DNA from: an uncultured delta proteobacterium
GTDB lineage: Bacteria > Desulfobacterota > Binatia > UBA9968
Assembly (NCBI GenBank): GCA_963727625.1
Contig: CAVSHR010000002.1
Span: forward strand, 448,001 to 512,000
Reading direction: 5' to 3'
Length of the DNA: 64,000 bases
Shown one piece after another: positions 1 through 64,000 of the stretch (position 1 is the stretch's first letter; every line of letters starts with the position of its first letter). The notes below the pieces were generated by a model. The model made no database searches and had not been told where the DNA came from. It worked only from the letters and a program-made list of their open reading frames with translations. The position numbers and the translations under genes are program-made.

Positions 1-3000
1 ATACCCGTCGGGGTCGATGTAGTTCTGCGGGTTGTTGACGACGTAGCTGTAGCGGTTGAGATTCTGAGGGTCTAACGGCGTCTGGACGAACGGATCGGCC
101 GAGACAAATCTCCCGGTCTCGGCGTCGTAGTATCTGCCGCCGTAGTAATAGAGCCCCGTCTCGGGGTCGAGCTTCTGACCGGTGAACCTCTGGGTTGGGT
201 CGATCGTGCCCTCGGATCGGGAAGCAGTGCCCCAAGGATCGTACTCGTTGAGCTGAACCCGGGTGCCAGCGATATCGGTGATGGCGTTGACGCTGCCCAG
301 ATGATCGTTGTGGTAGAAGTATTTGTTTGTTCCCTTCTTGGAAGCGAAGTTTTCGATCCCGATCCGGATAAACTTCGTGATCACTCCGTTGGGATCGATC
401 TCATAGCCCGCAAACGGATAAAGCGTGATGCCAGCGGGGGCGTTCTTTTTTACCCGAGTGCCGGCATAGTCGTATTCCATCGAGGTGCTGCCGCCGCCGG
501 CGATGGCAATGCTGCTCACCCGGTTGTCGATATCCCAGGTAAGCGTCTGATTGCCCCGGCTGAGCATGTTGCCGTTGGCGTCGTAGGTATAGCTCTTGCT
601 GAGACCCGCGTGGTTGGTGACCGCCGACGGATGCATCGAGTCGGCGTAGCTGAGAACCGCGCCGCACTTGTCGGTGAGATTGCCGATAGCGTTGTAGGCA
701 TACGTGCAATTTGCTTGAGACAGGTTTCCCCCGAAGGTTCCGGAAGCGATTTGCAACCGATTCAGATCGTCGTAGGTGAACGTGCGGCTTGCCGTAAACA
801 AGCTGTCCGTAATCGAAGTGACGTTGCCGTTGTTGTCGTAGCCGTAGGCAAGGTTCTGCTGATTGTTGGAAGTGGTCCGGTTGGTAACTCTGAAGTTGGC
901 GGCGTTGTACGTCCAGGTGGTGGTGAGATTGTTGGCATAGGTCAGCGCGGTCTTTTGCCCTCTGGCGTTGTACGTGATGGCGTTGATGTAACCGGGCGCG
1001 CTGTTCAACCAGCCCGCTTCGTTGTAGGCGTACGTAACCGTCTCATTGTCGGGGAATGTCTCGCTGGTGATACGGCCGAGCGCGTCATAGCTCTGCGCCA
1101 TCGTCTGCCACACGCCCAAGAAGCTGGCGCTGGGTCTGGGTGGTTCGTCCCAGCTGATCGTACGCAAACTTTGTCGTGGTCGCCTGATCGACGATTTGAG
1201 TCACCCGTCCTTTTGAATAGGGCACCGTGGGATCGTCGTACGTCCAGGTGACCAGCGATACCGTCCCCTGCTTTTTGGTGAGCGGACGGCCGACGGAATC
1301 ATAGGTAAACGTCAGTGTCTGGTTTTTGGCGTCTTTCTGGGTCAGAAGGTCGCCGGCTAGATTGTACGTGTACACCCAGGCGCCAGGCGTGCTGGTGGAA
1401 CATGTGGTCAGACTGGATGCCGTGCCCATGTTGGGGTCGCACATGGCGATCTTGCGGCCCAGATAGTCATACGCGTTCAGGGTGTTGTGGCCGGCGTTAT
1501 TGGTCACTTTGATCAAAGAATCTGCCGCGTCGTACTGGTAGGTCGTAAAATAAGAGGCGCCGCCGTTGACCTCTTCGACCTGGATCACCCGGTGGTGCGA
1601 GTCGGTATAGGTGCGTTTGACCTTACCCCGCGGATCCGTCGCTATGAATTCGTGATGGTCGTAGGCGGTCTGCGCATTGGTGCCGTCGGGAAAATTCACC
1701 CGCGTCTGGCGTCCGAGGACGTCGTACAAAAATTCCGTCCAGACGGCTGTTTCAGTCGTAAAACGCGGCGCCGATGTTTTCCACTGAAGCCCCCGGCCAT
1801 CGAATTGAGTTTCCGAGACGATAGCCTGGCCGCCGGGTCCTTCCTGCGCAGATTGATAGTTCCGGCCCAGGCCGTCGAAGTACGCCTCGCTCCAGATGTA
1901 ATTCGCTGTGCCGTGCTGCTCGGTCCGATAGGTCGTCACCCGCTGCAAACTGGGGTTACCCCAGTTGAGATAGAACGTGCTCACCGTCCCATAGGTCGAG
2001 CTGCCGTCCAGCGGGCCGGTGACTTTGGTTACCCGGCCAAACACGTCGTAAGTCGATGTCATCGTCTGATTGTTGGCATCGGTCTGGCTCGTCATGACGC
2101 CGAAGCGCTCGTCATACGCCATCGTGCTCTGATGATTGAGGCAGTTGGTAACTGTGGAGGGAAATGTTTGGCTGGATTCAAAGACAGTGGAAGTCGTGCA
2201 GCTCCGCGCATCGGTCACCGACGTGCGATTGCCGTACGCGTCGTAGCTGTACGTAACCGTCGGATTACCTGCGTTTCCGATATTGCCGGCTAGACGCGAT
2301 TCTTCTTTTGTGACCAGGCCCCGGGTGCCGAGTGCGCCGTAAGCGGCGTTGTCGTAGTAAATCCAGCGCTCGCGCACCGTCGCCCCGGTGTTATCGAGGA
2401 GCGCCGTTCGCTTGGGCCGGTGAATCCAGTTGGCACTGTCAACGATCCATTCGGTGACTTCGGTTCTTTCATCGCCCGTGGTGGCCACGTCGCCCAGATC
2501 ATTTTTCTGGGTCGGGTTGCCGTTAGTGTCGTAGGTGAACGTCTCGGCATTTTGGTGGCAGGTGGCCTGGCCTTCGCACTCGAAATAGTCCGTCCGCGTC
2601 AGCGCCACGAAGGTTACGCCGGTGTAAGGATTCGACGTGGTAAAAGTGTTGACGACTTTGTTGTAGAGGGCGCCGGCGGCGCTGCGCGTTTCGATCTGGT
2701 AGGGGCGGCCCTTCTTGATGTCGTCTTGGTAAAACCAGGTATCGGTGTAGTTGCCGATGGGATCGATGGCGCGGACTTTGGCGTGGCCGCGAAATTCTTT
2801 GCGATCGGCGTTAACCGCAGGGTTATAGTAGGTGAAGTTTGTGGTCGAGCTCCAGCCGAGCCCATCGCTCATCGTGCGGCTAATAACCCGGTGTCGCGTG
2901 CGGTCTACTTCTCCCGGGCGGACATAACCATGCAAACTCCCGCCACAGTTTCCTGGACCGCTGGTGGAAAATCCGACGAAGTCACAGTTGCTGTTAAAAT

Positions 3001-4534
3001 CCTCGTCCCAAACGTCATAGAGCGCTACCGCATCGAGCACGTTTGAAGTATACGGGTAGCCATGCAGACTCCCGCCACAGTTTCCCGGACCGCTGCTCGA
3101 CAGTCCGGCGAAGATGCAGTTGCTATTAAAATCCTCGTTCCAAACGTCATAGAGCGGAAGTGTGCCGGCTGCGCTTGACGTCAGCACAACGCCGTGCGAA
3201 GTCCACTGACACTCAGTGTCGGTACGAGTGTCGGTCAAGCCGCTGAAAACACAGTTGCTGTTAAAGTCTTCGTACCACACGGAATAAAGCGACTTGATCT
3301 CCTCGTAGGCGAAACTCACCGATCCGCCGATGCCGTTGGTGGCGCTGGCTAGCACCGTGCCGACATAAGTAAAGGACCGGGGCGGTAAGGCGGAGGTTCC
3401 GTCACTGCCGATCGGCGTGACGCTTGTCAGCGTGAGATCGCCGGCGGCGCCGCCACCCCACGTATGATTGGGGTCGCGATCGATCGAGTAGTCGTAACCA
3501 AAGTTGTACTTGCGCACCAGGCTCGTACCGATCCGCACCTCAACGGCATCGAGACGGTAGAGCTCGTGATAGGAGGTGTGCTGACTACCGCTCACATCGG
3601 TCCAATCGGTTCGATTGCCCCGGATAAACGTCACCGTGCGGCTGTTGCCGACGAGCGAGCCCGCGTAGTAGGCATAAGTGATGGTATCGGGGTAGACCGC
3701 CTGATCGTAGGCCTTGTTGTTATAACTTGAGCTTTGCTTGAAGTAGCTATATCGGACGGAAACGCCGCTGGTTGTCGAAACCTCATCGATGAAGTAGCGA
3801 AAAGTGACGGGCACTTCTTTGTTAAGTGCGAAGGTAAGCCCCGTGGCGCGGCTGTTGGAAGTATAGCCGAAGCGGTGCGTGGTTCCATCCTTGGTCCTTA
3901 ACGTCCAGTAATCGCCGCTTGAAAAGTAGGTGATCTGCCAAAACGTTTCATCCTTGGTCCGGTAGCTTCCGCTACCGATAGAAACCAAATCATAGGTATG
4001 ACCGCCGAAGACGAGCTTGAAGCTGTCGTCCGACGTGCCGGTGGTTCCCTTGGTGTCGCGAACAATAAAGCCTCCACTGTCGAGCGACCACCCCAGGCCC
4101 ACCCAATCGGCCTGATCGCGCTCGCTGTTGTTGCCCATGTCATCAACAACGCCGCTGTTGTAATTGAGCAAGATCTTCGGCGCGATGCCGGCCGCTCCTG
4201 GCGGAACCAATATTGGAATCTCGGCGCCGGCTGAGCCGGTGAAAAGATCGGCCTGGAAGGACTGAATATTAAAACCAACGACTGAGGCGTCGAGACCCGC
4301 CGTTGCTGCGCTAGTCGTAACGGTTGCACCTGGCTTGGTCGGTTTCTTGGTTGTTTGAGTCGCAGCACTCGACGCGGCTGATGTTGTTTGAGTTGAACTT
4401 GCGCTGATATGCGACGCCTCTGAAGAAGATTGATCAACAATTGCTATCAGGAATATTAGGGCCGCCACTTGAAATAGATGGGAGAGCATAGGTTGTTGCG
4501 AGATTGAAAAAGTTCCAAGCCTGTGAGTGATCAT
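1..4534 (-). CDS. Secreted SpvB/TcdB-like YD/RHS repeat protein (polymorphic toxin), with a 1-nt frameshift near 1115-1117; runs off the window start
   Basis: ORF 1085..4534 has a signal-like hydrophobic N-terminus (alternative start 4489), an SpvB-like segment (DLFTGSA..IPI.VPPG..G.AP...L.YNS..GLGWSL), the TcdB-mid motif EFRGHAKV and many YD repeats. A shifted frame continues GVWQTMAQSYDALGR... to the RHS core (YFYHNDHLGS, RFTGQKLDPETGLYYYGGRYYD...GRFVSADP...NRYSYVVNNPQNYIDPDGY), which ends at base 1. Confidence 0.9.
2924..3290 (-). repeat. Three 44-45 aa intragenic repeats LY.VW.EDFNSNC.F.G(....GPGNCGGSLHGY)
   Basis: Seen in the translation; nucleotide periods of 135 and 132 bp. Confidence 0.9.
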
Positions 4535-4627
4535 CTCCTCGCCTCCGCTTTCAAATTTACGTAAGACCGATTTCTGTTCCGGGAAAATCGTAAGGAGGCT
4601 TTTACAGGGTGGGGTGAGTCTTGTCCA

Positions 4628-4663
4628 ATGCTATTTTTGCATAGACCTATGCACCTTTTGCAT
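4628..4663. promoter_or_regulatory. Two tandem ATGC-N7-GCAT palindromes (LysR-type T-N11-A boxes)
   Basis: ATGCTATTTTTGCAT at 4628-4642 and ATGCACCTTTTGCAT at 4649-4663, between the divergent RHS and LysR genes. Confidence 0.6.
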
Positions 4664-4997
4664 GAATCGATTCCGGCCCGTTGCCTTTGGCGGGGGAATT
4701 AGGCGGAGAGAAGCGGACGAAATAATGAGGCTTGCAGCAAGAAATTTAAATTGTTGCCCAATCGAAATAACGCAACCTTGGTTGCATCTCGTGTCAACCA
4801 GGATTGCGGATATGTAAACCAGAGTTGCTCCAGTTTATCTGCCTTCATTTTGCAACTTTCGAAACTTTCACGACTCGGGAGTCGGTTCCTCTCTATTTAC
4901 GGGTTGGTATGACATTTGCGTTTTTGTGCGGGCAAAGTCCGAGGTTGTTCAAATAACTTGCAGAAATATTCATAGTCATCGTGAAGGAAATTGTGGC

Positions 4998-5480
4998 ATG
5001 ACTCTCGATAGAATTCGATTATTCATTTGTGTCGCTAAGAATCGGAGCATTAGCCAGGCGGCACGCGAGCTTGGCATTAGCCAATGCGCGGCCTCCCGTA
5101 AACTGCAACAGCTTGAAGTCAAGGTTTCCTCCAAGCTGTTCGAGAGAAAAGGAGGCGGCATGGAACTGACCGCTTCGGGTCGGACGTTTCGGCATGAAGT
5201 CTCGTCGCTCTGGTCACAGTTTGAAGAGTTGGAGAAAAGATATACTCCGAGCCGAGATTCTCTCACCATCGCGGCCAGTCATCGTCCCTCGAAATACCTA
5301 CTGCCGAGGCTAATGATAGAGTTTAGTAAAATGCGTCCTTCGGCGAAATTGACTTTACTCACCCGGAGCAGCGTGGAAATTGAGAAACTGCTGTTGGAGT
5401 CCAGAGTTGATCTCGCGATCACCAACAATGTTAATATGTCAGGTACGGTGTCGGACCACGGGGTCGAGCCTGAGTTTTGA
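4998..5480 (+). pseudogene. LysR-family regulator, C-terminally truncated
   Basis: MTLDRIRLFICVAKNRSISQAARELGISQCAASRKLQQLE...LFER..GMELT is the LysR HTH. The substrate-binding domain stops after about 150 aa, where the duplicated 5447 segment begins. Confidence 0.85.
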
Positions 5481-5622
5481 CTTATTGAAGCAGAAAAGGA
5501 TATCAGAACCTTTTTTGAGCCGGCTGTTGAGACATAATCCTGCTCCGTGCAATTCAGAATATCTCCTTAAATTCTTTCGCCTGCGGCACCCGCAGCTTAT
5601 CGGCAAGACGTTCGGCGGCCAT

Positions 5623-5861
5623 ATGAAAAAGCGATCACTCGTTGTTCCAACGATATTTCTTCAGGCAGTCACTGTGCTCATAGGCATTGGCGCTCTTGCT
5701 CTCATGCTTTGGGAACCTCACCTCGAAGGCAGAAACGCGCACGCCACGCCCTTTGAAATCTATTTCAAAGACCCATTTTTGTCGTATGCGTATTTAGCGT
5801 CCATTCCATTTTTCGTGGCGCTCCATCAGGCATTCAACGCGTTGGGATACATCCGAGAGAA
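5623..5861 (+). pseudogene. 5' partial duplicate of the DUF2975 gene
   Basis: Same MKKRSLVVPTIFLQ... N-terminus, cut at the duplication junction. Confidence 0.75.
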
Positions 5862-6001
5862 GGTGTCGGACCACGGGGTCGAGCCTGAGTTTTGACTTAT
5901 TGAAGCAGAAAAGGATATCAGAACCTTTTTTGAGCCGGCTGTTGAGACATAATCCTGCTCCGTGCAATTCAGAATATCTCCTTAAATTCTTTCGCCTGCG
6001 G

Positions 6002-6031
6002 CACCCGCAGCTTATCGGCAAGACGTTCGGC
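6002..6031 (+). other. Right half of an attC-like site directly before the DUF2975 ATG (second copy at 5587-5616)
   Basis: cacccgcagcttatcggcaagacGTTCGGC, with a GTT core 6 nt upstream of the ATG. Confidence 0.45.
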
Positions 6032-6037
6032 GGCCAT

Positions 6038-6568
6038 ATGAAAAAGCGATCACTCGTTGTTCCAACGATATTTCTTCAGGCAGTCACTGTGCTCATAGGC
6101 ATTGGCGCTCTTGCTCTCATGCTTTGGGAACCTCACCTCGAAGGCAGAAACGCGCACGCCACGCCCTTTGAAATCTATTTCAAAGACCCATTTTTGTCGT
6201 ATGCGTATTTAGCGTCCATTCCATTTTTCGTGGCGCTCCATCAGGCATTCAACGCGTTGGGATACATCCGAGAGAATAAGGCGTTCTCGCAGGCGACCGT
6301 GAAAGCTCTGCGGACTATAAAATTTTGTGCGTTAGCCCTTATCGGTTTTGTTGCGGTTGGAGAACTTTTCATTATGTTGGGCAATAGTGATGACCGTGCA
6401 GGCGAGGTTTTTATAGGCATCCTCATCACCTTCGGCTCTGTCGTTATCGCCACTGCGGCGACGATGTTTGAACGGATTTTGCAGAATGCCGAGGGGGGTG
6501 TAATTCCGAGAGGCCACAATACCAATTTCCTGTTGTGGACAGTCGGCTCGATTGGATTTCGCGCATAG
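6038..6568 (+). CDS. DUF2975-family membrane protein, C-terminus possibly replaced
   Basis: LWEPHLEGRNAHAT...YAYLASIPFF.AL..AF..L.YI.ENKAFS...VKALRTIK.CA is typical of the family. The usual ...DIKSENDLTV tail is absent. Confidence 0.75.
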   Translation: MKKRSLVVPTIFLQAVTVLIGIGALALMLWEPHLEGRNAHATPFEIYFKDPFLSYAYLASIPFFVALHQAFNALGYIRENKAFSQATVKALRTIKFCALALIGFVAVGELFIMLGNSDDRAGEVFIGILITFGSVVIATAATMFERILQNAEGGVIPRGHNTNFLLWTVGSIGFRA

Positions 6569-6653
6569 CGCGTCTATCCCGCCTGGTGGCTCCAGGGCTC
6601 CCCATCACGTGAAGCGCCGGGGAGCGCAAATCCGATATTGGATAATTTCAGGA

Positions 6654-6714
6654 CCCTAACCGGCGGGTTGAGAGGACCGCATCGAACCGCGCCTCTCACC
6701 GGAAACGGTTCGTC
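6654..6714 (+). other. attC-like integron recombination site
   Basis: CCCTAAC, 5 nt spacer, GGTTGAGAGG...CCTCTCACC, spacer, GTTCGTC: a 61-bp imperfect palindrome with an extrahelical base. Confidence 0.5.
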
Positions 6715-6761
6715 CGACCGCGGATGTGGCAGGAAAACCATAAAGGTGGCATATTCGGAAT

Positions 6762-6983
6762 ATGAGCAAAACTGCGCTGAATATAAGCGAGCTTACCCCC
6801 GAAGAGCGTCTGCGTTTGATCGAAGAACTATGGGACAGCCTCACGCAAAACCCTAAAGATGTTCCACTGACAATCGCACAGCGGGAGGAACTTGACAGCC
6901 GGCTCGACGATCTCGAACGGTCGGGGCCGGTGGGCATTCCTTGGGATGAGGTCGTCCAGCAAATTCGCTCTCGATCTAGGTGA
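6762..6983 (+). CDS. Addiction module antitoxin (TIGR02574-like)
   Basis: L.PEERLRLIEELWDSL...LT.AQREELD.RL...IPWDEV pattern; overlaps the toxin start. Confidence 0.88.
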   Translation: MSKTALNISELTPEERLRLIEELWDSLTQNPKDVPLTIAQREELDSRLDDLERSGPVGIPWDEVVQQIRSRSR

Positions 6984-7273
6984 AGCCACCGATCTTTCGG
7001 CCTGCCGCCGCGGCGGACGTTGAAGATGCGTCTCGATGGTATGAAAACCAGCGTGCCGGTCTTGGCGACGAGTTCCTTGCCACGGTGGGTGCTGTCGTTC
7101 AATCTTTGGCGGTGTATGCCGAACGCTTTCCTATCGTTTACCGGCAGACGTGCCGTGCAAACTTGCCGCGGTTTCCGTACAGCCTTTTCTATCGAATCGT
7201 TGATGATCAGGTTGTGGTCGTGGCATGCATGCACGGACGCCGACGCCCACGGCGATGGCAATCACGCAACTGA
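6980..7273 (+). CDS. RelE/ParE-family toxin
   Basis: FRPAA.ADV..A..WYE.QR.GLG.EF...L.RFPYSLFY...V.VVAC.H.RR.P..W. Confidence 0.88.
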   Translation: MKPPIFRPAAAADVEDASRWYENQRAGLGDEFLATVGAVVQSLAVYAERFPIVYRQTCRANLPRFPYSLFYRIVDDQVVVVACMHGRRRPRRWQSRN

Positions 7274-7285
7274 TGGCTAACCATC

Positions 7286-7455
7286 GCACACCACTGCGAC
7301 GTTCCGGAGGATGTTTGCCGATCTGCCTCTAGAAATTCAGCGTCAGGCTCGCCGCGCATACCGCACCTTCCGAGACAATCCGAAGTCTTCGATTCAAGCC
7401 AATTCATCCAAACGCACGCTATCTACCCTGCCCGGATCAGCTCTGATTATCGCAT
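7286..7455 (+). pseudogene. Degraded second ParE/RelE-like toxin
   Basis: Fragments in shifting frames: HTTATFRRMFADLPLEIQRQARRAYRTFRDNP / SLRFKPIHP / IYPARISSDYR. Confidence 0.65.
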
Positions 7456-7493
7456 AGTGAAAGGCGACGGTCAGGGAAGAAGAAGAAGAGAAC

Positions 7494-8279
7494 TCAGCTC
7501 ATCAGTCTTCCGCCCGAGACGTTGAGCGATTCTCCGGTCGTGTGCGAGGAGTCGCTGGAGGCGAGAAACAGCGCGGCCTTGGCGACCTCGTCGTGCTTGG
7601 CGTATTTGCGCAGAGGCGTGAGGGAGAGGATTTGCGCTTCGTGGGCTTCCACCGACATGCCGAGATTTTTCGCGCGTTGGGCGTACATCTCGCGCAGGTC
7701 TGGCTCGTCCATGCCGCCGGGGCAGATGATATTCGCTCTGATCCCGTGCGGGCCGTATTCCTTGGCGATGGTTTGAGTCAAGCCGACCACGCCCCACTTG
7801 GCGGCACAGAGCGAGCCGCGCATCGCCATGCCTTCACGTCCGGCGGTACCGGAGATGCTAACGATGCTGCCGCTCTTTTGTTTGACCATTTGCTTCAACA
7901 CTGCCCGGCAGCAGAGAAAGACCAACTTCAAATTGTAAAGAATCACGTCGTCGAATTCTTTCTCACTGATCTCGGTCACCGGCACCAGCGGGCCGCGGAA
8001 TCCAGCGCTGTTGATCAGGATGTCGATCTTGCCGAAGCGCTTCACGGTCTCGTTCACTAGGCCGTTCACCTGGCGGTCGTCGCTGCAATCGGCGGTGAGG
8101 GCGACGGCTTTTCCGCCTTGCTGATTGATCGCTTGGGCGACGCCGTCGAGCTGGAGTTTCATTCTCTCCAAATCGACCAAGACGAGGCTCGCGCCTTCTT
8201 GAGAAAAAGTATGCGCGATCGTCTCACCGATGCCGCGCGCGCCGCCGATAATAAGGGCGGTCTGGCCGCTTAGTTTCAT
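7494..8279 (-). CDS. SDR-family NAD(P)-dependent oxidoreductase
   Basis: GGARGIG, DILINSAG, GIRAN.I.PG, TGESLNVSGG. The catalytic YxxxK appears as LCAAK. Confidence 0.9.
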   Translation of the reverse strand: MKLSGQTALIIGGARGIGETIAHTFSQEGASLVLVDLERMKLQLDGVAQAINQQGGKAVALTADCSDDRQVNGLVNETVKRFGKIDILINSAGFRGPLVPVTEISEKEFDDVILYNLKLVFLCCRAVLKQMVKQKSGSIVSISGTAGREGMAMRGSLCAAKWGVVGLTQTIAKEYGPHGIRANIICPGGMDEPDLREMYAQRAKNLGMSVEAHEAQILSLTPLRKYAKHDEVAKAALFLASSDSSHTTGESLNVSGGRLMS

Positions 8280-8309
8280 TCTGTCGTTCCTCCGCAAATC
8301 AACCGGCAG

Positions 8310-9395
8310 TTACTTTGACGGGTAATACTTTTCCATCAAGTTCTTAACGCCCGCTTTGGCGCACGCTTCATCAAACATCTGCCGCACGATGGCATCCTCG
8401 TCTTCATATTCGATTTGATTGCCGCCGAGCTTGACGTCGACGTCGGCCTTGCCGCGGCCTTCGCCCCACATCTCATGATATTTTTGGCTGCCCCAGCGCA
8501 GCGCCAAGTAGCGCACCGGTTCCGCACCGGAATTGAAATGTTGGTGAAACCAGCCGCCGGGCGGGACAACCAGACTGCCGGGACGCCAATCAAAGCGTTT
8601 GATCGCTTGTCCGCGCGGCCAGAGCAGCGAATATCCGCGGCCGGCGAGGATGATGACATGCGCGCCCGGCCCGTGAAAATGCGCTTTTTTGTAGCCGCCT
8701 ACGGCAAACTGGGAGATGTGCCCGCATAATGTATTCTCAGATAGCTCCAGACGGACCTGGGAGCCGCCCCCGCCGCGCTCTTTCCATTCCAACAATTTCA
8801 GATTCTTTACATCGGACACGAAGTTGGTTTGCCAAGTTCGGCCGGAGTACCAGGTGCCGGGATTGCCGAAATAGTGCTCTTGCGAATTGAAGCGGTCGCG
8901 AAAGACGTAGGGACAATTGAAAATAAAATCCGTGTTGTGAATCAGATTGATCATGCAGGGCGCGCTGGTCACGGCGAGAAAGCGAGCGGGTTCGTCGCCA
9001 TTGCCGTTGAAAAGCTGGTGCCAGGAATTGAGCGGCGGGGAGAATAGCGAACCCTCCTGCCATTCGAAGGTTCGTTTCGGCTTGCCCTCGTTCCAGATGG
9101 TGGTCGCGCCGCGCCCGCTGATCACGTAGATCAACTCCTCATACATGTGTTTTTCCGGCTCGAGGGCTTTGCCGGGAGGAATCTCGCAAATGTAAGCGTC
9201 GTTGGTTTCGCCCGTGCCTTCCAGGCACAGGCGCACGCCGAGACCTCCGGTGCGCTTCCATGGCTCCAGCGGCACCGTGGCGATGTCTTCGACGAAGAAG
9301 CTTTGAATGAGCGGAATACCTTCACTTTCGATCCACGCTTTGTAGGAACTTTTTTTCGGTGTGAGCGATTCCGTGGAGATTTTCGGCTCTTCCAT
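8310..9395 (-). CDS. Bicupin protein (gentisate 1,2-dioxygenase-like)
   Basis: Two cupin domains: KHMYEEL..V..GRG.T...PPLNSWHQ and KAH.HGPGAH...PP..WFHQHFN. Confidence 0.8.
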   Translation of the reverse strand: MEEPKISTESLTPKKSSYKAWIESEGIPLIQSFFVEDIATVPLEPWKRTGGLGVRLCLEGTGETNDAYICEIPPGKALEPEKHMYEELIYVISGRGATTIWNEGKPKRTFEWQEGSLFSPPLNSWHQLFNGNGDEPARFLAVTSAPCMINLIHNTDFIFNCPYVFRDRFNSQEHYFGNPGTWYSGRTWQTNFVSDVKNLKLLEWKERGGGGSQVRLELSENTLCGHISQFAVGGYKKAHFHGPGAHVIILAGRGYSLLWPRGQAIKRFDWRPGSLVVPPGGWFHQHFNSGAEPVRYLALRWGSQKYHEMWGEGRGKADVDVKLGGNQIEYEDEDAIVRQMFDEACAKAGVKNLMEKYYPSK

Positions 9396-9435
9396 CCAGC
9401 TTATTCCTCGATGAAGTCTTACGGCCGCCCGCGCG

Positions 9436-10404
9436 CTATCCGTTCAACTTGGAGTATTTCTCGCGCAGCTTGGCATAGCGCGCGCCGCCTTCTTGGGCGC
9501 CTTTGACGAAGTCTTCGGGCATTACATTGTACGGCGGTCGGATCGGGCCGGGCTTGCAGTAGCCCGAAGCGCCCATCAGGACTTTTTCCATCTGGATATT
9601 GTACGACGCGAACACGTCCTGGGAACCGGTGATCATGTGATGCGGTTCGTTGGCCCAGGCGATGTCATCGGCCACGGCTTTGGCCTGCGGCGCGCTGCCG
9701 TCGGCGAGCGCCTTCATCAAGGCGATCCCGACCTGCGGGCCGACCGACGGCATCCAACAGGTCGTTTGCGACGCCGGGGACATTTGCGCGAACTCATAAG
9801 CGAGGCCGACCGGCGGGACGAAGTTGACCCGGCCTTTGACCGCCGCCACTGATTCTTTCAAGATCGCCTTGCTGGAAAACTTCGCCGACATGACGGTCGG
9901 TGCCTGGTCGACGACCCGCTGCCAGAAATCGACGCCGAAAGGAAAGCGAAAGGCGCGCGGGTTGGCATAAACCATGATCGGAAAATCGGGAAAGGTTTGC
10001 GCCACGTCGTGATAGAATTTCACTGCCATATCGAGGGTCGCGGGCTGCCACATGGGAATGCCGAGAAGCGTGCCGGTGGCGCCGAGCCCCTTGACGAATT
10101 TGATCCGCCGGGCGATTTCATGGCCGCCCAAGGCGGTGGTGCCGATGAACGTAGGAATGCGCCCGCGCACGGTTTTCACCACACAATCCACGTAGGCCTC
10201 GTAATCGCTTTGCGAAGTCGTCGCGCACTCGCCCATGGTGCCGAGTGCCATGATGCCGGCGGCGCCGTCGCGCACCAAACTTTCAGATAACCGCGCGGTT
10301 TCGTCCAAGTCCACGGTATCGGTTGCATCGAGACGGTCGGCTCCGGCTTTCGCCGGCGTCGGCATGATTGCCAAAACTCCTCGTAGATCTTTCGCGCTAA
10401 GCAT
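9436..10404 (-). CDS. DHDPS-family aldolase, NahE-like hydratase-aldolase
   Basis: GVLAIMPTPAK..A......TVDLDETARL, GTMGECAT, LG.PMW, YANP.AF.F.F. Confidence 0.8.
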   Translation of the reverse strand: MLSAKDLRGVLAIMPTPAKAGADRLDATDTVDLDETARLSESLVRDGAAGIMALGTMGECATTSQSDYEAYVDCVVKTVRGRIPTFIGTTALGGHEIARRIKFVKGLGATGTLLGIPMWQPATLDMAVKFYHDVAQTFPDFPIMVYANPRAFRFPFGVDFWQRVVDQAPTVMSAKFSSKAILKESVAAVKGRVNFVPPVGLAYEFAQMSPASQTTCWMPSVGPQVGIALMKALADGSAPQAKAVADDIAWANEPHHMITGSQDVFASYNIQMEKVLMGASGYCKPGPIRPPYNVMPEDFVKGAQEGGARYAKLREKYSKLNG

Positions 10405-10469
10405 ATTGGGACCTCCTCAATTTTGTTTGGGTCTTTTTCTGATCTTCTTGCCTTGTCTAACATGCGTCG

Positions 10470-11189
10470 TCAGCGGCAAGCAACGCGCGGCCTTGACAGC
10501 CGAACTGGCAAACGGCGCGTCAGGACTATGTTCCTCGGGGTCACTCGGGCTTGATAGGGCAGGGCTTCGACGCCTGCCTTGACGGCGCGGCGTAGCCAGC
10601 AGGCGTATTCCGCATCGATTTCGTCCGCTGGACGAAAATAGTCACAGTCGCCGCGTTGGACCACGAAAACAATCGCGGCGCGATGGCCTTGGCGTTTGAG
10701 CCGCATAAGCTCTTTAAGGTGTTTCGTCGCCCGTTCGCTGATCGCGTCGGGAAAGGCCGCGGCGCGCTCGATCGCGAGCGTGACGTTTTTCACTTCGACG
10801 AAGCAGCGCTCCTGGTTTCGTTCCAGGCAAAGGTCGAGGCGGCTGTGGGCGCTGACTTTGACTTCGCGGCGCACAATCGGATAGCCGCGCAGTTCGGCGA
10901 TGATGCCGGCTTCGACCGCTTCAGCGACCAGTCGGTTCGGGTGCATCGTGTTGATGCCGACCCAGGCGCGATCGATCCGAATCATTTCCCAAGTGTGAGC
11001 GAGCTTGCGCTTGGGATTATCGCTCAGGGAGAGATAGACAGCGCTGCCGGGCTCCTTGCAGCCGAGCATGCTGCCGGTGTTGGTGCAGTGCGCGGTGACA
11101 ATCCGGTCGTCGGCCAGTCGAACGTCGGCGAGAAAGCGCTTGTAGCGTTGAATGAGCGTGCCGCGGATGAGCTTCGATGGAAAACGCAT
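10470..11189 (-). CDS. sfsA: DNA/RNA nuclease SfsA
   Basis: RYKRFLADV, AHC.NTGSM.G, FVEVKNVTL, FPDA.SER..KHL.EL. Confidence 0.95.
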   Translation of the reverse strand: MRFPSKLIRGTLIQRYKRFLADVRLADDRIVTAHCTNTGSMLGCKEPGSAVYLSLSDNPKRKLAHTWEMIRIDRAWVGINTMHPNRLVAEAVEAGIIAELRGYPIVRREVKVSAHSRLDLCLERNQERCFVEVKNVTLAIERAAAFPDAISERATKHLKELMRLKRQGHRAAIVFVVQRGDCDYFRPADEIDAEYACWLRRAVKAGVEALPYQARVTPRNIVLTRRLPVRLSRPRVACR

Positions 11190-11299
11190 GACCAGAGTTA
11201 TAGCGAATGACGCCGGCGATTCCCAATCGTCGAATGCTTTCTTGAACTGGAAGTGGCGCTTTGTTAGCTTCGGATGACCAATTCACGGATGGAGACCAG

Positions 11300-13516
11300 A
11301 TGGCGAAGCGATCACTGAAATACGTCGGCCATAGCGTTGCGCGTGTGGACGGCATAGAAAAGGTTACCGGCAAGGCGAAGTTCGTCGGCGACTTGAACAT
11401 TTCCGGCATGCTCCACGGCAAAATTCTCCGCAGCCCCTATCCGCACGCGCGGATTCGTTCGATCGACGCGGGTTCGGCCGAGGCGGTCCCCGGCGTGGTT
11501 GCGGTTTTGACCGCGGCCGATATCGCTGACCTCAATCCGATTTACAACGGTAGACCCGTGATCGCGATGAACAAGGTGCGCTACGTCGGCGAACCGGTGG
11601 CGGCGGTGGCGGCGGTGGATTTGGCGACCGCCGAGGAAGCCCTGGCGCTGATTCAGGTCGAATACGAAGAGCTGCCGGCCGCGGTGGGCATCGAAGCGGC
11701 GCTGAAGAGTGATGCACCGCTGATTCACGAAGAGAAAAGCAGCAATGTCGGCACCCATGAAAAAGTCAGCCGCGGTAACGTCGACGCCGGCTTTGCCGAG
11801 TCTGACGAGATTGCCGAAGATTGGTTTACCTTTCCGATGGTTTATCATTACGCCATGGAGCCGCACTCGGCCATCGCGCACTACGGCGAGGACGAGATCA
11901 CCGTCTGGTCGTCGGCGCAGCATCCGTTTCAGGTGCGCGGCGATATCTCGCGAGTCTTCAAACTGCCGCCGTCGAAAGTGCGCCTGATCATCAGTTATTT
12001 AGGCGGCGGCTACGGCAGCAAGTCCTACACTAAATTCGAACCGCTGGTGGTGGCGCTGGCGCGCAAGGCAAAGCAGCCGGTGCGCATCTGCAACTCGGTG
12101 GGCGAGTCGATGGTGACGGTGCGCCGCCACGGCGCGCGCGTGCGGGTCAAGACCGGCGTCAAACGCGACGGCACGATCATGGCGCGCGAGGCGGAAATTT
12201 ATCTCGACACTGGCGGCTACGACGACAACGGACCGCAGGTGACAGCGCGCTCGGCGACGCGGGTGATCGGGCCCTACTGGATTCCCAACATCCGCACCGA
12301 CGCCTATCAAGTTTATACCAATACCGGCTCGGCGGGCTCATACCGCGCCATCGGCGCACCGCAAGTGATCTATGCCGGCGAGTCGCAGATTGAAATGCTC
12401 GCGGCGAAGATCGGCATGGACCCGGCCGAGCTCCGGCTGAAAAATTTGCTTAAGAGAGGCCAAGAGCTGCGCTCCGGCCTGAAAGGCATCGACGCTAACT
12501 TGGCATCGAGCCTCAAGAGCCTGGTACGGGCGAGCGGCTGGAAAAAGTCGATCAAGAAAAAGCGCGCCGCCATCGGTATGGGTTGCGCGATCACCAACGC
12601 CGGCGCCACACCGGTCTCGGTAGCCTTGATTCGCATGCAGTCCGACGGCATCGCCAACATCGCCGCCGGCAGTACCGAGATGGGGCAGGGGGTGCGCACG
12701 ACCTTGACTCAGATCGCCGCCGAAGAGCTGACGCTGCCGATGGAGCAATTCCGCATGGTCGGAGCGGACACCAAAGTGACGCCTTACGATAGCTCCACCG
12801 GCTCGAGCCGATCGACCACGCTGATGGGCACTGCGGTGCAAAAGGCGGCGCGAGACCTGAAGCAACAGTTGATCAAAATAGGCGCACAGACCATGGGCGT
12901 GAAGCCAAGGCAAGTCCGAGTCGAAGACGGCGCGCTGATCTGCGGCGAGTCGCGGCTTAGCTTCAAAGAGGCCTTCGAGCGGCGCTTCGGCAAGGGCTCG
13001 GGCGGAGAGATGATCGGCCGGGGCGAAGCCGGTCCGGAGATTACCGGCAACCAACTGCCGGTTTTCTGGGAGATCGGGATGGGCATGGCCGAGGTCGACA
13101 TCGATCGCGAAACCGGCGAAGTGACGCTCAAGAAATTCATCTCGGTCGCCGACGTCGGCAAGGCGATCCATCCCGAGCATTGCGCCGCCCAAGAAGAAGG
13201 CGCGGCGATGCAGGGCATCGGCCATACGTTTTTCGAGCAATTGATCTACGACAACGGCCAGCTGGTCAATCCGAATCTGGTCGATTACCGGATTCCAACT
13301 TTTGACGACATACCCGAAGAGTTTCATACCGCGCTGGTCGAGAACGGCGATGGGCCTGGGCCCTTCGGTGTGCGCGGCATGGCCGAGGGCGGCATTCTTT
13401 CCGTGGCGCCGTCGGTTTGCAACGCCATCGATCGCGCCACTGGCGTGCGTATCAAAGATTTGCCGCTGACGCCCGAACGGGTTTGGCGCGCGTTGAAGGA
13501 TGGTTCGAAGCCGTGA
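11300..13516 (+). CDS. Xanthine dehydrogenase-family molybdopterin-binding large subunit
   Basis: R.DG.EKVTG.A, RSPYPHARI, GGGYGSK, YRAIGAPQ, EMGQG..T, GPFG.RG.AE, LPLTPERV. Confidence 0.93.
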   Translation: MAKRSLKYVGHSVARVDGIEKVTGKAKFVGDLNISGMLHGKILRSPYPHARIRSIDAGSAEAVPGVVAVLTAADIADLNPIYNGRPVIAMNKVRYVGEPVAAVAAVDLATAEEALALIQVEYEELPAAVGIEAALKSDAPLIHEEKSSNVGTHEKVSRGNVDAGFAESDEIAEDWFTFPMVYHYAMEPHSAIAHYGEDEITVWSSAQHPFQVRGDISRVFKLPPSKVRLIISYLGGGYGSKSYTKFEPLVVALARKAKQPVRICNSVGESMVTVRRHGARVRVKTGVKRDGTIMAREAEIYLDTGGYDDNGPQVTARSATRVIGPYWIPNIRTDAYQVYTNTGSAGSYRAIGAPQVIYAGESQIEMLAAKIGMDPAELRLKNLLKRGQELRSGLKGIDANLASSLKSLVRASGWKKSIKKKRAAIGMGCAITNAGATPVSVALIRMQSDGIANIAAGSTEMGQGVRTTLTQIAAEELTLPMEQFRMVGADTKVTPYDSSTGSSRSTTLMGTAVQKAARDLKQQLIKIGAQTMGVKPRQVRVEDGALICGESRLSFKEAFERRFGKGSGGEMIGRGEAGPEITGNQLPVFWEIGMGMAEVDIDRETGEVTLKKFISVADVGKAIHPEHCAAQEEGAAMQGIGHTFFEQLIYDNGQLVNPNLVDYRIPTFDDIPEEFHTALVENGDGPGPFGVRGMAEGGILSVAPSVCNAIDRATGVRIKDLPLTPERVWRALKDGSKP

Positions 13517-13530
13517 GCGACTCCCAACCC

Positions 13531-14025
13531 ATGGCAAATTTTTTGATTCGCCCGGCGACAACGGCGGATGTGCCGGTGATCCTCGGCTTCATCAAGAAGC
13601 TCGCCGAATACGAGCGGCTTTCCCATGAAGTCGTAGCGAGCGAAGAGCTGCTTCGCGAAACTCTCTTCGGCCAGCGCCGCACCGCCGAGGTAGCGATCGC
13701 TTGCTTCGAGAAAGAGCCGGTCGGTTTCGTCTTGTTCTTTCACAACTACTCGACGTTTCTCGGCCGTCCGGGCATTTATATCGAAGATCTGTTCGTTGAC
13801 GAGGCGTACCGTCGGCGCGGTTTCGGCACGGCTTTGCTTCACTACGTCGCCTACCTGGCGAATGAACGGCAGTGTGGCAGACTGGAATGGTCGGTGCTGG
13901 ATTGGAACCGGCCGGCGATCAACTTTTATAAAAAACTCGGTGCCGTGCCGATGAGCGACTGGACGGTGTTCAGGGTGACCGGAGAAGCGCTGAATAAATT
14001 GGGCGGCGCGGAGAAGGAGAGTTAA
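13531..14025 (+). CDS. GNAT acetyltransferase (SSAT-like)
   Basis: LAEYERL, F.NYSTFLGRPGIYIEDLFV, RLEWSVLDWN.PAI.FY..LGA. Confidence 0.92.
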   Translation: MANFLIRPATTADVPVILGFIKKLAEYERLSHEVVASEELLRETLFGQRRTAEVAIACFEKEPVGFVLFFHNYSTFLGRPGIYIEDLFVDEAYRRRGFGTALLHYVAYLANERQCGRLEWSVLDWNRPAINFYKKLGAVPMSDWTVFRVTGEALNKLGGAEKES

Positions 14026-14074
14026 AATCAGTTCTCTTTTCGCGTTGGGTGCTCGCGTTGGCGACGATCTCGCC

Positions 14075-14737
14075 TCAATCGCCTTCCAAGGGGATTGTAA
14101 TCTTGATTTCCGTGCCTTTGCCGGGCGCCGTTTCGATTGTCAGTTGACCGCCGATTCTGCGAATTCTTTCTTCCATGCCTTTGAGCCCATAATGGCTGCT
14201 GCCGCTGCTCGATGCAGGATCAAACCCCACGCCATTGTCGCGCAGGCTGGCTTCGCAAGCCTGTTGCGTCTTTGTGAGGGCGAGATGCAACTCGGTGGCG
14301 CGGGAGTGACGGACGGCGTTTAAAATTCCTTCGCGCAGCGTAAAGTACAACTCGCGTTCGATCGGCAGCGGCAAGTCATGGGCGCCGACGGCGCAGTGGA
14401 AATCGAGATCGAAGCCCGTACGCGCGCAGAATATGTCCAATTCTTGCTTGAGCCGGCGTTCCAGGGTGCCCGCTTGCAGTTCTCCCCTGCCCTGGTTTTC
14501 GGTCAGTAAGTTGCGGATCTCGGTGATCGCTTTGTCGATGCCTTCTTCAATGGCGCGGAGTTCCGTTGCGAGTGCGGCGCGATTATCGAGCAGCTGGCGC
14601 CGTGAGCTTTCGGCGCGGAGTCGCGCGCCCGATAGCAGTTGTAGCACCCGGTCGTGCAGCTCGCGCGAGATCCGTTGCCGCTCGGCGGCAACGGCATCTC
14701 GCGCCTGATCGGTAGCTTTTTTGGTTATGTCAGCCAA
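14075..14737 (-). CDS. HisKA_3-type histidine kinase with no input domain
   Basis: ERQRISRELHD H-box, NAVRHS N-box, DNGVGF, GL.GM.ER, PGKGT. Confidence 0.9.
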   Translation of the reverse strand: MADITKKATDQARDAVAAERQRISRELHDRVLQLLSGARLRAESSRRQLLDNRAALATELRAIEEGIDKAITEIRNLLTENQGRGELQAGTLERRLKQELDIFCARTGFDLDFHCAVGAHDLPLPIERELYFTLREGILNAVRHSRATELHLALTKTQQACEASLRDNGVGFDPASSSGSSHYGLKGMEERIRRIGGQLTIETAPGKGTEIKITIPLEGD

Positions 14738-14894
14738 GTTTCTTGCTCCGTCCCTTGCGCTTATTCAATAACCTTCGAGCGAATCAATCAATTAGCCAGG
14801 CCGGTACCTGGTACCTGCCCCGCCGCTCCATAGCTCGGGCGTCCGGCAATTGTTTGTCTCTTGGAACTACCGAGGCCTGCGGTTATCCGCCTTT

Positions 14895-15611
14895 TTACTT
14901 AGCGCTCAGATGGCGCGCCAGAAAATCCAGCGTGCGTGGCCAGGACGCCTCGTCGGCGTGACGCCGGTAGCTGTCCTTGGTGCTATCCATGAACGCATGC
15001 GCTGCGTCGGCATAAGAGTAAAATTCATGGGGCTTGTCGAGTTTCCTGAGCTCGGCGTCAAGCTTCGCCATGTCTTCGGGGGATGGATTGGCGTCATTCG
15101 CTCCGAAATGGCCTTGGATTGGACAATGAAGCTCGGCGGTGCGCTCGAACGGCGAAGGAAGGTCACGGCCCCATGCACGGAAGGTGTTGCCGGGGTAATA
15201 CACCACGGCTGCTTTGAAGGCCGGATGGGCTGCGGCCAGCAGATAAGCGACGCGGCCGCCCATGCAAAATCCGATGACGCCGAGACGGGAACCGTCGACC
15301 GATCTCTGGCGCTTTAGAAATTCAATCGTCGCAGCAGCGTCGTTGATTATGCGCCGATCGCTGAGCCGCGAGCGACGGGTGACGAGATCGTCTTTACAGT
15401 CCGGTCCGTCGCGGTGGTAAAGGTCCGGCGCGGCAGCGAGATAACCGGATTGGGCAAGCCGTTGGGTCATCTGCTGGATAAACTCATCCACACCGCCTTG
15501 GTGCTGGATTACGACCATGGCCGGAAACGGATCGACGCCTTCGGGAACGCTCACATGCAGGCGCATGGAGCTGTTATCGGATTCCGTGGTTTGCCAGCTT
15601 GATTGAGTCAT
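14895..15611 (-). CDS. Dienelactone hydrolase family protein
   Basis: APDLYHR, GVIGFCMGG nucleophile motif, Y..A.HAF. Confidence 0.92.
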   Translation of the reverse strand: MTQSSWQTTESDNSSMRLHVSVPEGVDPFPAMVVIQHQGGVDEFIQQMTQRLAQSGYLAAAPDLYHRDGPDCKDDLVTRRSRLSDRRIINDAAATIEFLKRQRSVDGSRLGVIGFCMGGRVAYLLAAAHPAFKAAVVYYPGNTFRAWGRDLPSPFERTAELHCPIQGHFGANDANPSPEDMAKLDAELRKLDKPHEFYSYADAAHAFMDSTKDSYRRHADEASWPRTLDFLARHLSAK

Positions 15612-15680
15612 ATCGCCTCCATAGTCGAACAGCTGCGCGCTCTTGATGCTCGCAGAGCCGTCTATTTTTGTTTTGGTTGT

Positions 15681-16379
15681 TTACGCCAACAGATCGACGA
15701 TTGATAGAAGACTCGTCACCCGATCCGGGTCGGGGCGATCGTCCGTATTGTGCCGGTCGACGAGCATGCCCCTCAGGCCGGCGTCATTGGCGCCGCGTCG
15801 GTCGTTGATCTCGCTGTCGCCGACATGCAGACTCTCTTCGGGTCTGAGTTCGTAACGCGCCAGAGCGGCGTGAAAAATCTCGGGATCCGGTTTGGCATAG
15901 CCGACCCGGCTCGAAACAAAAATATCTTCGAACCATGAGCCGATCCCAAGACCCTCCAGGATTTGCACCAAGCGCGAATCGAAATTGGAAATGACGCCGA
16001 GAACCAAGCCCTGTTGTTTGAGCGCGACCAGCGTGCCGGTCACCTCGGGGTAGATCATCCACGAGCCGGCTTGGGCGAAATAGGCGAACAGCTCGTCGAA
16101 AAATTCGTCAAAGCGCGCCATCGGGCCCCAGGGCCGGAATATTTCCGCTACCACACGCTTCCACCAATCTTTTTCCAAGGCGCCGATGGTTGCCTCGCTG
16201 GCGCCGGGGAAAGCGAGCCGCGGTGCGGCCTCAAAGCAGGTTCGGAAGCGCTCCGCAATCTCGGCGGGCGAGAGCTGGACGCCATACTTGGCGGCGAACG
16301 CTACGTAGCTTTCACCGACGCCGCGGGTGGGTTTGATCAGTGTACCCGCTGCGTCAAAAAAAACCGCTTTGATCGTCAT
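15681..16379 (-). CDS. HAD-IA hydrolase
   Basis: FFDAAGTL, ISNFD, KPDPEIF, HVGDS..ND..GA. Confidence 0.92.
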   Translation of the reverse strand: MTIKAVFFDAAGTLIKPTRGVGESYVAFAAKYGVQLSPAEIAERFRTCFEAAPRLAFPGASEATIGALEKDWWKRVVAEIFRPWGPMARFDEFFDELFAYFAQAGSWMIYPEVTGTLVALKQQGLVLGVISNFDSRLVQILEGLGIGSWFEDIFVSSRVGYAKPDPEIFHAALARYELRPEESLHVGDSEINDRRGANDAGLRGMLVDRHNTDDRPDPDRVTSLLSIVDLLA

Positions 16380-16449
16380 GATGTGTGCCCGGTGAAGTGG
16401 CGCTTTTGCGCAATTGCAACGACGCTAGCATGCTTTATAATTAAAATCG

Positions 16450-17040
16450 ATGCAGGAAAAGGCCGCGCTTATAATCGTCGACGTGCAAAACGACTTCTGT
16501 CCCGGTGGGACCCTCGCCGTGCAGGACGGCGCGGCGGTGGTGCCGGCCTTGAATCGCTACATTGCCCGCTTCAAAGCCGCCGGACTGCCGGTCTTTGCCA
16601 CGCGCGATTGGCATCCCGCCAGGACCGGTCATTTTAAAGACTTCGGCGGCGCATGGCCGGCGCATTGTGTGCAGGGCACAAAGGGCGCCGCGTTCCACCC
16701 CGATTTGAAGCTCGATGATGACATCATCGTCGTATCCAAAGGTACGGCGGCGGACGAAGACGCCTACTCGGGTTTTCAGGGGGCGGATCAAGCGCACATT
16801 CCGCTTGCCGAGCTCTTGCGCGCGCAGGGCATCAACAGGATTTTTATCGGCGGTTTGGCGACCGACTATTGTGTGAAAGCCACCGCGCTCGACGGTCTCA
16901 AACATGGCTTCAAAGTGGTTTTGCTCGGCGATGCGATTCGCGGTGTTAATCTTAACCCCAACGATTCCGACCTGGCTCTGAGCGCCATGGCGGAGGCCGG
17001 CACCGATCGCATTGCAAATGTTGAGGAACTGCCGTTCTAA
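16450..17040 (+). CDS. pncA: Nicotinamidase/pyrazinamidase
   Basis: VDVQNDFCPGG.LAV, RDWHP, WP.HCVQGT.GA, KG....YSGF, GLATDYCV..TA. Confidence 0.93.
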   Translation: MQEKAALIIVDVQNDFCPGGTLAVQDGAAVVPALNRYIARFKAAGLPVFATRDWHPARTGHFKDFGGAWPAHCVQGTKGAAFHPDLKLDDDIIVVSKGTAADEDAYSGFQGADQAHIPLAELLRAQGINRIFIGGLATDYCVKATALDGLKHGFKVVLLGDAIRGVNLNPNDSDLALSAMAEAGTDRIANVEELPF

Positions 17041-17125
17041 GCGGCGCGCCGTCAACCGGGTTGCCCAATCGCTGGTTCTAGGGTTGAATGGCTAAATAAA
17101 TTTCAAGTGAGAGTAAGGAGCACAG

Positions 17126-17956
17126 TTGACGAATCAATTCGAATTTAGCATGGAATTGGCGGCGGCGGAGGCGTCCGCCCGGGACGCCGGCGCCGCGGTC
17201 ATGAGTCTTTTCAAGGGCAAATACGACGTGCGGGAGAAAAGCAAAAATAATCCGGTCACCTCCGCTGACCTCGAAGCCAATCGCATTATTCGCGAAAGGA
17301 TCGGCGAGAGTTTTCCGCGCGATGGCTGGCTGTCCGAAGAAGATCAAGACAATTCTCGTCGGTTGGCCCTATCGCGCGTTTGGGTGGTCGATCCGATCGA
17401 CGGAACCAAAGAGTTCATCGAGGGCGTGCCGCAATTTGCCATCTCGATCGCCTTCGTCGTCGAAGGGCGGCCCAAAGTCGCCGTGGTTTTCAATCCGGCC
17501 AACCAGCGTTTCTACAAAGCGTCGTCGGGGCAGGGCGCCTATCTAAACGATGCGCCGATTCACGTGAATCCGCGCAACGATATCGCCGGAGCTTTGCTGC
17601 TTGTGAGCCGTTCGGAGCCGCAGAAAAAATTTCAGGTGTTCGTCGACAGCTGCGAAATCAAACCCGTCGGCAGTATCGCCTACCGGCTAGCCAAGGTCGC
17701 CGGCGGCGACGGCGACGGCACGATCACTTTTCGAACCATCCATGAGTGGGACATCTGCGCCGGCGTATTGATGGTGGAAGAGGCCGGCGGCACAGTCGTC
17801 GACGGCGCCGGCGCGCGGCTGATGTTCAATCGCCAATTGCCCAAGCATCGCGGCGTCGTGGCCGCCAACCCCGCCTTGACGGCGGGTCTTCAGGGATTGT
17901 GGGCGCATGCGATGGGCGACAAACCGTTACCGGAGGCGAGCGGAGGTCGCAACTGA
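17126..17956 (+). CDS. CysQ/inositol monophosphatase family protein
   Basis: PVT.AD, LSEE, WVVDPIDGTKEF, EWD.CAG. Confidence 0.88.
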   Translation: MTNQFEFSMELAAAEASARDAGAAVMSLFKGKYDVREKSKNNPVTSADLEANRIIRERIGESFPRDGWLSEEDQDNSRRLALSRVWVVDPIDGTKEFIEGVPQFAISIAFVVEGRPKVAVVFNPANQRFYKASSGQGAYLNDAPIHVNPRNDIAGALLLVSRSEPQKKFQVFVDSCEIKPVGSIAYRLAKVAGGDGDGTITFRTIHEWDICAGVLMVEEAGGTVVDGAGARLMFNRQLPKHRGVVAANPALTAGLQGLWAHAMGDKPLPEASGGRN

Positions 17957-18285
17957 TGCGTAAATGCTTGTATTGCGGTGAACGGGCCGGATTGTTGGGC
18001 CGTGTCTGCGGCGATTGTAAAAAGCTCCTCGCGCGGGTTGAGGAGCTGCGCGGCAAGGTGAGCTACGGGCAATTCCTCGACGGTCTGGGACAAACCGGTG
18101 TCGCCAAGGAAAAGATTTTAGTCTTTCTCAACGCCGATCCGGACAGTAACGGCAGCATTCAGGATCAGGTGACCGCTGAGATGTCCACTGAGTTGATGAA
18201 CATCATGGGCATGTCCGGGCGCCAGACCGCCAAAGAGGTCAAACGAATCCGCGGTACCGTGGAGAAAGAATCCGAGAAAGCTTAA
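17956..18285 (+). CDS. Hypothetical protein with an N-terminal CxxC..CxxC (zinc-ribbon-like)
   Basis: MRKCLYCGERAGLLGRVCGDC; translationally coupled through TGATG. Confidence 0.7.
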   Translation: MRKCLYCGERAGLLGRVCGDCKKLLARVEELRGKVSYGQFLDGLGQTGVAKEKILVFLNADPDSNGSIQDQVTAEMSTELMNIMGMSGRQTAKEVKRIRGTVEKESEKA

Positions 18286-18298
18286 ATTCGAGCCCGGC

Positions 18299-18778
18299 AT
18301 GGAAGTCACAATTTATCTATCGCTGATTTTTTTGACACTTTACTTGGCGGGTTTGGTGATTCATCGCTGGATTTTTCTGCGCGATAAACGGCGCATGGCG
18401 GAAGAGAGCCGTAGCGGCGGACGGCTGGTTGCCAAGGTCGGCGATCTCGCTCCCGGGACGGTAAGAAAGTTCTGGCTGATCTGCCAGAAATATCGATTGG
18501 ATGCATTTTTGATCAACGATAGAGGAAACTTTCACGCCTACGTGAATCGCTGCCGGCATATGCCGACGCCGTTGGATTTTGTCCGCGACGAATTTGTCAG
18601 CGATGACGGCCGATTTTTGAGATGTTATACCCATGGCGCGCTTTATGAGTTCGCTACCGGCGAATGCGTGGACGGTCCGTGCAAAGGCGAATTTCTTTAC
18701 CGCCTACCGGTTCGGGTGGACCGGGAAGATGTTCTGGTGGGCTGTCCGGACGGCGACTTGAAGCATCTTGCAGATTGA
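18299..18778 (+). CDS. Membrane-anchored Rieske [2Fe-2S] protein
   Basis: N-terminal TM helix; NRCRH...CYTHGA..C..GPC. Confidence 0.88.
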   Translation: MEVTIYLSLIFLTLYLAGLVIHRWIFLRDKRRMAEESRSGGRLVAKVGDLAPGTVRKFWLICQKYRLDAFLINDRGNFHAYVNRCRHMPTPLDFVRDEFVSDDGRFLRCYTHGALYEFATGECVDGPCKGEFLYRLPVRVDREDVLVGCPDGDLKHLAD

Positions 18779-18789
18779 GGAGCGACTCG

Positions 18790-19167
18790 ATGGGCAAAGC
18801 GGAAAAAAAATCGGCGCGAAAAATGGTCGGTGCGGTGGGCGAGATCGAACATGGCAAAAGCAAGAAGTTCACCTTGCGCCGCGGCCAACGCGAACTGGAG
18901 GCTTTGCTGGTCAATTATAAAGGGCAGCACTTTGCCTACATCAATCGTTGCCCGCACACCGGCATTACGCTGGACTGGGTCAACAATCAATTCTTCAGCT
19001 CGGACAACCGTTACATCATGTGCGCGACCCATGGCGCGGTGTTCGAGCCGCCGACCGGAGAATGCGTCTGGGGGCCCTGCTTTGGTTTGTCGCTCCAGAG
19101 CGTGCCGGTGGAAATCGAAGAGGGACGGATTTACGCGCGTTTGCCAGGCGCGGCGGACGACGAGTGA
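18790..19167 (+). CDS. Soluble Rieske [2Fe-2S] protein
   Basis: GAGGAG RBS; NRCPH...CATHGA.F...TGEC..GPC. Confidence 0.9.
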   Translation: MGKAEKKSARKMVGAVGEIEHGKSKKFTLRRGQRELEALLVNYKGQHFAYINRCPHTGITLDWVNNQFFSSDNRYIMCATHGAVFEPPTGECVWGPCFGLSLQSVPVEIEEGRIYARLPGAADDE

Positions 19168-19212
19168 GGTTTCGGCATCATTGAGGCGGCAAGCGAAACT
19201 CAGGAGCGCGCG

Positions 19213-19557
19213 ATGGCAGATTGTCTTTTTTGCGGTATTGTTGAGGGAAGGATCAAGGCAAATCTCGTCTATCAGGACGAGCGCGTGGTCGCCTTCAAAG
19301 ATATCAACCCCAAGGCTCCGGTCCACATTCTGATCATTCCGCGCAAGCATCTGCCCGGCGTGCTCGATATCGAGCCATCAGACGGCGCTTTGATCGGCGA
19401 GATTTTTCAAGTCGCCGGGCGCTTGGCGCGCGAGCATGGCATTGCCGAACCGGGCTTTCGCATCGTCGTCAATTCCGGCTCCGATGCGGGCCAGAGCGTT
19501 TTTCATCTGCACTACCATCTTCTTGGCGGGCGGCAGATGAGCTGGCCACCGGGATAG
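19213..19557 (+). CDS. Histidine triad (HIT) nucleotide-binding protein
   Basis: DCLFC.I, AFKDINPKAPVH, GQSVFHLHYHLLGGR..WPPG. Confidence 0.95.
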   Translation: MADCLFCGIVEGRIKANLVYQDERVVAFKDINPKAPVHILIIPRKHLPGVLDIEPSDGALIGEIFQVAGRLAREHGIAEPGFRIVVNSGSDAGQSVFHLHYHLLGGRQMSWPPG

Positions 19558-19604
19558 CCTAGTCACAATCTGCAGCTTCTTAATCAGCGATCGTGGAGGG
19601 TCCG

Positions 19605-20864
19605 ATGATTGCCGACCAACCCTTTAGCGGGGCAAACGAGATGGCGGTGCAGCAATTTGTCGCCGCCGCCGACAAGCTGGGCATCGATCCCAACATAGCC
19701 GGCAGGCTGCGCCGGCCTGATCGCGCTATGATCGTCAGCGTGCCGACGCGCATGGATGACGGCCGCGTCCATGTGTTTACCGGCTATCGGGTCCAGCACA
19801 ACGACGTGTTGGGCCCGTTCAAGGGCGGCATCCGCTACCACCCCGCGGTGACTCTCGGCGAAGTTTCCGCGCTGGCAATGTGGATGACTTGGAAATGTTC
19901 CTTGGTCGGCTTGCCGCTGGGTGGCGCGAAGGGCGGCATCGCCTGCGATCCGGCCGAACTGTCGCGTCACGAATTGCAGTCGATGACCCGGCGCTTCACC
20001 GCGGAGATCTTAAATATCATCGGACCCGATGTGGATGTGCCGGCGCCCGACATGGGCACCAACGAGCAGGTCATGGCCTGGATCATGGACACCTATTCTC
20101 AACATAAGGGCCATTCCGTTCCCGAGATCGTGACCGGCAAGCCGGTGGCCATCGGCGGCACGCTGGGTCGGCGCGATGCGACCGGCCGCGGCGTTGTTTA
20201 CACGATCATAGAAGCGGCCAAGGAATTGCAAGTCGACTTGAGCAAGTGCACGGCGGTGGTACAGGGCTTCGGCAACGTCGGCTCGGTGGCGGCAAAAGAA
20301 CTGGCCAACATCGGCGTAAAAATCATCGGCGTGGCGGACCGCACCGGCGGTTTCGTCGACACCAAGGGGCTGCCGGTCGACAAGCTCCTGGAAGTCGCGG
20401 ACAAAAACCACAGCTTCGAGGGCTGCCCCTACGGCGACAAGATCAGCAATCAGGAACTTTTGGAGATACCCTGCGACGTGCTCGTTCCGGCCGCGTTGGA
20501 GATGCAAATCACTGAAGCCAATGCGGCTCGCTTGCGATGCCGCATCCTTGCCGAAGGCGCCAACGGCCCGACGACTCCCGAGGCCGACGCGATCCTTAGG
20601 GAGAAGGGAGTTTTCCTGATCCCTGACATCCTAGCCAACGCCGGCGGCGTGGTGGTTTCATATTTCGAGTGGGTGCAGGATCTGCAGAATTTTTTCTGGA
20701 CCGAAGACGAAGTGAACAGCAAACTGCGCGATATTTTGGTCAAGGCTTTCCATCGAGTGCTTGAGATGAGCCGCAAACATTCGGTGGATATGCGTCTTGC
20801 GGCGCTGATGATCGGCATCGACCGCGTCGTCCGAGCGATGCTTTGGCGCGGACTTTACGCGTGA
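19605..20864 (+). CDS. gdhA: Glutamate dehydrogenase (Glu/Leu/Phe/Val dehydrogenase family)
   Basis: GPFKGGIRYHP, GGAKGG, DVPAPDMGT, QGFGNVG, EGANGP, ANAGGVVVSYFEWVQ. Confidence 0.93.
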   Translation: MIADQPFSGANEMAVQQFVAAADKLGIDPNIAGRLRRPDRAMIVSVPTRMDDGRVHVFTGYRVQHNDVLGPFKGGIRYHPAVTLGEVSALAMWMTWKCSLVGLPLGGAKGGIACDPAELSRHELQSMTRRFTAEILNIIGPDVDVPAPDMGTNEQVMAWIMDTYSQHKGHSVPEIVTGKPVAIGGTLGRRDATGRGVVYTIIEAAKELQVDLSKCTAVVQGFGNVGSVAAKELANIGVKIIGVADRTGGFVDTKGLPVDKLLEVADKNHSFEGCPYGDKISNQELLEIPCDVLVPAALEMQITEANAARLRCRILAEGANGPTTPEADAILREKGVFLIPDILANAGGVVVSYFEWVQDLQNFFWTEDEVNSKLRDILVKAFHRVLEMSRKHSVDMRLAALMIGIDRVVRAMLWRGLYA

Positions 20865-20968
20865 CGGGCGCGGTCATTTTCGAGTTGTGCGGCTCGGGTG
20901 TCGCATTGAAGCTCAGCCAAGAAACTGCTAACCAAATGGGCAAGTAAACGGAGGAAGGATTCTGGAGA

Positions 20969-21529
20969 ATGGTTCAAGCGACGCAACTCAGACCGGGGAT
21001 GATCATCGTCCATGAGAGCGATCTTTACCGGGTCACCGCAGTGCATCATTTAACGCCGGGCAACAAGCGCGGTTTCATGCAGACCAAAATGAAAAACCTC
21101 AGGACCGGCATCGGCACGGAATACAAGTTTCGTTCGGAAGACCGCGTCGACCAGGCAATTTTGGACAACCGCCAGATGCAGTATTTGTACGCCGAGGGGG
21201 ATCTCCATACTTTCATGGATATGGAAAATTACGAGCAAATCACTTTGTCGCCGGAGGACATCGGCGATTTGCTGTCCTATTTGTTGCCGAATTCCGTGGT
21301 GGGTATCGAATTTTACGAAGGTAAACCGGTGGGCATCAATCCGCCGTCGACGGTGGATCTGGAAGTCATCGACACCGAGCCGTCGATGAAAGGCGCCACC
21401 GCCAGCGCGTCGTACAAGCCGGCGAAGCTGGAGACCGGCGTGATTGTGCAAGTTCCGCCGTTCGTACAAGTTGGCGATAAAGTGCGTGTCGATCCGACCG
21501 ATGGATCGTATCAGGAACGGGTCAAGTAG
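20969..21529 (+). CDS. efp: Elongation factor P
   Basis: TPGNKRG loop, KGATAS..YKPA.LETG..VQVP.F, Y.ER. Confidence 0.95.
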   Translation: MVQATQLRPGMIIVHESDLYRVTAVHHLTPGNKRGFMQTKMKNLRTGIGTEYKFRSEDRVDQAILDNRQMQYLYAEGDLHTFMDMENYEQITLSPEDIGDLLSYLLPNSVVGIEFYEGKPVGINPPSTVDLEVIDTEPSMKGATASASYKPAKLETGVIVQVPPFVQVGDKVRVDPTDGSYQERVK

Positions 21530-22118
21530 CCTTAATTTTTTCCAAGACTATCCGCACTTGTCGTTCGAGGCTGTCCAAGTCGCCGTCGTTTTCGATAACG
21601 AAATCGGCTAGCCGGCGTTTTTCTTCCAAGCTCATCTGCGCTTCGATATGCTTTTGAGCCGCGGCGGCGTCGAGCTGATCGCGCTGCTGGAGTCGCCGTC
21701 GCTGGGTATCGATGTCGCAGGCAACCAAAATCACCGGCCGAAGCGAATCTTGCAGGTTGCCCTCGAAGAGCAACGGAACTTCGTAGACCACGACTTGGAA
21801 TCCCGCCGCCGCATGTTGGCGAATGCGCTCCTCGGCGAGGGCGCGGACACGCGGGTGAATGATCGATTCCAGCGTTTTCCTGGCCTCGGGATGGTTAAAG
21901 ATGATCGCACGGAGTTTTTGCCGGTCGAGGGTTCGGTCGGGCTGCAATACTTCGGAGCCGAATGCGTCGACAATGTCTTGCCAAGCTTCGCGGCCGGGCT
22001 CGACAACCTCGCGGGACAAAGCATCCGCGTTGACGATAGCAGCGCCGAGCCGCTCGAGGATTTTCGCGACGGTGGATTTTCCCGAGGCGATGCCGCCGGT
22101 TAGGCCGATCAATTTCAC
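21522..22118 (-). CDS. coaE: Dephospho-CoA kinase
   Basis: IGLTGGIASGKSTV, LDR..L...F, IIHPRV, VPLLFE, AD.VI.N. Confidence 0.95.
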   Translation of the reverse strand: MKLIGLTGGIASGKSTVAKILERLGAAIVNADALSREVVEPGREAWQDIVDAFGSEVLQPDRTLDRQKLRAIIFNHPEARKTLESIIHPRVRALAEERIRQHAAAGFQVVVYEVPLLFEGNLQDSLRPVILVACDIDTQRRRLQQRDQLDAAAAQKHIEAQMSLEEKRRLADFVIENDGDLDSLERQVRIVLEKIKAT

Positions 22119-22202
22119 GCCACACTATTGGCAAAATTGGTTTCGCCTTTCAACCGGCATGATCGAAACCCCCCGGTAAAAACCAGTGGAGGTGAAAAGA
22201 AG

Positions 22203-22466
22203 ATGGCCAAGGTTGTGATCTACACAACCAACTATTGCCCCTATTGCACCGGAGCCAAGGCCTTGTTGCAATCCAAGAACGTCGAGTTCGATGAGATCGA
22301 CGTGACCGAAGACCCGCAGCGCCGCCAGGAGATGGAACAGCGATCGCGCCGCTGGACCGTGCCGCAAATATTTATCGATGGAAAGCCGATCGGCGGTTAC
22401 GATGACGCGCGGCTATTGGATGCCAAGGGCGAACTCGACCGTTTGCTCGGAATTGATGCGAAGTAA
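22203..22466 (+). CDS. grxC: Glutaredoxin 3
   Basis: CPYC, TVPQIFI, IGGYDD, GELD.LL. Confidence 0.93.
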   Translation: MAKVVIYTTNYCPYCTGAKALLQSKNVEFDEIDVTEDPQRRQEMEQRSRRWTVPQIFIDGKPIGGYDDARLLDAKGELDRLLGIDAK

Positions 22467-22520
22467 TCAGTTCCGCTGAGGTTAAGCCGAACCCTATTTA
22501 GCGAGGCGAGTGGATGAGAA

Positions 22521-22560
22521 AATTGGAGGCGGCGAGCGGATTCGAACCGCTGCATCGAGG
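22521..22560. repeat. 40-bp att direct repeat (duplicated 3' part of tRNA-Cys)
   Basis: aattggaggcggcgagcggattcgaaccgctgcatcgagg, identical at 30546-30585. Confidence 0.95.
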
Positions 22561-22596
22561 CCAAAAGACTAAAAACAAGAAGTGATACGGAGTGTG

Positions 22597-22628
22597 AAAG
22601 GGCCTGGATTACCAGGCTTTTTTATTTT
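22597..22628 (+). terminator. Rho-independent terminator just inside the left island end
   Basis: gcctgg-atta-ccaggc hairpin followed by ttttttatttt. Confidence 0.7.
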
Positions 22629-22664
22629 GGGGTTGTTACCGGGTGCTACGGTTTGTCACCTGGT

Positions 22665-22682
22665 TTGGCACAAAACCGGAAC
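22665..22682. repeat. 18-bp direct repeat near both island ends (putative integrase arm site; other copy 30473-30490)
   Basis: ttggcacaaaaccggaac at both positions. Confidence 0.7.
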
Positions 22683-22822
22683 GTTTTCTGGAACGTTTTT
22701 TTTGCCTATCCGGCAACCTTCAACGGTCGCGGTCGGAGAAGGCACGACATGCGATTAGGCTATTTTTCGCGCTCCGATAGGTTGACCTGGTTTCGGCATT
22801 CAATCTTGGTGGATTCAAATTT

Positions 22823-23497
22823 TTAGACGATCCCCTGCCGGCGCAGCGAAAACAGCGTGGCACCGAGACCCAACAACATGAGGAGAGCAGACCCGGGTTC
22901 CGGTACCGCAGCGGAAGGAGTTGAGGGCGTAAAAGTTAGGTTCTCGATATGCCCTACCACGGTTCGGAAGTCTGGAGGTACGGTGGAGCTGTTACTATAA
23001 GAAAAAGCGACATCATCAACCCAAAGCTCGAACGCTCCGCTACCCTGGGCGTTGGTATACGTAAGATTTTGATGGGTGTTGTCGAAGTTAATCGTAAGCG
23101 AACTGCCGTTTTGGAACTTACCAGCTCCTTGGGTGCTAATGGTACCGTAGATATCCGCGGTGAACTGCTCGGGGCTTCCTGACACTGTCGGATCTGTAAA
23201 AGTGATTTTCAAAGTGAAATCTGCAACCCCATCCTGGGTGCCAAAGGGCTCAGTACAACTATTACCGCATCCGTCTAATGTAAATGTACCAAGGTTTGTA
23301 AGATCAGTCGGTCCTGGACCCACTGGCACATTAAGATTAAAGCTGGCACCCGAGAAGGTCAGGTAAGTGGCGATCGTGGTCGGCGAACTGCTGTTTGTAT
23401 CGCCCGTGAAGGTGACAGCCTGTGCGGTCCCTCTGAAGCCGAGAGCTCCAATGAGAAGTGTTGCCGCTAATAAACTCTTACGTATCCTGAGATTCAT
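22823..23497 (-). CDS. PEP-CTERM sorting domain protein
   Basis: Signal peptide ending AQA; C-terminal VPEPGS, TM helix and RR cluster. Confidence 0.93.
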   Translation of the reverse strand: MNLRIRKSLLAATLLIGALGFRGTAQAVTFTGDTNSSSPTTIATYLTFSGASFNLNVPVGPGPTDLTNLGTFTLDGCGNSCTEPFGTQDGVADFTLKITFTDPTVSGSPEQFTADIYGTISTQGAGKFQNGSSLTINFDNTHQNLTYTNAQGSGAFELWVDDVAFSYSNSSTVPPDFRTVVGHIENLTFTPSTPSAAVPEPGSALLMLLGLGATLFSLRRQGIV

Positions 23498-23606
23498 ATA
23501 TGTTTTGCTCTCCTTTTGCCGCAGTTCGACGCTTGTTCGTGAGGGCCATCACTGCCACCCGGTGCCTCAGCATCGGCAACATGCGCCCTTGGTTTTTTAC
23601 TGTTGG

Positions 23607-23762
23607 AGCAATTACCGGACCATTTTGGGAGATTTGAAATTACTCGGGTTTTTTCAATCGTAGATGGAGCTATGTGTAAACAAAGATTGCAAAAAAAACG
23701 ATCAAAAATTCGTTTCTCAAAATTTTCTGACTTTGTAAACGTTCATTGAGTAAAAGTGTAAA
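23607..23762 (-). promoter_or_regulatory. Sigma54 promoter with upstream TTTACA boxes for the PEP-CTERM gene
   Basis: Minus strand TGGTCCGGTAATTGCT (GG-N10-GC) at 23607-23622; TTTACA at 23675-80, 23734-39 and 23757-62. Confidence 0.65.
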
Positions 23763-23950
23763 AGTCCCTTATACTTTTTGGCTTGGGATTCTCGCCGGCG
23801 GTTGTCTTAACCCTAAGACACAATGGCAACTCTGCCACGCCGCGCGACAGAATTGGCAATTGAAGAGTTCAACCCGTCGAGAGTATGGAATCACCTCTAT
23901 AGTTTCTTTGAACGCAGTGGATGTTTTTGGCGCTATTGGAAAGAAATAGA

Positions 23951-24577
23951 ATGATTACTCCGACTCTAGATAAGACCAAACCCTATGAACCGACGGAGCG
24001 AGAACAGGCGGCGCTTGAGGCGCACGCCGGGCGGGTGAAGAAAAGCCCGCCGGCACCGCGGCTTAAGTCGTGGCATCAAGACAACGTCGCGCAAGTCGTG
24101 GTGGATCACCCGAGCGGCGGTCACGGGCAAGCGTTGCTTATGGAAGCGCTGGGAACGACCGACACGGACTTTTTGGTGGGCATCGTAAGCCAGCTTGGCA
24201 ACGCCGGTTCGATCGGTCCGAAGGTGGACGAGCAGGCGCTGAATTTTTTGCTCTCCGTGGTGAAAGGAATCCAGCCCAAGGACCAGTTAGAAACGATGCT
24301 GGCGGCGCAAATGGCCGCGGTTCACTCGCTGACCATGAACTACGCCCGGCGGCTTGCTAACGCGAACGCATTGCCGCAACAGGAGAGCGCGGAGCGCGCC
24401 TTGAACAAGCTGGCGCGGACGTTTGCGGCTCAAGTGGAGGCGCTGAAACGCTACCGCACCGGGGGCGAGCAAAAAGTGACGGTCGAGCATGTGACCGTCA
24501 ACGAGGGCGGGCAAGCGATCGTCGGAAACGTCTCGAACAACCAAGCGCGGGGGGCGGGTGCCTCAGAAAATCGTTGA
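23951..24577 (+). CDS. Hypothetical protein of the type found upstream of HGGxSTG genes
   Basis: I.PKD..E.MLAAQM.A.H...KLARTF.AQVEALKRYRTGG.QKVTVEHV.V..GGQAIVG. Confidence 0.75.
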   Translation: MITPTLDKTKPYEPTEREQAALEAHAGRVKKSPPAPRLKSWHQDNVAQVVVDHPSGGHGQALLMEALGTTDTDFLVGIVSQLGNAGSIGPKVDEQALNFLLSVVKGIQPKDQLETMLAAQMAAVHSLTMNYARRLANANALPQQESAERALNKLARTFAAQVEALKRYRTGGEQKVTVEHVTVNEGGQAIVGNVSNNQARGAGASENR

Positions 24578-24584
24578 TTACCCC

Positions 24585-24821
24585 ATGCCACGGGTGCATT
24601 GCGGAGCCCGAACCAGGGCCGGCGGTTCATGCCGACAACCCGCCATGTGCAACGGTCGTTGCCGACTCCACGGCGGCAAAAGCAAATCAGGCAGGGACCA
24701 CGGGCGCTACAAGCACGGGTATTTTACACGGGAGGCCATGACCAGTAGACGGGAGTGCGCGGATCTGTTGAGGCTGGCGAAAAGACAAGTAGATGATCTA
24801 AATAAGGCAAGACTTTACTAG
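24585..24821 (+). CDS. HGGxSTG-domain protein
   Basis: CGARTRAG.SC..PAM.NGRCRLHGGKS...KHG.FT.EA. Confidence 0.8.
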   Translation: MPRVHCGARTRAGGSCRQPAMCNGRCRLHGGKSKSGRDHGRYKHGYFTREAMTSRRECADLLRLAKRQVDDLNKARLY

Positions 24822-25243
24822 TCTTAGTGCTTTAAGGCCCATCACTAACCGGTCGCTGGAGTTCGGAGAGCGAGCGGCGCGAAAAAAATCGATCTGGTTT
24901 CACGTCGCCAACGCGTTTTCGCTTCTGATCTCGACCTTCGAGCCGGCGGAGCGGGTCAGCTTGACTAAATCAAGGTGATCTCGAACTACAAGGGATAAGG
25001 ACGCACCGCGGCGAATTTCACAGGATTGAGTCGTAGGAAAATCAGTTCAATCCTGCGATAGCCGCTTGGTTTCTCCATCGCCTGGTTGATCGTTTTCAAT
25101 TTCGCAGTGACAGTTAATTGATCATTTCTTTTTTGGTTCAGCAGCTCGAAGATTCTACCGATTTCCGTTCTCGGTTATTTAGGAATATTATAATCGAGTA
25201 CGATCTTGTTTTTCTCCGGCAAGTTTTCTAGAGGAGCGGAACC

Positions 25244-25567
25244 ATGAAAGTTACGCGAGTCTACTCCGGAGCGGATGGCCAGTCTCCTTTCGACGAGATC
25301 GAGGTGGAGATTGAAAAACTCCAGCCTGGCGATGGTATCATATTCCGCCACGCTCCCCCTGACTATCTCAACGACTGGCATCGGGCGCCTACACGGCAGT
25401 ATGTCATCAACCTGTCAGGTGAAAGCGAGATTGAGATCGGCGATGGCACCAAACGGCGCTTCGGGCCCGGCGATATCTTTCTGGTAGACGATACTTCTGG
25501 GCTCGGTCATATATCACGAGCCGTGGGTAACCGGCCGCGCGTCTTTGTGACAGTCCCCATAAAATAG
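25244..25567 (+). CDS. Small cupin protein
   Basis: DWH.AP.RQYVI.LSG..EIE.GDG..R.FGPGDI.L..D..G.GH.SR. Confidence 0.85.
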   Translation: MKVTRVYSGADGQSPFDEIEVEIEKLQPGDGIIFRHAPPDYLNDWHRAPTRQYVINLSGESEIEIGDGTKRRFGPGDIFLVDDTSGLGHISRAVGNRPRVFVTVPIK

Positions 25568-25696
25568 CCCCAATCGTATCCATCCCCCTAGAGCGGAGCC
25601 AATGGTCTATAGTCAATTACGCTTGGCCTCGGTCCATAAGAATCAAGACCAAATTTCGCGTCAGTTTGAACTGTAAGGCGCTACAGTTTGATTCCC

Positions 25697-25930
25697 TCAC
25701 TCCTTAATCGCCCTCACCATCGTCACCACACTTTTGTTGACGGCAAGAAACGGCGCCTCCCATTTCATTTCCGGGTCGGGTAACGCCTCAACTTTAACCT
25801 CGGTCAACGCAAGAAAATGTTTGTCCGGGCTGTTGAGGAAATCTGATAATCGGGAACCGTAACCGCCCTCACCGGCGAGCGGTATAAACAGTTTCCCTCT
25901 AATCTTGTAGGTAAAGGTGCTGGGGCGCAA
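25697..25930 (-). pseudogene. Small conserved beta-rich protein (DUF6812-like), N-terminus apparently missing
   Basis: TYKIRGKL....SRLSDFLN..DK.FLALT.V...FLAVNK; no good ATG or RBS. Confidence 0.5.
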
Positions 25931-25985
25931 CTCCCCGGCACCTTCGACCTATGCAGACAAAAAACAATCCACTAACCGCGAAATT

Positions 25986-26951
25986 TCAACAACCGCCGAC
26001 GCATTTCCCATTGCGGTTAAATCGCATCTCAACGCCGCTTAAGGGCACATGCACGTCGATCATTCGGTCGACAAGACCGATGAATCTTGCCGTCTTGGTT
26101 CCAGGCTGAACCACTCCGCCGGAGGTGGCCGCTTCGTTCGCGTGCGAAGGGATCACGGAGTTGGGCTTGACGAGTTTGTTTATTGCGAAGGCGGCTTCTT
26201 CAGGACCCGTGCTGAAAACATCGCCGATATTGATCACGGCCAGCTTAGCACCGTATTGCTGCCGAACGACCGTTTCCATATCGGATACTACGCCGGTGTC
26301 ACCGGACAGATACACGACCAGGCCGTTAGAGAACTTAATGATATAGCCCTCTTCGGGACCGACATAGGCTGTAAGGCCGTCAGCGGGAGGGTTTGTAAGA
26401 AACACGGCGGACACACCATTGCTGTGTAGGGCGCGCACCGTGGCAAACGTGACACCATTGATCGTTATCTTTCCGCCGGGACGCAGGGTTGCGGCTTGGT
26501 TGGCCGCTCCCCCCGCAGCCGAAATCTTGGCATTCAGGAAAGCAGGCATCTCCCCGCCTACGAGTACTGTGGAACCTTTTGCGGCCGCGATTTCGGCGAA
26601 GTTGGAATTGGGAGTCTTGTCGACCGTGGCGGTGTTGTCGCCGCAGGCCCCGGGATTAACCGTAGGAATCGCTTTATCGCCGATATGGTCGACGTGGACA
26701 TGGGAAAGCAGCATGACGTCGATAACGTCCAGCCTTGTATCCGACCCTCCCGTTACCGTGCGACCGGGATCGTAAAGGATCCTTAACCCGTTTGGATCCT
26801 CGAATATCAGTGCCCGATCGTTCCGGCAAAATTCTCCATCATTGCTACCGAGGGGTGTAATACGCACCTGATTCTGTGCCCACGCCGAAGACCATCCGAG
26901 AAACAGAAAGCTGGCAACAAGAACGGCATACATTGCACATCTTGGCTTCAT
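25986..26951 (-). CDS. Secreted MBL-fold metallo-hydrolase
   Basis: Signal peptide ending AWA; SHVHVDH, ALHS, YLSGDTG, IPSH. Confidence 0.88.
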   Translation of the reverse strand: MKPRCAMYAVLVASFLFLGWSSAWAQNQVRITPLGSNDGEFCRNDRALIFEDPNGLRILYDPGRTVTGGSDTRLDVIDVMLLSHVHVDHIGDKAIPTVNPGACGDNTATVDKTPNSNFAEIAAAKGSTVLVGGEMPAFLNAKISAAGGAANQAATLRPGGKITINGVTFATVRALHSNGVSAVFLTNPPADGLTAYVGPEEGYIIKFSNGLVVYLSGDTGVVSDMETVVRQQYGAKLAVINIGDVFSTGPEEAAFAINKLVKPNSVIPSHANEAATSGGVVQPGTKTARFIGLVDRMIDVHVPLSGVEMRFNRNGKCVGGC

Positions 26952-27340
26952 CGCTTATTCCTCCCTTTTCTAGCTTTTTGATTTGTGTCGATTTAACCGG
27001 AAAAGATCCGGTGCGGCGGGCTTCGAGCATGACCTGAAAATCGGAAAAGAAGAGCGGGTTTCACCTTTATCTCGCAAGCCAAATTTTGGAACGAAGGAAG
27101 AAAATACTAGAAACAGTTTAGAACATTTGTCGCATATCGAGATATTTTCGGACAGTCAAGTACGAAATATCGGTCGAATGGGACGATCGGCCGAGCTGCA
27201 TCAGTGCGAAAATAAGTTCTTTGTCATTAAAAATCCCCGTATTTTGGGTAAAGTTCGCGTTAAAAAACGAAGTTCAACCAGCGGGGAGCTTCACAGCAAC
27301 CTCGGGCCAGAGGTGATCAGGGGCGGGCCGGCGTCAACGC

Positions 27341-28015
27341 TTAATCAGCCGGCCGAATGCACTCCGGGCTGTCGTTCGCAGGAGAGTTAACCAGCGTCGA
27401 AACGTCGTGCGTTTCCATTAGCTCTGAGGGAAAGGGCTGTAAGTTCGCCGCAAGCATCATTGCAGAATTGACGGCGCATCTTGGATCGAGCCACTGTAAT
27501 CCCATCTCCCTGTCATAGATCACCGGCATTCGGTTGTGGATCGGACGTAGCAACGCGTTGGGCTCGCACGTGATGATTGTGAACGTGTAAAGCTCCCTGC
27601 CGCTCTCACGGTCGCGCCAGAAATCCCACAGCCCCGCAAAGACAAAAGGCTCGCGTTTCTTGAGACCCACCCACACCGGCACCTTACGCTTGCCCTCCCT
27701 GCGCCATTCGTAAAATCCATCCGCTGGAATGACGCAACGCTTTGTGCCCACCAAACGCTTGAACGACGGCTTTTCAAGCAGGGTTTCGGCGCGGGCGTTA
27801 ATCATCCTGTTTCCAATTGTGTGATCTTGTGCCCACGACGGCACCAAACCCCATTTCATTAACTTGCTTTCGTTATTCTCGTCGTTCTGTAGGATTACCG
27901 GCACCTCCTGTGACGGCGCAATGTTGTAGCGGGGACCAAAGGAAAGATCGCCTTGGAGGCTCCACCGGACTTTAATCTCGCGGAAGCTGAATGTTGCTGT
28001 GAATCGGCCACACAT
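27341..28015 (-). CDS. SOS response-associated peptidase (SRAP; YedK/HMCES family)
   Basis: MCGRF start, YNIAPSQ, WGLVPSW, INARAET, GFYEW, IHNRMPVI, VNS..ND. Confidence 0.95.
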   Translation of the reverse strand: MCGRFTATFSFREIKVRWSLQGDLSFGPRYNIAPSQEVPVILQNDENNESKLMKWGLVPSWAQDHTIGNRMINARAETLLEKPSFKRLVGTKRCVIPADGFYEWRREGKRKVPVWVGLKKREPFVFAGLWDFWRDRESGRELYTFTIITCEPNALLRPIHNRMPVIYDREMGLQWLDPRCAVNSAMMLAANLQPFPSELMETHDVSTLVNSPANDSPECIRPAD

Positions 28016-28285
28016 GGGAACGATTAAAAAACGTTCTAGTCTAGAATCCGGTGCGAGGGGAAGCGTTCAAAGCCGTTCTCGCTTGAGAATTTTTCGCCCT
28101 GCGATGATGGCAACATAGGCGAATGCAAGCGCAATGATAATGACCCAGTACAATTCGAGACTCGCGAGCATACCATCGCCGATGAAGGCGAAAATACAAG
28201 CGATAGCGAGAAAAATAGAGAATTGTAACCAGTATGCATAGCCGTTCCCTTCAATACGTCGTATCTGTAACTGAGACGATTGCCA

Positions 28286-28714
28286 TCAAAACAGCCCCCA
28301 CCCCATGCCTACGCGGTAAAGCATTTTGGTTGGAGCACATTCATATCGCACGATCGGCAACTCATCCTCAGTGTATAGATTAGGCGAATCCTCTCTGACG
28401 GTCGCTTTTGCTTTCAATTTGCGCTGTCTCTCTTTCACCCAATCTTTCTGCTTCACGCTCCTATCCCAGTCGCACAACAATTCATATTGATAGAAGTCGA
28501 GAAGTTCCCATTTTGGCAGGGGCGTTTTAAAGGGTTGTGGCATGATTTCTACCAGTCGTCTTGAAGAAATAGTTCTTTCGTAAAGCCCGTACCCTGGAAC
28601 TTCTACACCTGTCTTATTTATCCAACCTCGATAGATTAGCAACGCCTCATCGGTAACCGTAATTAATAGCCCTATGCCAAAAAATAGAACGAGGATTTTC
28701 GCAACATTGTTCAT
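28286..28714 (-). CDS. Hypothetical protein with an N-terminal TM helix
   Basis: 142-aa AT-rich ORF starting immediately beyond the IS end. Confidence 0.55.
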   Translation of the reverse strand: MNNVAKILVLFFGIGLLITVTDEALLIYRGWINKTGVEVPGYGLYERTISSRRLVEIMPQPFKTPLPKWELLDFYQYELLCDWDRSVKQKDWVKERQRKLKAKATVREDSPNLYTEDELPIVRYECAPTKMLYRVGMGWGLF

Positions 28715-28722
28715 CGAGTCTG

Positions 28723-30002
28723 GCAGGCTGCTGAAAGATTGACTCGCAGCATGTTTTGTCTTGTTGTTTTCATTGTTGAGGGGGTCGAAGAGATTGATTG
28801 TCGGTATTTTTCAGACCTCAGACGCGCTTGCGAGGCTCCCGCGGACACACGACGGCCCTCGATTTACGTGGCCGGAACTGCGGAGGCCAGATTTCGCATG
28901 CGCGCCAGATTATAGGCAGCACAGGCAAAGGTAAAGATCCAATGGACTTTGCACACCCGCGATGGCGCACCTTGCGCATCAGCGCGATGGTCTTCAGCCA
29001 GCCGAAGCATTCCTCTATCCGTTTCCTCTTTCTCTGGCTGAGGGCATACCCAGCATGTCTGGTGGTGCGGCCATCAATAGCGCTCCCGCCGCGCCTTGCG
29101 AGGTTATGCGCTACATGTGGCACCACTCTCCTATGCCGGCACTCTTTCACGAAGTCCCGGGTGTCAAATCCTTTATCTCCAACGCTCAGCGGTTGGGTTC
29201 CCCCAATCTGCTCCAGCATTACCAGTACGGCATCGCGTTCCGCGGTCCCGTTGGCCTGGAAGACTTCCGTGTCCATGATCAGTCCATTGCGGTTTTCCAC
29301 CAACAGATTCCCGCTGTAACTCAACTTCGACTCCTTGCCCTCGCCTTTGCGCGCCAGCAGCGCCTCGCCATCGGTCTTCGACTCGTGCGTCTCATTGGAT
29401 CGCCGCTCGCCGCGAAAGTTCACCGTGGGATCGCCCGGATCATCCGGCGGAGGCAATGGCTTTCCCTTTTTCGGCTGGAAACTCTTTGCGCTCGCCCAGG
29501 CCTCCAGCAGCGTACCGTCCACCGTGAAATGCTCGTCCGAGGTCAGACCCCTTGCCCGGGCCACTACCCGCGCCAGAAACTCTTTGGCCACCTCGGCCTC
29601 CAACAATCGGTCGCGGTTCTTGGTGAAGGTGGTCGCGTCCCAGACTCCCTAGTCTGCATTCAGCCCCACGAACCAGCGGAACAAAAGGTTGTAGTCCATC
29701 TCTACCATCAGCAACCGCTCCCTACGGATCGAATACAGCATCTCGAGCAACTGCGCTCGCAACAGTTTCTCCGGCGCTATCGAAGGACGGCCTACGCAGG
29801 CGTACATGCTATCGAATCGTCGCGAAAGCTGGCTGAGGACTTGATCCACCATCGCTCGGATGCCACGCAACGGATGGTCTTTGCCCACCCGCGCCTCCGG
29901 CGACAAATAACTGAACATGTGATTCTGCTGCTGGTCTTCTCCACGCATGTCTTTTTCTACCATAGTCGCCTGTGGATTAGGACTAGTTTTTCAGCAGCCT
30001 GC
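28723..30002 (-). mobile_element. IS5-family insertion sequence
   Basis: Terminal inverted repeats gcaggctgctgaaa (28723-36) and tttcagcagcctgc (29989-30002); right flank CTAG, left flank CTGG. Confidence 0.88.
28864..29948 (-). pseudogene. IS5-family transposase with an in-frame TAG (29649-51) and a 3' frameshift (near 28957)
   Basis: MRGEDQQQ..MFSY.S.E.RV..DHPLR, GRPSIAPEKLLRA, NAD*GVWDATTFTKNRDRLL, HFTVDGTL.EAWAS.KSF, RKRIEE.FGW.K; a shifted frame gives WIFTFACAAYNL.RMRNL. Confidence 0.9.
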
Positions 30003-30703
30003 TAGAGCGCGGGTCGATCACGATCATTCAGAGCAAGACTCTGCGGCGAAAGACCATCGCTATCAACGAGCCGGCGCGGCAGGCGCTCAACTGGCTTCAA
30101 GAGAACCGCTACGGAGAGCTGCTCTTTATGTGGCCGTGGGGCGCGCCAATCGGCAAGGTGACCGTCTACGATGCCTTCAAAAAGGCCTGTGGTGCGGTCA
30201 AAATCGACGATTTCCGGTTTCATGACCTGCGGCATACCTTTGCGTCTCATCTCGTCATGGCGGGTGTGGATTTGGTCACGGTGAAGGAATTGCTTGGCCA
30301 CAAGACTATCAACATGACGAACCGCTACACTCACCTTGCCCAAGAGCACAAGGCGCAAGCCGTGGCGAAACTGAGCGAACGGATGCACGCGGAGAAAACC
30401 GCGACGGACGCTCAAGCGGAGATCGTTTCAGAAGAATTGAAACACGCTATCAACGCGGTTTTGACACCGAAGTTGGCACAAAACCGGAACATTTTTTTAG
30501 TGAGAAGAGGGCGCGGACTCGGAATCGTCAACGATTTCAAAGATGAATTGGAGGCGGCGAGCGGATTCGAACCGCTGCATCGAGGTTTTGCAGACCTCTC
30601 CCTTAACCACTTGGGTACGCCGCCTTGTTGTCTAGCTAACATGAAGATTTCACGACTTGCAACAACGGCGCAAATTATTGACAATCCAGAGGGAAACACG
30701 TAA
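30002..30703 (+). pseudogene. Tyrosine integrase, C-terminal catalytic half; 5' part lost at the IS5
   Basis: Frame open from the CTAG: LERGSITIIQSKT...FRFHDLRHTFASHLVMAGVDL.TVKELLGH.TI.MT.RYTHL; continues across the att site antisense to tRNA-Cys. Confidence 0.88.
30549..30624 (-). tRNA. tRNA-Cys(GCA)
   Basis: GGCGGCG acceptor stem, GAGGT-CTGCAAA-ACCTC anticodon arm, GGTTCGAATCC T arm, encoded CCA; 76 nt. Confidence 0.97.
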
Positions 30704-30717
30704 TTAAAACAAACTGA

Positions 30718-32648
<1,931 letters not shown>

Positions 32649-32752
32649 CCTTTTGAAATTCGGAGTGGCCTGTTTATAGGCTCGGTAAGCGCTTAATATT
32701 TTATACCTAAACAATTGAAAGGACTGTATAATTTGCAGGATACCTCGTTCCC

Positions 32753-32834
32753 TTGACGGCCTCTGCTTGTCTGGTGTATAGATTAAAAGTTGATTAAAAA
32801 ATTTAGCGGTCAACTGTTAGACCGCTAAATTTTT
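32753..32834 (+). promoter_or_regulatory. Putative sigma70 promoter followed by a 15-bp inverted repeat upstream of carD
   Basis: TTGACG-18-TATAGA, then aaaaatttagcggtc-N8-gaccgctaaattttt at 32797-32834. Confidence 0.5.
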
Positions 32835-33027
32835 CGAAGGTTCCTAGCACCGGATGAACGAGAGCGGAATGATCGAAACGCCCCAAGAAGACCCGCCGCC
32901 GATTAATCTGCCGCCCATCCGTTCAACCTTCCAACAGCCCTTCTCGTACGACCATAAACTTTCCTTAGTTTCCATCGGCAGGAGTTCGACTTTGCGAAAA
33001 CGGGTGACAGTTTCGATTTAGGAGGGA

Positions 33028-33516
33028 ATGAGTATGTTTAAAATCGGCGAGAAGGTTGTTTATCCGGCCCATGGGGTCGGCGAGATTGAGGCGATACGAT
33101 CCCATGTCATATTGGGCACCGAGAAGAAATTTTACATGCTGCGAATTCTCGAGACCGATATGAAGATCATGATTCCGATCGACAATGTCGAATCGGTAGG
33201 TTTGCGAAAAATTATCGATCGCGCCATGGTGACGAAAGTTTATAAAGTGCTGCGACAAAAGAAAGTTGAAACGGACCAACAAACCTGGAATCGACGCTAC
33301 CGCGAATATACCGAAAAGATTAAGACCGGTTCCATCCTCGAAATCGCCAAGGTCTTACGGGATCTTTTCGTTTTGAAGGGCGACAAGGAGCTTTCTTTCG
33401 GTGAAAGAAAGATGCTCGATACGGCGCGCAACCTTTTGGTCAAAGAGCTTTCGATCGCGCGCTCCCATTCGGAAGAGAAGATCATGGAGGAACTGCGTCA
33501 TATTTTTACTCATTAA
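33028..33516 (+). CDS. carD: CarD/CdnL-family RNA polymerase-binding regulator
   Basis: FKIG.KVVYPAHGVG, WNRRYREY.EKIKTG, LSFGERKMLD.AR.LLV.E; conserved carD-ispD order. Confidence 0.93.
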   Translation: MSMFKIGEKVVYPAHGVGEIEAIRSHVILGTEKKFYMLRILETDMKIMIPIDNVESVGLRKIIDRAMVTKVYKVLRQKKVETDQQTWNRRYREYTEKIKTGSILEIAKVLRDLFVLKGDKELSFGERKMLDTARNLLVKELSIARSHSEEKIMEELRHIFTH

Positions 33517-33536
33517 GTTTGTTATGCCTTAACCAC

Positions 33537-33571
33537 AAAAAGCCGGGAGTGCTGCTCTCGGCTTTTTTTTT
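33537..33571 (+). terminator. Rho-independent, probably bidirectional terminator
   Basis: aaaaagccgggag-tgctg-ctctcggc followed by a T run. Confidence 0.8.
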
Positions 33572-33580
33572 GAATAGGTA

Positions 33581-34279
33581 ATGCGAGTAACCGCTATTAT
33601 ACTGGCTGCTGGCGAAGGCCGCCGAATTGGCGGTGAGATTTCCAAGACTTATTTGCCCATCGCCGGGCGAGCGTTGGTGCTGCGGACCCTGGACCGCATG
33701 TTTTCGGCCCGTACGGTCGACGACGTCGTATTGGTTGTTGCCGCCGGCGAGTTTGCCCGCTGTGAGTCCTTGCTGAGCGGCGATATCGGTCTCCGAAATC
33801 GCCGCTGGAGTATGCAGCGCGGCGGCGCCACCCGCCAGCAGTCGGCAAAGCGCGGTCTGGAACGCGTCGGCACCGATACCGATATCGTGATCATTCATGA
33901 TGGTGCCCGGCCTTTCGTTTCCGCCGCGCTCATTGACCGATGCGTCGAGGCCGCCGCCGACAAAGGCGCAGTGGTGGTCGGGCTGCCGGTGCGCGATACC
34001 ATCAAGTTGGTGTCGCCGGACGGTTTGATTCAAACCACTCCCGAGCGCAGCGGCCTCTGGGAAATTCAAACGCCCCAGGTATTTCGACGAGATTTGATTG
34101 TTGCGGCACACGAACGGGCCGAGCGCGAGGGCGTTCAAGTGACCGACGATGCCATGGCGGTGGAGCGCGCCGGCGAGCCGGTTTACGTCCTCGAAGGCGA
34201 ACGAAACAATTTTAAAATTACTCTGCCTGAAGATCTCTGGCTTGCCGAATCATTGATCCGCGAAGGAAAAGTTTCTTAA
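33581..34279 (+). CDS. ispD: 2-C-methyl-D-erythritol 4-phosphate cytidylyltransferase
   Basis: IILAAG.G.R, GG.TRQ.S, IHDGARPF, QTPQVF, TDDA, N.KIT.PEDL. Confidence 0.95.
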   Translation: MRVTAIILAAGEGRRIGGEISKTYLPIAGRALVLRTLDRMFSARTVDDVVLVVAAGEFARCESLLSGDIGLRNRRWSMQRGGATRQQSAKRGLERVGTDTDIVIIHDGARPFVSAALIDRCVEAAADKGAVVVGLPVRDTIKLVSPDGLIQTTPERSGLWEIQTPQVFRRDLIVAAHERAEREGVQVTDDAMAVERAGEPVYVLEGERNNFKITLPEDLWLAESLIREGKVS

Positions 34280-35088
34280 ACCGCGCTGTTTTTTAGGACC
34301 TCATTCAGACTGCCGCTGCGGAATCCCTGCAGATCCAAACTGATGTATCGGAACCCAAGCTCTTTGAATTTTTTGACGATGGCATCTCTGATGCCAATTT
34401 CGAAAAGCCGTTCGATTTCGTTTTGAGCCACTTCGATCCGCGCCAGATCGCCGTGATAGCGCACGCGAAATTCACGGAAGCGCAGTTCCTTCATGAAGAC
34501 TTCGCAGCTGCCGACTTGCTTGAGCCGTTCGAGATTGATCGCTGTGCCGTAGGGAAAACGCGAAGACAAACAGGGGCTCGACGGTTTGTCCCAAGTCGGC
34601 AAATTGAGCTCTCGGCTGTAACCCCGAATGTCGGCTTTGGTCATCTCCGCTTGGACGAGGGGATGGCGCACGCCCCATTGGTTTGCCGCCTGTAACCCCG
34701 GCCGGTGATCCTGCAAGTCATCCAAATTCGTGCCGTCGACGATGGTTGCAAGACCGAGCTTGTCGGCCTCGGCGCGACAGATTCTGTACAGTTCGTCCTT
34801 GCAAAAAAAACAGCGGTTAGCGGGATTTTGCGAAAAAGACGGATTTTTTAATTCGTGCGAGTCAAGAACGATGTGGCGGCAGCCTAGGCTTTTAGCAAAT
34901 GCATTGGCGGCATCAATTTCGCCGGACGGCACCGTGGGCGAGGAAGCCGTTAAGGCAATGACCCGATCACCGAGAGCCAGATGCGCCGCCTTGAGCAGAA
35001 AGGTTGAGTCAACCCCGGCGGAAAAAGCCACCAGCAGCTCGTCGCTTTCGCTCAAGAGGCCGATTAGGTGTTCGAATTTTGCGTCCAT
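34276..35088 (-). CDS. larE: LarE-family ATP-dependent sulfur transferase
   Basis: FSAGVDS PP-loop, [48 protein letters not shown]. Confidence 0.9.
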
Positions 35089-36017
35089 CGCTTATCGCTA
35101 AACAGATCCGTGCTCAGATAATGCTCGCCCTTGTCGGCGAAGATCGCGACTACCACATGCCCTTTGCCCAGGTCCTTCGCGACTTTTAGCGCCGCGCAGC
35201 AGGCCGCGCCCGAAGAGATTCCAACCAAGAGGCCCTCCTCGGCGGCCAGGCGTCGCGTATAAGCCGTCGCTTCTTCATCGCTTACCTTGATCACTTCATC
35301 GAGGATCTGCCGGTTCAGTACGGCAGGAATGAAACCCGCGCCGATACCCTGAATCTTGTGAAAACCCGGTTCTCCACCTGAAATCACCGGCGATGCGCCG
35401 GGTTCGACGGCGCAAATGCGCACGCCCTTCATTTTTTCTTTTAATATTTCACCGACCCCGGTTATTGTCCCGCCGGTGCCGACCCCGGCGATGAACGCGT
35501 CGATGCGCTTGAACTGCTTCAGCAATTCAACCGCGGTAGTTTTGCGGTGCATTTCCGGATTGGCGGGATTGTTGAACTGCTGCGGCATATAGTAATCGTC
35601 ATGTTCCTGCAGCAGCTCTTCGGCTTTATGAATCGCGCCGCCCATGCCTTTGGTGTCCGCCGTGAGGATGAGACGGGCGCCGTAGGCGCTCAAAAGACTA
35701 CGCCGTTCCTCGCTCATGGTGTCCGGCATGGTCAATACCAAGCGGTAGCCTTTTACCGCCGCGATCAGGGCCAAACCGATCCCGGTGTTACCGCTGGTCG
35801 GCTCGACAATCGTCGCGCCGGGTTTGAGCTTGCCCTGGCGCTCCGCGGTGTCGATCATGTTCAGGCAGATTCTGTCTTTGACCGAGCCGCCCGGATTGAA
35901 CGACTCCATTTTTGCCCAAACTTCAGCGTCGTTTTTGCCCGGAAGCATTCTCAGCTTAACCACGGGGGTGGAGCCGATGAGATCCAGTACGGATCGGGCG
36001 CCATTCAAGCTTGCCAC
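35064..36017 (-). CDS. cysK: Cysteine synthase A
   Basis: [47 protein letters not shown]. Confidence 0.95.
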
Positions 36018-36091
36018 AATTTATCTCGTCTTTCTTGAAAGGTGTGAAATTCGAATTAGGTTTGATTCGATGCTATATTCTAAGGTTGTCA

Positions 36092-37129
36092 ATGTCAATA
36101 AAACCAAAAGCAACGGCTCCCGCCGAGCCGCACGGCGCGCGCACTTGCGTCATTTTTCCGGGTGCGCTCGGTGATTTTATTTGCTTCCTGCCGGCTCTGG
36201 GCAAGCTCGCCGAACGCTCGCAGCTCGATCTATTCGCACAAAGCCAGTTTGCCGAAATCACTCCCGCGGGCGTGGCGGTGCAGTCGCTGGAGCGGCCCGA
36301 ATTTCGCCAGCTGTTCGCATGCGAACCGCTGGAAAGTGAGAGCCTCAAAAGTTTCTTCGGCCTCTACGACCTGGTTTATTCATGGCTCGGCAGCCGGAAC
36401 GAGCAATTTGTTGCGCGCCTGCAAGCGCACGCCGGCGGTCGGGCCTTGCTCTTCCCCTTTCGTCCGGAATCGCCTCAGGGTCATCAGGCGGATTATTATC
36501 TCAGCTGTTTGAATCTCGAAGAGGTTTTGCCAAACCAACCCATCATTGCGCTGCGCCGCGAGGCGATCCGCTGGCGCGAAGATTTCTGGGCTGACCATGC
36601 TCTCGATCAGCACCCGATCTTGGCGATCGCGCCGGGAAGCGGCGCGCGGGAGAAAAACTGGCCGGAGGATTTCTTTCTTAGCGTGGTCCAATGGTGGGGC
36701 GCGGCCACCGGAGGGATGGTGATTTTGGTGATCGGCCCCGTTGAGAAAGAAAGAGGCGGTATCGAACAGCTTCGTAACTACTGTTTGGTCGCCGAAGATT
36801 TGCCTTTATCCCGGGTCGCTGCGCTGCTTTGTCGGTGCACTGTTTACTTGGGTAACGATAGCGGTATGTCGCATCTTGCCGCGGCGTTGGGAGTTCGTAC
36901 CGTCGCCCTTTTTGGTCCTTCGGACCCTCGCCAGTGGGCGCCGCGGGGGGCAAAGGTGACGGTTGTGCGGCGAAATATCGCCTGTTCCCCATGCCTGGAG
37001 CCAACCATGAAAAGTTGTTGTCACCGCGCCTGTCTGCACGAGCTTCATTCCCCTGAGATTGTTGACATGCTAGCGGCGTTACCGGAGGTGGTTACCTTGA
37101 CAAGGTGCAGGGCAGGGATTACAGTTTGA
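36092..37129 (+). CDS. Glycosyltransferase family 9 (heptosyltransferase-like)
   Basis: PGALGD, APGSG...KNWP, GNDSG.SHLAAA.G..TVALFGP, C.PC...C..C. Confidence 0.88.
   Translation: MSIKPKATAPAEPHGARTCVIFPGALGDFICFLPALGKLAERSQLDLFAQSQFAEITPAGVAVQSLERPEFRQLFACEPLESESLKSFFGLYDLVYSWLGSRNEQFVARLQAHAGGRALLFPFRPESPQGHQADYYLSCLNLEEVLPNQPIIALRREAIRWREDFWADHALDQHPILAIAPGSGAREKNWPEDFFLSVVQWWGAATGGMVILVIGPVEKERGGIEQLRNYCLVAEDLPLSRVAALLCRCTVYLGNDSGMSHLAAALGVRTVALFGPSDPRQWAPRGAKVTVVRRNIACSPCLEPTMKSCCHRACLHELHSPEIVDMLAALPEVVTLTRCRAGITV
37097..37125 (+). promoter_or_regulatory. Putative sigma70 promoter
   Basis: TTGACA-17-TACAGT. Confidence 0.55.
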
Positions 37130-37312
37130 GCGAAGAAATTTTGTTGCAATTTAAACAAAAAAAATGGTTTCAGCCCGGCGCTTGCGTAGACGGTCGCCGC
37201 GGGTGGCTTAAGATAGCCTCTGCAACATTCAAATTGCTGCCTGGAAATCCGATGGTGCTCAACGGCCAGCCGATTTCCGGGCTTTTTTTCTTGTCGATCC
37301 GGGAAAATTAAC

Positions 37313-37747
37313 ATGGCCAACGAAGACGAAAAGCAAACCGAGGGCAAAGGTTTTACGGTTCAAGATCGGCGCCGTTTCTCACCGGAAACCGGCGAGGCCC
37401 GTGCGGATGCGCCCGAGGTGTCAGCGGAAACCGCTCAGGGTTCTCAACCCACGGGTCAAAAGGCCGAGTCGAAGGACCAAACCAATGACGAGACGTTGCC
37501 TGAAATCAATTTCTCGGCGTTTGTCATCAGTCTCAGCACCCAGGCACTGATGCACTTGGGCGAGATCGCCAACCCGATCAACGAGAAAGACGAGGTCGAC
37601 GTGCCGTTGGCGAAACAGATGATCGATATTATAGGGATGCTCCGAGATAAGACCCGGGGCAATCTTAATGCCAGCGAAGACCGTTTGATGGAAGACATCC
37701 TGTTCGATCTTCGCATGAAATATGTCGAAGCCGTGAAGAAGCGATAG
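37313..37747 (+). CDS. DUF1844-domain protein
   Basis: F.V.DRRRF, F..FV.SL..QAL..LG, AK..ID...ML..KT.GNL...E...L.DLRM.YV. Confidence 0.85.
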   Translation: MANEDEKQTEGKGFTVQDRRRFSPETGEARADAPEVSAETAQGSQPTGQKAESKDQTNDETLPEINFSAFVISLSTQALMHLGEIANPINEKDEVDVPLAKQMIDIIGMLRDKTRGNLNASEDRLMEDILFDLRMKYVEAVKKR

Positions 37748-37756
37748 GAGTCGTCG

Positions 37757-39250
37757 ATGGGTTTGAAAAATATCTGGGGTGGCGGCGTCAGTTTTAAGGC
37801 GGTGATGTTGATCGCCTTGACCTCGCTGGTGGTCGGGCTAGGAATCAGCGGCAGCTTGGATTGGTTGGCACCGAGCCGGGCGGTCAATCTTTCGGGCGAT
37901 ACCGGCAATAGCGATAGCGGTCTTTCGAGCGGACTCCCCGACTTCGTAAATTTGGCCAAGAAGATAAAGCCCATCGTCGTTAACATTTCGACCACGCAGG
38001 TGAGCGAAGGTCACGGTTCGCAAGAATTCGGCAGCCCGTTTGGTGAAGAGGACCCCTTCAATGATTTTTGGCGGCGCTTTTTTGGCGGCCCGCTGCCGCG
38101 CGGTCCGCAGCGCCAGCGCAGCCTGGGCTCAGGCTTTATCATCGATAGCGACGGCTCGATCCTCACGAACAATCACGTCGTGGAAAATGCTTCAAAGATC
38201 GTTGTCAAACTTGCCGATGACCAAGAGTATGAAGCCAAAGTTGTCGGCCGGGATTCGAAAACCGATATTGCGGTAATCAAGATTAACGCCAAGACCGCTC
38301 TGGCTGCGGCGAGTTTCGGCGACTCCGACCGGCTCGAAGTCGGCGAATGGGTGGTTGCGATCGGCAATCCCTTCGGTCTCGACAGTACCGTTACGTCCGG
38401 CATCGTCAGCGCCAAAGGCCGGCATATCGGCCAGGGGCCCTACGATAATTTTATTCAGACCGACGCGTCGATTAACCCCGGGAATTCCGGCGGCCCGTTG
38501 ATCAATTTGCGCGGCGAAGTGATCGGTATCAACACGGCGATCTTTAGCCGGTCGGGCGGCAATATCGGCATCGGCTTCGCCATTCCGATCAATCTGGTCA
38601 AAGAACTGCTGCCGCAGCTGCGCGGCAAGGGCAAAGTCGTGCGCGGTTATCTCGGCGTGCTGATCCAAAAGATTACGCCTGAAATTGCCGAGAGTCTCGG
38701 CATGGAACACGGCTACGGTGCGCTGGTGGCCAACGTATCGAAAGACGGGCCGGCCGATAAGGCCGGGGTGAAAGTCGGTGACGTGATCGTCGAGTTCGAC
38801 GGCAAGGACGTCAAAAACTCGGGCGATCTGCCGATCATCGTCGCGCGCACATCGGTGGACAAGAAAGTTCGCATGAAAGTGCTGCGCGACAAGAAAGAAA
38901 CGTATCTCAGCGTCGTCGTGGGCGAGCTTAAAGACGAAGAGGTCGTTGCCACCGCTCCCGAGAAAGGTGAACTCGGCTTAACCGTCCAGCGGCTTACGCC
39001 GCAAATGGCCGAAAGCCTCGGCGTGGAAAGAGCCGCGGGTGTGGTGGTTACCGCCGTCGAGCCGGGAAGCGCCGCGGATGAATCAGGGATTCGCCGCGGT
39101 GACATCATTGTGGAAGTCGACCGCAAAGCGGTGCGCAACATCGAAGATTACAAAAAGGCGGTGGCCGGCGTGCGTAAAGGCCGCGGCGTGCTCTTTTTGG
39201 TGCGGCGCGGTGAAAGTACGCTGTTTCTCGCTCTTAAGCCCCAGCGCTGA
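37757..39250 (+). CDS. degQ: DegQ/DegP (Do) serine endoprotease with two PDZ domains
   Basis: SLGSGFII, TNNHVV, IQTDASINPGNSGG. Confidence 0.92.
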   Translation: MGLKNIWGGGVSFKAVMLIALTSLVVGLGISGSLDWLAPSRAVNLSGDTGNSDSGLSSGLPDFVNLAKKIKPIVVNISTTQVSEGHGSQEFGSPFGEEDPFNDFWRRFFGGPLPRGPQRQRSLGSGFIIDSDGSILTNNHVVENASKIVVKLADDQEYEAKVVGRDSKTDIAVIKINAKTALAAASFGDSDRLEVGEWVVAIGNPFGLDSTVTSGIVSAKGRHIGQGPYDNFIQTDASINPGNSGGPLINLRGEVIGINTAIFSRSGGNIGIGFAIPINLVKELLPQLRGKGKVVRGYLGVLIQKITPEIAESLGMEHGYGALVANVSKDGPADKAGVKVGDVIVEFDGKDVKNSGDLPIIVARTSVDKKVRMKVLRDKKETYLSVVVGELKDEEVVATAPEKGELGLTVQRLTPQMAESLGVERAAGVVVTAVEPGSAADESGIRRGDIIVEVDRKAVRNIEDYKKAVAGVRKGRGVLFLVRRGESTLFLALKPQR

Positions 39251-39366
39251 CCATCCTTGCCGATTGTTGTCCGCGCAACGAAACGAGGCCGAGAATCTAA
39301 TGGCGTGTGCCTCGTTTCGTTGCTTTTGCGGCCGTTCTGCGCGACACTTAACTTAAATCTGAGGCG

Positions 39367-41661
39367 TTGGGTTTGAAGCAGTCCAAACTCCGAATTTTTA
39401 GTATCATCCTGTTTGCGCTCCTCGTCATTACCTCCAGCGGCCTGGTCTTTGGCGCATGGTATTTAAAACAGCTCGAGGATACCGTCACCGAGAAGTTTGA
39501 AGGCCGGAAGTGGTTTTTCCCTTCTAAGATATACTCCGACAGTTACCTGCTCTACGTTGGCATCAATCTGCGGCTCGAAGATTTGGCCGAGAAGCTGCGC
39601 CGGCTGGGCTATTTCGAAAGCGCCGGTGCGCCTGACGCCAAAGGCGAGTATCGAATCCAAAAAGCGCGGGGGATCGCCGAGGTTTATCTGCACGACTTCG
39701 ATTATCCTACCGAGCACCGCAAGGGCGTACCGGTGCGCATCTCGCTGCATGGCACGACGGTGACGCGCATCGAAAATCTCGCTTCCGGCAAAGAGATCTT
39801 CGACCTTGAACTCGAGCCCGAACTCGTGACCGGTCTTTACGAGCGGATTTGGAAAGAACGCAGGGTCATCAAGCTGGCGGAAGTGCCGCCAATCCTGGTT
39901 AACGCGATCTTGGCAACGGAGGACGAGCGTTTCTTCAGCCACCATGGCATCGACCCGATCGGCATCTTGCGGGCGATGTGGGTCAACCTTCACAGCATGA
40001 GCTTTCAGCAGGGTGGCAGCACGCTGACCCAGCAGCTGGTAAAAAACTTCTTTCTCACCGACGAACGAACTCTCAGCCGCAAGATTCACGAAGCAATGAT
40101 GGCGTTGATCGCCGAGCGCAAGTATTCCAAGCAGACCATTCTGGAGAATTACCTCAATGAAATTTATCTGGGGCAAAGAGGATCTCAGGGGATTTTCGGG
40201 GTATGGGAAGCCGCGCGGTTCTATTTCTCAAAGCCGCTAAGCGACCTGACGGTGGGCGAGGCAGCGCTTTTGGCGGGATTGATTCGCGCGCCGAACCGCT
40301 TGTCGCCGTATCGCAGCGTTGAGGCGGCGACCAAACGTCGCAATGTCGTGTTAGCCAAGATGCTCGACGACCGTATCATCACGCGTAAGCAGTACGAAAC
40401 GTCGCTCGCAGAAAAGCTGCCGCAGCGGGCGCTTGTCAAAGTGACCAACGATGCGCCGTACTATGTCGATTACTTGAGGCGCGAGCTCGATGAAAACTAT
40501 TCCAACGCGGTTTTGACCAAAGACGGACTGCGGATTTTCAGCAGTTTGGATCTGCAGCTGCAACGCAAGGCGGAGCGTGCCCTGGTCGAGGGGCTTAAGA
40601 AACTTGAAGCAACGCATCCGGCTTTGCGGCGCAAGGGCGATGATGACAGCCTGGAAGGTGCGATCATCGTGATCCGGCCACAAACGGGCGAGATCAAAGC
40701 GATGGTAGGCGGCAGGAATTATCAGAAATCGCAGTTCAATCGGGTGTTTCAAGCCCGGCGCCAACCGGGGTCGGTATTCAAACCGTTCGTCTATCTGGCG
40801 GCGCTGATGTTCGGCGGTCAGAGCGGCACGCTGTACACACCGGATACCGTCATCAACGATAGCCAGTTTACCTGGAGCTATGACGGTCAGGAGTGGCAGC
40901 CAAGCAACTATAACAACGAATACTTCGGCGCGGTGACGTTGCGGCGCGCGCTGGAAAGCTCGCTCAATTCCGCGACGGGCCGGGTGGCACAAGATGTCGG
41001 CATCCGGCGCGTGCGCGAGGTCGCCCATCGCCTGGGCATCCAGAGCCCGCTGCCGGCGGTGCCTTCGCTGGCCCTGGGTTCCGCCGAGGTCACGCCATTG
41101 GAAGTCGCAGTGGCATATTCGACCCTCGCCAATGGCGGCGTGCGCACCCGCCCGCTGGCGGTCAAGCTGGTTCTGGACCAGAGTGGCAAGCCCTTGGAAA
41201 AACGCGACGTGCGCGTCGAGCAAGTGATTAATCCGCAGCTCGCCTATATGATGAACTCCCTTTTGCAAGGCGTTCTCGACCGCGGTACCGCGGCGTCGGC
41301 GCGACGCTTGGGTTTTAATCGCCCGGCTGCGGGAAAAACCGGTACGACCAACGATTACAAGGACGCCTGGTTTGTCGGTTACACGCCGGATCTTCTTGCG
41401 GTGGTTTGGGTCGGGTTTGACGGTCAAAGCAAACTGAACCTGTCGGGTGCCGCAGCAGCGCTGCCGATTTGGACGGAGTTTATGAAAAGCGCGACGGCAA
41501 GCATGCCGGTCACCGACTTCATCAGTCCCGACCCGCTGCCGGAGAGCGAGGAAGGCGCGGCGGGCAAGTGCGCTCCCATGGGCCGTGAAGGCGAGCTGGG
41601 CACGGTGCCCTGTCCGCCCACGGTGACAACCGAGCCGCGCCGGATCCGTGACGCGTTGTGA
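39367..41661 (+). CDS. mrcB: Penicillin-binding protein 1B (class A PBP with UB2H domain)
   Basis: TM and UB2H (L..LGY...GEY), EDERF..H.G.D, QGGSTLTQQLVKN, SVFK, SLN, KTGT. Confidence 0.9.
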   Translation: MGLKQSKLRIFSIILFALLVITSSGLVFGAWYLKQLEDTVTEKFEGRKWFFPSKIYSDSYLLYVGINLRLEDLAEKLRRLGYFESAGAPDAKGEYRIQKARGIAEVYLHDFDYPTEHRKGVPVRISLHGTTVTRIENLASGKEIFDLELEPELVTGLYERIWKERRVIKLAEVPPILVNAILATEDERFFSHHGIDPIGILRAMWVNLHSMSFQQGGSTLTQQLVKNFFLTDERTLSRKIHEAMMALIAERKYSKQTILENYLNEIYLGQRGSQGIFGVWEAARFYFSKPLSDLTVGEAALLAGLIRAPNRLSPYRSVEAATKRRNVVLAKMLDDRIITRKQYETSLAEKLPQRALVKVTNDAPYYVDYLRRELDENYSNAVLTKDGLRIFSSLDLQLQRKAERALVEGLKKLEATHPALRRKGDDDSLEGAIIVIRPQTGEIKAMVGGRNYQKSQFNRVFQARRQPGSVFKPFVYLAALMFGGQSGTLYTPDTVINDSQFTWSYDGQEWQPSNYNNEYFGAVTLRRALESSLNSATGRVAQDVGIRRVREVAHRLGIQSPLPAVPSLALGSAEVTPLEVAVAYSTLANGGVRTRPLAVKLVLDQSGKPLEKRDVRVEQVINPQLAYMMNSLLQGVLDRGTAASARRLGFNRPAAGKTGTTNDYKDAWFVGYTPDLLAVVWVGFDGQSKLNLSGAAAALPIWTEFMKSATASMPVTDFISPDPLPESEEGAAGKCAPMGREGELGTVPCPPTVTTEPRRIRDAL

Positions 41662-41662
41662 T

Positions 41663-42457
41663 ATGGCGATGAACGGGCTACCTTTTCACACTTATTTTCT
41701 TTCCGCCTCGGTTGCTTTAGCGCTGGCGCTGGGCGGGTGCGCGCCGCGGCGGCCCTATCGCCCAGCCTATCCGCGCAACGAAGTTCTGTCCCCGCCCCGG
41801 GTGTCTCCGCCGGCTCCGGTTTCTCCGCCGATACCGCAAGGGAGCGACAGGCGGCCGCTGCCCCGGGTTCCAAGAATCAGCGAGCAAGATCTCAAGTCCA
41901 AAGCGCCGCCGGCTTACCCGATGGAAAAGGGGTCGAAGGAGACGGCGCGCCAAGGGGAGCTAGGCCAATATCCGCCGGCGCCGGAACCGATCCCGTCGGA
42001 GCCAACCCCGGCGGCTTTGCCGGACGACAGTTCGTTGCTCGCTAAAATCACGCCGGGAGTGACGCCGCAAAGAGCCGCTTCTTTGCGCCTTACCGATGAA
42101 GCCAGCAAGCTGCTTGACGCCGGCGAACCGGCCAAAGCCGTGACCCGCTTGGAACGCACCATCGTGATCGATTCGACCAATCCGTATGGTTATTATTATT
42201 TGGCTAAGGCTCAGTTTCGTCTCGGCCATTACCGAGAGTCGCTCAACTTCCTCGGCGTCGCCGAGTCTCGATTGAGCGGCGAGCCCTTCTGGCTTGCTGA
42301 AGTACAGGCCCTGCGCGGCGAGATTTATCGCGCCCTCGGGCAGCTGCAGCGGGCCGAGGAAAGTTATTTGCTGGCCTTGAAGTTGAATTCCGGCAATCGC
42401 ACTGCCACCGACGGTTTAGCGCGCCTCCAAGCTGAATCCCCATCAGCTTCCAGGTAA
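41663..42457 (+). CDS. TPR lipoprotein with a Pro-rich linker (LpoP-like)
   Basis: Lipobox LGGC, Pro-rich region, TPR helices (A..RLER...ID..NP.GYYYLA); directly after mrcB. Confidence 0.75.
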   Translation: MAMNGLPFHTYFLSASVALALALGGCAPRRPYRPAYPRNEVLSPPRVSPPAPVSPPIPQGSDRRPLPRVPRISEQDLKSKAPPAYPMEKGSKETARQGELGQYPPAPEPIPSEPTPAALPDDSSLLAKITPGVTPQRAASLRLTDEASKLLDAGEPAKAVTRLERTIVIDSTNPYGYYYLAKAQFRLGHYRESLNFLGVAESRLSGEPFWLAEVQALRGEIYRALGQLQRAEESYLLALKLNSGNRTATDGLARLQAESPSASR

Positions 42458-42468
42458 AGTATTTTCCC

Positions 42469-43467
42469 ATGTTAGTTCTCGGCGTCGAAACTTCCTGCGA
42501 CGACACCGCCGCCGCGGTGCTCCAAGACGGACGAACAATTCTCGCCAACCTGGTCTCCTCGCAGGACCAAGTGCACGGGCCCTATGGCGGGGTGGTGCCG
42601 GAGCTTGCCTCGCGCCAACATATCCGAAACGTCATTCCGATCGTCGACGGCGCTCTCAAAGAGGCCGGCGTTTCGCTCATGGATCTTCACGGCATTGCGG
42701 TCACCTGCGGGCCCGGCTTGGTCGGCTCTTTACTGGTCGGCCTTTCGTTGGTCAAGGGCATGTCGTTTCGCTCGGGCATTCCCTATGTCGGCGTGAATCA
42801 CCTCGAGGCACATCTCTTGGCGATTCATCTCGAACATGAAGTAGCGTTTCCGTACATCGCCTTGTTGGCTTCCGGCGGGCACACTTTGCTTTATTGCGTC
42901 AGGGGCGTCGGCGATTACGTTCACTTGGGCGGCACGCGCGACGATGCGGCGGGCGAGGCCTTCGACAAGGTGGCCAAAATGATGGGGCTCGGTTATCCCG
43001 GCGGGCGGATCATCGATCAGCTGGCGCAGAGCGGCGACGCCAAGGCGATTCGCTTCCCGCGCGCCAAACTGAGGAGCGACGCCTATGAGTTCAGCTTCAG
43101 CGGTATCAAGACCGCCGTCTGGCTCTTTCTCAAGTCGCGCCCGGAGGCGGAACTGAAAGCGCAACCGGCGGACGTCGCGGCGAGCTTTCAGGAAGCGGTC
43201 ACTGACATGCTCGTGCGCCCGACGATCAAAGCGGCGACCGCAAACGGAATCCGGCGCATCGTGCTCTCGGGCGGGGTCGCTGCCAACAGCCGGTTGCGCG
43301 CCAAGATGAAAGAGGAAGCCGATGCGGCGGGGATGGAAGTGTTTTTTCCTGCGCCGAAATTTTGCACGGACAATGGCGCGATGATCGCTCTGACCGGCTA
43401 TCATTGGCTCACGCGCGGCCGGCGCGACGATTTTCGGCTCAACGCCGACGCCGATCTGACCCTCTAA
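42469..43467 (+). CDS. tsaD: tRNA t6A threonylcarbamoyltransferase
   Basis: LGVETSCDDT, GGVVPELASR.H, NHLEAH, DDAAGEAFDK, GGVAAN, CTDNGAMIA. Confidence 0.97.
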   Translation: MLVLGVETSCDDTAAAVLQDGRTILANLVSSQDQVHGPYGGVVPELASRQHIRNVIPIVDGALKEAGVSLMDLHGIAVTCGPGLVGSLLVGLSLVKGMSFRSGIPYVGVNHLEAHLLAIHLEHEVAFPYIALLASGGHTLLYCVRGVGDYVHLGGTRDDAAGEAFDKVAKMMGLGYPGGRIIDQLAQSGDAKAIRFPRAKLRSDAYEFSFSGIKTAVWLFLKSRPEAELKAQPADVAASFQEAVTDMLVRPTIKAATANGIRRIVLSGGVAANSRLRAKMKEEADAAGMEVFFPAPKFCTDNGAMIALTGYHWLTRGRRDDFRLNADADLTL

Positions 43468-43508
43468 AAAATTTCAAATGTTCAAGGTTCAAGAATTCAA
43501 GGGATCGC

Positions 43509-44369
43509 ATGACCCTGTATGAAGAAGTTCGCGCCGCGTTGCGCGAATCGCCGTTCCGTCCGAAAAAGAGCCTAGGGCAAAATTTTTTGATTCACGAACG
43601 GGTGATCGATGCGATTCTCTGTTTGCTCGATTTTGCGCCGGACGACGAAGTGGTCGAAATCGGTCCGGGACTGGGATTTTTAACTCGGCGCTTGCTTGAA
43701 GCGGCGGCCAAGGTGTGGGCCGTGGAGGTCGATGCCGTGCTGGTCGAGCGTTTGCGCCAAAGTGGCCTGGCCGCCGACCCGAAGCTTGAGTTGATCCACG
43801 GCGATATCTTGGCGGTGCCTTTGACGGCTGTTTTGCCGCAGCGCAAAATCAAACTCGCCGGCAATTTGCCCTACAGCATCTCGACTGCGGTGCTGTTCAA
43901 GATCTTCGAGTGGCGCGAGCACTTTTCCTCTCTGGTCTTGATGGTGCAAAAGGAAGTCGCGGACCGCATCGCCAGCGCGCCGGGCAGCAAAGACTACGGT
44001 ACGCTGTCGGTTTGGTGCCAAGTGCATGGGCGCATCACCGACAAGGTCTCGGTTTCGCCGGAGGCCTTCTTTCCGCGCCCCAAGGTCCGCTCGACGGTGT
44101 TGAAAATTGAGCTGTTCGCCGAACCGCGCGTCGCTTCCGATGAACTAGCCCCGTTACGCGGCATCGTGCGCGCCGCCTTTGGCCAGCGGCGCAAAACCTT
44201 GGCCAACGCACTGGCGGCTTTTTCGAAGCGCGGGCGCGAGGAGGTTGAAAAATTTTTACGCGCCCAGGAGATCGATCCCACTCGGCGCGGCGAAACGCTT
44301 GGGGTGGACGAATTCATCAAACTTGCCCGCGCCGCGCGGGACCAGTCCTGGCCGGCCGTCGCTGACTGA
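43509..44369 (+). CDS. rsmA: 16S rRNA m6,2A dimethyltransferase (KsgA)
   Basis: KSLGQNFL, EIGPGLG.LT, NLPYSIS, MVQKEVA.R, F.P.PKV.S, F.QRRKTL.N. Confidence 0.96.
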   Translation: MTLYEEVRAALRESPFRPKKSLGQNFLIHERVIDAILCLLDFAPDDEVVEIGPGLGFLTRRLLEAAAKVWAVEVDAVLVERLRQSGLAADPKLELIHGDILAVPLTAVLPQRKIKLAGNLPYSISTAVLFKIFEWREHFSSLVLMVQKEVADRIASAPGSKDYGTLSVWCQVHGRITDKVSVSPEAFFPRPKVRSTVLKIELFAEPRVASDELAPLRGIVRAAFGQRRKTLANALAAFSKRGREEVEKFLRAQEIDPTRRGETLGVDEFIKLARAARDQSWPAVAD

Positions 44370-44380
44370 GCTGCAACTTT

Positions 44381-45202
44381 ATGCCCGAGCTACCCGAAGT
44401 CGAAACGGTTTGCCGCAGCCTGCGGCCGCATCTTTTGGGCCGAACCATCCGGCGCGTCCGAGTCGTGGAGCCGCGCTTGCGCGTGACGGTGGACGAAAAG
44501 CAATTGGCCGCGCTGGCGGGAAAGCGCGTCGATTCGATCACCCGCCTTGCCAAATATATTTTATTCAATCTCTCGGGAGATACAGTCTGGGTATTCCATC
44601 TCGGTATGTCGGGTAAGTTGATCTGCGTCGAGCCCCACACGGCGCGGCGCAAGCATGATCACATCCTCGTCGATCTCGATGACGGCGCCGAGTTGCGCTA
44701 CCACGACCCGCGCCGTTTCGGCCTGTCGCTGGTGACGCAAAGAAACGATTTGCCCGCGCTGCCGCAGTTTTGTCACGTGGGCTTGGATCCTTTCGACGCC
44801 GCGCTCACCGGCGAATACTTGTATCGCTTCACCCGCACCTCGGAGCGGCGCATTCGCGATCTGTTGCTCGACCAGCAGATTGTCGCCGGGCTGGGCAATA
44901 TTTACGCCAACGAGATTCTGGCGATGACCGGGATCAAGCCCACCGTGCGTGCCCATCGCCTGACGCGCAAGCAGGTGGACGCGATCGCGCGGACGGTTCC
45001 GGCGTTGCTCCGGGACGCGATTCGCTGGTGCGGCACGTCGTTCTCCGACTACCGTGACGCCGACGACAAAACGGGAGAGTTTCAAAATCATCTGCGGGTC
45101 TACGATCGCGACGGCGAGCGGTGCCGGGTCTGCCCGAGCAAAGTGAAGCGCGTGGCGATCGGCAACCGCAGCGCGTTTTACTGCCCGACGTGTCAGAAGT
45201 AG
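44381..45202 (+). CDS. mutM: Formamidopyrimidine-DNA glycosylase
   Basis: MPELPEVET, HLGMSG, DPRRFG, GLGNIYA.E, C-terminal zinc finger. Confidence 0.97.
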   Translation: MPELPEVETVCRSLRPHLLGRTIRRVRVVEPRLRVTVDEKQLAALAGKRVDSITRLAKYILFNLSGDTVWVFHLGMSGKLICVEPHTARRKHDHILVDLDDGAELRYHDPRRFGLSLVTQRNDLPALPQFCHVGLDPFDAALTGEYLYRFTRTSERRIRDLLLDQQIVAGLGNIYANEILAMTGIKPTVRAHRLTRKQVDAIARTVPALLRDAIRWCGTSFSDYRDADDKTGEFQNHLRVYDRDGERCRVCPSKVKRVAIGNRSAFYCPTCQK

Positions 45203-45272
45203 GATGCCGGGTTCCAATTGTTCCAAGCGAATCTAAGAACAATATCGCGATGCTATTGCAAGCTCTCACGCC

Positions 45273-46502
45273 ATGAACCGAAATCGACTGCTTTCGCCGC
45301 TGCGCCATCGCGACTTTCGATTGTTCTGGCTCGGCCTGTTGCTCTCCAGCGTGGGCAGCCAGTTTACTCAGGTGGCGATGGCGTGGCAGATCTACGAGCT
45401 GACCAATTCGCCGCTGCAGATAGGCCTGCTCGGCCTGGTGCGTGCCGTGCCGCAGATGATCATTCTCTTGTTCGGCGGGCTTCTCGCCGACACGATGAAC
45501 CGGCGCAAGCTGATGATGGCGACCCAGGGCAGCTTGTTTTTCGTCTCAGGGTCTTTGGCGCTGCTCACTTCATCGGGTCGGGTGACCCCGCTCACGCTTT
45601 ACGGCGTGACCGTATTTCTCGCGCTGTTTAGCTCGTTGGAATCGCCGTCGCGCCAAGCCATCGTCACGAACCTGGTGCCCGCCGAGGATTTAGCGCGCGC
45701 GCTGGCGATTTCGAGCACGCAGCGGCAAATCGCAACCATCGCCGGCCCGTCGGTCGCCGGGTTGGTCCTGGCGTTCGCCGGCCCCAGCGTTTGTTACGCC
45801 GTCGACGCGATTTCCTGGCTCATCATGCTCGGCGCGCTGGCATGCATTCGCACCCAGTTGCCCGAGCGCGGCGGCTGGCGCACGATCAAGCTCGACTCGC
45901 TGCGCGCCGGTTTTCATTTCGTCTGGGGCCACACAGTGATCTTGCCGTTTTTGATGATGGACTTCGGCGCCAATATCTTCGGCACGGTGCGCTCGCTGTA
46001 TCCGATTTACGCGCGCGATATCCTAGCCGTCGGGCCGCAGGGCTTGGGCGTGTTATACGCGGCCAGCGCGGTGGGCGCTTTGCTTGGCGCAGTGGGATTT
46101 AGCTTGTGGGGACCGCTACGGCGGGCGGGGCGCTGGATACTTTTCGGCGTGACGATCTACGGAACCTGTCTGCTGCTTTTCGCCAACTCGCATATTTTCT
46201 GGCTGTCGATTTTATTACTGATCGGTTCCGGCATCGGCGATACCATCAGCGCGATCCTGCGCTCGACCATCAATCAGCTCAGCACGCCCGACGATCTGCG
46301 CGGCCGCATGGCGTCGATCAACAGCATTTTCACCAACAGCGGGCCGCAGCTCGGCCAGTTCCAGGCCGGCGCCCTGGCCGCTGCGATCGGCACCGAGTTC
46401 GCCGCCACCGCCGGGGCGCTGGTGATTCTGTTTATCGTCGGATTACTAATTTTGCGCTTTCCGCATGTGCGGGAGTATCGGATCGTGCAGTCGAATCCTT
46501 AG
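45273..46502 (+). CDS. MFS transporter (DHA3/EntS-like)
   Basis: LRHRDFRL.W, GG.LAD..NRR.L, PD.LRGR; about 12 TM helices. Confidence 0.9.
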   Translation: MNRNRLLSPLRHRDFRLFWLGLLLSSVGSQFTQVAMAWQIYELTNSPLQIGLLGLVRAVPQMIILLFGGLLADTMNRRKLMMATQGSLFFVSGSLALLTSSGRVTPLTLYGVTVFLALFSSLESPSRQAIVTNLVPAEDLARALAISSTQRQIATIAGPSVAGLVLAFAGPSVCYAVDAISWLIMLGALACIRTQLPERGGWRTIKLDSLRAGFHFVWGHTVILPFLMMDFGANIFGTVRSLYPIYARDILAVGPQGLGVLYAASAVGALLGAVGFSLWGPLRRAGRWILFGVTIYGTCLLLFANSHIFWLSILLLIGSGIGDTISAILRSTINQLSTPDDLRGRMASINSIFTNSGPQLGQFQAGALAAAIGTEFAATAGALVILFIVGLLILRFPHVREYRIVQSNP

Positions 46503-46572
46503 CACTCAAAGCCAATCAAACGGCTTTGAGTGACCGCGCAGCGGACGAGTGGCTCTAATCGCGCCACAAACG

Positions 46573-47502
46573 TTAGCTTGCAGCGCCGTTCCCCTGCTGT
46601 TTGATCACGTTCATCGCCAGGGCAATCATCGAGCCCACGTCGCTCAGCGTCGCTGGCAAGATCAGCGTGTTGCCTTTTTGCGCCAGCTTGCCGAATTCCA
46701 CGAGATAATTTTCCGCAACGCGCAGTTGGACCGCCTCGAAACCGCCGGGCTGCTGGATCGCCTCCGCCACTTTGCGGATTCCGTTGGCGGTCGCCTCGGC
46801 GATGGCGAGGATCGCCGCCGCTTGGCCCTCGGCTTCGTTGATTTGCTGCTGTTTCTTGCCTTTCGACGCTTTGATCGCCTGTTGCTTTTCGCCCTCCGCG
46901 CTGTTGATCGCGGCATCGCGCTAGCCTTCCGAGGTCAGGATCAGCGCGCGCTTCTCTCGTTCGGCGCGCATCTGCTTCTCCATGGCGGCGAGAATGTCCT
47001 GCGGCGGAGTGATGTTTTTGATTTCGTAGCGCATCACTTTGATGCCCCAGGGTTCCGAAGCCTTATCCAGTTCGGTCACCACCTGGGTGTTGATGTTGGT
47101 GCGCTCCTCGAAGGTCTGGTCGAGCTCGATCTTGCCGAGCTCGCTGCGCAAAGTCGTTTGCGCCAACTGGGTAATTCCAAATATATAATCGCCGATGCCG
47201 TAGGAGGCGCGCTCCGGATTCATGACCTTCAAGTAAAGCACGCCGTCAACCGCCACCTGAACGTTGTCGCGGGTAATGCAAACCTGCGGCGGAATATCGA
47301 TCGCTTGTTCCTTCAGTAAATGTTTGTAGCGCACGACGTGGGGAAACGGCACCAGGATGTGAAAATCGGCGCTCAGCGTGCCGCTGAATTTGCCCAGACG
47401 CTCAACCACATAAGCACTCTGCTGCGGCACGACCACCGCGGTCTTGGCGACCACGATGATGACGAGCAAGGCGAGCGCGGTGACGACGATGAATCCACCC
47501 AT
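46573..47502 (-). pseudogene. SPFH/stomatin-like protein (QmcA-like) with an in-frame TAG at 46921-46923
   Basis: VVERLGK, IT.DNV.V.VDG, QLAQTTLRS.LG, MEKQMRAEREKRA.ILTSEG*RDAAINSAEG.KQ; same frame continues to the TAA at 46573. Confidence 0.88.
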
Positions 47503-47515
47503 GATTTTCTCCGTT

Positions 47516-47951
47516 TCAGTTTTGCTCGGCGCGAACAAAGATCGTGAGCCCATCGACCCGGTCGACTTTACAGCGCTCGCCGCGCGCCAGCGGCTTGTCG
47601 CCGACGTTGCGGGCGTTCCAGCAAGTGCCATGCAGCTCGGCCTTGCCCACGGTGTTGACGTCGATCTCGTCAACGGCCACGGCGGTTTCACCGATCAAGC
47701 TGTCCACATCCCGGCGCGGTCCGCTTTGGGTCAAGCGCAGCAGTTTCTCACGAAAAAGCCAGAGGGACAGCACCGAGAGCACAGGGAACAGGACAATTTG
47801 GAACCACAGCGGGCCGGCGATGTCGAAGGCCGAAAGAATGCCCACGATTACGGCGCCGGCGCCGAAGAAAAGGATATAGAAACCACCCGCCGCAACCACT
47901 TCGGCCAAAAGCAAAACCAGGCCTAAAAAAAATCCAAGTCCACCATTCCAT
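47516..47951 (-). pseudogene. NfeD-family protein frameshifted in a T8 run (47925-47932)
   Basis: Removing one T joins MEWWTWIF to LGLVLLLAEVV...LIG.TA...G...L.G..W.AR...V..VDGL. Confidence 0.82.
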
Positions 47952-48041
47952 TGTTTTTACCCCGTGAGCGTCGCTGAAGGTAACCGAGGGGGGAGTAGTT
48001 TTTCAACCCTGCGACTAGGACGTGCGAGGACTGCCGGCGTT

Positions 48042-48788
48042 TCAGCGCGACGACAAGGCGATAAATTTTTTTTCGACACCGAACAGATTGATGAATTCAC
48101 CGAAAACCCGCTGGCTCAGCTGGTTGAGCCGGGCCATGTATTCAGGGGTTTCCCGGTGAATGCGATCAAGGTAGGCGGCGCCGTGCAGGGCGGAGATCTC
48201 TTTGCGGTTCTCCGTGACTCTAAGCCAGCGATGGATCATCGGCTCGTCCACTTCCAAGTGGAACTGAAAACCGTAGACTATTTTGCCGTAGCGAAATGCT
48301 TGATTGGCGCAGAGTGGCGAGATAGCCAGATGGCGAGCGTGGCTCGGGATGTCGAAGGTCTCGCCGTGCCACTGAAAAATTTTTTCCGAGGCTTGTAACT
48401 CCATCAGCAAAGGGTCGCAACCCGCTTCCTCGGTAGGGGCAACATCGTACCAGCCGATCTCTTTTTCGCGGTTGGGGTAAACCGCCGCGCCCAGTGTCTT
48501 GGCGATCAGTTGCGCGCCCAGGCAAATGCCCAGCACGGGAAGGTCCCGCCGCATCGCCTCTTCGATCAACTTCATTTCGACGGTTAAGTGGGGCCGACGG
48601 CCGGAATCATTGGCGCTCATAGGCCCGCCCAGAATCACCAGGCCGTCGTAACCGTCGAGACTCGGTTGGGCGTCCGGATGGCGCGCGAAGTTCACGTAGC
48701 GGATGCGAAAGCCGGACCGCTTGAGCAGGGGATTCAGAGTTCCCAGGAGCTCATGGGCAACATGCTGGAGGACGAGGAGTTTTTTCAT
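48042..48788 (-). CDS. Type 1 glutamine amidotransferase
   Basis: LGGPMS, LGICLGAQL, FQWHGETF, QFHLE. Confidence 0.9.
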   Translation of the reverse strand: MKKLLVLQHVAHELLGTLNPLLKRSGFRIRYVNFARHPDAQPSLDGYDGLVILGGPMSANDSGRRPHLTVEMKLIEEAMRRDLPVLGICLGAQLIAKTLGAAVYPNREKEIGWYDVAPTEEAGCDPLLMELQASEKIFQWHGETFDIPSHARHLAISPLCANQAFRYGKIVYGFQFHLEVDEPMIHRWLRVTENRKEISALHGAAYLDRIHRETPEYMARLNQLSQRVFGEFINLFGVEKKFIALSSR

Positions 48789-48944
48789 CGAGGTTAAATT
48801 TGTAATTGAGACGAAATCATTATAGCGCGCGATCGCGCGTTATTAAAATAGCGACTCGCCGGCCCGGGTCGACGAAACTAGACCCCGTTACCGAAGCGGT
48901 ATCTGGCGCTAAGCGTCAGCGCTTGATAAGCGTTTATTAGAGCC

Positions 48945-50507
48945 ATGAAGAACCGGGAAATCGCTGCCGCGTGGGCTTATCACAACGGCACCAAGCATTC
49001 GTACGAAAGCATTCGCAGAAGTCCGCACTATCTCGATTGGGAAAATCAGCCGCTGCCGTTCAAGATCTATCCCAAGCTAGAGCGGATACCTCTATACCCG
49101 CATCTCTCCTCTTCAGGTATGCCCGCGCTGTCCGCCATTGCCTCGGCCGGCGCGGTGCCGGATCAACCCTCGACTCCGACGGGCCAGCGTCTTGCGGAGA
49201 TTTTATTTCTCTCCGCCGGCATCACCAGGCGGCGCAGTTATCCCGGCGGCGAAATGCTTTTCCGCGCGGCGGCCTGCACCGGCGCGCTTTATCATATCGA
49301 TTTGTATGTCGTCTGCGGCGATATTGAGGATCTGGAAGCGGGAGTTTACCAATTCAGCCCGCAGGACTTCGCCTTGTGCAGACTGCGTGCCGGCGATTAT
49401 CGTTGTGTCCTGGTGAACGCCAGCGGTGAAGAGCCCGCGATGGTGAAGGCGCCCTGCGTGATCGTCAGCGTCTCCACGTTTTGGCGAAATGCATGGAAAT
49501 ACCAATCGCGCGCCTATCGGCATTGCTACTGGGATAACGGCACCCTTGTCGCCAATCTCTTGGCCGCTGCGGCTGCTCGCAAAGTGCCAGCGAAGCTAGT
49601 TCTCGGCTTCGTCGATGGGACAGTGAATCAGCTTTTGGCCTTGGATCGCCAGCGCGAGGCGCCACTTTCCCTGGTTGCGCTCGGCCATTCATCGGCAAAA
49701 AGGATCGATCCGTCTTTGCCGATCGCGCCGCTGGTGGCGGAAACGACGCCGTTGTCGAAGACCGAAGTCGATTATCCGGCGATGAGCGCGATGCACGAGG
49801 CATCATCGTTGGAAAGCGACGAGGAAGTTCGGACATGGCGCGAAGGGGCGGAAAAGGCGGAAGGCGAAAGGATAAAAGATGAAGGGGGAGAATCACGTCT
49901 GTTTCCGCTTCACCTCTTGCCAGATGAGGATCTCCCCCAGGACACCATCGAGGAAGTTATTACGCGGCGCGGCTCGACGCGCGAGTTTGTCCGTGAAGCG
50001 ATCAGCTTCGCGCAGCTCTCGATCATGCTCGATCGAGCCACGTGTGGCATAGACGCGGATTTTCTTTGCGACGCAGTCGCCTCGCTCAACGAGATTTATC
50101 TCATCGTCCACGCGGTGGACGGCTTGCCTGCGGGCGCTTTCGTTTATCGCCGTGATCTACCGGCATTGGAGCTTCTCAGAGAAGGCGACTTTCGCCGCGA
50201 GGCGGGTTATCTCGGCCTGGGTCAGGAGATCCCGGCGGACTGCAGCGTCAACATTTATTTTCTCGCCGATCTGAATTACGCTCTGGAGCGCTTCGGCAAT
50301 CGCGGTTACCGCGCCGCCCAGCTCGAAGCGGCGATCATGGGCGGCAGGCTTTACCTTGCCGCCTACGCCCAGCGCCTCGGCGCCTCCGGTCTCACCTTCT
50401 TCGATGACGACGTCACGGAGTTTTTCTCGCCCCACGCGGCCGGCAAGAGCGTGATGTTTCTGATCGCGGCGGGGAATTCGTTGAAGCGCAACGGCACAAA
50501 AGCATAA
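48945..50507 (+). CDS. SagB/ThcOx-family tandem nitroreductase-domain dehydrogenase
   Basis: YH..TKHS, R.A..GALY, WKY..RAYR...WD.G, RRGS.R.F, RGYR.AQLEA, GLTFFDD.V. Confidence 0.88.
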   Translation: MKNREIAAAWAYHNGTKHSYESIRRSPHYLDWENQPLPFKIYPKLERIPLYPHLSSSGMPALSAIASAGAVPDQPSTPTGQRLAEILFLSAGITRRRSYPGGEMLFRAAACTGALYHIDLYVVCGDIEDLEAGVYQFSPQDFALCRLRAGDYRCVLVNASGEEPAMVKAPCVIVSVSTFWRNAWKYQSRAYRHCYWDNGTLVANLLAAAAARKVPAKLVLGFVDGTVNQLLALDRQREAPLSLVALGHSSAKRIDPSLPIAPLVAETTPLSKTEVDYPAMSAMHEASSLESDEEVRTWREGAEKAEGERIKDEGGESRLFPLHLLPDEDLPQDTIEEVITRRGSTREFVREAISFAQLSIMLDRATCGIDADFLCDAVASLNEIYLIVHAVDGLPAGAFVYRRDLPALELLREGDFRREAGYLGLGQEIPADCSVNIYFLADLNYALERFGNRGYRAAQLEAAIMGGRLYLAAYAQRLGASGLTFFDDDVTEFFSPHAAGKSVMFLIAAGNSLKRNGTKA

Positions 50508-50543
50508 CCATTCGAGCCGTGATAGACCACGGCACGAAAAAGT

Positions 50544-51365
50544 TTATTGCATCACAGCGATGCCGTGATGCTGCAGCACGCGGATCTCGAGCGATGCCGG
50601 CAGGCCGTCCTTGCTCACCGCGAGCGTGTCGCCTTTTAAAAATTCTGTTTTTATTCCCACGGTGAATTGTTTCACCTGGTAGGCGTTATCGCGATAATGC
50701 ATCGGGATGGCGATCTTCGGCTTGAGCTGGGCTAGCACTTCTCTTGCTAGGTTCGGGTCCATGGTGCGCCGGCCGCCGATGGGTGTCAGGGCGACGTCGA
50801 TTTTGCCGAAGGCTTTGATTTGCTGCTCGTTGAGTTTCTGGCTCAAGTCGCCCAGATGGGCGATGCACAAGTTGCCTAAATCGAAGACGAATGCCGAGCC
50901 TTGGATGCCTTCTATAAACTCGGCGTTTTGATGGATCGGCACGTTATAGATGTAAGTGTCCTTGAAGCTCATGCTGATCGTGTTCCAGCCGGCGCCGAAG
51001 TCCTTGAGCCCGCGCAGGATCACCGGATTGCCCTGGACGATTTGCACGGCGTTGTGGTTGAACTGCTCTTTGCCCACGGTGACGATATCGCCGACGATGT
51101 TGGGTGTCGGATACCATCCGGGTCCCAGGGGGTCGGTGACGATGCGCGTGCCTTTGCTGGTGGTGATCAGAAAAAAATTGTGGCCGAAGTATTGAATCGT
51201 GGCATCGACATTTGCGGCGTAGGCAAGCGAGCCAAAGCCGCGGCGCGCGACATCCGGGTCTCGGCAGGCGGAATGAGCGGAAGCAATTACAGTGAGCAGT
51301 GAGGTGATGAAAAGCGCACAAGCAAAAGATAACGGTAGGGAGCTACTTTGATTAAAGCGCTTCAT
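50544..51365 (-). CDS. Secreted MBL-fold hydrolase-like protein with a degenerate metal motif
   Basis: Y.GH..FLI....G..I.TDP, HLGDL, IAIPMHY; the HxHxDH position reads KEQFNH. Confidence 0.78.
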   Translation of the reverse strand: MKRFNQSSSLPLSFACALFITSLLTVIASAHSACRDPDVARRGFGSLAYAANVDATIQYFGHNFFLITTSKGTRIVTDPLGPGWYPTPNIVGDIVTVGKEQFNHNAVQIVQGNPVILRGLKDFGAGWNTISMSFKDTYIYNVPIHQNAEFIEGIQGSAFVFDLGNLCIAHLGDLSQKLNEQQIKAFGKIDVALTPIGGRRTMDPNLAREVLAQLKPKIAIPMHYRDNAYQVKQFTVGIKTEFLKGDTLAVSKDGLPASLEIRVLQHHGIAVMQ

Positions 51366-51780
51366 GACGCCAACGACCACGATCGCGAGCACGGTTTTTC
51401 TCGCCACTCCCCGGATCCACGAAGACGAGGCTATTGGATTGAAACGGAAAAGACAATCGCTGACTCTGTCGCGTTGAAAGTTACTGTGAGCCGAAGCTTT
51501 TTCCGGCAGCCACGAAGCCCATCAGATCGCGCAGCTCCGGTTTTTGGGACCTATTCACGATCCAATTTCTCGTTGGGCATCGGATGTTCGCCGATGTGGC
51601 TGCACTGCTCAGGAGGAGGCTTGAGGGGGTCGATCCACCGAAGCTGTTCGCGTGATGCTTGGATAGGATCGACCGGATCAATCGTTCTGGGCTATTGGTG
51701 GAACAACAGCTTAGATAGCCGAACGTGAGCGAGGTCAGGACCGTTTGCTAGGACCAATTCACAAGATTGCTCAGCGAAGG

Positions 51781-53124
51781 CTAGGAGTTTTTTATTATTT
51801 TTCCGTAGATTTGTCTGGCATCCTGAAGGTTCTGATAGACCACTTCGCCATTTTGAGCTTGTTCGTTCTTGCGAGCTGCTTTGACAACCGCCAATATCGC
51901 AATCGGAAGCAAGATCAGCATCACAAATATCAAAGAAATCCAAATACCCAATCGGGAAATTTCTTTTCGAAAAGACGATCTGCCCGCGGACCTCGCGGTC
52001 CCAGCTCCTTGATTTCCGGCCGCAGCGCGTACAGTCGCGCCACTACCGGAGGCACTGCCCGAGATGCCAGCCGAGGCGCTGCCGGTATTACCATCCGATC
52101 CGGTATCCGAACCAGCGGCCGAATCGCCACCCGAGCCTCCGGCAGCACCAGACCCGCCATTTGAACCGCTGCCGAAGCCGCCGCCACTGCCACCCCCCGA
52201 ACTGCTGCCGGAACCACTGCCGGAGCCGCCAACCGAGCCACCGCCCGAACCGCTACCACTCGTACCGCCCGAACCACTTCCCGAGCCACCCCCTGAACCG
52301 GTAACGGAGCCACCGCCAGACCCACTGCCCGAACCACCACCACTGCTACCGCCTGAGCCGTTGCCGCTACCACCAATTGAACCGCTACCCGACCCGCCCC
52401 CTGAGCCACCAGCAGACCCACTGCCGGAGCCGCCAACCGAGCCACCGCCCGAACCGCTACCACTCGTACCGCCCGAACCACTTCCCGAGCCACCCCCTGA
52501 ACCGGTAACGGAGCCACCGCCAGACCCACTGCCCGAACCACCACCACTGCTACCGCCCGAGCCGTTGCCGCTACCACCAATTGAACCGCTACCCGACCCG
52601 CCCCCTGAGCCACCAGCAGACCCACTGCCGGAGCCGCCAACCGAGCCACTGCCCGAACCGCTACCACTCGTACCGCCCGAACCACTTCCCGAGCCACCCC
52701 CTGAACCGGTAACGGAGCCACCGCCAGACCCACTGCCCGAACCACCACCACTGCTACCGCCCGAGCCGTTGCCGCTACCACCAATTGAACCGCTACCCGA
52801 CCCGCCCCCTGAGCCGCCAGCAGACCCACCGCCAGAGCCGCCACCCGACCCACCACCCGAGCCACCGCCCGAACTCCCTCCAGAGCCGCTGCCGGAACCG
52901 GCTCCGCTGGTACCGCCAGATCCTGCGCCCGACCCGCCGCCCGTCGCGGAAATAGAACCACCGACGTCATTCCAAGCGGTTTGTAAACCTTGACCGATAT
53001 TTGTGTCGCGGATCCCCAACCAAAAGATCAGAGCGACTAGAAGCACGATAATCGTGTATTCAACCACACCTTGACCGCTGTGGTTCAAAACGAGTCTTTT
53101 CTCAAAGGATGCTAGGCTTTCCAT
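51781..53124 (-). CDS. Flp-type (IVb/c) prepilin fused to a Gly/Ser repeat region and a C-terminal TM helix
   Basis: 16-aa leader then G|QGVVEY and a hydrophobic helix; about 300 aa Gly/Ser; TM helix LGIWISLIFVMLILLPIAILAVV. Confidence 0.8.
   Translation of the reverse strand: MESLASFEKRLVLNHSGQGVVEYTIIVLLVALIFWLGIRDTNIGQGLQTAWNDVGGSISATGGGSGAGSGGTSGAGSGSGSGGSSGGGSGGGSGGGSGGGSAGGSGGGSGSGSIGGSGNGSGGSSGGGSGSGSGGGSVTGSGGGSGSGSGGTSGSGSGSGSVGGSGSGSAGGSGGGSGSGSIGGSGNGSGGSSGGGSGSGSGGGSVTGSGGGSGSGSGGTSGSGSGGGSVGGSGSGSAGGSGGGSGSGSIGGSGNGSGGSSGGGSGSGSGGGSVTGSGGGSGSGSGGTSGSGSGGGSVGGSGSGSGSSSGGGSGGGFGSGSNGGSGAAGGSGGDSAAGSDTGSDGNTGSASAGISGSASGSGATVRAAAGNQGAGTARSAGRSSFRKEISRLGIWISLIFVMLILLPIAILAVVKAARKNEQAQNGEVVYQNLQDARQIYGKIIKNS
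52214..52828 (-). repeat. Three near-identical 204-bp (68-aa) Gly/Ser tandem repeats
   Basis: Anchor caccaattgaaccgctaccc at 52371, 52575 and 52779. Confidence 0.92.
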
Positions 53125-53156
53125 GTAAGTTGCTTCCCTTCGAATCTCTGTAACTG

Positions 53157-53172
53157 AGCAATCTACAGGCCA
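53157..53172 (-). promoter_or_regulatory. Sigma54 (-24/-12) promoter of the pilin gene
   Basis: Minus strand TGGCCTGTAGATTGCT (GG-N10-GC), about 30 nt upstream of the ATG. Confidence 0.7.
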
Positions 53173-53796
53173 ACGCGATTGACCCCCAATTGAGGTGAAA
53201 AGCGTGCTCGTTATCGTGGGATGAATGGAAAATCTGAGGAATCTGGACCCGATAAATGCGCCACCGGGCTTTTTTGCCGCGGTTTTCCAGGTCGCTGAAT
53301 GATGTGACTAGTGTCAAAATTGGCAGGTACAAATTTTCCACGTGAAAGAGCTGTCGTGACTAGCGAATTGCTATGAGTTTTTTGAAATACGTCACGAGCC
53401 GACCCGTTCGATTGGGGTTGTAATTGGGAGGTCAAGGGATTTTACGGCAGGCTTTTTGCCCTTGGTCTTATGATGCTAGACCAAACCGCCCGCCGCAAAG
53501 GACTTTTGCGATTGCTCGCGCGAGAATCAAGACCGACAGAATGAGATCTATGAATTACAGCTTTGCTGCCCGCCGCTCATACCCCAACTCAAGCTGTCCG
53601 AGATAGGCGGACCGTGCCCCGGCTGTTAGCTCGAGCCGCTTGGATTGTTCGATCGTTTCGTGATCGAATTTCTCGCCAAAAGCTGGTTGTCTCCCAAGCC
53701 ATTCATGCTCCACAATACTCCACATGGCGTGAATAGAGTTGCAAAAGTCCTCGCGGTTAAACGGTTAAAGAACGCAACTCTGTCGACAGCGGCAAG

Positions 53797-54444
53797 TTAC
53801 TTAGATGGAGTCGTAAACAACGCTTCGTTGGTGTAGCCAGAACTTCCAATAATATTGACCGCTTTAATCCGGTAGAGATAGCTCCGATTCGGTAAAACTG
53901 AATGATCAACGAAGCCGGTGATATTAGCTCCGACCTTGCCGACCATCGTCCACGAGCCGGTACAGTATGCGAGTTTTTTGGGGCCGTCGCGTTTGAGGCT
54001 TATTTGATCGCAGCGCTCGATGACGAAACCCTGCTCGTTGTTTGAGTTGTCGGACCAGGCGAGCCGAACGGATACAGCAGACGCTTTCGTGGGTTCGACC
54101 GCGCTCTCCCGAGGTTTAGTTTCGCTCGTGCCGCACTGTTCAACGCGCGTACCGTTGGCATTCCGCGATGCCACGCATGTTGCTTGCCGATTTCCGGCGG
54201 CGTCGCCGGAAACCATGGCCACCGCCTTGCACGCCATAACGCCGAGCATAGAACACTCCTCGATGGGTTCCCCTCGAAGGGGAAATTGCGCCATTGGCGC
54301 CGGGCCCCTTTGGGGTTCGGTGGAGCAGGTTGAAAGCGCAGTGATGAAGATCGCGCTTAGGCAGAGCGAGACCGTCCATCCGCGGGGATCAACCCGACGC
54401 GTATCGAACTTTGGCGACGCAGGGAGTTTTTGTTGGCGTGTCAT
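53797..54444 (-). CDS. Putative lipoprotein with a C-terminal fibronectin type III domain
   Basis: Hydrophobic segment ending LSTC; V.LAWSDNSNNE.GFVIER...G.N.T.F.D..V.PN..Y.YRI.A.N..G.S.Y.N. Confidence 0.75.
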   Translation of the reverse strand: MTRQQKLPASPKFDTRRVDPRGWTVSLCLSAIFITALSTCSTEPQRGPAPMAQFPLRGEPIEECSMLGVMACKAVAMVSGDAAGNRQATCVASRNANGTRVEQCGTSETKPRESAVEPTKASAVSVRLAWSDNSNNEQGFVIERCDQISLKRDGPKKLAYCTGSWTMVGKVGANITGFVDHSVLPNRSYLYRIKAVNIIGSSGYTNEALFTTPSK

Positions 54445-54862
54445 TGCCCGGTATCAAATCTGGCGCTATCCCAATTTCCGTGCGAGTAATGGTTGTTTAT
54501 AGCTTGAGATGCTCGTGTTCAATCGTACCAGGCGATCCATCGGGTAAAATGGGGGATGATGCGGATTAACCAAGCGCAATCCGAACTTGAGTTGGGCAAC
54601 CTCAGCCGGCACAGTGCGTCGATTCGGTGGATCTGTTACCCTGTCCTATCGTGCGTCGTCTGTAGGCCCAATCGTAGATGATTCTAAAGTTTGAACAGGA
54701 GCCAAAAAGCGCCGATACGAGGTCAAGCGCGCATGTTGGAACAGTGCTCTACGCTTGGCGCCATAAGGTACGGCGCTGTCTCGACACGATCCGGCGACAC
54801 CGCCGTCCAACGACGGTCAGCAGGCGCAGCGGAAACTCAACCACCGCAGGGAGGCATCTAAA

Positions 54863-55231
54863 TTGAAAACCAATGGCTCGATCCTTTGTTTATGCGGAAT
54901 CGTCGTTTTGTTTATTTTAACGGTTACCTATTTGCCGCAGAGTGAATTCGTTTTTGCTCAAGGCTTCGGGCAAGACCCAAAAAAAGAGACTCAAGAGCCA
55001 AAAAAGAGTTCCCCTGGTTTTGAGGATGATCAGAGTGCCATGTGTCTCTCTGCCCAGCGGCAAGCGAAACAGATTGCGTCAATCGTTGAAGCTTATTCCC
55101 GCCGATTGGCTGCGTGTGCGACTTCCAATCCTAGCTTTCGCGCCGATTGTTCGATCGATTTTAGGCGGTTGGTCTCGAGCTATAATCAGTACGAGCTTGC
55201 CGTGTCGTCGGTGCGCAACTACTGTAAGTAA
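54863..55231 (+). CDS. Hypothetical secreted or membrane-anchored protein with four Cys in its C-terminal half
   Basis: GGAGG RBS, TTG start, N-terminal hydrophobic segment, helical C-terminus. Confidence 0.6.
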   Translation: MKTNGSILCLCGIVVLFILTVTYLPQSEFVFAQGFGQDPKKETQEPKKSSPGFEDDQSAMCLSAQRQAKQIASIVEAYSRRLAACATSNPSFRADCSIDFRRLVSSYNQYELAVSSVRNYCK

Positions 55232-55279
55232 TGGGGGAGGGAAGAAAGGACCTCGCGAACCTTTTTCCTTCTTGGCAGC

Positions 55280-55535
55280 CTACGGGGTGGCGTAGAAAAG
55301 CACCGCGTTGTTGTAGAGCATCTGGCGCTTATGGGCTTCCGAAAGATCCCTTCTGTCGAGGAGAGCGTCGGCGGCGTTGTCGCGGCCTTCACCGTGCGGG
55401 AAGTCCGAAGAAAAAAGGATCTGCTTCTCGCCGATCAACGCGATCTCTTGCGGCAGCATCGGATCGTGAGCTTCGGGCGAAACAGAAAGTTGCCCGGAGC
55501 TCAAGTATTTTTCGATCGCCTTTTGTGAAATTCTG
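55280..55535 (-). pseudogene. C-terminal fragment of an amidohydrolase-2 family protein
   Basis: IG..QILFSSDFPH.E.....L..R.DLSE..KR.ML..NA..FY; the N-terminal majority is absent. Confidence 0.75.
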
Positions 55536-55794
55536 GGGATACAATGCTGATTTAACCCTGCGTTATCTTTTTCCCCTTTCACACCGCAATCGAATCCTCA
55601 TGCGACCGCAAAAAATTCTCCCACGCCGAACGCGACGGCGCGACTTGTTCTTGTAGCTTCTACTTGCCGCGTTCGCTGATCGGCGTGAATTGACGCGGCG
55701 TGGCGGTCTTGTTCCAGCGGCAACATAAGCCGCAGGCGATTATGATGCCGGTAACGAGTTGGCTGAGCAGGCGCGCATCGCCAATCTGTTTCGA

Positions 55795-56841
55795 CTACGC
55801 TGCACGACTGCTCGTCCGGCGCAGCGCGACGCTGGCGATCCATGCCAGTAGGAGGATCGCTGCGATCAAGCTGAGCAGAAAAAACACGAAGCTGGCCCAT
55901 TCGCCGCGCACCGGCATTTTGGAGGGATCGAACCATTTTACTAGCTCGGTGAATTGCACCCACTGGCGGGCGATGGCGTTGGCGGCGAGGACGACGAGCT
56001 GCGTGACAACCAGCGCAACGCCTGTGGCGCGCGTCGGCTTGCGCCGGTAGGCGATGGCGAGCAGCGCGCCGCCGATCACGGCGCCGCCAGCGATGCCGAA
56101 CCAGAGACCCGGAAGTTTTTGCATGACCGAGGCGGCGTAGATGGCGCCGGCGGCGCCGTATACCAACGCGCCGAGGAGATAGAGTAAGACCAGGCTGCGC
56201 ACGTCGCTCTTATAATTTGCCTCTTGAGTGAAGCATTCGGCGTCCAGCACGAGATACGCGGCCAGGGTGCCGAAGGCCATGCCGACGACCAGGAGAAAGC
56301 GCAGGATCACTTCGAGATCGAGAAAGAGGTGAAATCCATAGGTCGCCCCACCTTGATTAGCGCTCAAAAAGATTTTCGCCCATTCCTGGGGATTGGCCGT
56401 GAGCGTCATGGCGGATGAAAACATCAGTCCGATGATCGACAAGAGGATCGTTGCGGTGAGCGCGGTGGCGACGCGGAACTTGCCGAAGCTGGCTAAATAA
56501 ACGGCGTAGTAGGCGACCAGCAGCAACGGGATGACGAAAAACCAGAACCAGGCTTGCAGAATCGTCGCGGGATAAAAAAACTGCGGATAGATCGTCTGCA
56601 AAAACAGCAGCGGCACGATGCCGGCGTTGATGCCGAAGGCCATGAAAAAAGGCAGAGCGTGAAATAGACGTTCAGCCACCGCCGGCTTGGAACGGAGCAG
56701 ATAGAGCGCGGTGGGCAGGCCGGCCACCCAGAGATTCATGAAGATCAGGTGCAGGAAAAAGCCGAAGACCTTGAGCGCGAGCAGTATCCACAAAGGCACC
56801 GGCAGGCCCAACGGGTCGGGCGCGGGAATCAAAGCCATCAT
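55795..56841 (-). CDS. Polytopic membrane protein, CydA-related partner subunit
   Basis: IP..DP.GLP.P, F.LH..FMN, GI..GI.PLLFLQ..Y..FFY.A; overlaps the upstream stop codon. Confidence 0.7.
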   Translation of the reverse strand: MMALIPAPDPLGLPVPLWILLALKVFGFFLHLIFMNLWVAGLPTALYLLRSKPAVAERLFHALPFFMAFGINAGIVPLLFLQTIYPQFFYPATILQAWFWFFVIPLLLVAYYAVYLASFGKFRVATALTATILLSIIGLMFSSAMTLTANPQEWAKIFLSANQGGATYGFHLFLDLEVILRFLLVVGMAFGTLAAYLVLDAECFTQEANYKSDVRSLVLLYLLGALVYGAAGAIYAASVMQKLPGLWFGIAGGAVIGGALLAIAYRRKPTRATGVALVVTQLVVLAANAIARQWVQFTELVKWFDPSKMPVRGEWASFVFFLLSLIAAILLLAWIASVALRRTSSRAA

Positions 56842-58163
56842 TTTGCATGCGCCTCGCGATTGAGCTCGACGAGATAAGCCGCCAAAGCATCGCGCTCGGC
56901 GTCGGTGCCGAGCCAGGGCGGCATGGCCGGATTGGTGCGGTGCAGATTGCGCACCGCGTCGCCGATCAATTCCGGCGTCCAGGGATAGATGATCGGCGTA
57001 ATGCCGTTGTAGCCGTAGAAGGCATGGCAGGAGCCGCAGTGATATTGAAAGATTCCCGCGCCGGCGGCGACCAGGCGGGCATTTTCTCCTGCCGTGCGAC
57101 TAACATTTTGGGTCGCGTTTCTGAGATGAAACCTGAGCCAGCGGCTGTGGGCGATAAAGCCTTCGCGCTGCAGCGTCGGAATCTGCTCGACTCGTACGCC
57201 CGGCGCGATCAGATAATTTTCGATGCGATAGGGTTTGCGCGCGCCCTCACGGACGAATTCGCCCGTGGTGGTGGCGACCGCGCCAGCGAGCAAGAGCAAG
57301 AGCGCGCTCGGCGGCGTGATCCAGCGCGCGCCGGAGACTATGCCCCAGGCCAGCGCGGCGATGACCATCAGGGCGACGGAAAAATTGAGCGCGGTCATGA
57401 TCAACAGGATCGGCGCGCGCAACATGTTCAGCTTGGCATTGTCAGGGGTCACGATCAGATACCAAACGCTGCCGACCGCGATCAGCGCCATGCCGGCGAG
57501 CGCCCACTGGGAGACCGAGCGAATGACACCGTCTTTCAAATCCGAGCGGTCCGATTGAAACGAGGCGTGAAAGGCGATGCCGAGAGCCGCAATGACGATC
57601 GACCCCCCGGTGCGCAGCAGCGTTTGCGGCAGGAACGACGGATTGAACAACGCGGCGAAAAAACTTTGCTCCTTGGTCCAGCCGCCGGAGGTGAGCATGA
57701 ACGCGGTGATGCCGGTGATGATGACAAGACTCACCCAGGCGGCGCCGGCGTAGATCCAGCCGATGATCACATGCTCGCGCGGCGTCGCCCGGTCCCAGAG
57801 ATAGTAAAAGGCGAAAGCCGCAGCGATCTCTACGACAAAGGCCGCCCACTCCGCGGCCCAGCCGAAAACGAATATATGAATCAGCGCGCTGGTGGTTTCC
57901 GGGCTCGCCAGGCCGATGGTCCACCAGATGCCGACCCCGGTGACCGCTCCGAAAACCACGGTGATCAGGATGAAAAAACGCGCCAGACCGCGCAGGTAAA
58001 CGAGCGTCTCGGCGTCATGATCGCGGCGGGCGCGGCGCACCAGGTCAGCGAGCAAAATGCCGGCGCCGACGGCGAACTGGGCGACGATGACATGGGGCAC
58101 CGCGATCAGCGGAATGAGCATCGGCGCGGTCAAGAAGGGGACGTACCAGAAAGGAAATTCCAT
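56838..58163 (-). CDS. Cytochrome bd subunit I-like protein with a C-terminal c-type heme domain
   Basis: HV..AQFAVG.G, GAVTGVGIW, F.F.WA.EW..F..E, I..I..FML, EF.REG.RKPY, then CGSCH...MPP. Confidence 0.85.
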   Translation of the reverse strand: MEFPFWYVPFLTAPMLIPLIAVPHVIVAQFAVGAGILLADLVRRARRDHDAETLVYLRGLARFFILITVVFGAVTGVGIWWTIGLASPETTSALIHIFVFGWAAEWAAFVVEIAAAFAFYYLWDRATPREHVIIGWIYAGAAWVSLVIITGITAFMLTSGGWTKEQSFFAALFNPSFLPQTLLRTGGSIVIAALGIAFHASFQSDRSDLKDGVIRSVSQWALAGMALIAVGSVWYLIVTPDNAKLNMLRAPILLIMTALNFSVALMVIAALAWGIVSGARWITPPSALLLLLAGAVATTTGEFVREGARKPYRIENYLIAPGVRVEQIPTLQREGFIAHSRWLRFHLRNATQNVSRTAGENARLVAAGAGIFQYHCGSCHAFYGYNGITPIIYPWTPELIGDAVRNLHRTNPAMPPWLGTDAERDALAAYLVELNREAHAK

Positions 58164-58363
58164 AACTCTCTTACTTTCAGGCTAATCAATTGCTCGTGTG
58201 ATCACAACGATGTGCACCGTAGAGTTGCGCTGCGGTTGGCGCGGCACTGCAGGCATATTGCTCATCAGGCTATGCGGACCCTGCCCCAGCACGGCCCTTG
58301 AGACAACCGGCAGTATTCTGTATTTAAAAGGCTTACACGTAAACCAGCCCAAGCGAGGGAACC

Positions 58364-60082
58364 ATGGCAGCTCCAAGCAGCGTTGATAGTAAAAAAGAAG
58401 CGACCGGCCCGGTGATTTCCGGCGGACACTTGGTCGCCATGGCGCTCAAGAACGAAGGCGTCGAGGTGATCTGGACGCTCTGCGGCGGCCATATCATCGA
58501 TATCTATGACGGCTGCCTCGACGAAGGCATCAAGATCATCGACGTGCGCCACGAGCAGGTGGCGGCACACGCAGCCGACGGTTACTCGCGCCAGAGCGGC
58601 AAGATCGGCTGCGTCGTGACCACGGCGGGGCCGGGCACGACCAATGCGATGACCGGCATCGCCAACGCCTTTCGCGCCGAAAGCCCGCTGTTGATGATCG
58701 GCGGCCAGGGCGCGCTCTCGCAGCACAAGATGGGCTCGCTGCAAGACTTGCCGCACGTCGACATGATGACGCCGATCACCAAGTTCGCCGCCAGCGTGCC
58801 GCATACCGAGCGCATCGCCGACATGGTCTCGATGGCCTTTCGTGAGTCGGTCAACGGCGCGCCGGGGCCGAGCTATCTGGAAATTCCCCGCGACGTGCTC
58901 GACGCCAAGGTGCCGCTAGAGCGGGCGCGCATTCCCAAGCCGGGCGCCTATCGCGCCTCGACGAAATCGATCGGCGACCCCGCCGACATTGAAAAGCTCG
59001 CCGATATTCTGGTCAATTCCGAAAAGCCTTGCGCGCTGTTCGGCACCCAGGTATGGACCAGCCGCGGCCACGATGCGGCGGTGGAGTTCTGCCGCGCGCT
59101 CAACATCCCGGGCTACATGAACGGTTCCGGCCGCGGCATTTTCGCGCCGGGCGATCCGCATGGATTTAACCGCACTCGCCGGCTCGCCTTCGACAAGGCC
59201 GACGTGATTTTGATCGTCGGTTGCCCGTTCGATTTCCGCCTGGGTTATGGCCGGCGGCTGCGCGCCGACGCGACCGTCGTGCAGATCGATCTTGATTATC
59301 GCAATGTCGGCAAGAATCGCGACATCAAGCTCGGCTTGGTCGGCGATTGCGGCGCGATCCTGAAAGCCGTCGCGCAGGCGGCGACGGGGCGCGCCTCGAA
59401 GGGCAACGGCCAGCGCGCCGAGTGGATGAAAGAGCTGCGTGCCGCGGAAGCCAAAGCCTATGAAAAACTCTTGCCCTCGTTCAAATCGGAGTCCGTGCCG
59501 ATCAATCCCTATCGGGTCGCCTACGAGATCAACGATTTTCTCACCGACAACACGGTTTACATCGGCGATGGCGGGGACGTGGTGACAATCACCGCCACGG
59601 CGGTGGAGCCGCGCAAGGCCGGCAACTGGATGGATCCGGGGCCGCTGGGCACGCTCGGCGTCGGCACTTCGTTCGCGATGGCGACCAAGTTCGTCCATCC
59701 GAAGAAAGAGGTGCTGTGCTACTACGGCGACGGTTCCTTCGGCATGACGTCTTGGGACATGGAAACGGCGCAGCGCTTCAAGCTGCCGTACATGGCGGTG
59801 ATTGGCAACAACTCGGCGATGAACCAGATCCGCTGCGGCCAGATCGGCAAGTACGGTCCCGAGCGCGGCTCTGTCGGCAACAAACTCGGCGATGTCGATT
59901 TCGAAAAATTCGCCGAGTGTTTCGGCGGCTGGGGCATCGCGGTGCGCGAGCCGGGCCAGATCCGCCCGGCGTTGGAAAAGGCGCGCGAGCGCGTCGCCGG
60001 CGGACAGTGCGCCATCGTCAACATCTGGGTCGACATCAACGAATACGCGCCCGGCACCAAGGCGCAGACGATGTATAAGTAG
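58364..60082 (+). CDS. ThDP-dependent enzyme, oxalyl-CoA decarboxylase / 2-hydroxyacyl-CoA lyase-like
   Basis: TLCGGH, DVRHEQ.A.HAADG, TAGPG.TN, DPGPLGTLGVG, GDGSFG...NN; adjacent to frc. Confidence 0.85.
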   Translation: MAAPSSVDSKKEATGPVISGGHLVAMALKNEGVEVIWTLCGGHIIDIYDGCLDEGIKIIDVRHEQVAAHAADGYSRQSGKIGCVVTTAGPGTTNAMTGIANAFRAESPLLMIGGQGALSQHKMGSLQDLPHVDMMTPITKFAASVPHTERIADMVSMAFRESVNGAPGPSYLEIPRDVLDAKVPLERARIPKPGAYRASTKSIGDPADIEKLADILVNSEKPCALFGTQVWTSRGHDAAVEFCRALNIPGYMNGSGRGIFAPGDPHGFNRTRRLAFDKADVILIVGCPFDFRLGYGRRLRADATVVQIDLDYRNVGKNRDIKLGLVGDCGAILKAVAQAATGRASKGNGQRAEWMKELRAAEAKAYEKLLPSFKSESVPINPYRVAYEINDFLTDNTVYIGDGGDVVTITATAVEPRKAGNWMDPGPLGTLGVGTSFAMATKFVHPKKEVLCYYGDGSFGMTSWDMETAQRFKLPYMAVIGNNSAMNQIRCGQIGKYGPERGSVGNKLGDVDFEKFAECFGGWGIAVREPGQIRPALEKARERVAGGQCAIVNIWVDINEYAPGTKAQTMYK

Positions 60083-60120
60083 ACTTGGTTGCAACGGTGT
60101 CAAAACTAAACTTCGGATGA

Positions 60121-60197
60121 TCTCCCGCAAAGGCGCAAAGCTCGCGAAGGGAAAAAACCGCTTTCCGAGCTTAGCGCCTTGGCGTCTTTGCGGGAGA
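60121..60197. repeat. REP-like intergenic inverted repeat
   Basis: tctcccgcaaaggcgc...ggcgtctttgcgggaga. Confidence 0.65.
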
Positions 60198-60230
60198 AAC
60201 ATTCTAGTCTTCTAAGGAGACGGTGAATCG

Positions 60231-61472
60231 ATGGGAAAAGCGCTCGATGGAATTCGCATACTCGATATGACCCATGTGCAGTCGGGCCCGACCTGCACGC
60301 AGATTTTGGCCTGGTTCGGCGCCGACGTGCTCAAGGTCGAGCTGCCGGGGCGCGGCGATATCACCCGCGGCCAGCTGCGCGACAAACCCGGCGTCGATAG
60401 TCTCTATTTCACCATGCTTAACAGCAACAAGCGCAGCATCACGATCAACACCAAGAACGAAAAGGGCAAAGAGATATTTCGCAAGCTGATCAAAGCCTGC
60501 GACGTGCTGGTGGAAAACTTCGCCCCCGGCGCGCTCGATCGCCAGGGCTTTACCTGGGAAGTCATTCACGAGCTCAACCCGCGCATGATCTACGCCTCCG
60601 TCAAAGGTTTCGGTCCCGGCCCCTACGAAGAGTGCAAGGTTTATGAAAACATCGCTCAGTGCACCGGCGGCGCGGCGAGCACGACGGGATTCGACGACGG
60701 GCCGCCGCTGGTTACGGGCGCGCAGATCGGCGACTCCGGCACCGGTCTTCATCTCGTCGCGGGAATCTTGGCGGCGCTTTTCCAGCGCGAGAGATCGGGC
60801 CAGGGCCAGCGCGTCAGCTGCGCGATGCAGGACGCGGTGCTCAATCTCTGCCGCGTCAAGCTGCGCGATCAGCAGCGTCTCGTGGCGGGGCCGCTGATGG
60901 AATATCCGCAGTATCCCAACGGCGTCTTCGGCGACGCCGTGCCGCGCGCCGGCAACGCCTCGGGCGGTGGCCAGCCCGGTTGGGCGGTGCGCACCAGGGG
61001 CGGGGGGCCCAACGATTACATTTACGTTATCATCCAGCCGCCGGGCTGGGAGCCGCTGATGAAGCTTTGCGGCCGTCTGGAATTGATCACCGATCCCGAG
61101 TGGGCGACGCCGGAGAAGCGTTTGCCGAAGCTCGACAAGTGTTTCGAGGTCATTGAGCAATGGACGATGACCCTCGACAAACAAGAAGTCATGCGCAAGC
61201 TCAATCAATTCGACGTGCCCTGCGGACCGATCCTCGACATGGGCGAGATCGCCGCCGAACAAGCGCTGCGCGAAACCGGCACCGTCGTTGAAGTGGATCA
61301 TCCGAAGCGTGGCAAGTTTCTCACCGTGGGCAATCCGATCAAATTGTCCGATTCGCCGACCGAGGTGAAACCCTCGCCGTCCCTCGGCGAGCACACCGAT
61401 GAGATTTTGAAATCCATCGTCGGTTGGAGCGACGCGGAGATCGCCGCGGCGCGCAAAGAAGGCGCAGTCTGA
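60231..61472 (+). CDS. frc: Formyl-CoA:oxalate CoA-transferase
   Basis: [68 protein letters not shown]. Confidence 0.93.
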
Positions 61473-61570
61473 TTCGGCACCGGGAGACAACAACACTGGC
61501 AGCCTGCCATCAAACTTTAATCCGTCTCGGGGAAAAATCTGCCACGCGGGTCGGGCTTGGTGAAGTTATT

Positions 61571-61661
61571 GTTCGTGGTTCGACTGGGCTGCTCACCACG
61601 AACGGTGAGGTTTTATTAAAGGTTAAGCCTTTGTCCGTTCGCCCTGAGCGGCGTCGAAGGG
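61571..61661. repeat. Degenerate REP-like palindromes
   Basis: gttcgtgg...ccacgaac hairpin (61571-61603) and ccgttcgccctgagcggcgtcgaaggg (61635-61661). Confidence 0.5.
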
Positions 61662-61895
61662 CTCCCAGACCGTTTCCACACACCACTCTCGCTGGGAAAC
61701 ACAAACTGTTTATCGTGTGTACCGTCGCTTCGAGCCCCTCGGCGTTGATCGAGGTGGACTCCGCAAGAAATCTTTTTCGCTCCGCGCTCCTCGCGAGTCG
61801 ACTAAAACGACGGCCAGGACGGTCGAAAAATAGCCGACGATCATTGCTGTCTGTTTTCAATTCATCAGTAATATACTCAGGCTTCGGAGGTCTTG

Positions 61896-64000
61896 ATGAA
61901 CAAGAAATCTTTGCGTGCTTTGATCGACAGCGCTCGTAGGACCGGCCGCGTGGCACTGACCGCGCCGGAAGCGCAGCAGCTGTGCGACGCCTACGGCATT
62001 CCGACGCCCAAGCAAGCGTTGGCCAAAACCGCCGCCGAAGCGGTTAAAATCGCCGCGCGGTTGCGCTATCCCGTCGTTCTCAAGATCGTGTCGGAAGATA
62101 TTTTGCATAAGACTGAAGCCGGCGGCGTGATCGTCGGACTGAAAAATGGCGCCGAGGTGCGGCATGCCTTCAACCGGCTCGTCAAAAGCGCCAAGGCGTA
62201 TAAGAAATCCGCTCGAATCCAAGGCGTCCAAGTGCAGCAGATGCTCAAGGGCGGCCAAGAGGTCATGGTCGGAGCGGTGACCGATCCGAGCTTCGGTAAG
62301 ATGGTCGCCTTCGGATTAGGCGGTATTTTGGTCGAAGTGATGAAAGATATTACCTTTCGGATGGCGCCGGTGGGCAAGAAGGACGCGCTGTCCATGCTCG
62401 ATACCGTCGGCGCGGCGGAAGTGCTGCGCGGCGTGCGCGGCCAAAAAGGCGTTGACCGCGCCGCGCTGGCCGACATCATCTCTAAAGTGTCCAAGCTGGT
62501 AAACGACTTTCCGGAATTCCAGGAAGTCGATTTGAATCCGATCTTCGCCACCTATAAGGGCGCCAAAGCGGTCGACGTGCGCATGGTTCTCGGCGACAAG
62601 CCGCTACCGCGGCAGCGTTTCAGTCAGAGCGAGATTCTCGCTGCCATGCAGCGGATCATGAATCCGCGCTCGGTCGCCGTGATCGGTGCCTCGCCGGAGG
62701 ATGGCAAGATCGGCAACTCGGTGATGAAAAATCTCATCAACGGCGGCTATCAAGGCTCGATCTATCCAATCCATCCTAAGCAGGCCGAGATCCTGGGGCG
62801 CAAGGCCTATCCGAGCGTGCTCGACGTCGCCGGGGAAATCGACGTGGCGGTGTTCGCGATACCGGCAAAATTTTGCGCCGCGGCAATGGACGAAGTGGGA
62901 AGGAAAAAAGTCCCCGGAGCGGTCATGATTCCCTCCGGCTTCGCGGAAGTGGGCGAGCAAGCATTGCAGGATGAATTGCTCGCCGTCGCGCGCAAGTACA
63001 ACGTCCGCGTCATGGGACCGAACATCTATGGTTTCTATTACACGCCGCAGCATCTCTGCGCGACCTTTTGCACCCCTTACGACGTCAAAGGCAAGGTCGC
63101 GCTCAGCTCGCAATCCGGCGGCGTCGGCATGTCGATCATCGGTTTCTCGCGCACCACGCGCATGGGGGTGTCGGCGATCGTCGGCCTCGGCAACAAGTCC
63201 GACCTCGACGAAGACGATCTCCTGACCTACTTCGAGCAGGACGACAACACTCAAGTCATCGCCATGCATTGCGAAGATTTAAAAGACGGCCGCACTTTTG
63301 CCGAAGTCGCGAGCCGGGTTTCGAAAAAGAAACCCATCGTCATGCTCAAAGCCGGGCGAACAGCACTGGGCGCGCGCGCCGCTGCGTCGCACACCGGCGC
63401 GCTGGCCGGCAACGACAAGATCTATGACGACGTGCTGCGCCAGTGTGGCGTGATCCGGGCGAAGAGCTTGAACGACCTGTTGCAGTTCGCGCGCGGCCTG
63501 CAAGTGCTGCCGAATCCCAAGGGCGAGAACATTGTAATCATCACCGGCGCCGGCGGTTCGGGAGTATTGCTCTCGGATGCCTGCGTCGACAACGGCTTGA
63601 CGCTGATGAAAATGCCGCCGGATATGGATGCCGCGTTTCGCAAATTCATCCCTCCGTTCGGCGCGGCCGGCAATCCCGTCGACATCACCGGCGGCGAGCC
63701 GCCAACGACTTATGCCAACACGATTCGCTACGCGCTCGGCGAGTCGCGAATCCATGCTTTGATTCTCGGCTACTGGCACACGATCATCACGCCGCCGATG
63801 GTGTTTGCCAAACTGTGCGCCGAGGTCGTCGAGGAGGCGCGGGCCAAAGGTGTCGATAAACCCGTGGTCGCTTCGCTGGTCGGCGATGTCCAGGTGGAGG
63901 AGGCGAGCGAATATCTCTACGAACGGGGCATCGTCGCGTACCCGTACACAACCGAACTGCCTGTCGCCGTCCTCGGGGCTAAGTACAAATGGGCGCGCGG
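61896..64000 (+). CDS. ADP-forming acyl-CoA ligase (ATP-grasp domain first, then CoA-binding), partial at the window end
   Basis: Not in the ORF track because there is no stop in the window. MNKKSLR..., YPVVLKIVS.DILHKTEAGGV, DPSFG, DLNP, AVIGAS...GKIG, MGPNIYG, SSQSGG, GLGNK.D, ASHTGALAG, TGAGGSG, NPVD.TG. Confidence 0.9.
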   Translation, partial: MNKKSLRALIDSARRTGRVALTAPEAQQLCDAYGIPTPKQALAKTAAEAVKIAARLRYPVVLKIVSEDILHKTEAGGVIVGLKNGAEVRHAFNRLVKSAKAYKKSARIQGVQVQQMLKGGQEVMVGAVTDPSFGKMVAFGLGGILVEVMKDITFRMAPVGKKDALSMLDTVGAAEVLRGVRGQKGVDRAALADIISKVSKLVNDFPEFQEVDLNPIFATYKGAKAVDVRMVLGDKPLPRQRFSQSEILAAMQRIMNPRSVAVIGASPEDGKIGNSVMKNLINGGYQGSIYPIHPKQAEILGRKAYPSVLDVAGEIDVAVFAIPAKFCAAAMDEVGRKKVPGAVMIPSGFAEVGEQALQDELLAVARKYNVRVMGPNIYGFYYTPQHLCATFCTPYDVKGKVALSSQSGGVGMSIIGFSRTTRMGVSAIVGLGNKSDLDEDDLLTYFEQDDNTQVIAMHCEDLKDGRTFAEVASRVSKKKPIVMLKAGRTALGARAAASHTGALAGNDKIYDDVLRQCGVIRAKSLNDLLQFARGLQVLPNPKGENIVIITGAGGSGVLLSDACVDNGLTLMKMPPDMDAAFRKFIPPFGAAGNPVDITGGEPPTTYANTIRYALGESRIHALILGYWHTIITPPMVFAKLCAEVVEEARAKGVDKPVVASLVGDVQVEEASEYLYERGIVAYPYTTELPVAVLGAKYKWAR

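Follow-up and report, generated by a model that had tools for sequence, protein, structure and literature searches.

The tRNA-Cys island and its integrase remnant

The DNA analysed is a single stretch of 64 kb, here called the window, in which an island of 8 kb was found in a tRNA-Cys gene, its ends formed by a perfect 40-nt direct repeat (22521-22560 and 30546-30585). The features of the locus are given below with the basis of each assignment in brackets.

22128..22466, + strand: glutaredoxin-like host gene bordering the insertion site on the left (ORF; same gene directly beside intact tRNA-Cys in empty-site relatives)
22521..22560, + strand: attL core, displaced copy of the tRNA-Cys 3' end, left island end (perfect 40-nt direct repeat)
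22562..22585, + strand: seven codons (QKTKNKK) and TGA, predicted int ending in the excised circle (translation from the left core)
22597..22629, + strand: hairpin and T-run, terminator-like (folding; similar hairpins in relatives)
22665..22699, + strand: P' arm motif TTGGCACAAAACCGGAACGTTTT and another, GGAACGTTTT, both candidate arm-type sites for Int (motif match)
23921..24821, + strand: two overlapping island ORFs of 218 and 87 aa (present in some related islands)
~28723..30005, - strand: IS element with DUF772 and DDE_Tnp_1 transposase, itself interrupted, which cuts int short (inverted repeats and Pfam)
30006..30545, + strand: truncated integrase, the part before the core, with the second half of its catalytic domain and its C-terminal extension (ORF, Pfam, homologue alignment)
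30473..30495, + strand: 23-nt motif, copy in the P arm, within the int ORF where it encodes LAQNRNIF (motif match)
30546..30585, + strand: attR core, int-frame reading (E)LEAASGFEPLHRG (direct repeat and translation)
30549..30624, - strand: tRNA-Cys(GCA), target of the insertion, restored by the core copy of the island (tRNA call)
30586..30703, + strand: integrated-state tail of the int ORF, FADLSLNHLGTPP (tRNA antisense), then 25 host-flank codons and a stop (translation)

Given the position of the tRNA-Cys gene on the minus strand, the right repeat copy covers the final 37 nt of the tRNA and 3 further nt. The island boundaries were confirmed by a same-genus genome (G011) with an empty site, in which an intact tRNA-Cys comes immediately after the glutaredoxin gene, with the right flank as in the window. 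Mobility is also indicated by the same-genus loci (n=19), with 7 sites empty and 6 occupied. The locus thus fits the Islander definition of a tDNA genomic island: the tDNA is intact, a displaced fragment of it forms the direct repeat, and an integrase gene lies within. The ORF pair at 23921..24821 has counterparts of 73-83% identity in L090/L151 and L123 (tblastn) and no secure Pfam or PHROG family; a PHROGs search with five island ORFs gave nothing informative. In the relative L011, which has a full-length integrase, the 10 kb next to int contained Tad-like, Ku-like, DUF3854 and DUF3631 ORFs and no relaxase. A literature search for integrases of genomic islands in Binatia found no publication.

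The integrase frame is open from 29987 to a stop at 30701-30703 and reads DELEAASGFEPLHRGFADLSLNHLGTPPCCLANMKISRLATTAQIIDNPEGNT antisense through tRNA-Cys with no stop before the core, which bears out the claim of an earlier note on this DNA that the integrase ORF contains the att core. What is left of the integrase is a 3' remnant corresponding to residues 221-426 of a 426-aa homologue (85% identity); the first 220 residues were found nowhere in the window. PF00589 matched the fragment with E = 8.1e-25 and 88 bits (cut-off 27.1) over profile positions 53-172 only, and matched full-length L011 with 142 bits over positions 2-172. The motifs HDLRH, GH and RYTHL were found in the remnant, and the first Arg region (TGMRQGE) falls in the missing part and was found in relatives; these four would correspond to the catalytic residues R..K..HxxR..H/W..Y of a tyrosine recombinase. 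The IS element adjoins the remnant on its upstream side, has inverted repeats of 18 nt (28719-28736 and 29989-30006) and was also assembled on its own, as a contig of 1322 nt, in another run. Because the IS-associated deletion took the first 220 codons of int, the system in the window is dead, and nothing can switch there with an integrase lacking its N-terminal half. In random sequence, a stretch of about 21 codons (spacer and core together) would be open with a chance of about 0.36 by our own estimate, which is unremarkable in one sequence; the weight of the read-through comes from comparisons.

The reading frame across the core in relatives

The int ORF crosses the core, with no stop before it, in all four full-length homologues at tRNA-Cys (L009, L010, L011 and L014), the check that the earlier note had suggested. 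In 11 of 13 tRNA-Cys loci, window included, the frame was unbroken from the catalytic Tyr through the core, which lies about 68 codons past the Tyr in the window and its relatives, and 51 of the best 120 database proteins had an ending that contains EPLHRGFADL. The att core is also inside the int ORF of the paralogue at tmRNA in the same genome (53% identical), at tmRNA in L017, L020 and L022, at tRNA-Phe in L028, and in more distant integrases at tRNA-Lys (L037, L040, L052 and L059). The residues encoded by the core are set by the target tRNA and are wholly different between subfamilies (EAASGFEPLHRG, WWRRGESNPRPK and VARDGIEPPTRRF). Judged from these sequences, an int ORF spanning its own core is the rule in this integrase family, whose hosts are uncultured soil bacteria labelled Binatia or 'deltaproteobacteria'.

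The read-through could be a product of decay, present only since the pseudogene in the window lost a stop that intact relatives keep before the core. The window copy is a truncated pseudogene, and several metagenome relatives (L016, P0023-P0026 and P0055) carry a frameshift at a T7 run and do stop before the core. However, the codons downstream of the break in L016 continue in the core frame with FLVRRGRGLGI, so the break is one extra T in that copy, and the read-through in the four full-length homologues and the 11 tRNA-Cys loci contradicts decay, which we consider very improbable as an explanation.

Past the catalytic domain, the int ORF has an extension of about 90 residues with a strongly selected motif, FLVRRGRGLGI, which ends 8 codons before the crossover region. 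The codons for LVRRGRGLGI gave pS 0.417, pN 0.034 and dN/dS 0.057, level with the catalytic domain (0.053 on 9 clean sequences, leaving out the frameshifted copy L024; 0.116 with L024), and the 8-codon spacer before the core gave 0.59, a weak constraint. Between the window and the tmRNA paralogue, FLVRxGRGL is retained and the differences there are almost all synonymous. By this pattern of substitution, the extension up to GRGLGI is translated protein under purifying selection.

A 23-nt motif occurs twice in the 64-kb window, against 0.01 matches expected, with one copy in each arm of the core. Of 32 distinct left ends, 28 have the P' arm copy about 106 nt past the core, and the motif is found in the tmRNA island too. 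The copy in the ORF encodes LAQNRNIF, and these codons had pS = 0.00 across 11 homologues, with pS of 0.36-0.47 in the flanking codons; the zero synonymous change fits a candidate arm-type binding site, which would be recognized by the N-terminal domain of Int. The first 70 residues of L011 Int matched no Pfam family, and AlphaFold2 modelled residues 4-56 as an N-terminal three-stranded sheet and helix (pLDDT 77-86). The invariant LAQNRNIF codons, matching the P' arm motif, and the occurrence of the motif in another frame in some distant relatives (for example P0061, SWNKTGTSF) could also mean that the extension is untranslated and conserved only as DNA of the attP arm, with the true stop lying earlier, now or formerly. 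This is hardly credible, since the ten codons just after the motif have a clear coding signature, there is no in-frame stop from the catalytic Tyr to the core in 11 of 13 loci, and FLVRxGRGL is kept between paralogues of 53% identity through synonymous changes; for the segment up to GRGLGI it is already contradicted.

Two endings of the integrase

Translation of the left repeat copy in the int frame gave EAASGFEPLHRG followed by QKTKNKK and TGA at 22583-22585, reproducing the join PLHRG-QKTKNKK which had been proposed for the excised circle. The short tail also proved to be conserved, as 33 of 35 distinct left ends had seven residues and the stop at the same codon. The tails are mostly basic (net charge +1 to +5; stops TGA in 32, TAG in 2) and carry many substitutions, among them AAA/AAG and K/R exchanges in codon four, with no clean third-position pattern; the tail residues are poorly constrained. 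The DNA is A-rich, from which alone lysines are expected, and it is still conserved 3' of the stop (AAGTGATACSGAGTG); the fixed stop may therefore reflect a DNA site instead of selection at the protein level. The excised-form tails of tmRNA-type relatives, APNDESPDDSEC and APKPKLPSDKK, each followed by a stop, are unrelated. Neither of the two adverse outcomes named in the earlier note, homologues stopping before the core and an unconserved tail, was encountered in these sequences.

Behind the stop, the predicted hairpin with T-run was confirmed by folding: the stem-loop at 22597-22622 had -20.2 kcal/mol and z = -4.9, and 0 of 200 shuffles were as good, while a simple consensus terminator scan missed it. 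In relatives, where hairpins were scored by a purpose-written scan, 23 of 33 distinct left ends had a terminator-like hairpin after the tail and 10 did not; the stems show compensatory changes from CTGG/CCAG to CCGG/CCGG. The hairpin could equally well keep transcripts of the host glutaredoxin gene from running on into the island. In the integrated state, as read from sequence only, the C-terminal residues of Int are replaced, the 7-residue tail giving way to FADLSLNHLGTPP and further residues; the first 13 residues are identical in all tRNA-Cys relatives and are followed by 0-25 variable codons.

An attP junction, which the earlier note had advised seeking, was found in neither viral nor metagenome contigs. 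Scanning for the core with a non-tRNA continuation gave 0 matches in viral contigs and 42 loci in metagenome contigs, 0 of 42 with an int tail upstream of the core, and the best 120 database proteins included no core with a non-tRNA tail of the tRNA-Cys type. The joint 22560/30546 was absent in either sense from the assembled contigs of four soil runs (best word share 0.31), an absence that is uninformative on excision.

The locus is probably the remnant of a tRNA-Cys-specific integrative island belonging to a family whose tyrosine integrase gene spans its own attP, integration altering the ending of Int. In such an element FLVRRGRGLGI is followed by 8 codons and then by the 13 codons antisense to the tRNA 3' end that form the core. 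In the excised circle int would be completed by the other arm, which supplies seven mostly basic codons and a stop, with a hairpin terminator behind them in most elements. After integration, these codons and the terminator lie at the far end of the island, and the ORF continues antisense through the whole tRNA-Cys, gaining FADLSLNHLGTPP and host-dependent residues. The most likely consequence would be a lowered or altered Int output: the integrated int mRNA would lose its terminator and be convergent with and antisense to the tRNA gene, and the protein would end in a longer, more hydrophobic tail in place of the short basic one. This may favour stable maintenance, as has been reported for IntP/IntX of Myxococcus phage Mx8.

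A serious rival to a regulatory switch is that the overlap is a neutral by-product of compactness, in which the functional Int ends at GRGLGI, the rest is a tolerated disordered tail and the swap is inconsequential. The weakly constrained spacer (dN/dS 0.59), the core residues dictated by the target tRNA and completely different between subfamilies, the integrated-state tails varying by 0 to 25 extra residues, the unrelated tmRNA-type tails and the tail DNA conserved past the stop all agree with it, as does the low confidence of the tail in the AlphaFold2 model of full-length L011 Int (30-row alignment; mean pLDDT 68.7; residues 321-426 below 50), although with such values the fold is uninformative on the role of the tail. 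On the other hand, tail length and stop position are retained in 33 of 35 ends despite many substitutions, the terminator right behind the stop is retained with compensatory changes, and the analogous swap in Mx8 is described in the part of PMC6070905 on this phage as changing the behaviour of Int. We regard the neutral account as less likely than not, but as a real possibility. A fuller reading, in which the basic heptapeptide, stop and terminator are a selected integration-state switch, native, fully active or stable Int coming from the circle only and insertion, by altering enzyme and mRNA (tRNA-antisense tail, no terminator, transcription convergent with tRNA-Cys), locking the island in, and in which an Int binding site within its own coding sequence (LAQNRNIF) couples attP architecture to autoregulation across a large family, seems to us rather unlikely. 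If true, the switch design would be general to a family targeting tRNA-Cys, tmRNA, tRNA-Phe and possibly tRNA-Lys.

Relation to known systems

The closest parallel is Mx8 IntP/IntX (and Mx9 Int), a tyrosine integrase whose ORF contains the att core in its 3' part. In the int ORF of the Mx8 record (AF396866), which also runs far past the catalytic Tyr, GVARSTGLEPV would be the antisense tRNA, about 60 residues past the Tyr and so near the spacing of about 68 here. Tojo's work of 1996 reportedly found that Mx8 Int gives up a long tail, some 112 residues, and acquires 13 in its place, as compared with 7 residues in the excised form and 13 or more in the integrated form here. The similarity stops at the layout: the earlier note's comparison with Mx8 held for the arrangement, whereas BLASTP of L011 Int against Mx8 Int (AF396866, 5208-6806) gave a best E of 1.6, leaving similarity between the proteins undetectable. 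The best phage matches of the family were D3-like integrases, with 34% identity over residues 1-286 only. Unlike Mx8, a phage of 49.5 kb, the related islands are free of phage genes in the parts examined, and the differing activity of two Int forms was assayed for Mx8, whereas the present family is known from sequence. The arrangement is one already known from Mx8, for which passages of PMC6070905 and PMC4383910 describe an attP inside int and a new 3' end of the gene made by integration.

The SSV1-type 'suicidal' archaeal integrases likewise have the recombination site inside the integrase's own gene, according to the section of PMC8371274 concerned, but there the gene is split and the integrated copy fragmented, whereas here the exchange affects only the last 7 codons and leaves the whole catalytic domain and the conserved extension together on one side; with the core about 68 codons after the catalytic Tyr, an SSV1-type suicidal integrase was ruled out. 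In mycobacteriophages BPs and Brujita and corynephage CyranoPS, as outlined in 10.64898/2026.10.29.762952 (citing Broussard 2013), a gene carries attP in its 3' end, and integration alters the protein C-terminus as a state switch, an integration-dependent immunity like the present case in this change; unlike it, the protein affected is the repressor, not the integrase, and the removed tail is reported in that outline as a degradation tag. Integrative pleolipoviruses, which are archaeal viruses, have a CDS spanning attP that is complete only in the circular form, as the corresponding part of PMC7911831 puts it, and the likeness lies in an ORF complete in the circular form alone; there, however, it is a separate small CDS beside int. 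Islander-type tDNA islands are the same in kind, the window island being a decayed example, and Islander lets integrase domains overlap the tDNA fragment because of Mx8 and SSV (relevant passage of PMC4383910).

The finding opens no long-standing question, and the window's own copy is defunct. Its interest is that the Mx8 arrangement, treated as a curiosity of a few viruses, appears as the standard design of a widespread soil-bacterial integrase family across at least three target genes, with testable details in the fixed 7-codon ending and terminator in the opposite arm and in the apparent arm-type site doubling as codons. For annotation, it means that the true C-terminus of such an integrase is unreadable from the integrated state, and it explains integrase ORFs 'overlapping' tRNA genes.

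Island ends and the integrase copy in the window

The features of the decayed 8-kb island and its insertion site are listed here, "core" denoting the att repeat and int the tyrosine integrase gene at the right end.

Features of the island (window coordinates)
22521-22560 and 30546-30585: perfect 40-nt direct repeat, left and right core copies (repeat search)
22597-22629: stem-loop and T-run (folding -20.2 kcal/mol, z = -4.9, 0 of 200 shuffles as good)
22665-22687: 23-nt motif, left copy, about 105 nt after the left core
23921-24821: two overlapping ORFs (218 aa and 87 aa), conserved at 73-83% identity in some related islands (L090/L151 and L123), where they lie near the left end
28723-30005: IS element directly upstream of the truncated int, transposase on the minus strand (Pfam, inverted repeats)
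30473-30495: 23-nt motif, right copy, 51 nt before the right core
30549-30624, minus strand: tRNA-Cys(GCA) (ARAGORN)

The right core copy consists of the last 37 nt of tRNA-Cys plus 3 nt, and a displaced fragment of the tRNA 3' end makes up the left copy; islands inserted into tRNA genes usually show this pattern. This tRNA is the only one found by ARAGORN in the 64-kb window. For a survey of the site, 19 same-genus loci were recruited via the glutaredoxin gene of the left flank. Seven of them had an empty site, with the glutaredoxin gene followed directly by the full tRNA-Cys, and six had a left-end-type junction; the tRNA was more distant from the glutaredoxin gene in three, and another three showed neither pattern. 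When the empty site of a related genome, G011, was aligned to both window junctions, the host flanks were recovered on either side of the core. These comparisons confirm the island ends and show that same-genus genomes are polymorphic at the tRNA-Cys site. At one related locus, L010, the int ORF ends (...LSLNH*) within a 72-nt duplicated partial tRNA-Cys (L010:11017-11163) and the full tRNA comes next, giving three core copies in total, perhaps left by one integration after another or else produced by misassembly.

The int frame (plus strand) is open from 29987 to a stop at 30701-30703, and its translation (...RYTHL...LAQNRNIFLVRRGRGLGIVNDFKDELEAASGFEPLHRGFADLSLNHLGTPPCCLANMKISRLATTAQIIDNPEGNT*) is tRNA antisense from LEAAS onward. 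At the left core copy the same frame reads EAASGFEPLHRG-QKTKNKK*, with TGA at 22583-22585. The hairpin at 22597-22629 was absent from the output of a simple consensus terminator scan. Every element that the earlier note had observed was present: the int frame without a stop before the core, its antisense reading through tRNA-Cys, the QKTKNKK* tail and the hairpin.

The integrase copy in the window is defunct. It covers only profile positions 53-172 of Pfam PF00589 and corresponds to residues 221-426 of the 426-aa homologue L011 (85% identity); the first 220 residues had no tblastn match anywhere in the window. The adjacent IS element is bounded by 18-nt inverted repeats (28719-28736 and 29989-30006), and its transposase, on the minus strand, is interrupted near 29649 by a stop that separates the DUF772 and DDE_Tnp_1 pieces. 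The unit was also found as a separate 1322-nt contig of higher depth in another soil run, with many substitutions relative to the window (85 mismatches and 10 gaps across 1283 nt). The remaining island genes encode a PEP-CTERM protein, a cupin, a DUF6812 protein, a metallo-beta-lactamase-fold protein and a SRAP peptidase, and include two ORFs with no assigned function. The 87-aa ORF of the overlapping pair is Cys- and Gly-rich (..CRLHGG..). In the intact relative's island (L011:1-9800), the ORFs near int are Tad-pilin-like, Ku-like, DUF3854 and DUF3631 (primase-associated), so the cargo varies widely among islands with the same int and att module.

The core-crossing frame and its constraint

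Reference genomes contained 13 tRNA-Cys loci with this integrase tail, the window included, and in 11 of these one frame runs from the catalytic Tyr through the core. The exceptions are L031, which is decayed, and L016, in which a single T has been added to a T7 run and the core frame downstream still reads FLVRRGRGLGI.... The core is crossed in all four apparently full-length genes (L009, 432 aa; L010, 423 aa; L011 and L014, 426 aa each), a result unchanged without L014, whose genome (G004) is flagged unpublished. Among the best 120 database proteins, 51 have the integrated-form ending ...EPLHRGFADL.... The T7 run lies inside the int extension of the window (30490-30497) and of relatives (..AACATTTTTTTAGTG..); L016 and several metagenome proteins are shifted exactly there (NIF*, NIFFSEKRA...), which could be due to sequencing error, decay or slippage.

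A paralogue in the window's own genome, 53% identical, adjoins the tmRNA gene, and the last part of its ORF (...DWWRRGESNPRPKVFHQI*) is antisense to the 3' end of the tmRNA.

Second island of the same genome
C12:415360-425879: island at tmRNA, 10.2 kb with a 37-nt repeat (locus L002 covers the int end)

The int frame of this tmRNA island is open for 381 codons, compared with 430 aa in the tmRNA-type relative L017, and its N-terminal domain may be missing as well. The same core-crossing layout was found at tmRNA in L017, L020 and L022 and at tRNA-Phe in L028, and more distant integrases from Nitrospirota-labelled genomes (L037, L040, L052 and L059) read antisense into tRNA-Lys (...VSRLGLEPRALALKGRCSTD*). 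In other distant relatives (L026, L027, L049 and L080) the integrase ends ahead of the tRNA or tmRNA gene; core-crossing therefore belongs to particular clades and not to all tyrosine integrases. Two further loci were observed. In L039 the core codons of the tRNA-Lys group lead into another short tail and no tRNA is present; the locus may be a junction between tandem elements. L003 (C7:94332-94571 of the same genome) is an orphan tmRNA-type int tail fragment (...LAQIRNVFLVRSGRGLSV...DWWRRG...) with extra G's in the core and no adjoining tmRNA gene, and probably remains from an older element.

To assess selection on the C-terminal extension, 11 tRNA-Cys-type sequences were aligned from the core backwards and compared by Nei-Gojobori counts.

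Substitution in segments of the integrase
LVRRGRGLGI, 10 codons: pS 0.417, pN 0.034, dN/dS 0.057
Catalytic domain, 9 clean sequences: pS 0.54, pN 0.049, dN/dS 0.053
LAQNRNIF, 8 codons before LVRRGRGLGI: pS 0.00, pN 0.057, dN/dS not defined
Spacer before core, 8 codons: pS 0.467, pN 0.327, dN/dS 0.59

The LVRRGRGLGI segment is as constrained as the catalytic domain and is therefore translated; between the window and the tmRNA paralogue, FLVRxGRGL differs almost only synonymously. The spacer has neither stops nor indels. The LAQNRNIF codons lack any synonymous change, indicating constraint at the DNA level. To judge from these patterns, the extension serves as both protein and att DNA, in different parts.

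The LAQNRNIF codons form a 23-nt motif, TTGGCACAAAACCGGAACRTTTT, which occurs in exactly two copies in the 64-kb window (0.01 expected), in the same orientation. In the excised circle, one copy would lie on each side of the core. The left-arm spacing of about 106 nt is kept in 28 of 32 distinct left ends, and the motif was found in the tmRNA island too. We infer that the motifs are candidate arm-type Int sites. In an AlphaFold2 model of the L011 Int, the N-terminal part forms a three-stranded sheet and a helix (pLDDT 77-86), a predicted fold that fits a putative arm-binding domain.

The ending of the excised form

Left ends were gathered without using the tail as a search term. They came from the second core copy in five relatives' genomes, from two ends inside known loci, from the same-genus loci, and from a metagenome scan for the core followed by any base but the tRNA's T (42 loci), giving 53 ends, 35 of them distinct in the first 60 nt. 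In 33 of the 35, exactly seven residues follow the core before a stop at the same codon (for example QKTKNKK, KNRKSKE, LNRKNKK, EKPKNKK, KSRKIKQ, AKPKSTK and QNNKDKK; EKPKNKK is from genomes flagged unpublished, G004 and G010). One of the exceptions has a six-residue tail (VRRRRK*) and the other has lost its stop by deletion. The stop is TGA in 32 ends and TAG in 2, and the net charge of the tail is +1 to +5, with a mean of +3.5. A terminator-like hairpin plus T-run lies at most 70 nt downstream in 23 of the 33 distinct ends with at least 100 nt past the core, with compensatory stem changes (CTGG/CCAG versus CCGG/CCGG). The alternative tail is therefore conserved in length, end point and character; whether relatives keep it was one of the checks set by the earlier note. 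Two tmRNA-type left ends have unrelated tails of 12 and 11 residues. The excised form was found neither in the viral contigs scanned, the 42 metagenome loci or the best 120 proteins, nor in contigs of four soil runs, a set uninformative on excision.

The sequence of the two ends shows that int has its own stop and terminator only while the island is circular. Integration carries both 8 kb away, to the left end, and the int ORF then continues through tRNA-Cys antisense into host DNA. The int mRNA of the integrated state would then be without a terminator and convergent on the tRNA gene, and the Int protein would have a longer, non-basic tail. Several tyrosine recombinases, lambda Int among them, are regulated by their C-terminal tails. 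By analogy with Mx8, a Myxococcus phage, the most likely effect of integration would be a reduced or altered Int output, and we consider it rather probable that the tail swap has a regulatory effect. A serious rival to this reading is that the swap is a neutral by-product of a compact attP, which we hold to be possible if somewhat doubtful. The tail DNA is A-rich, and A-richness alone yields lysines; the per-site variability of the tail lacks clean codon periodicity, and the AlphaFold2 model has low confidence in the tail region. Strong conservation also extends past the stop (window 22580-22596 and 33 related left ends: AAGTGATACSGAGTG / AAGTGATACSGAGTGA), with AGTGA twice, 10 nt apart, so the fixed stop might belong to a DNA site; this stretch could be a candidate binding site for an accessory factor. 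The interpretation in the earlier note thus finds partial support: the architecture and the conserved alternative ending stood, while the integration-state switch is still a proposal and the copy in the window is defunct.

Relation to known systems

Judged by its sequences, the island family has an Mx8-type attP within int, an arrangement already known. Integration of Mx8 reportedly replaces 112 residues of Int by 13. A myxophage review describes attP within int and a new 3' end made by integration, and cites Magrini and co-workers for an Mx8 integrase that is modified, not inactivated, Mx9 being similar (PMC6070905). Islander's authors mention that attP is spanned by some integrases, with Mx8 and SSV as examples (PMC4383910). 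Related cases in print are the "suicidal" SSV-type integrases (PMC8371274), attP inside a repressor gene in the CyranoPS preprint (10.64898/2026.10.29.762952) and a CDS spanning attP in pleolipoviruses (PMC7911831). Our literature search for an integrase 3' end overlapping attP gave only the Mx8/Mx9, SSV, CyranoPS and pleolipovirus cases, and a search on Binatia, integrase and genomic island gave no match. Despite the shared arrangement, the Mx8 Int has no detectable relationship to the window's integrase family (BLASTP E = 1.6); the best phage matches of the family are D3-like integrases (34% identity), which lack the extension. Two details of the islands are of note: the opposite arm carries a fixed heptapeptide with its stop and terminator, and a candidate arm-type motif also serves as codons.
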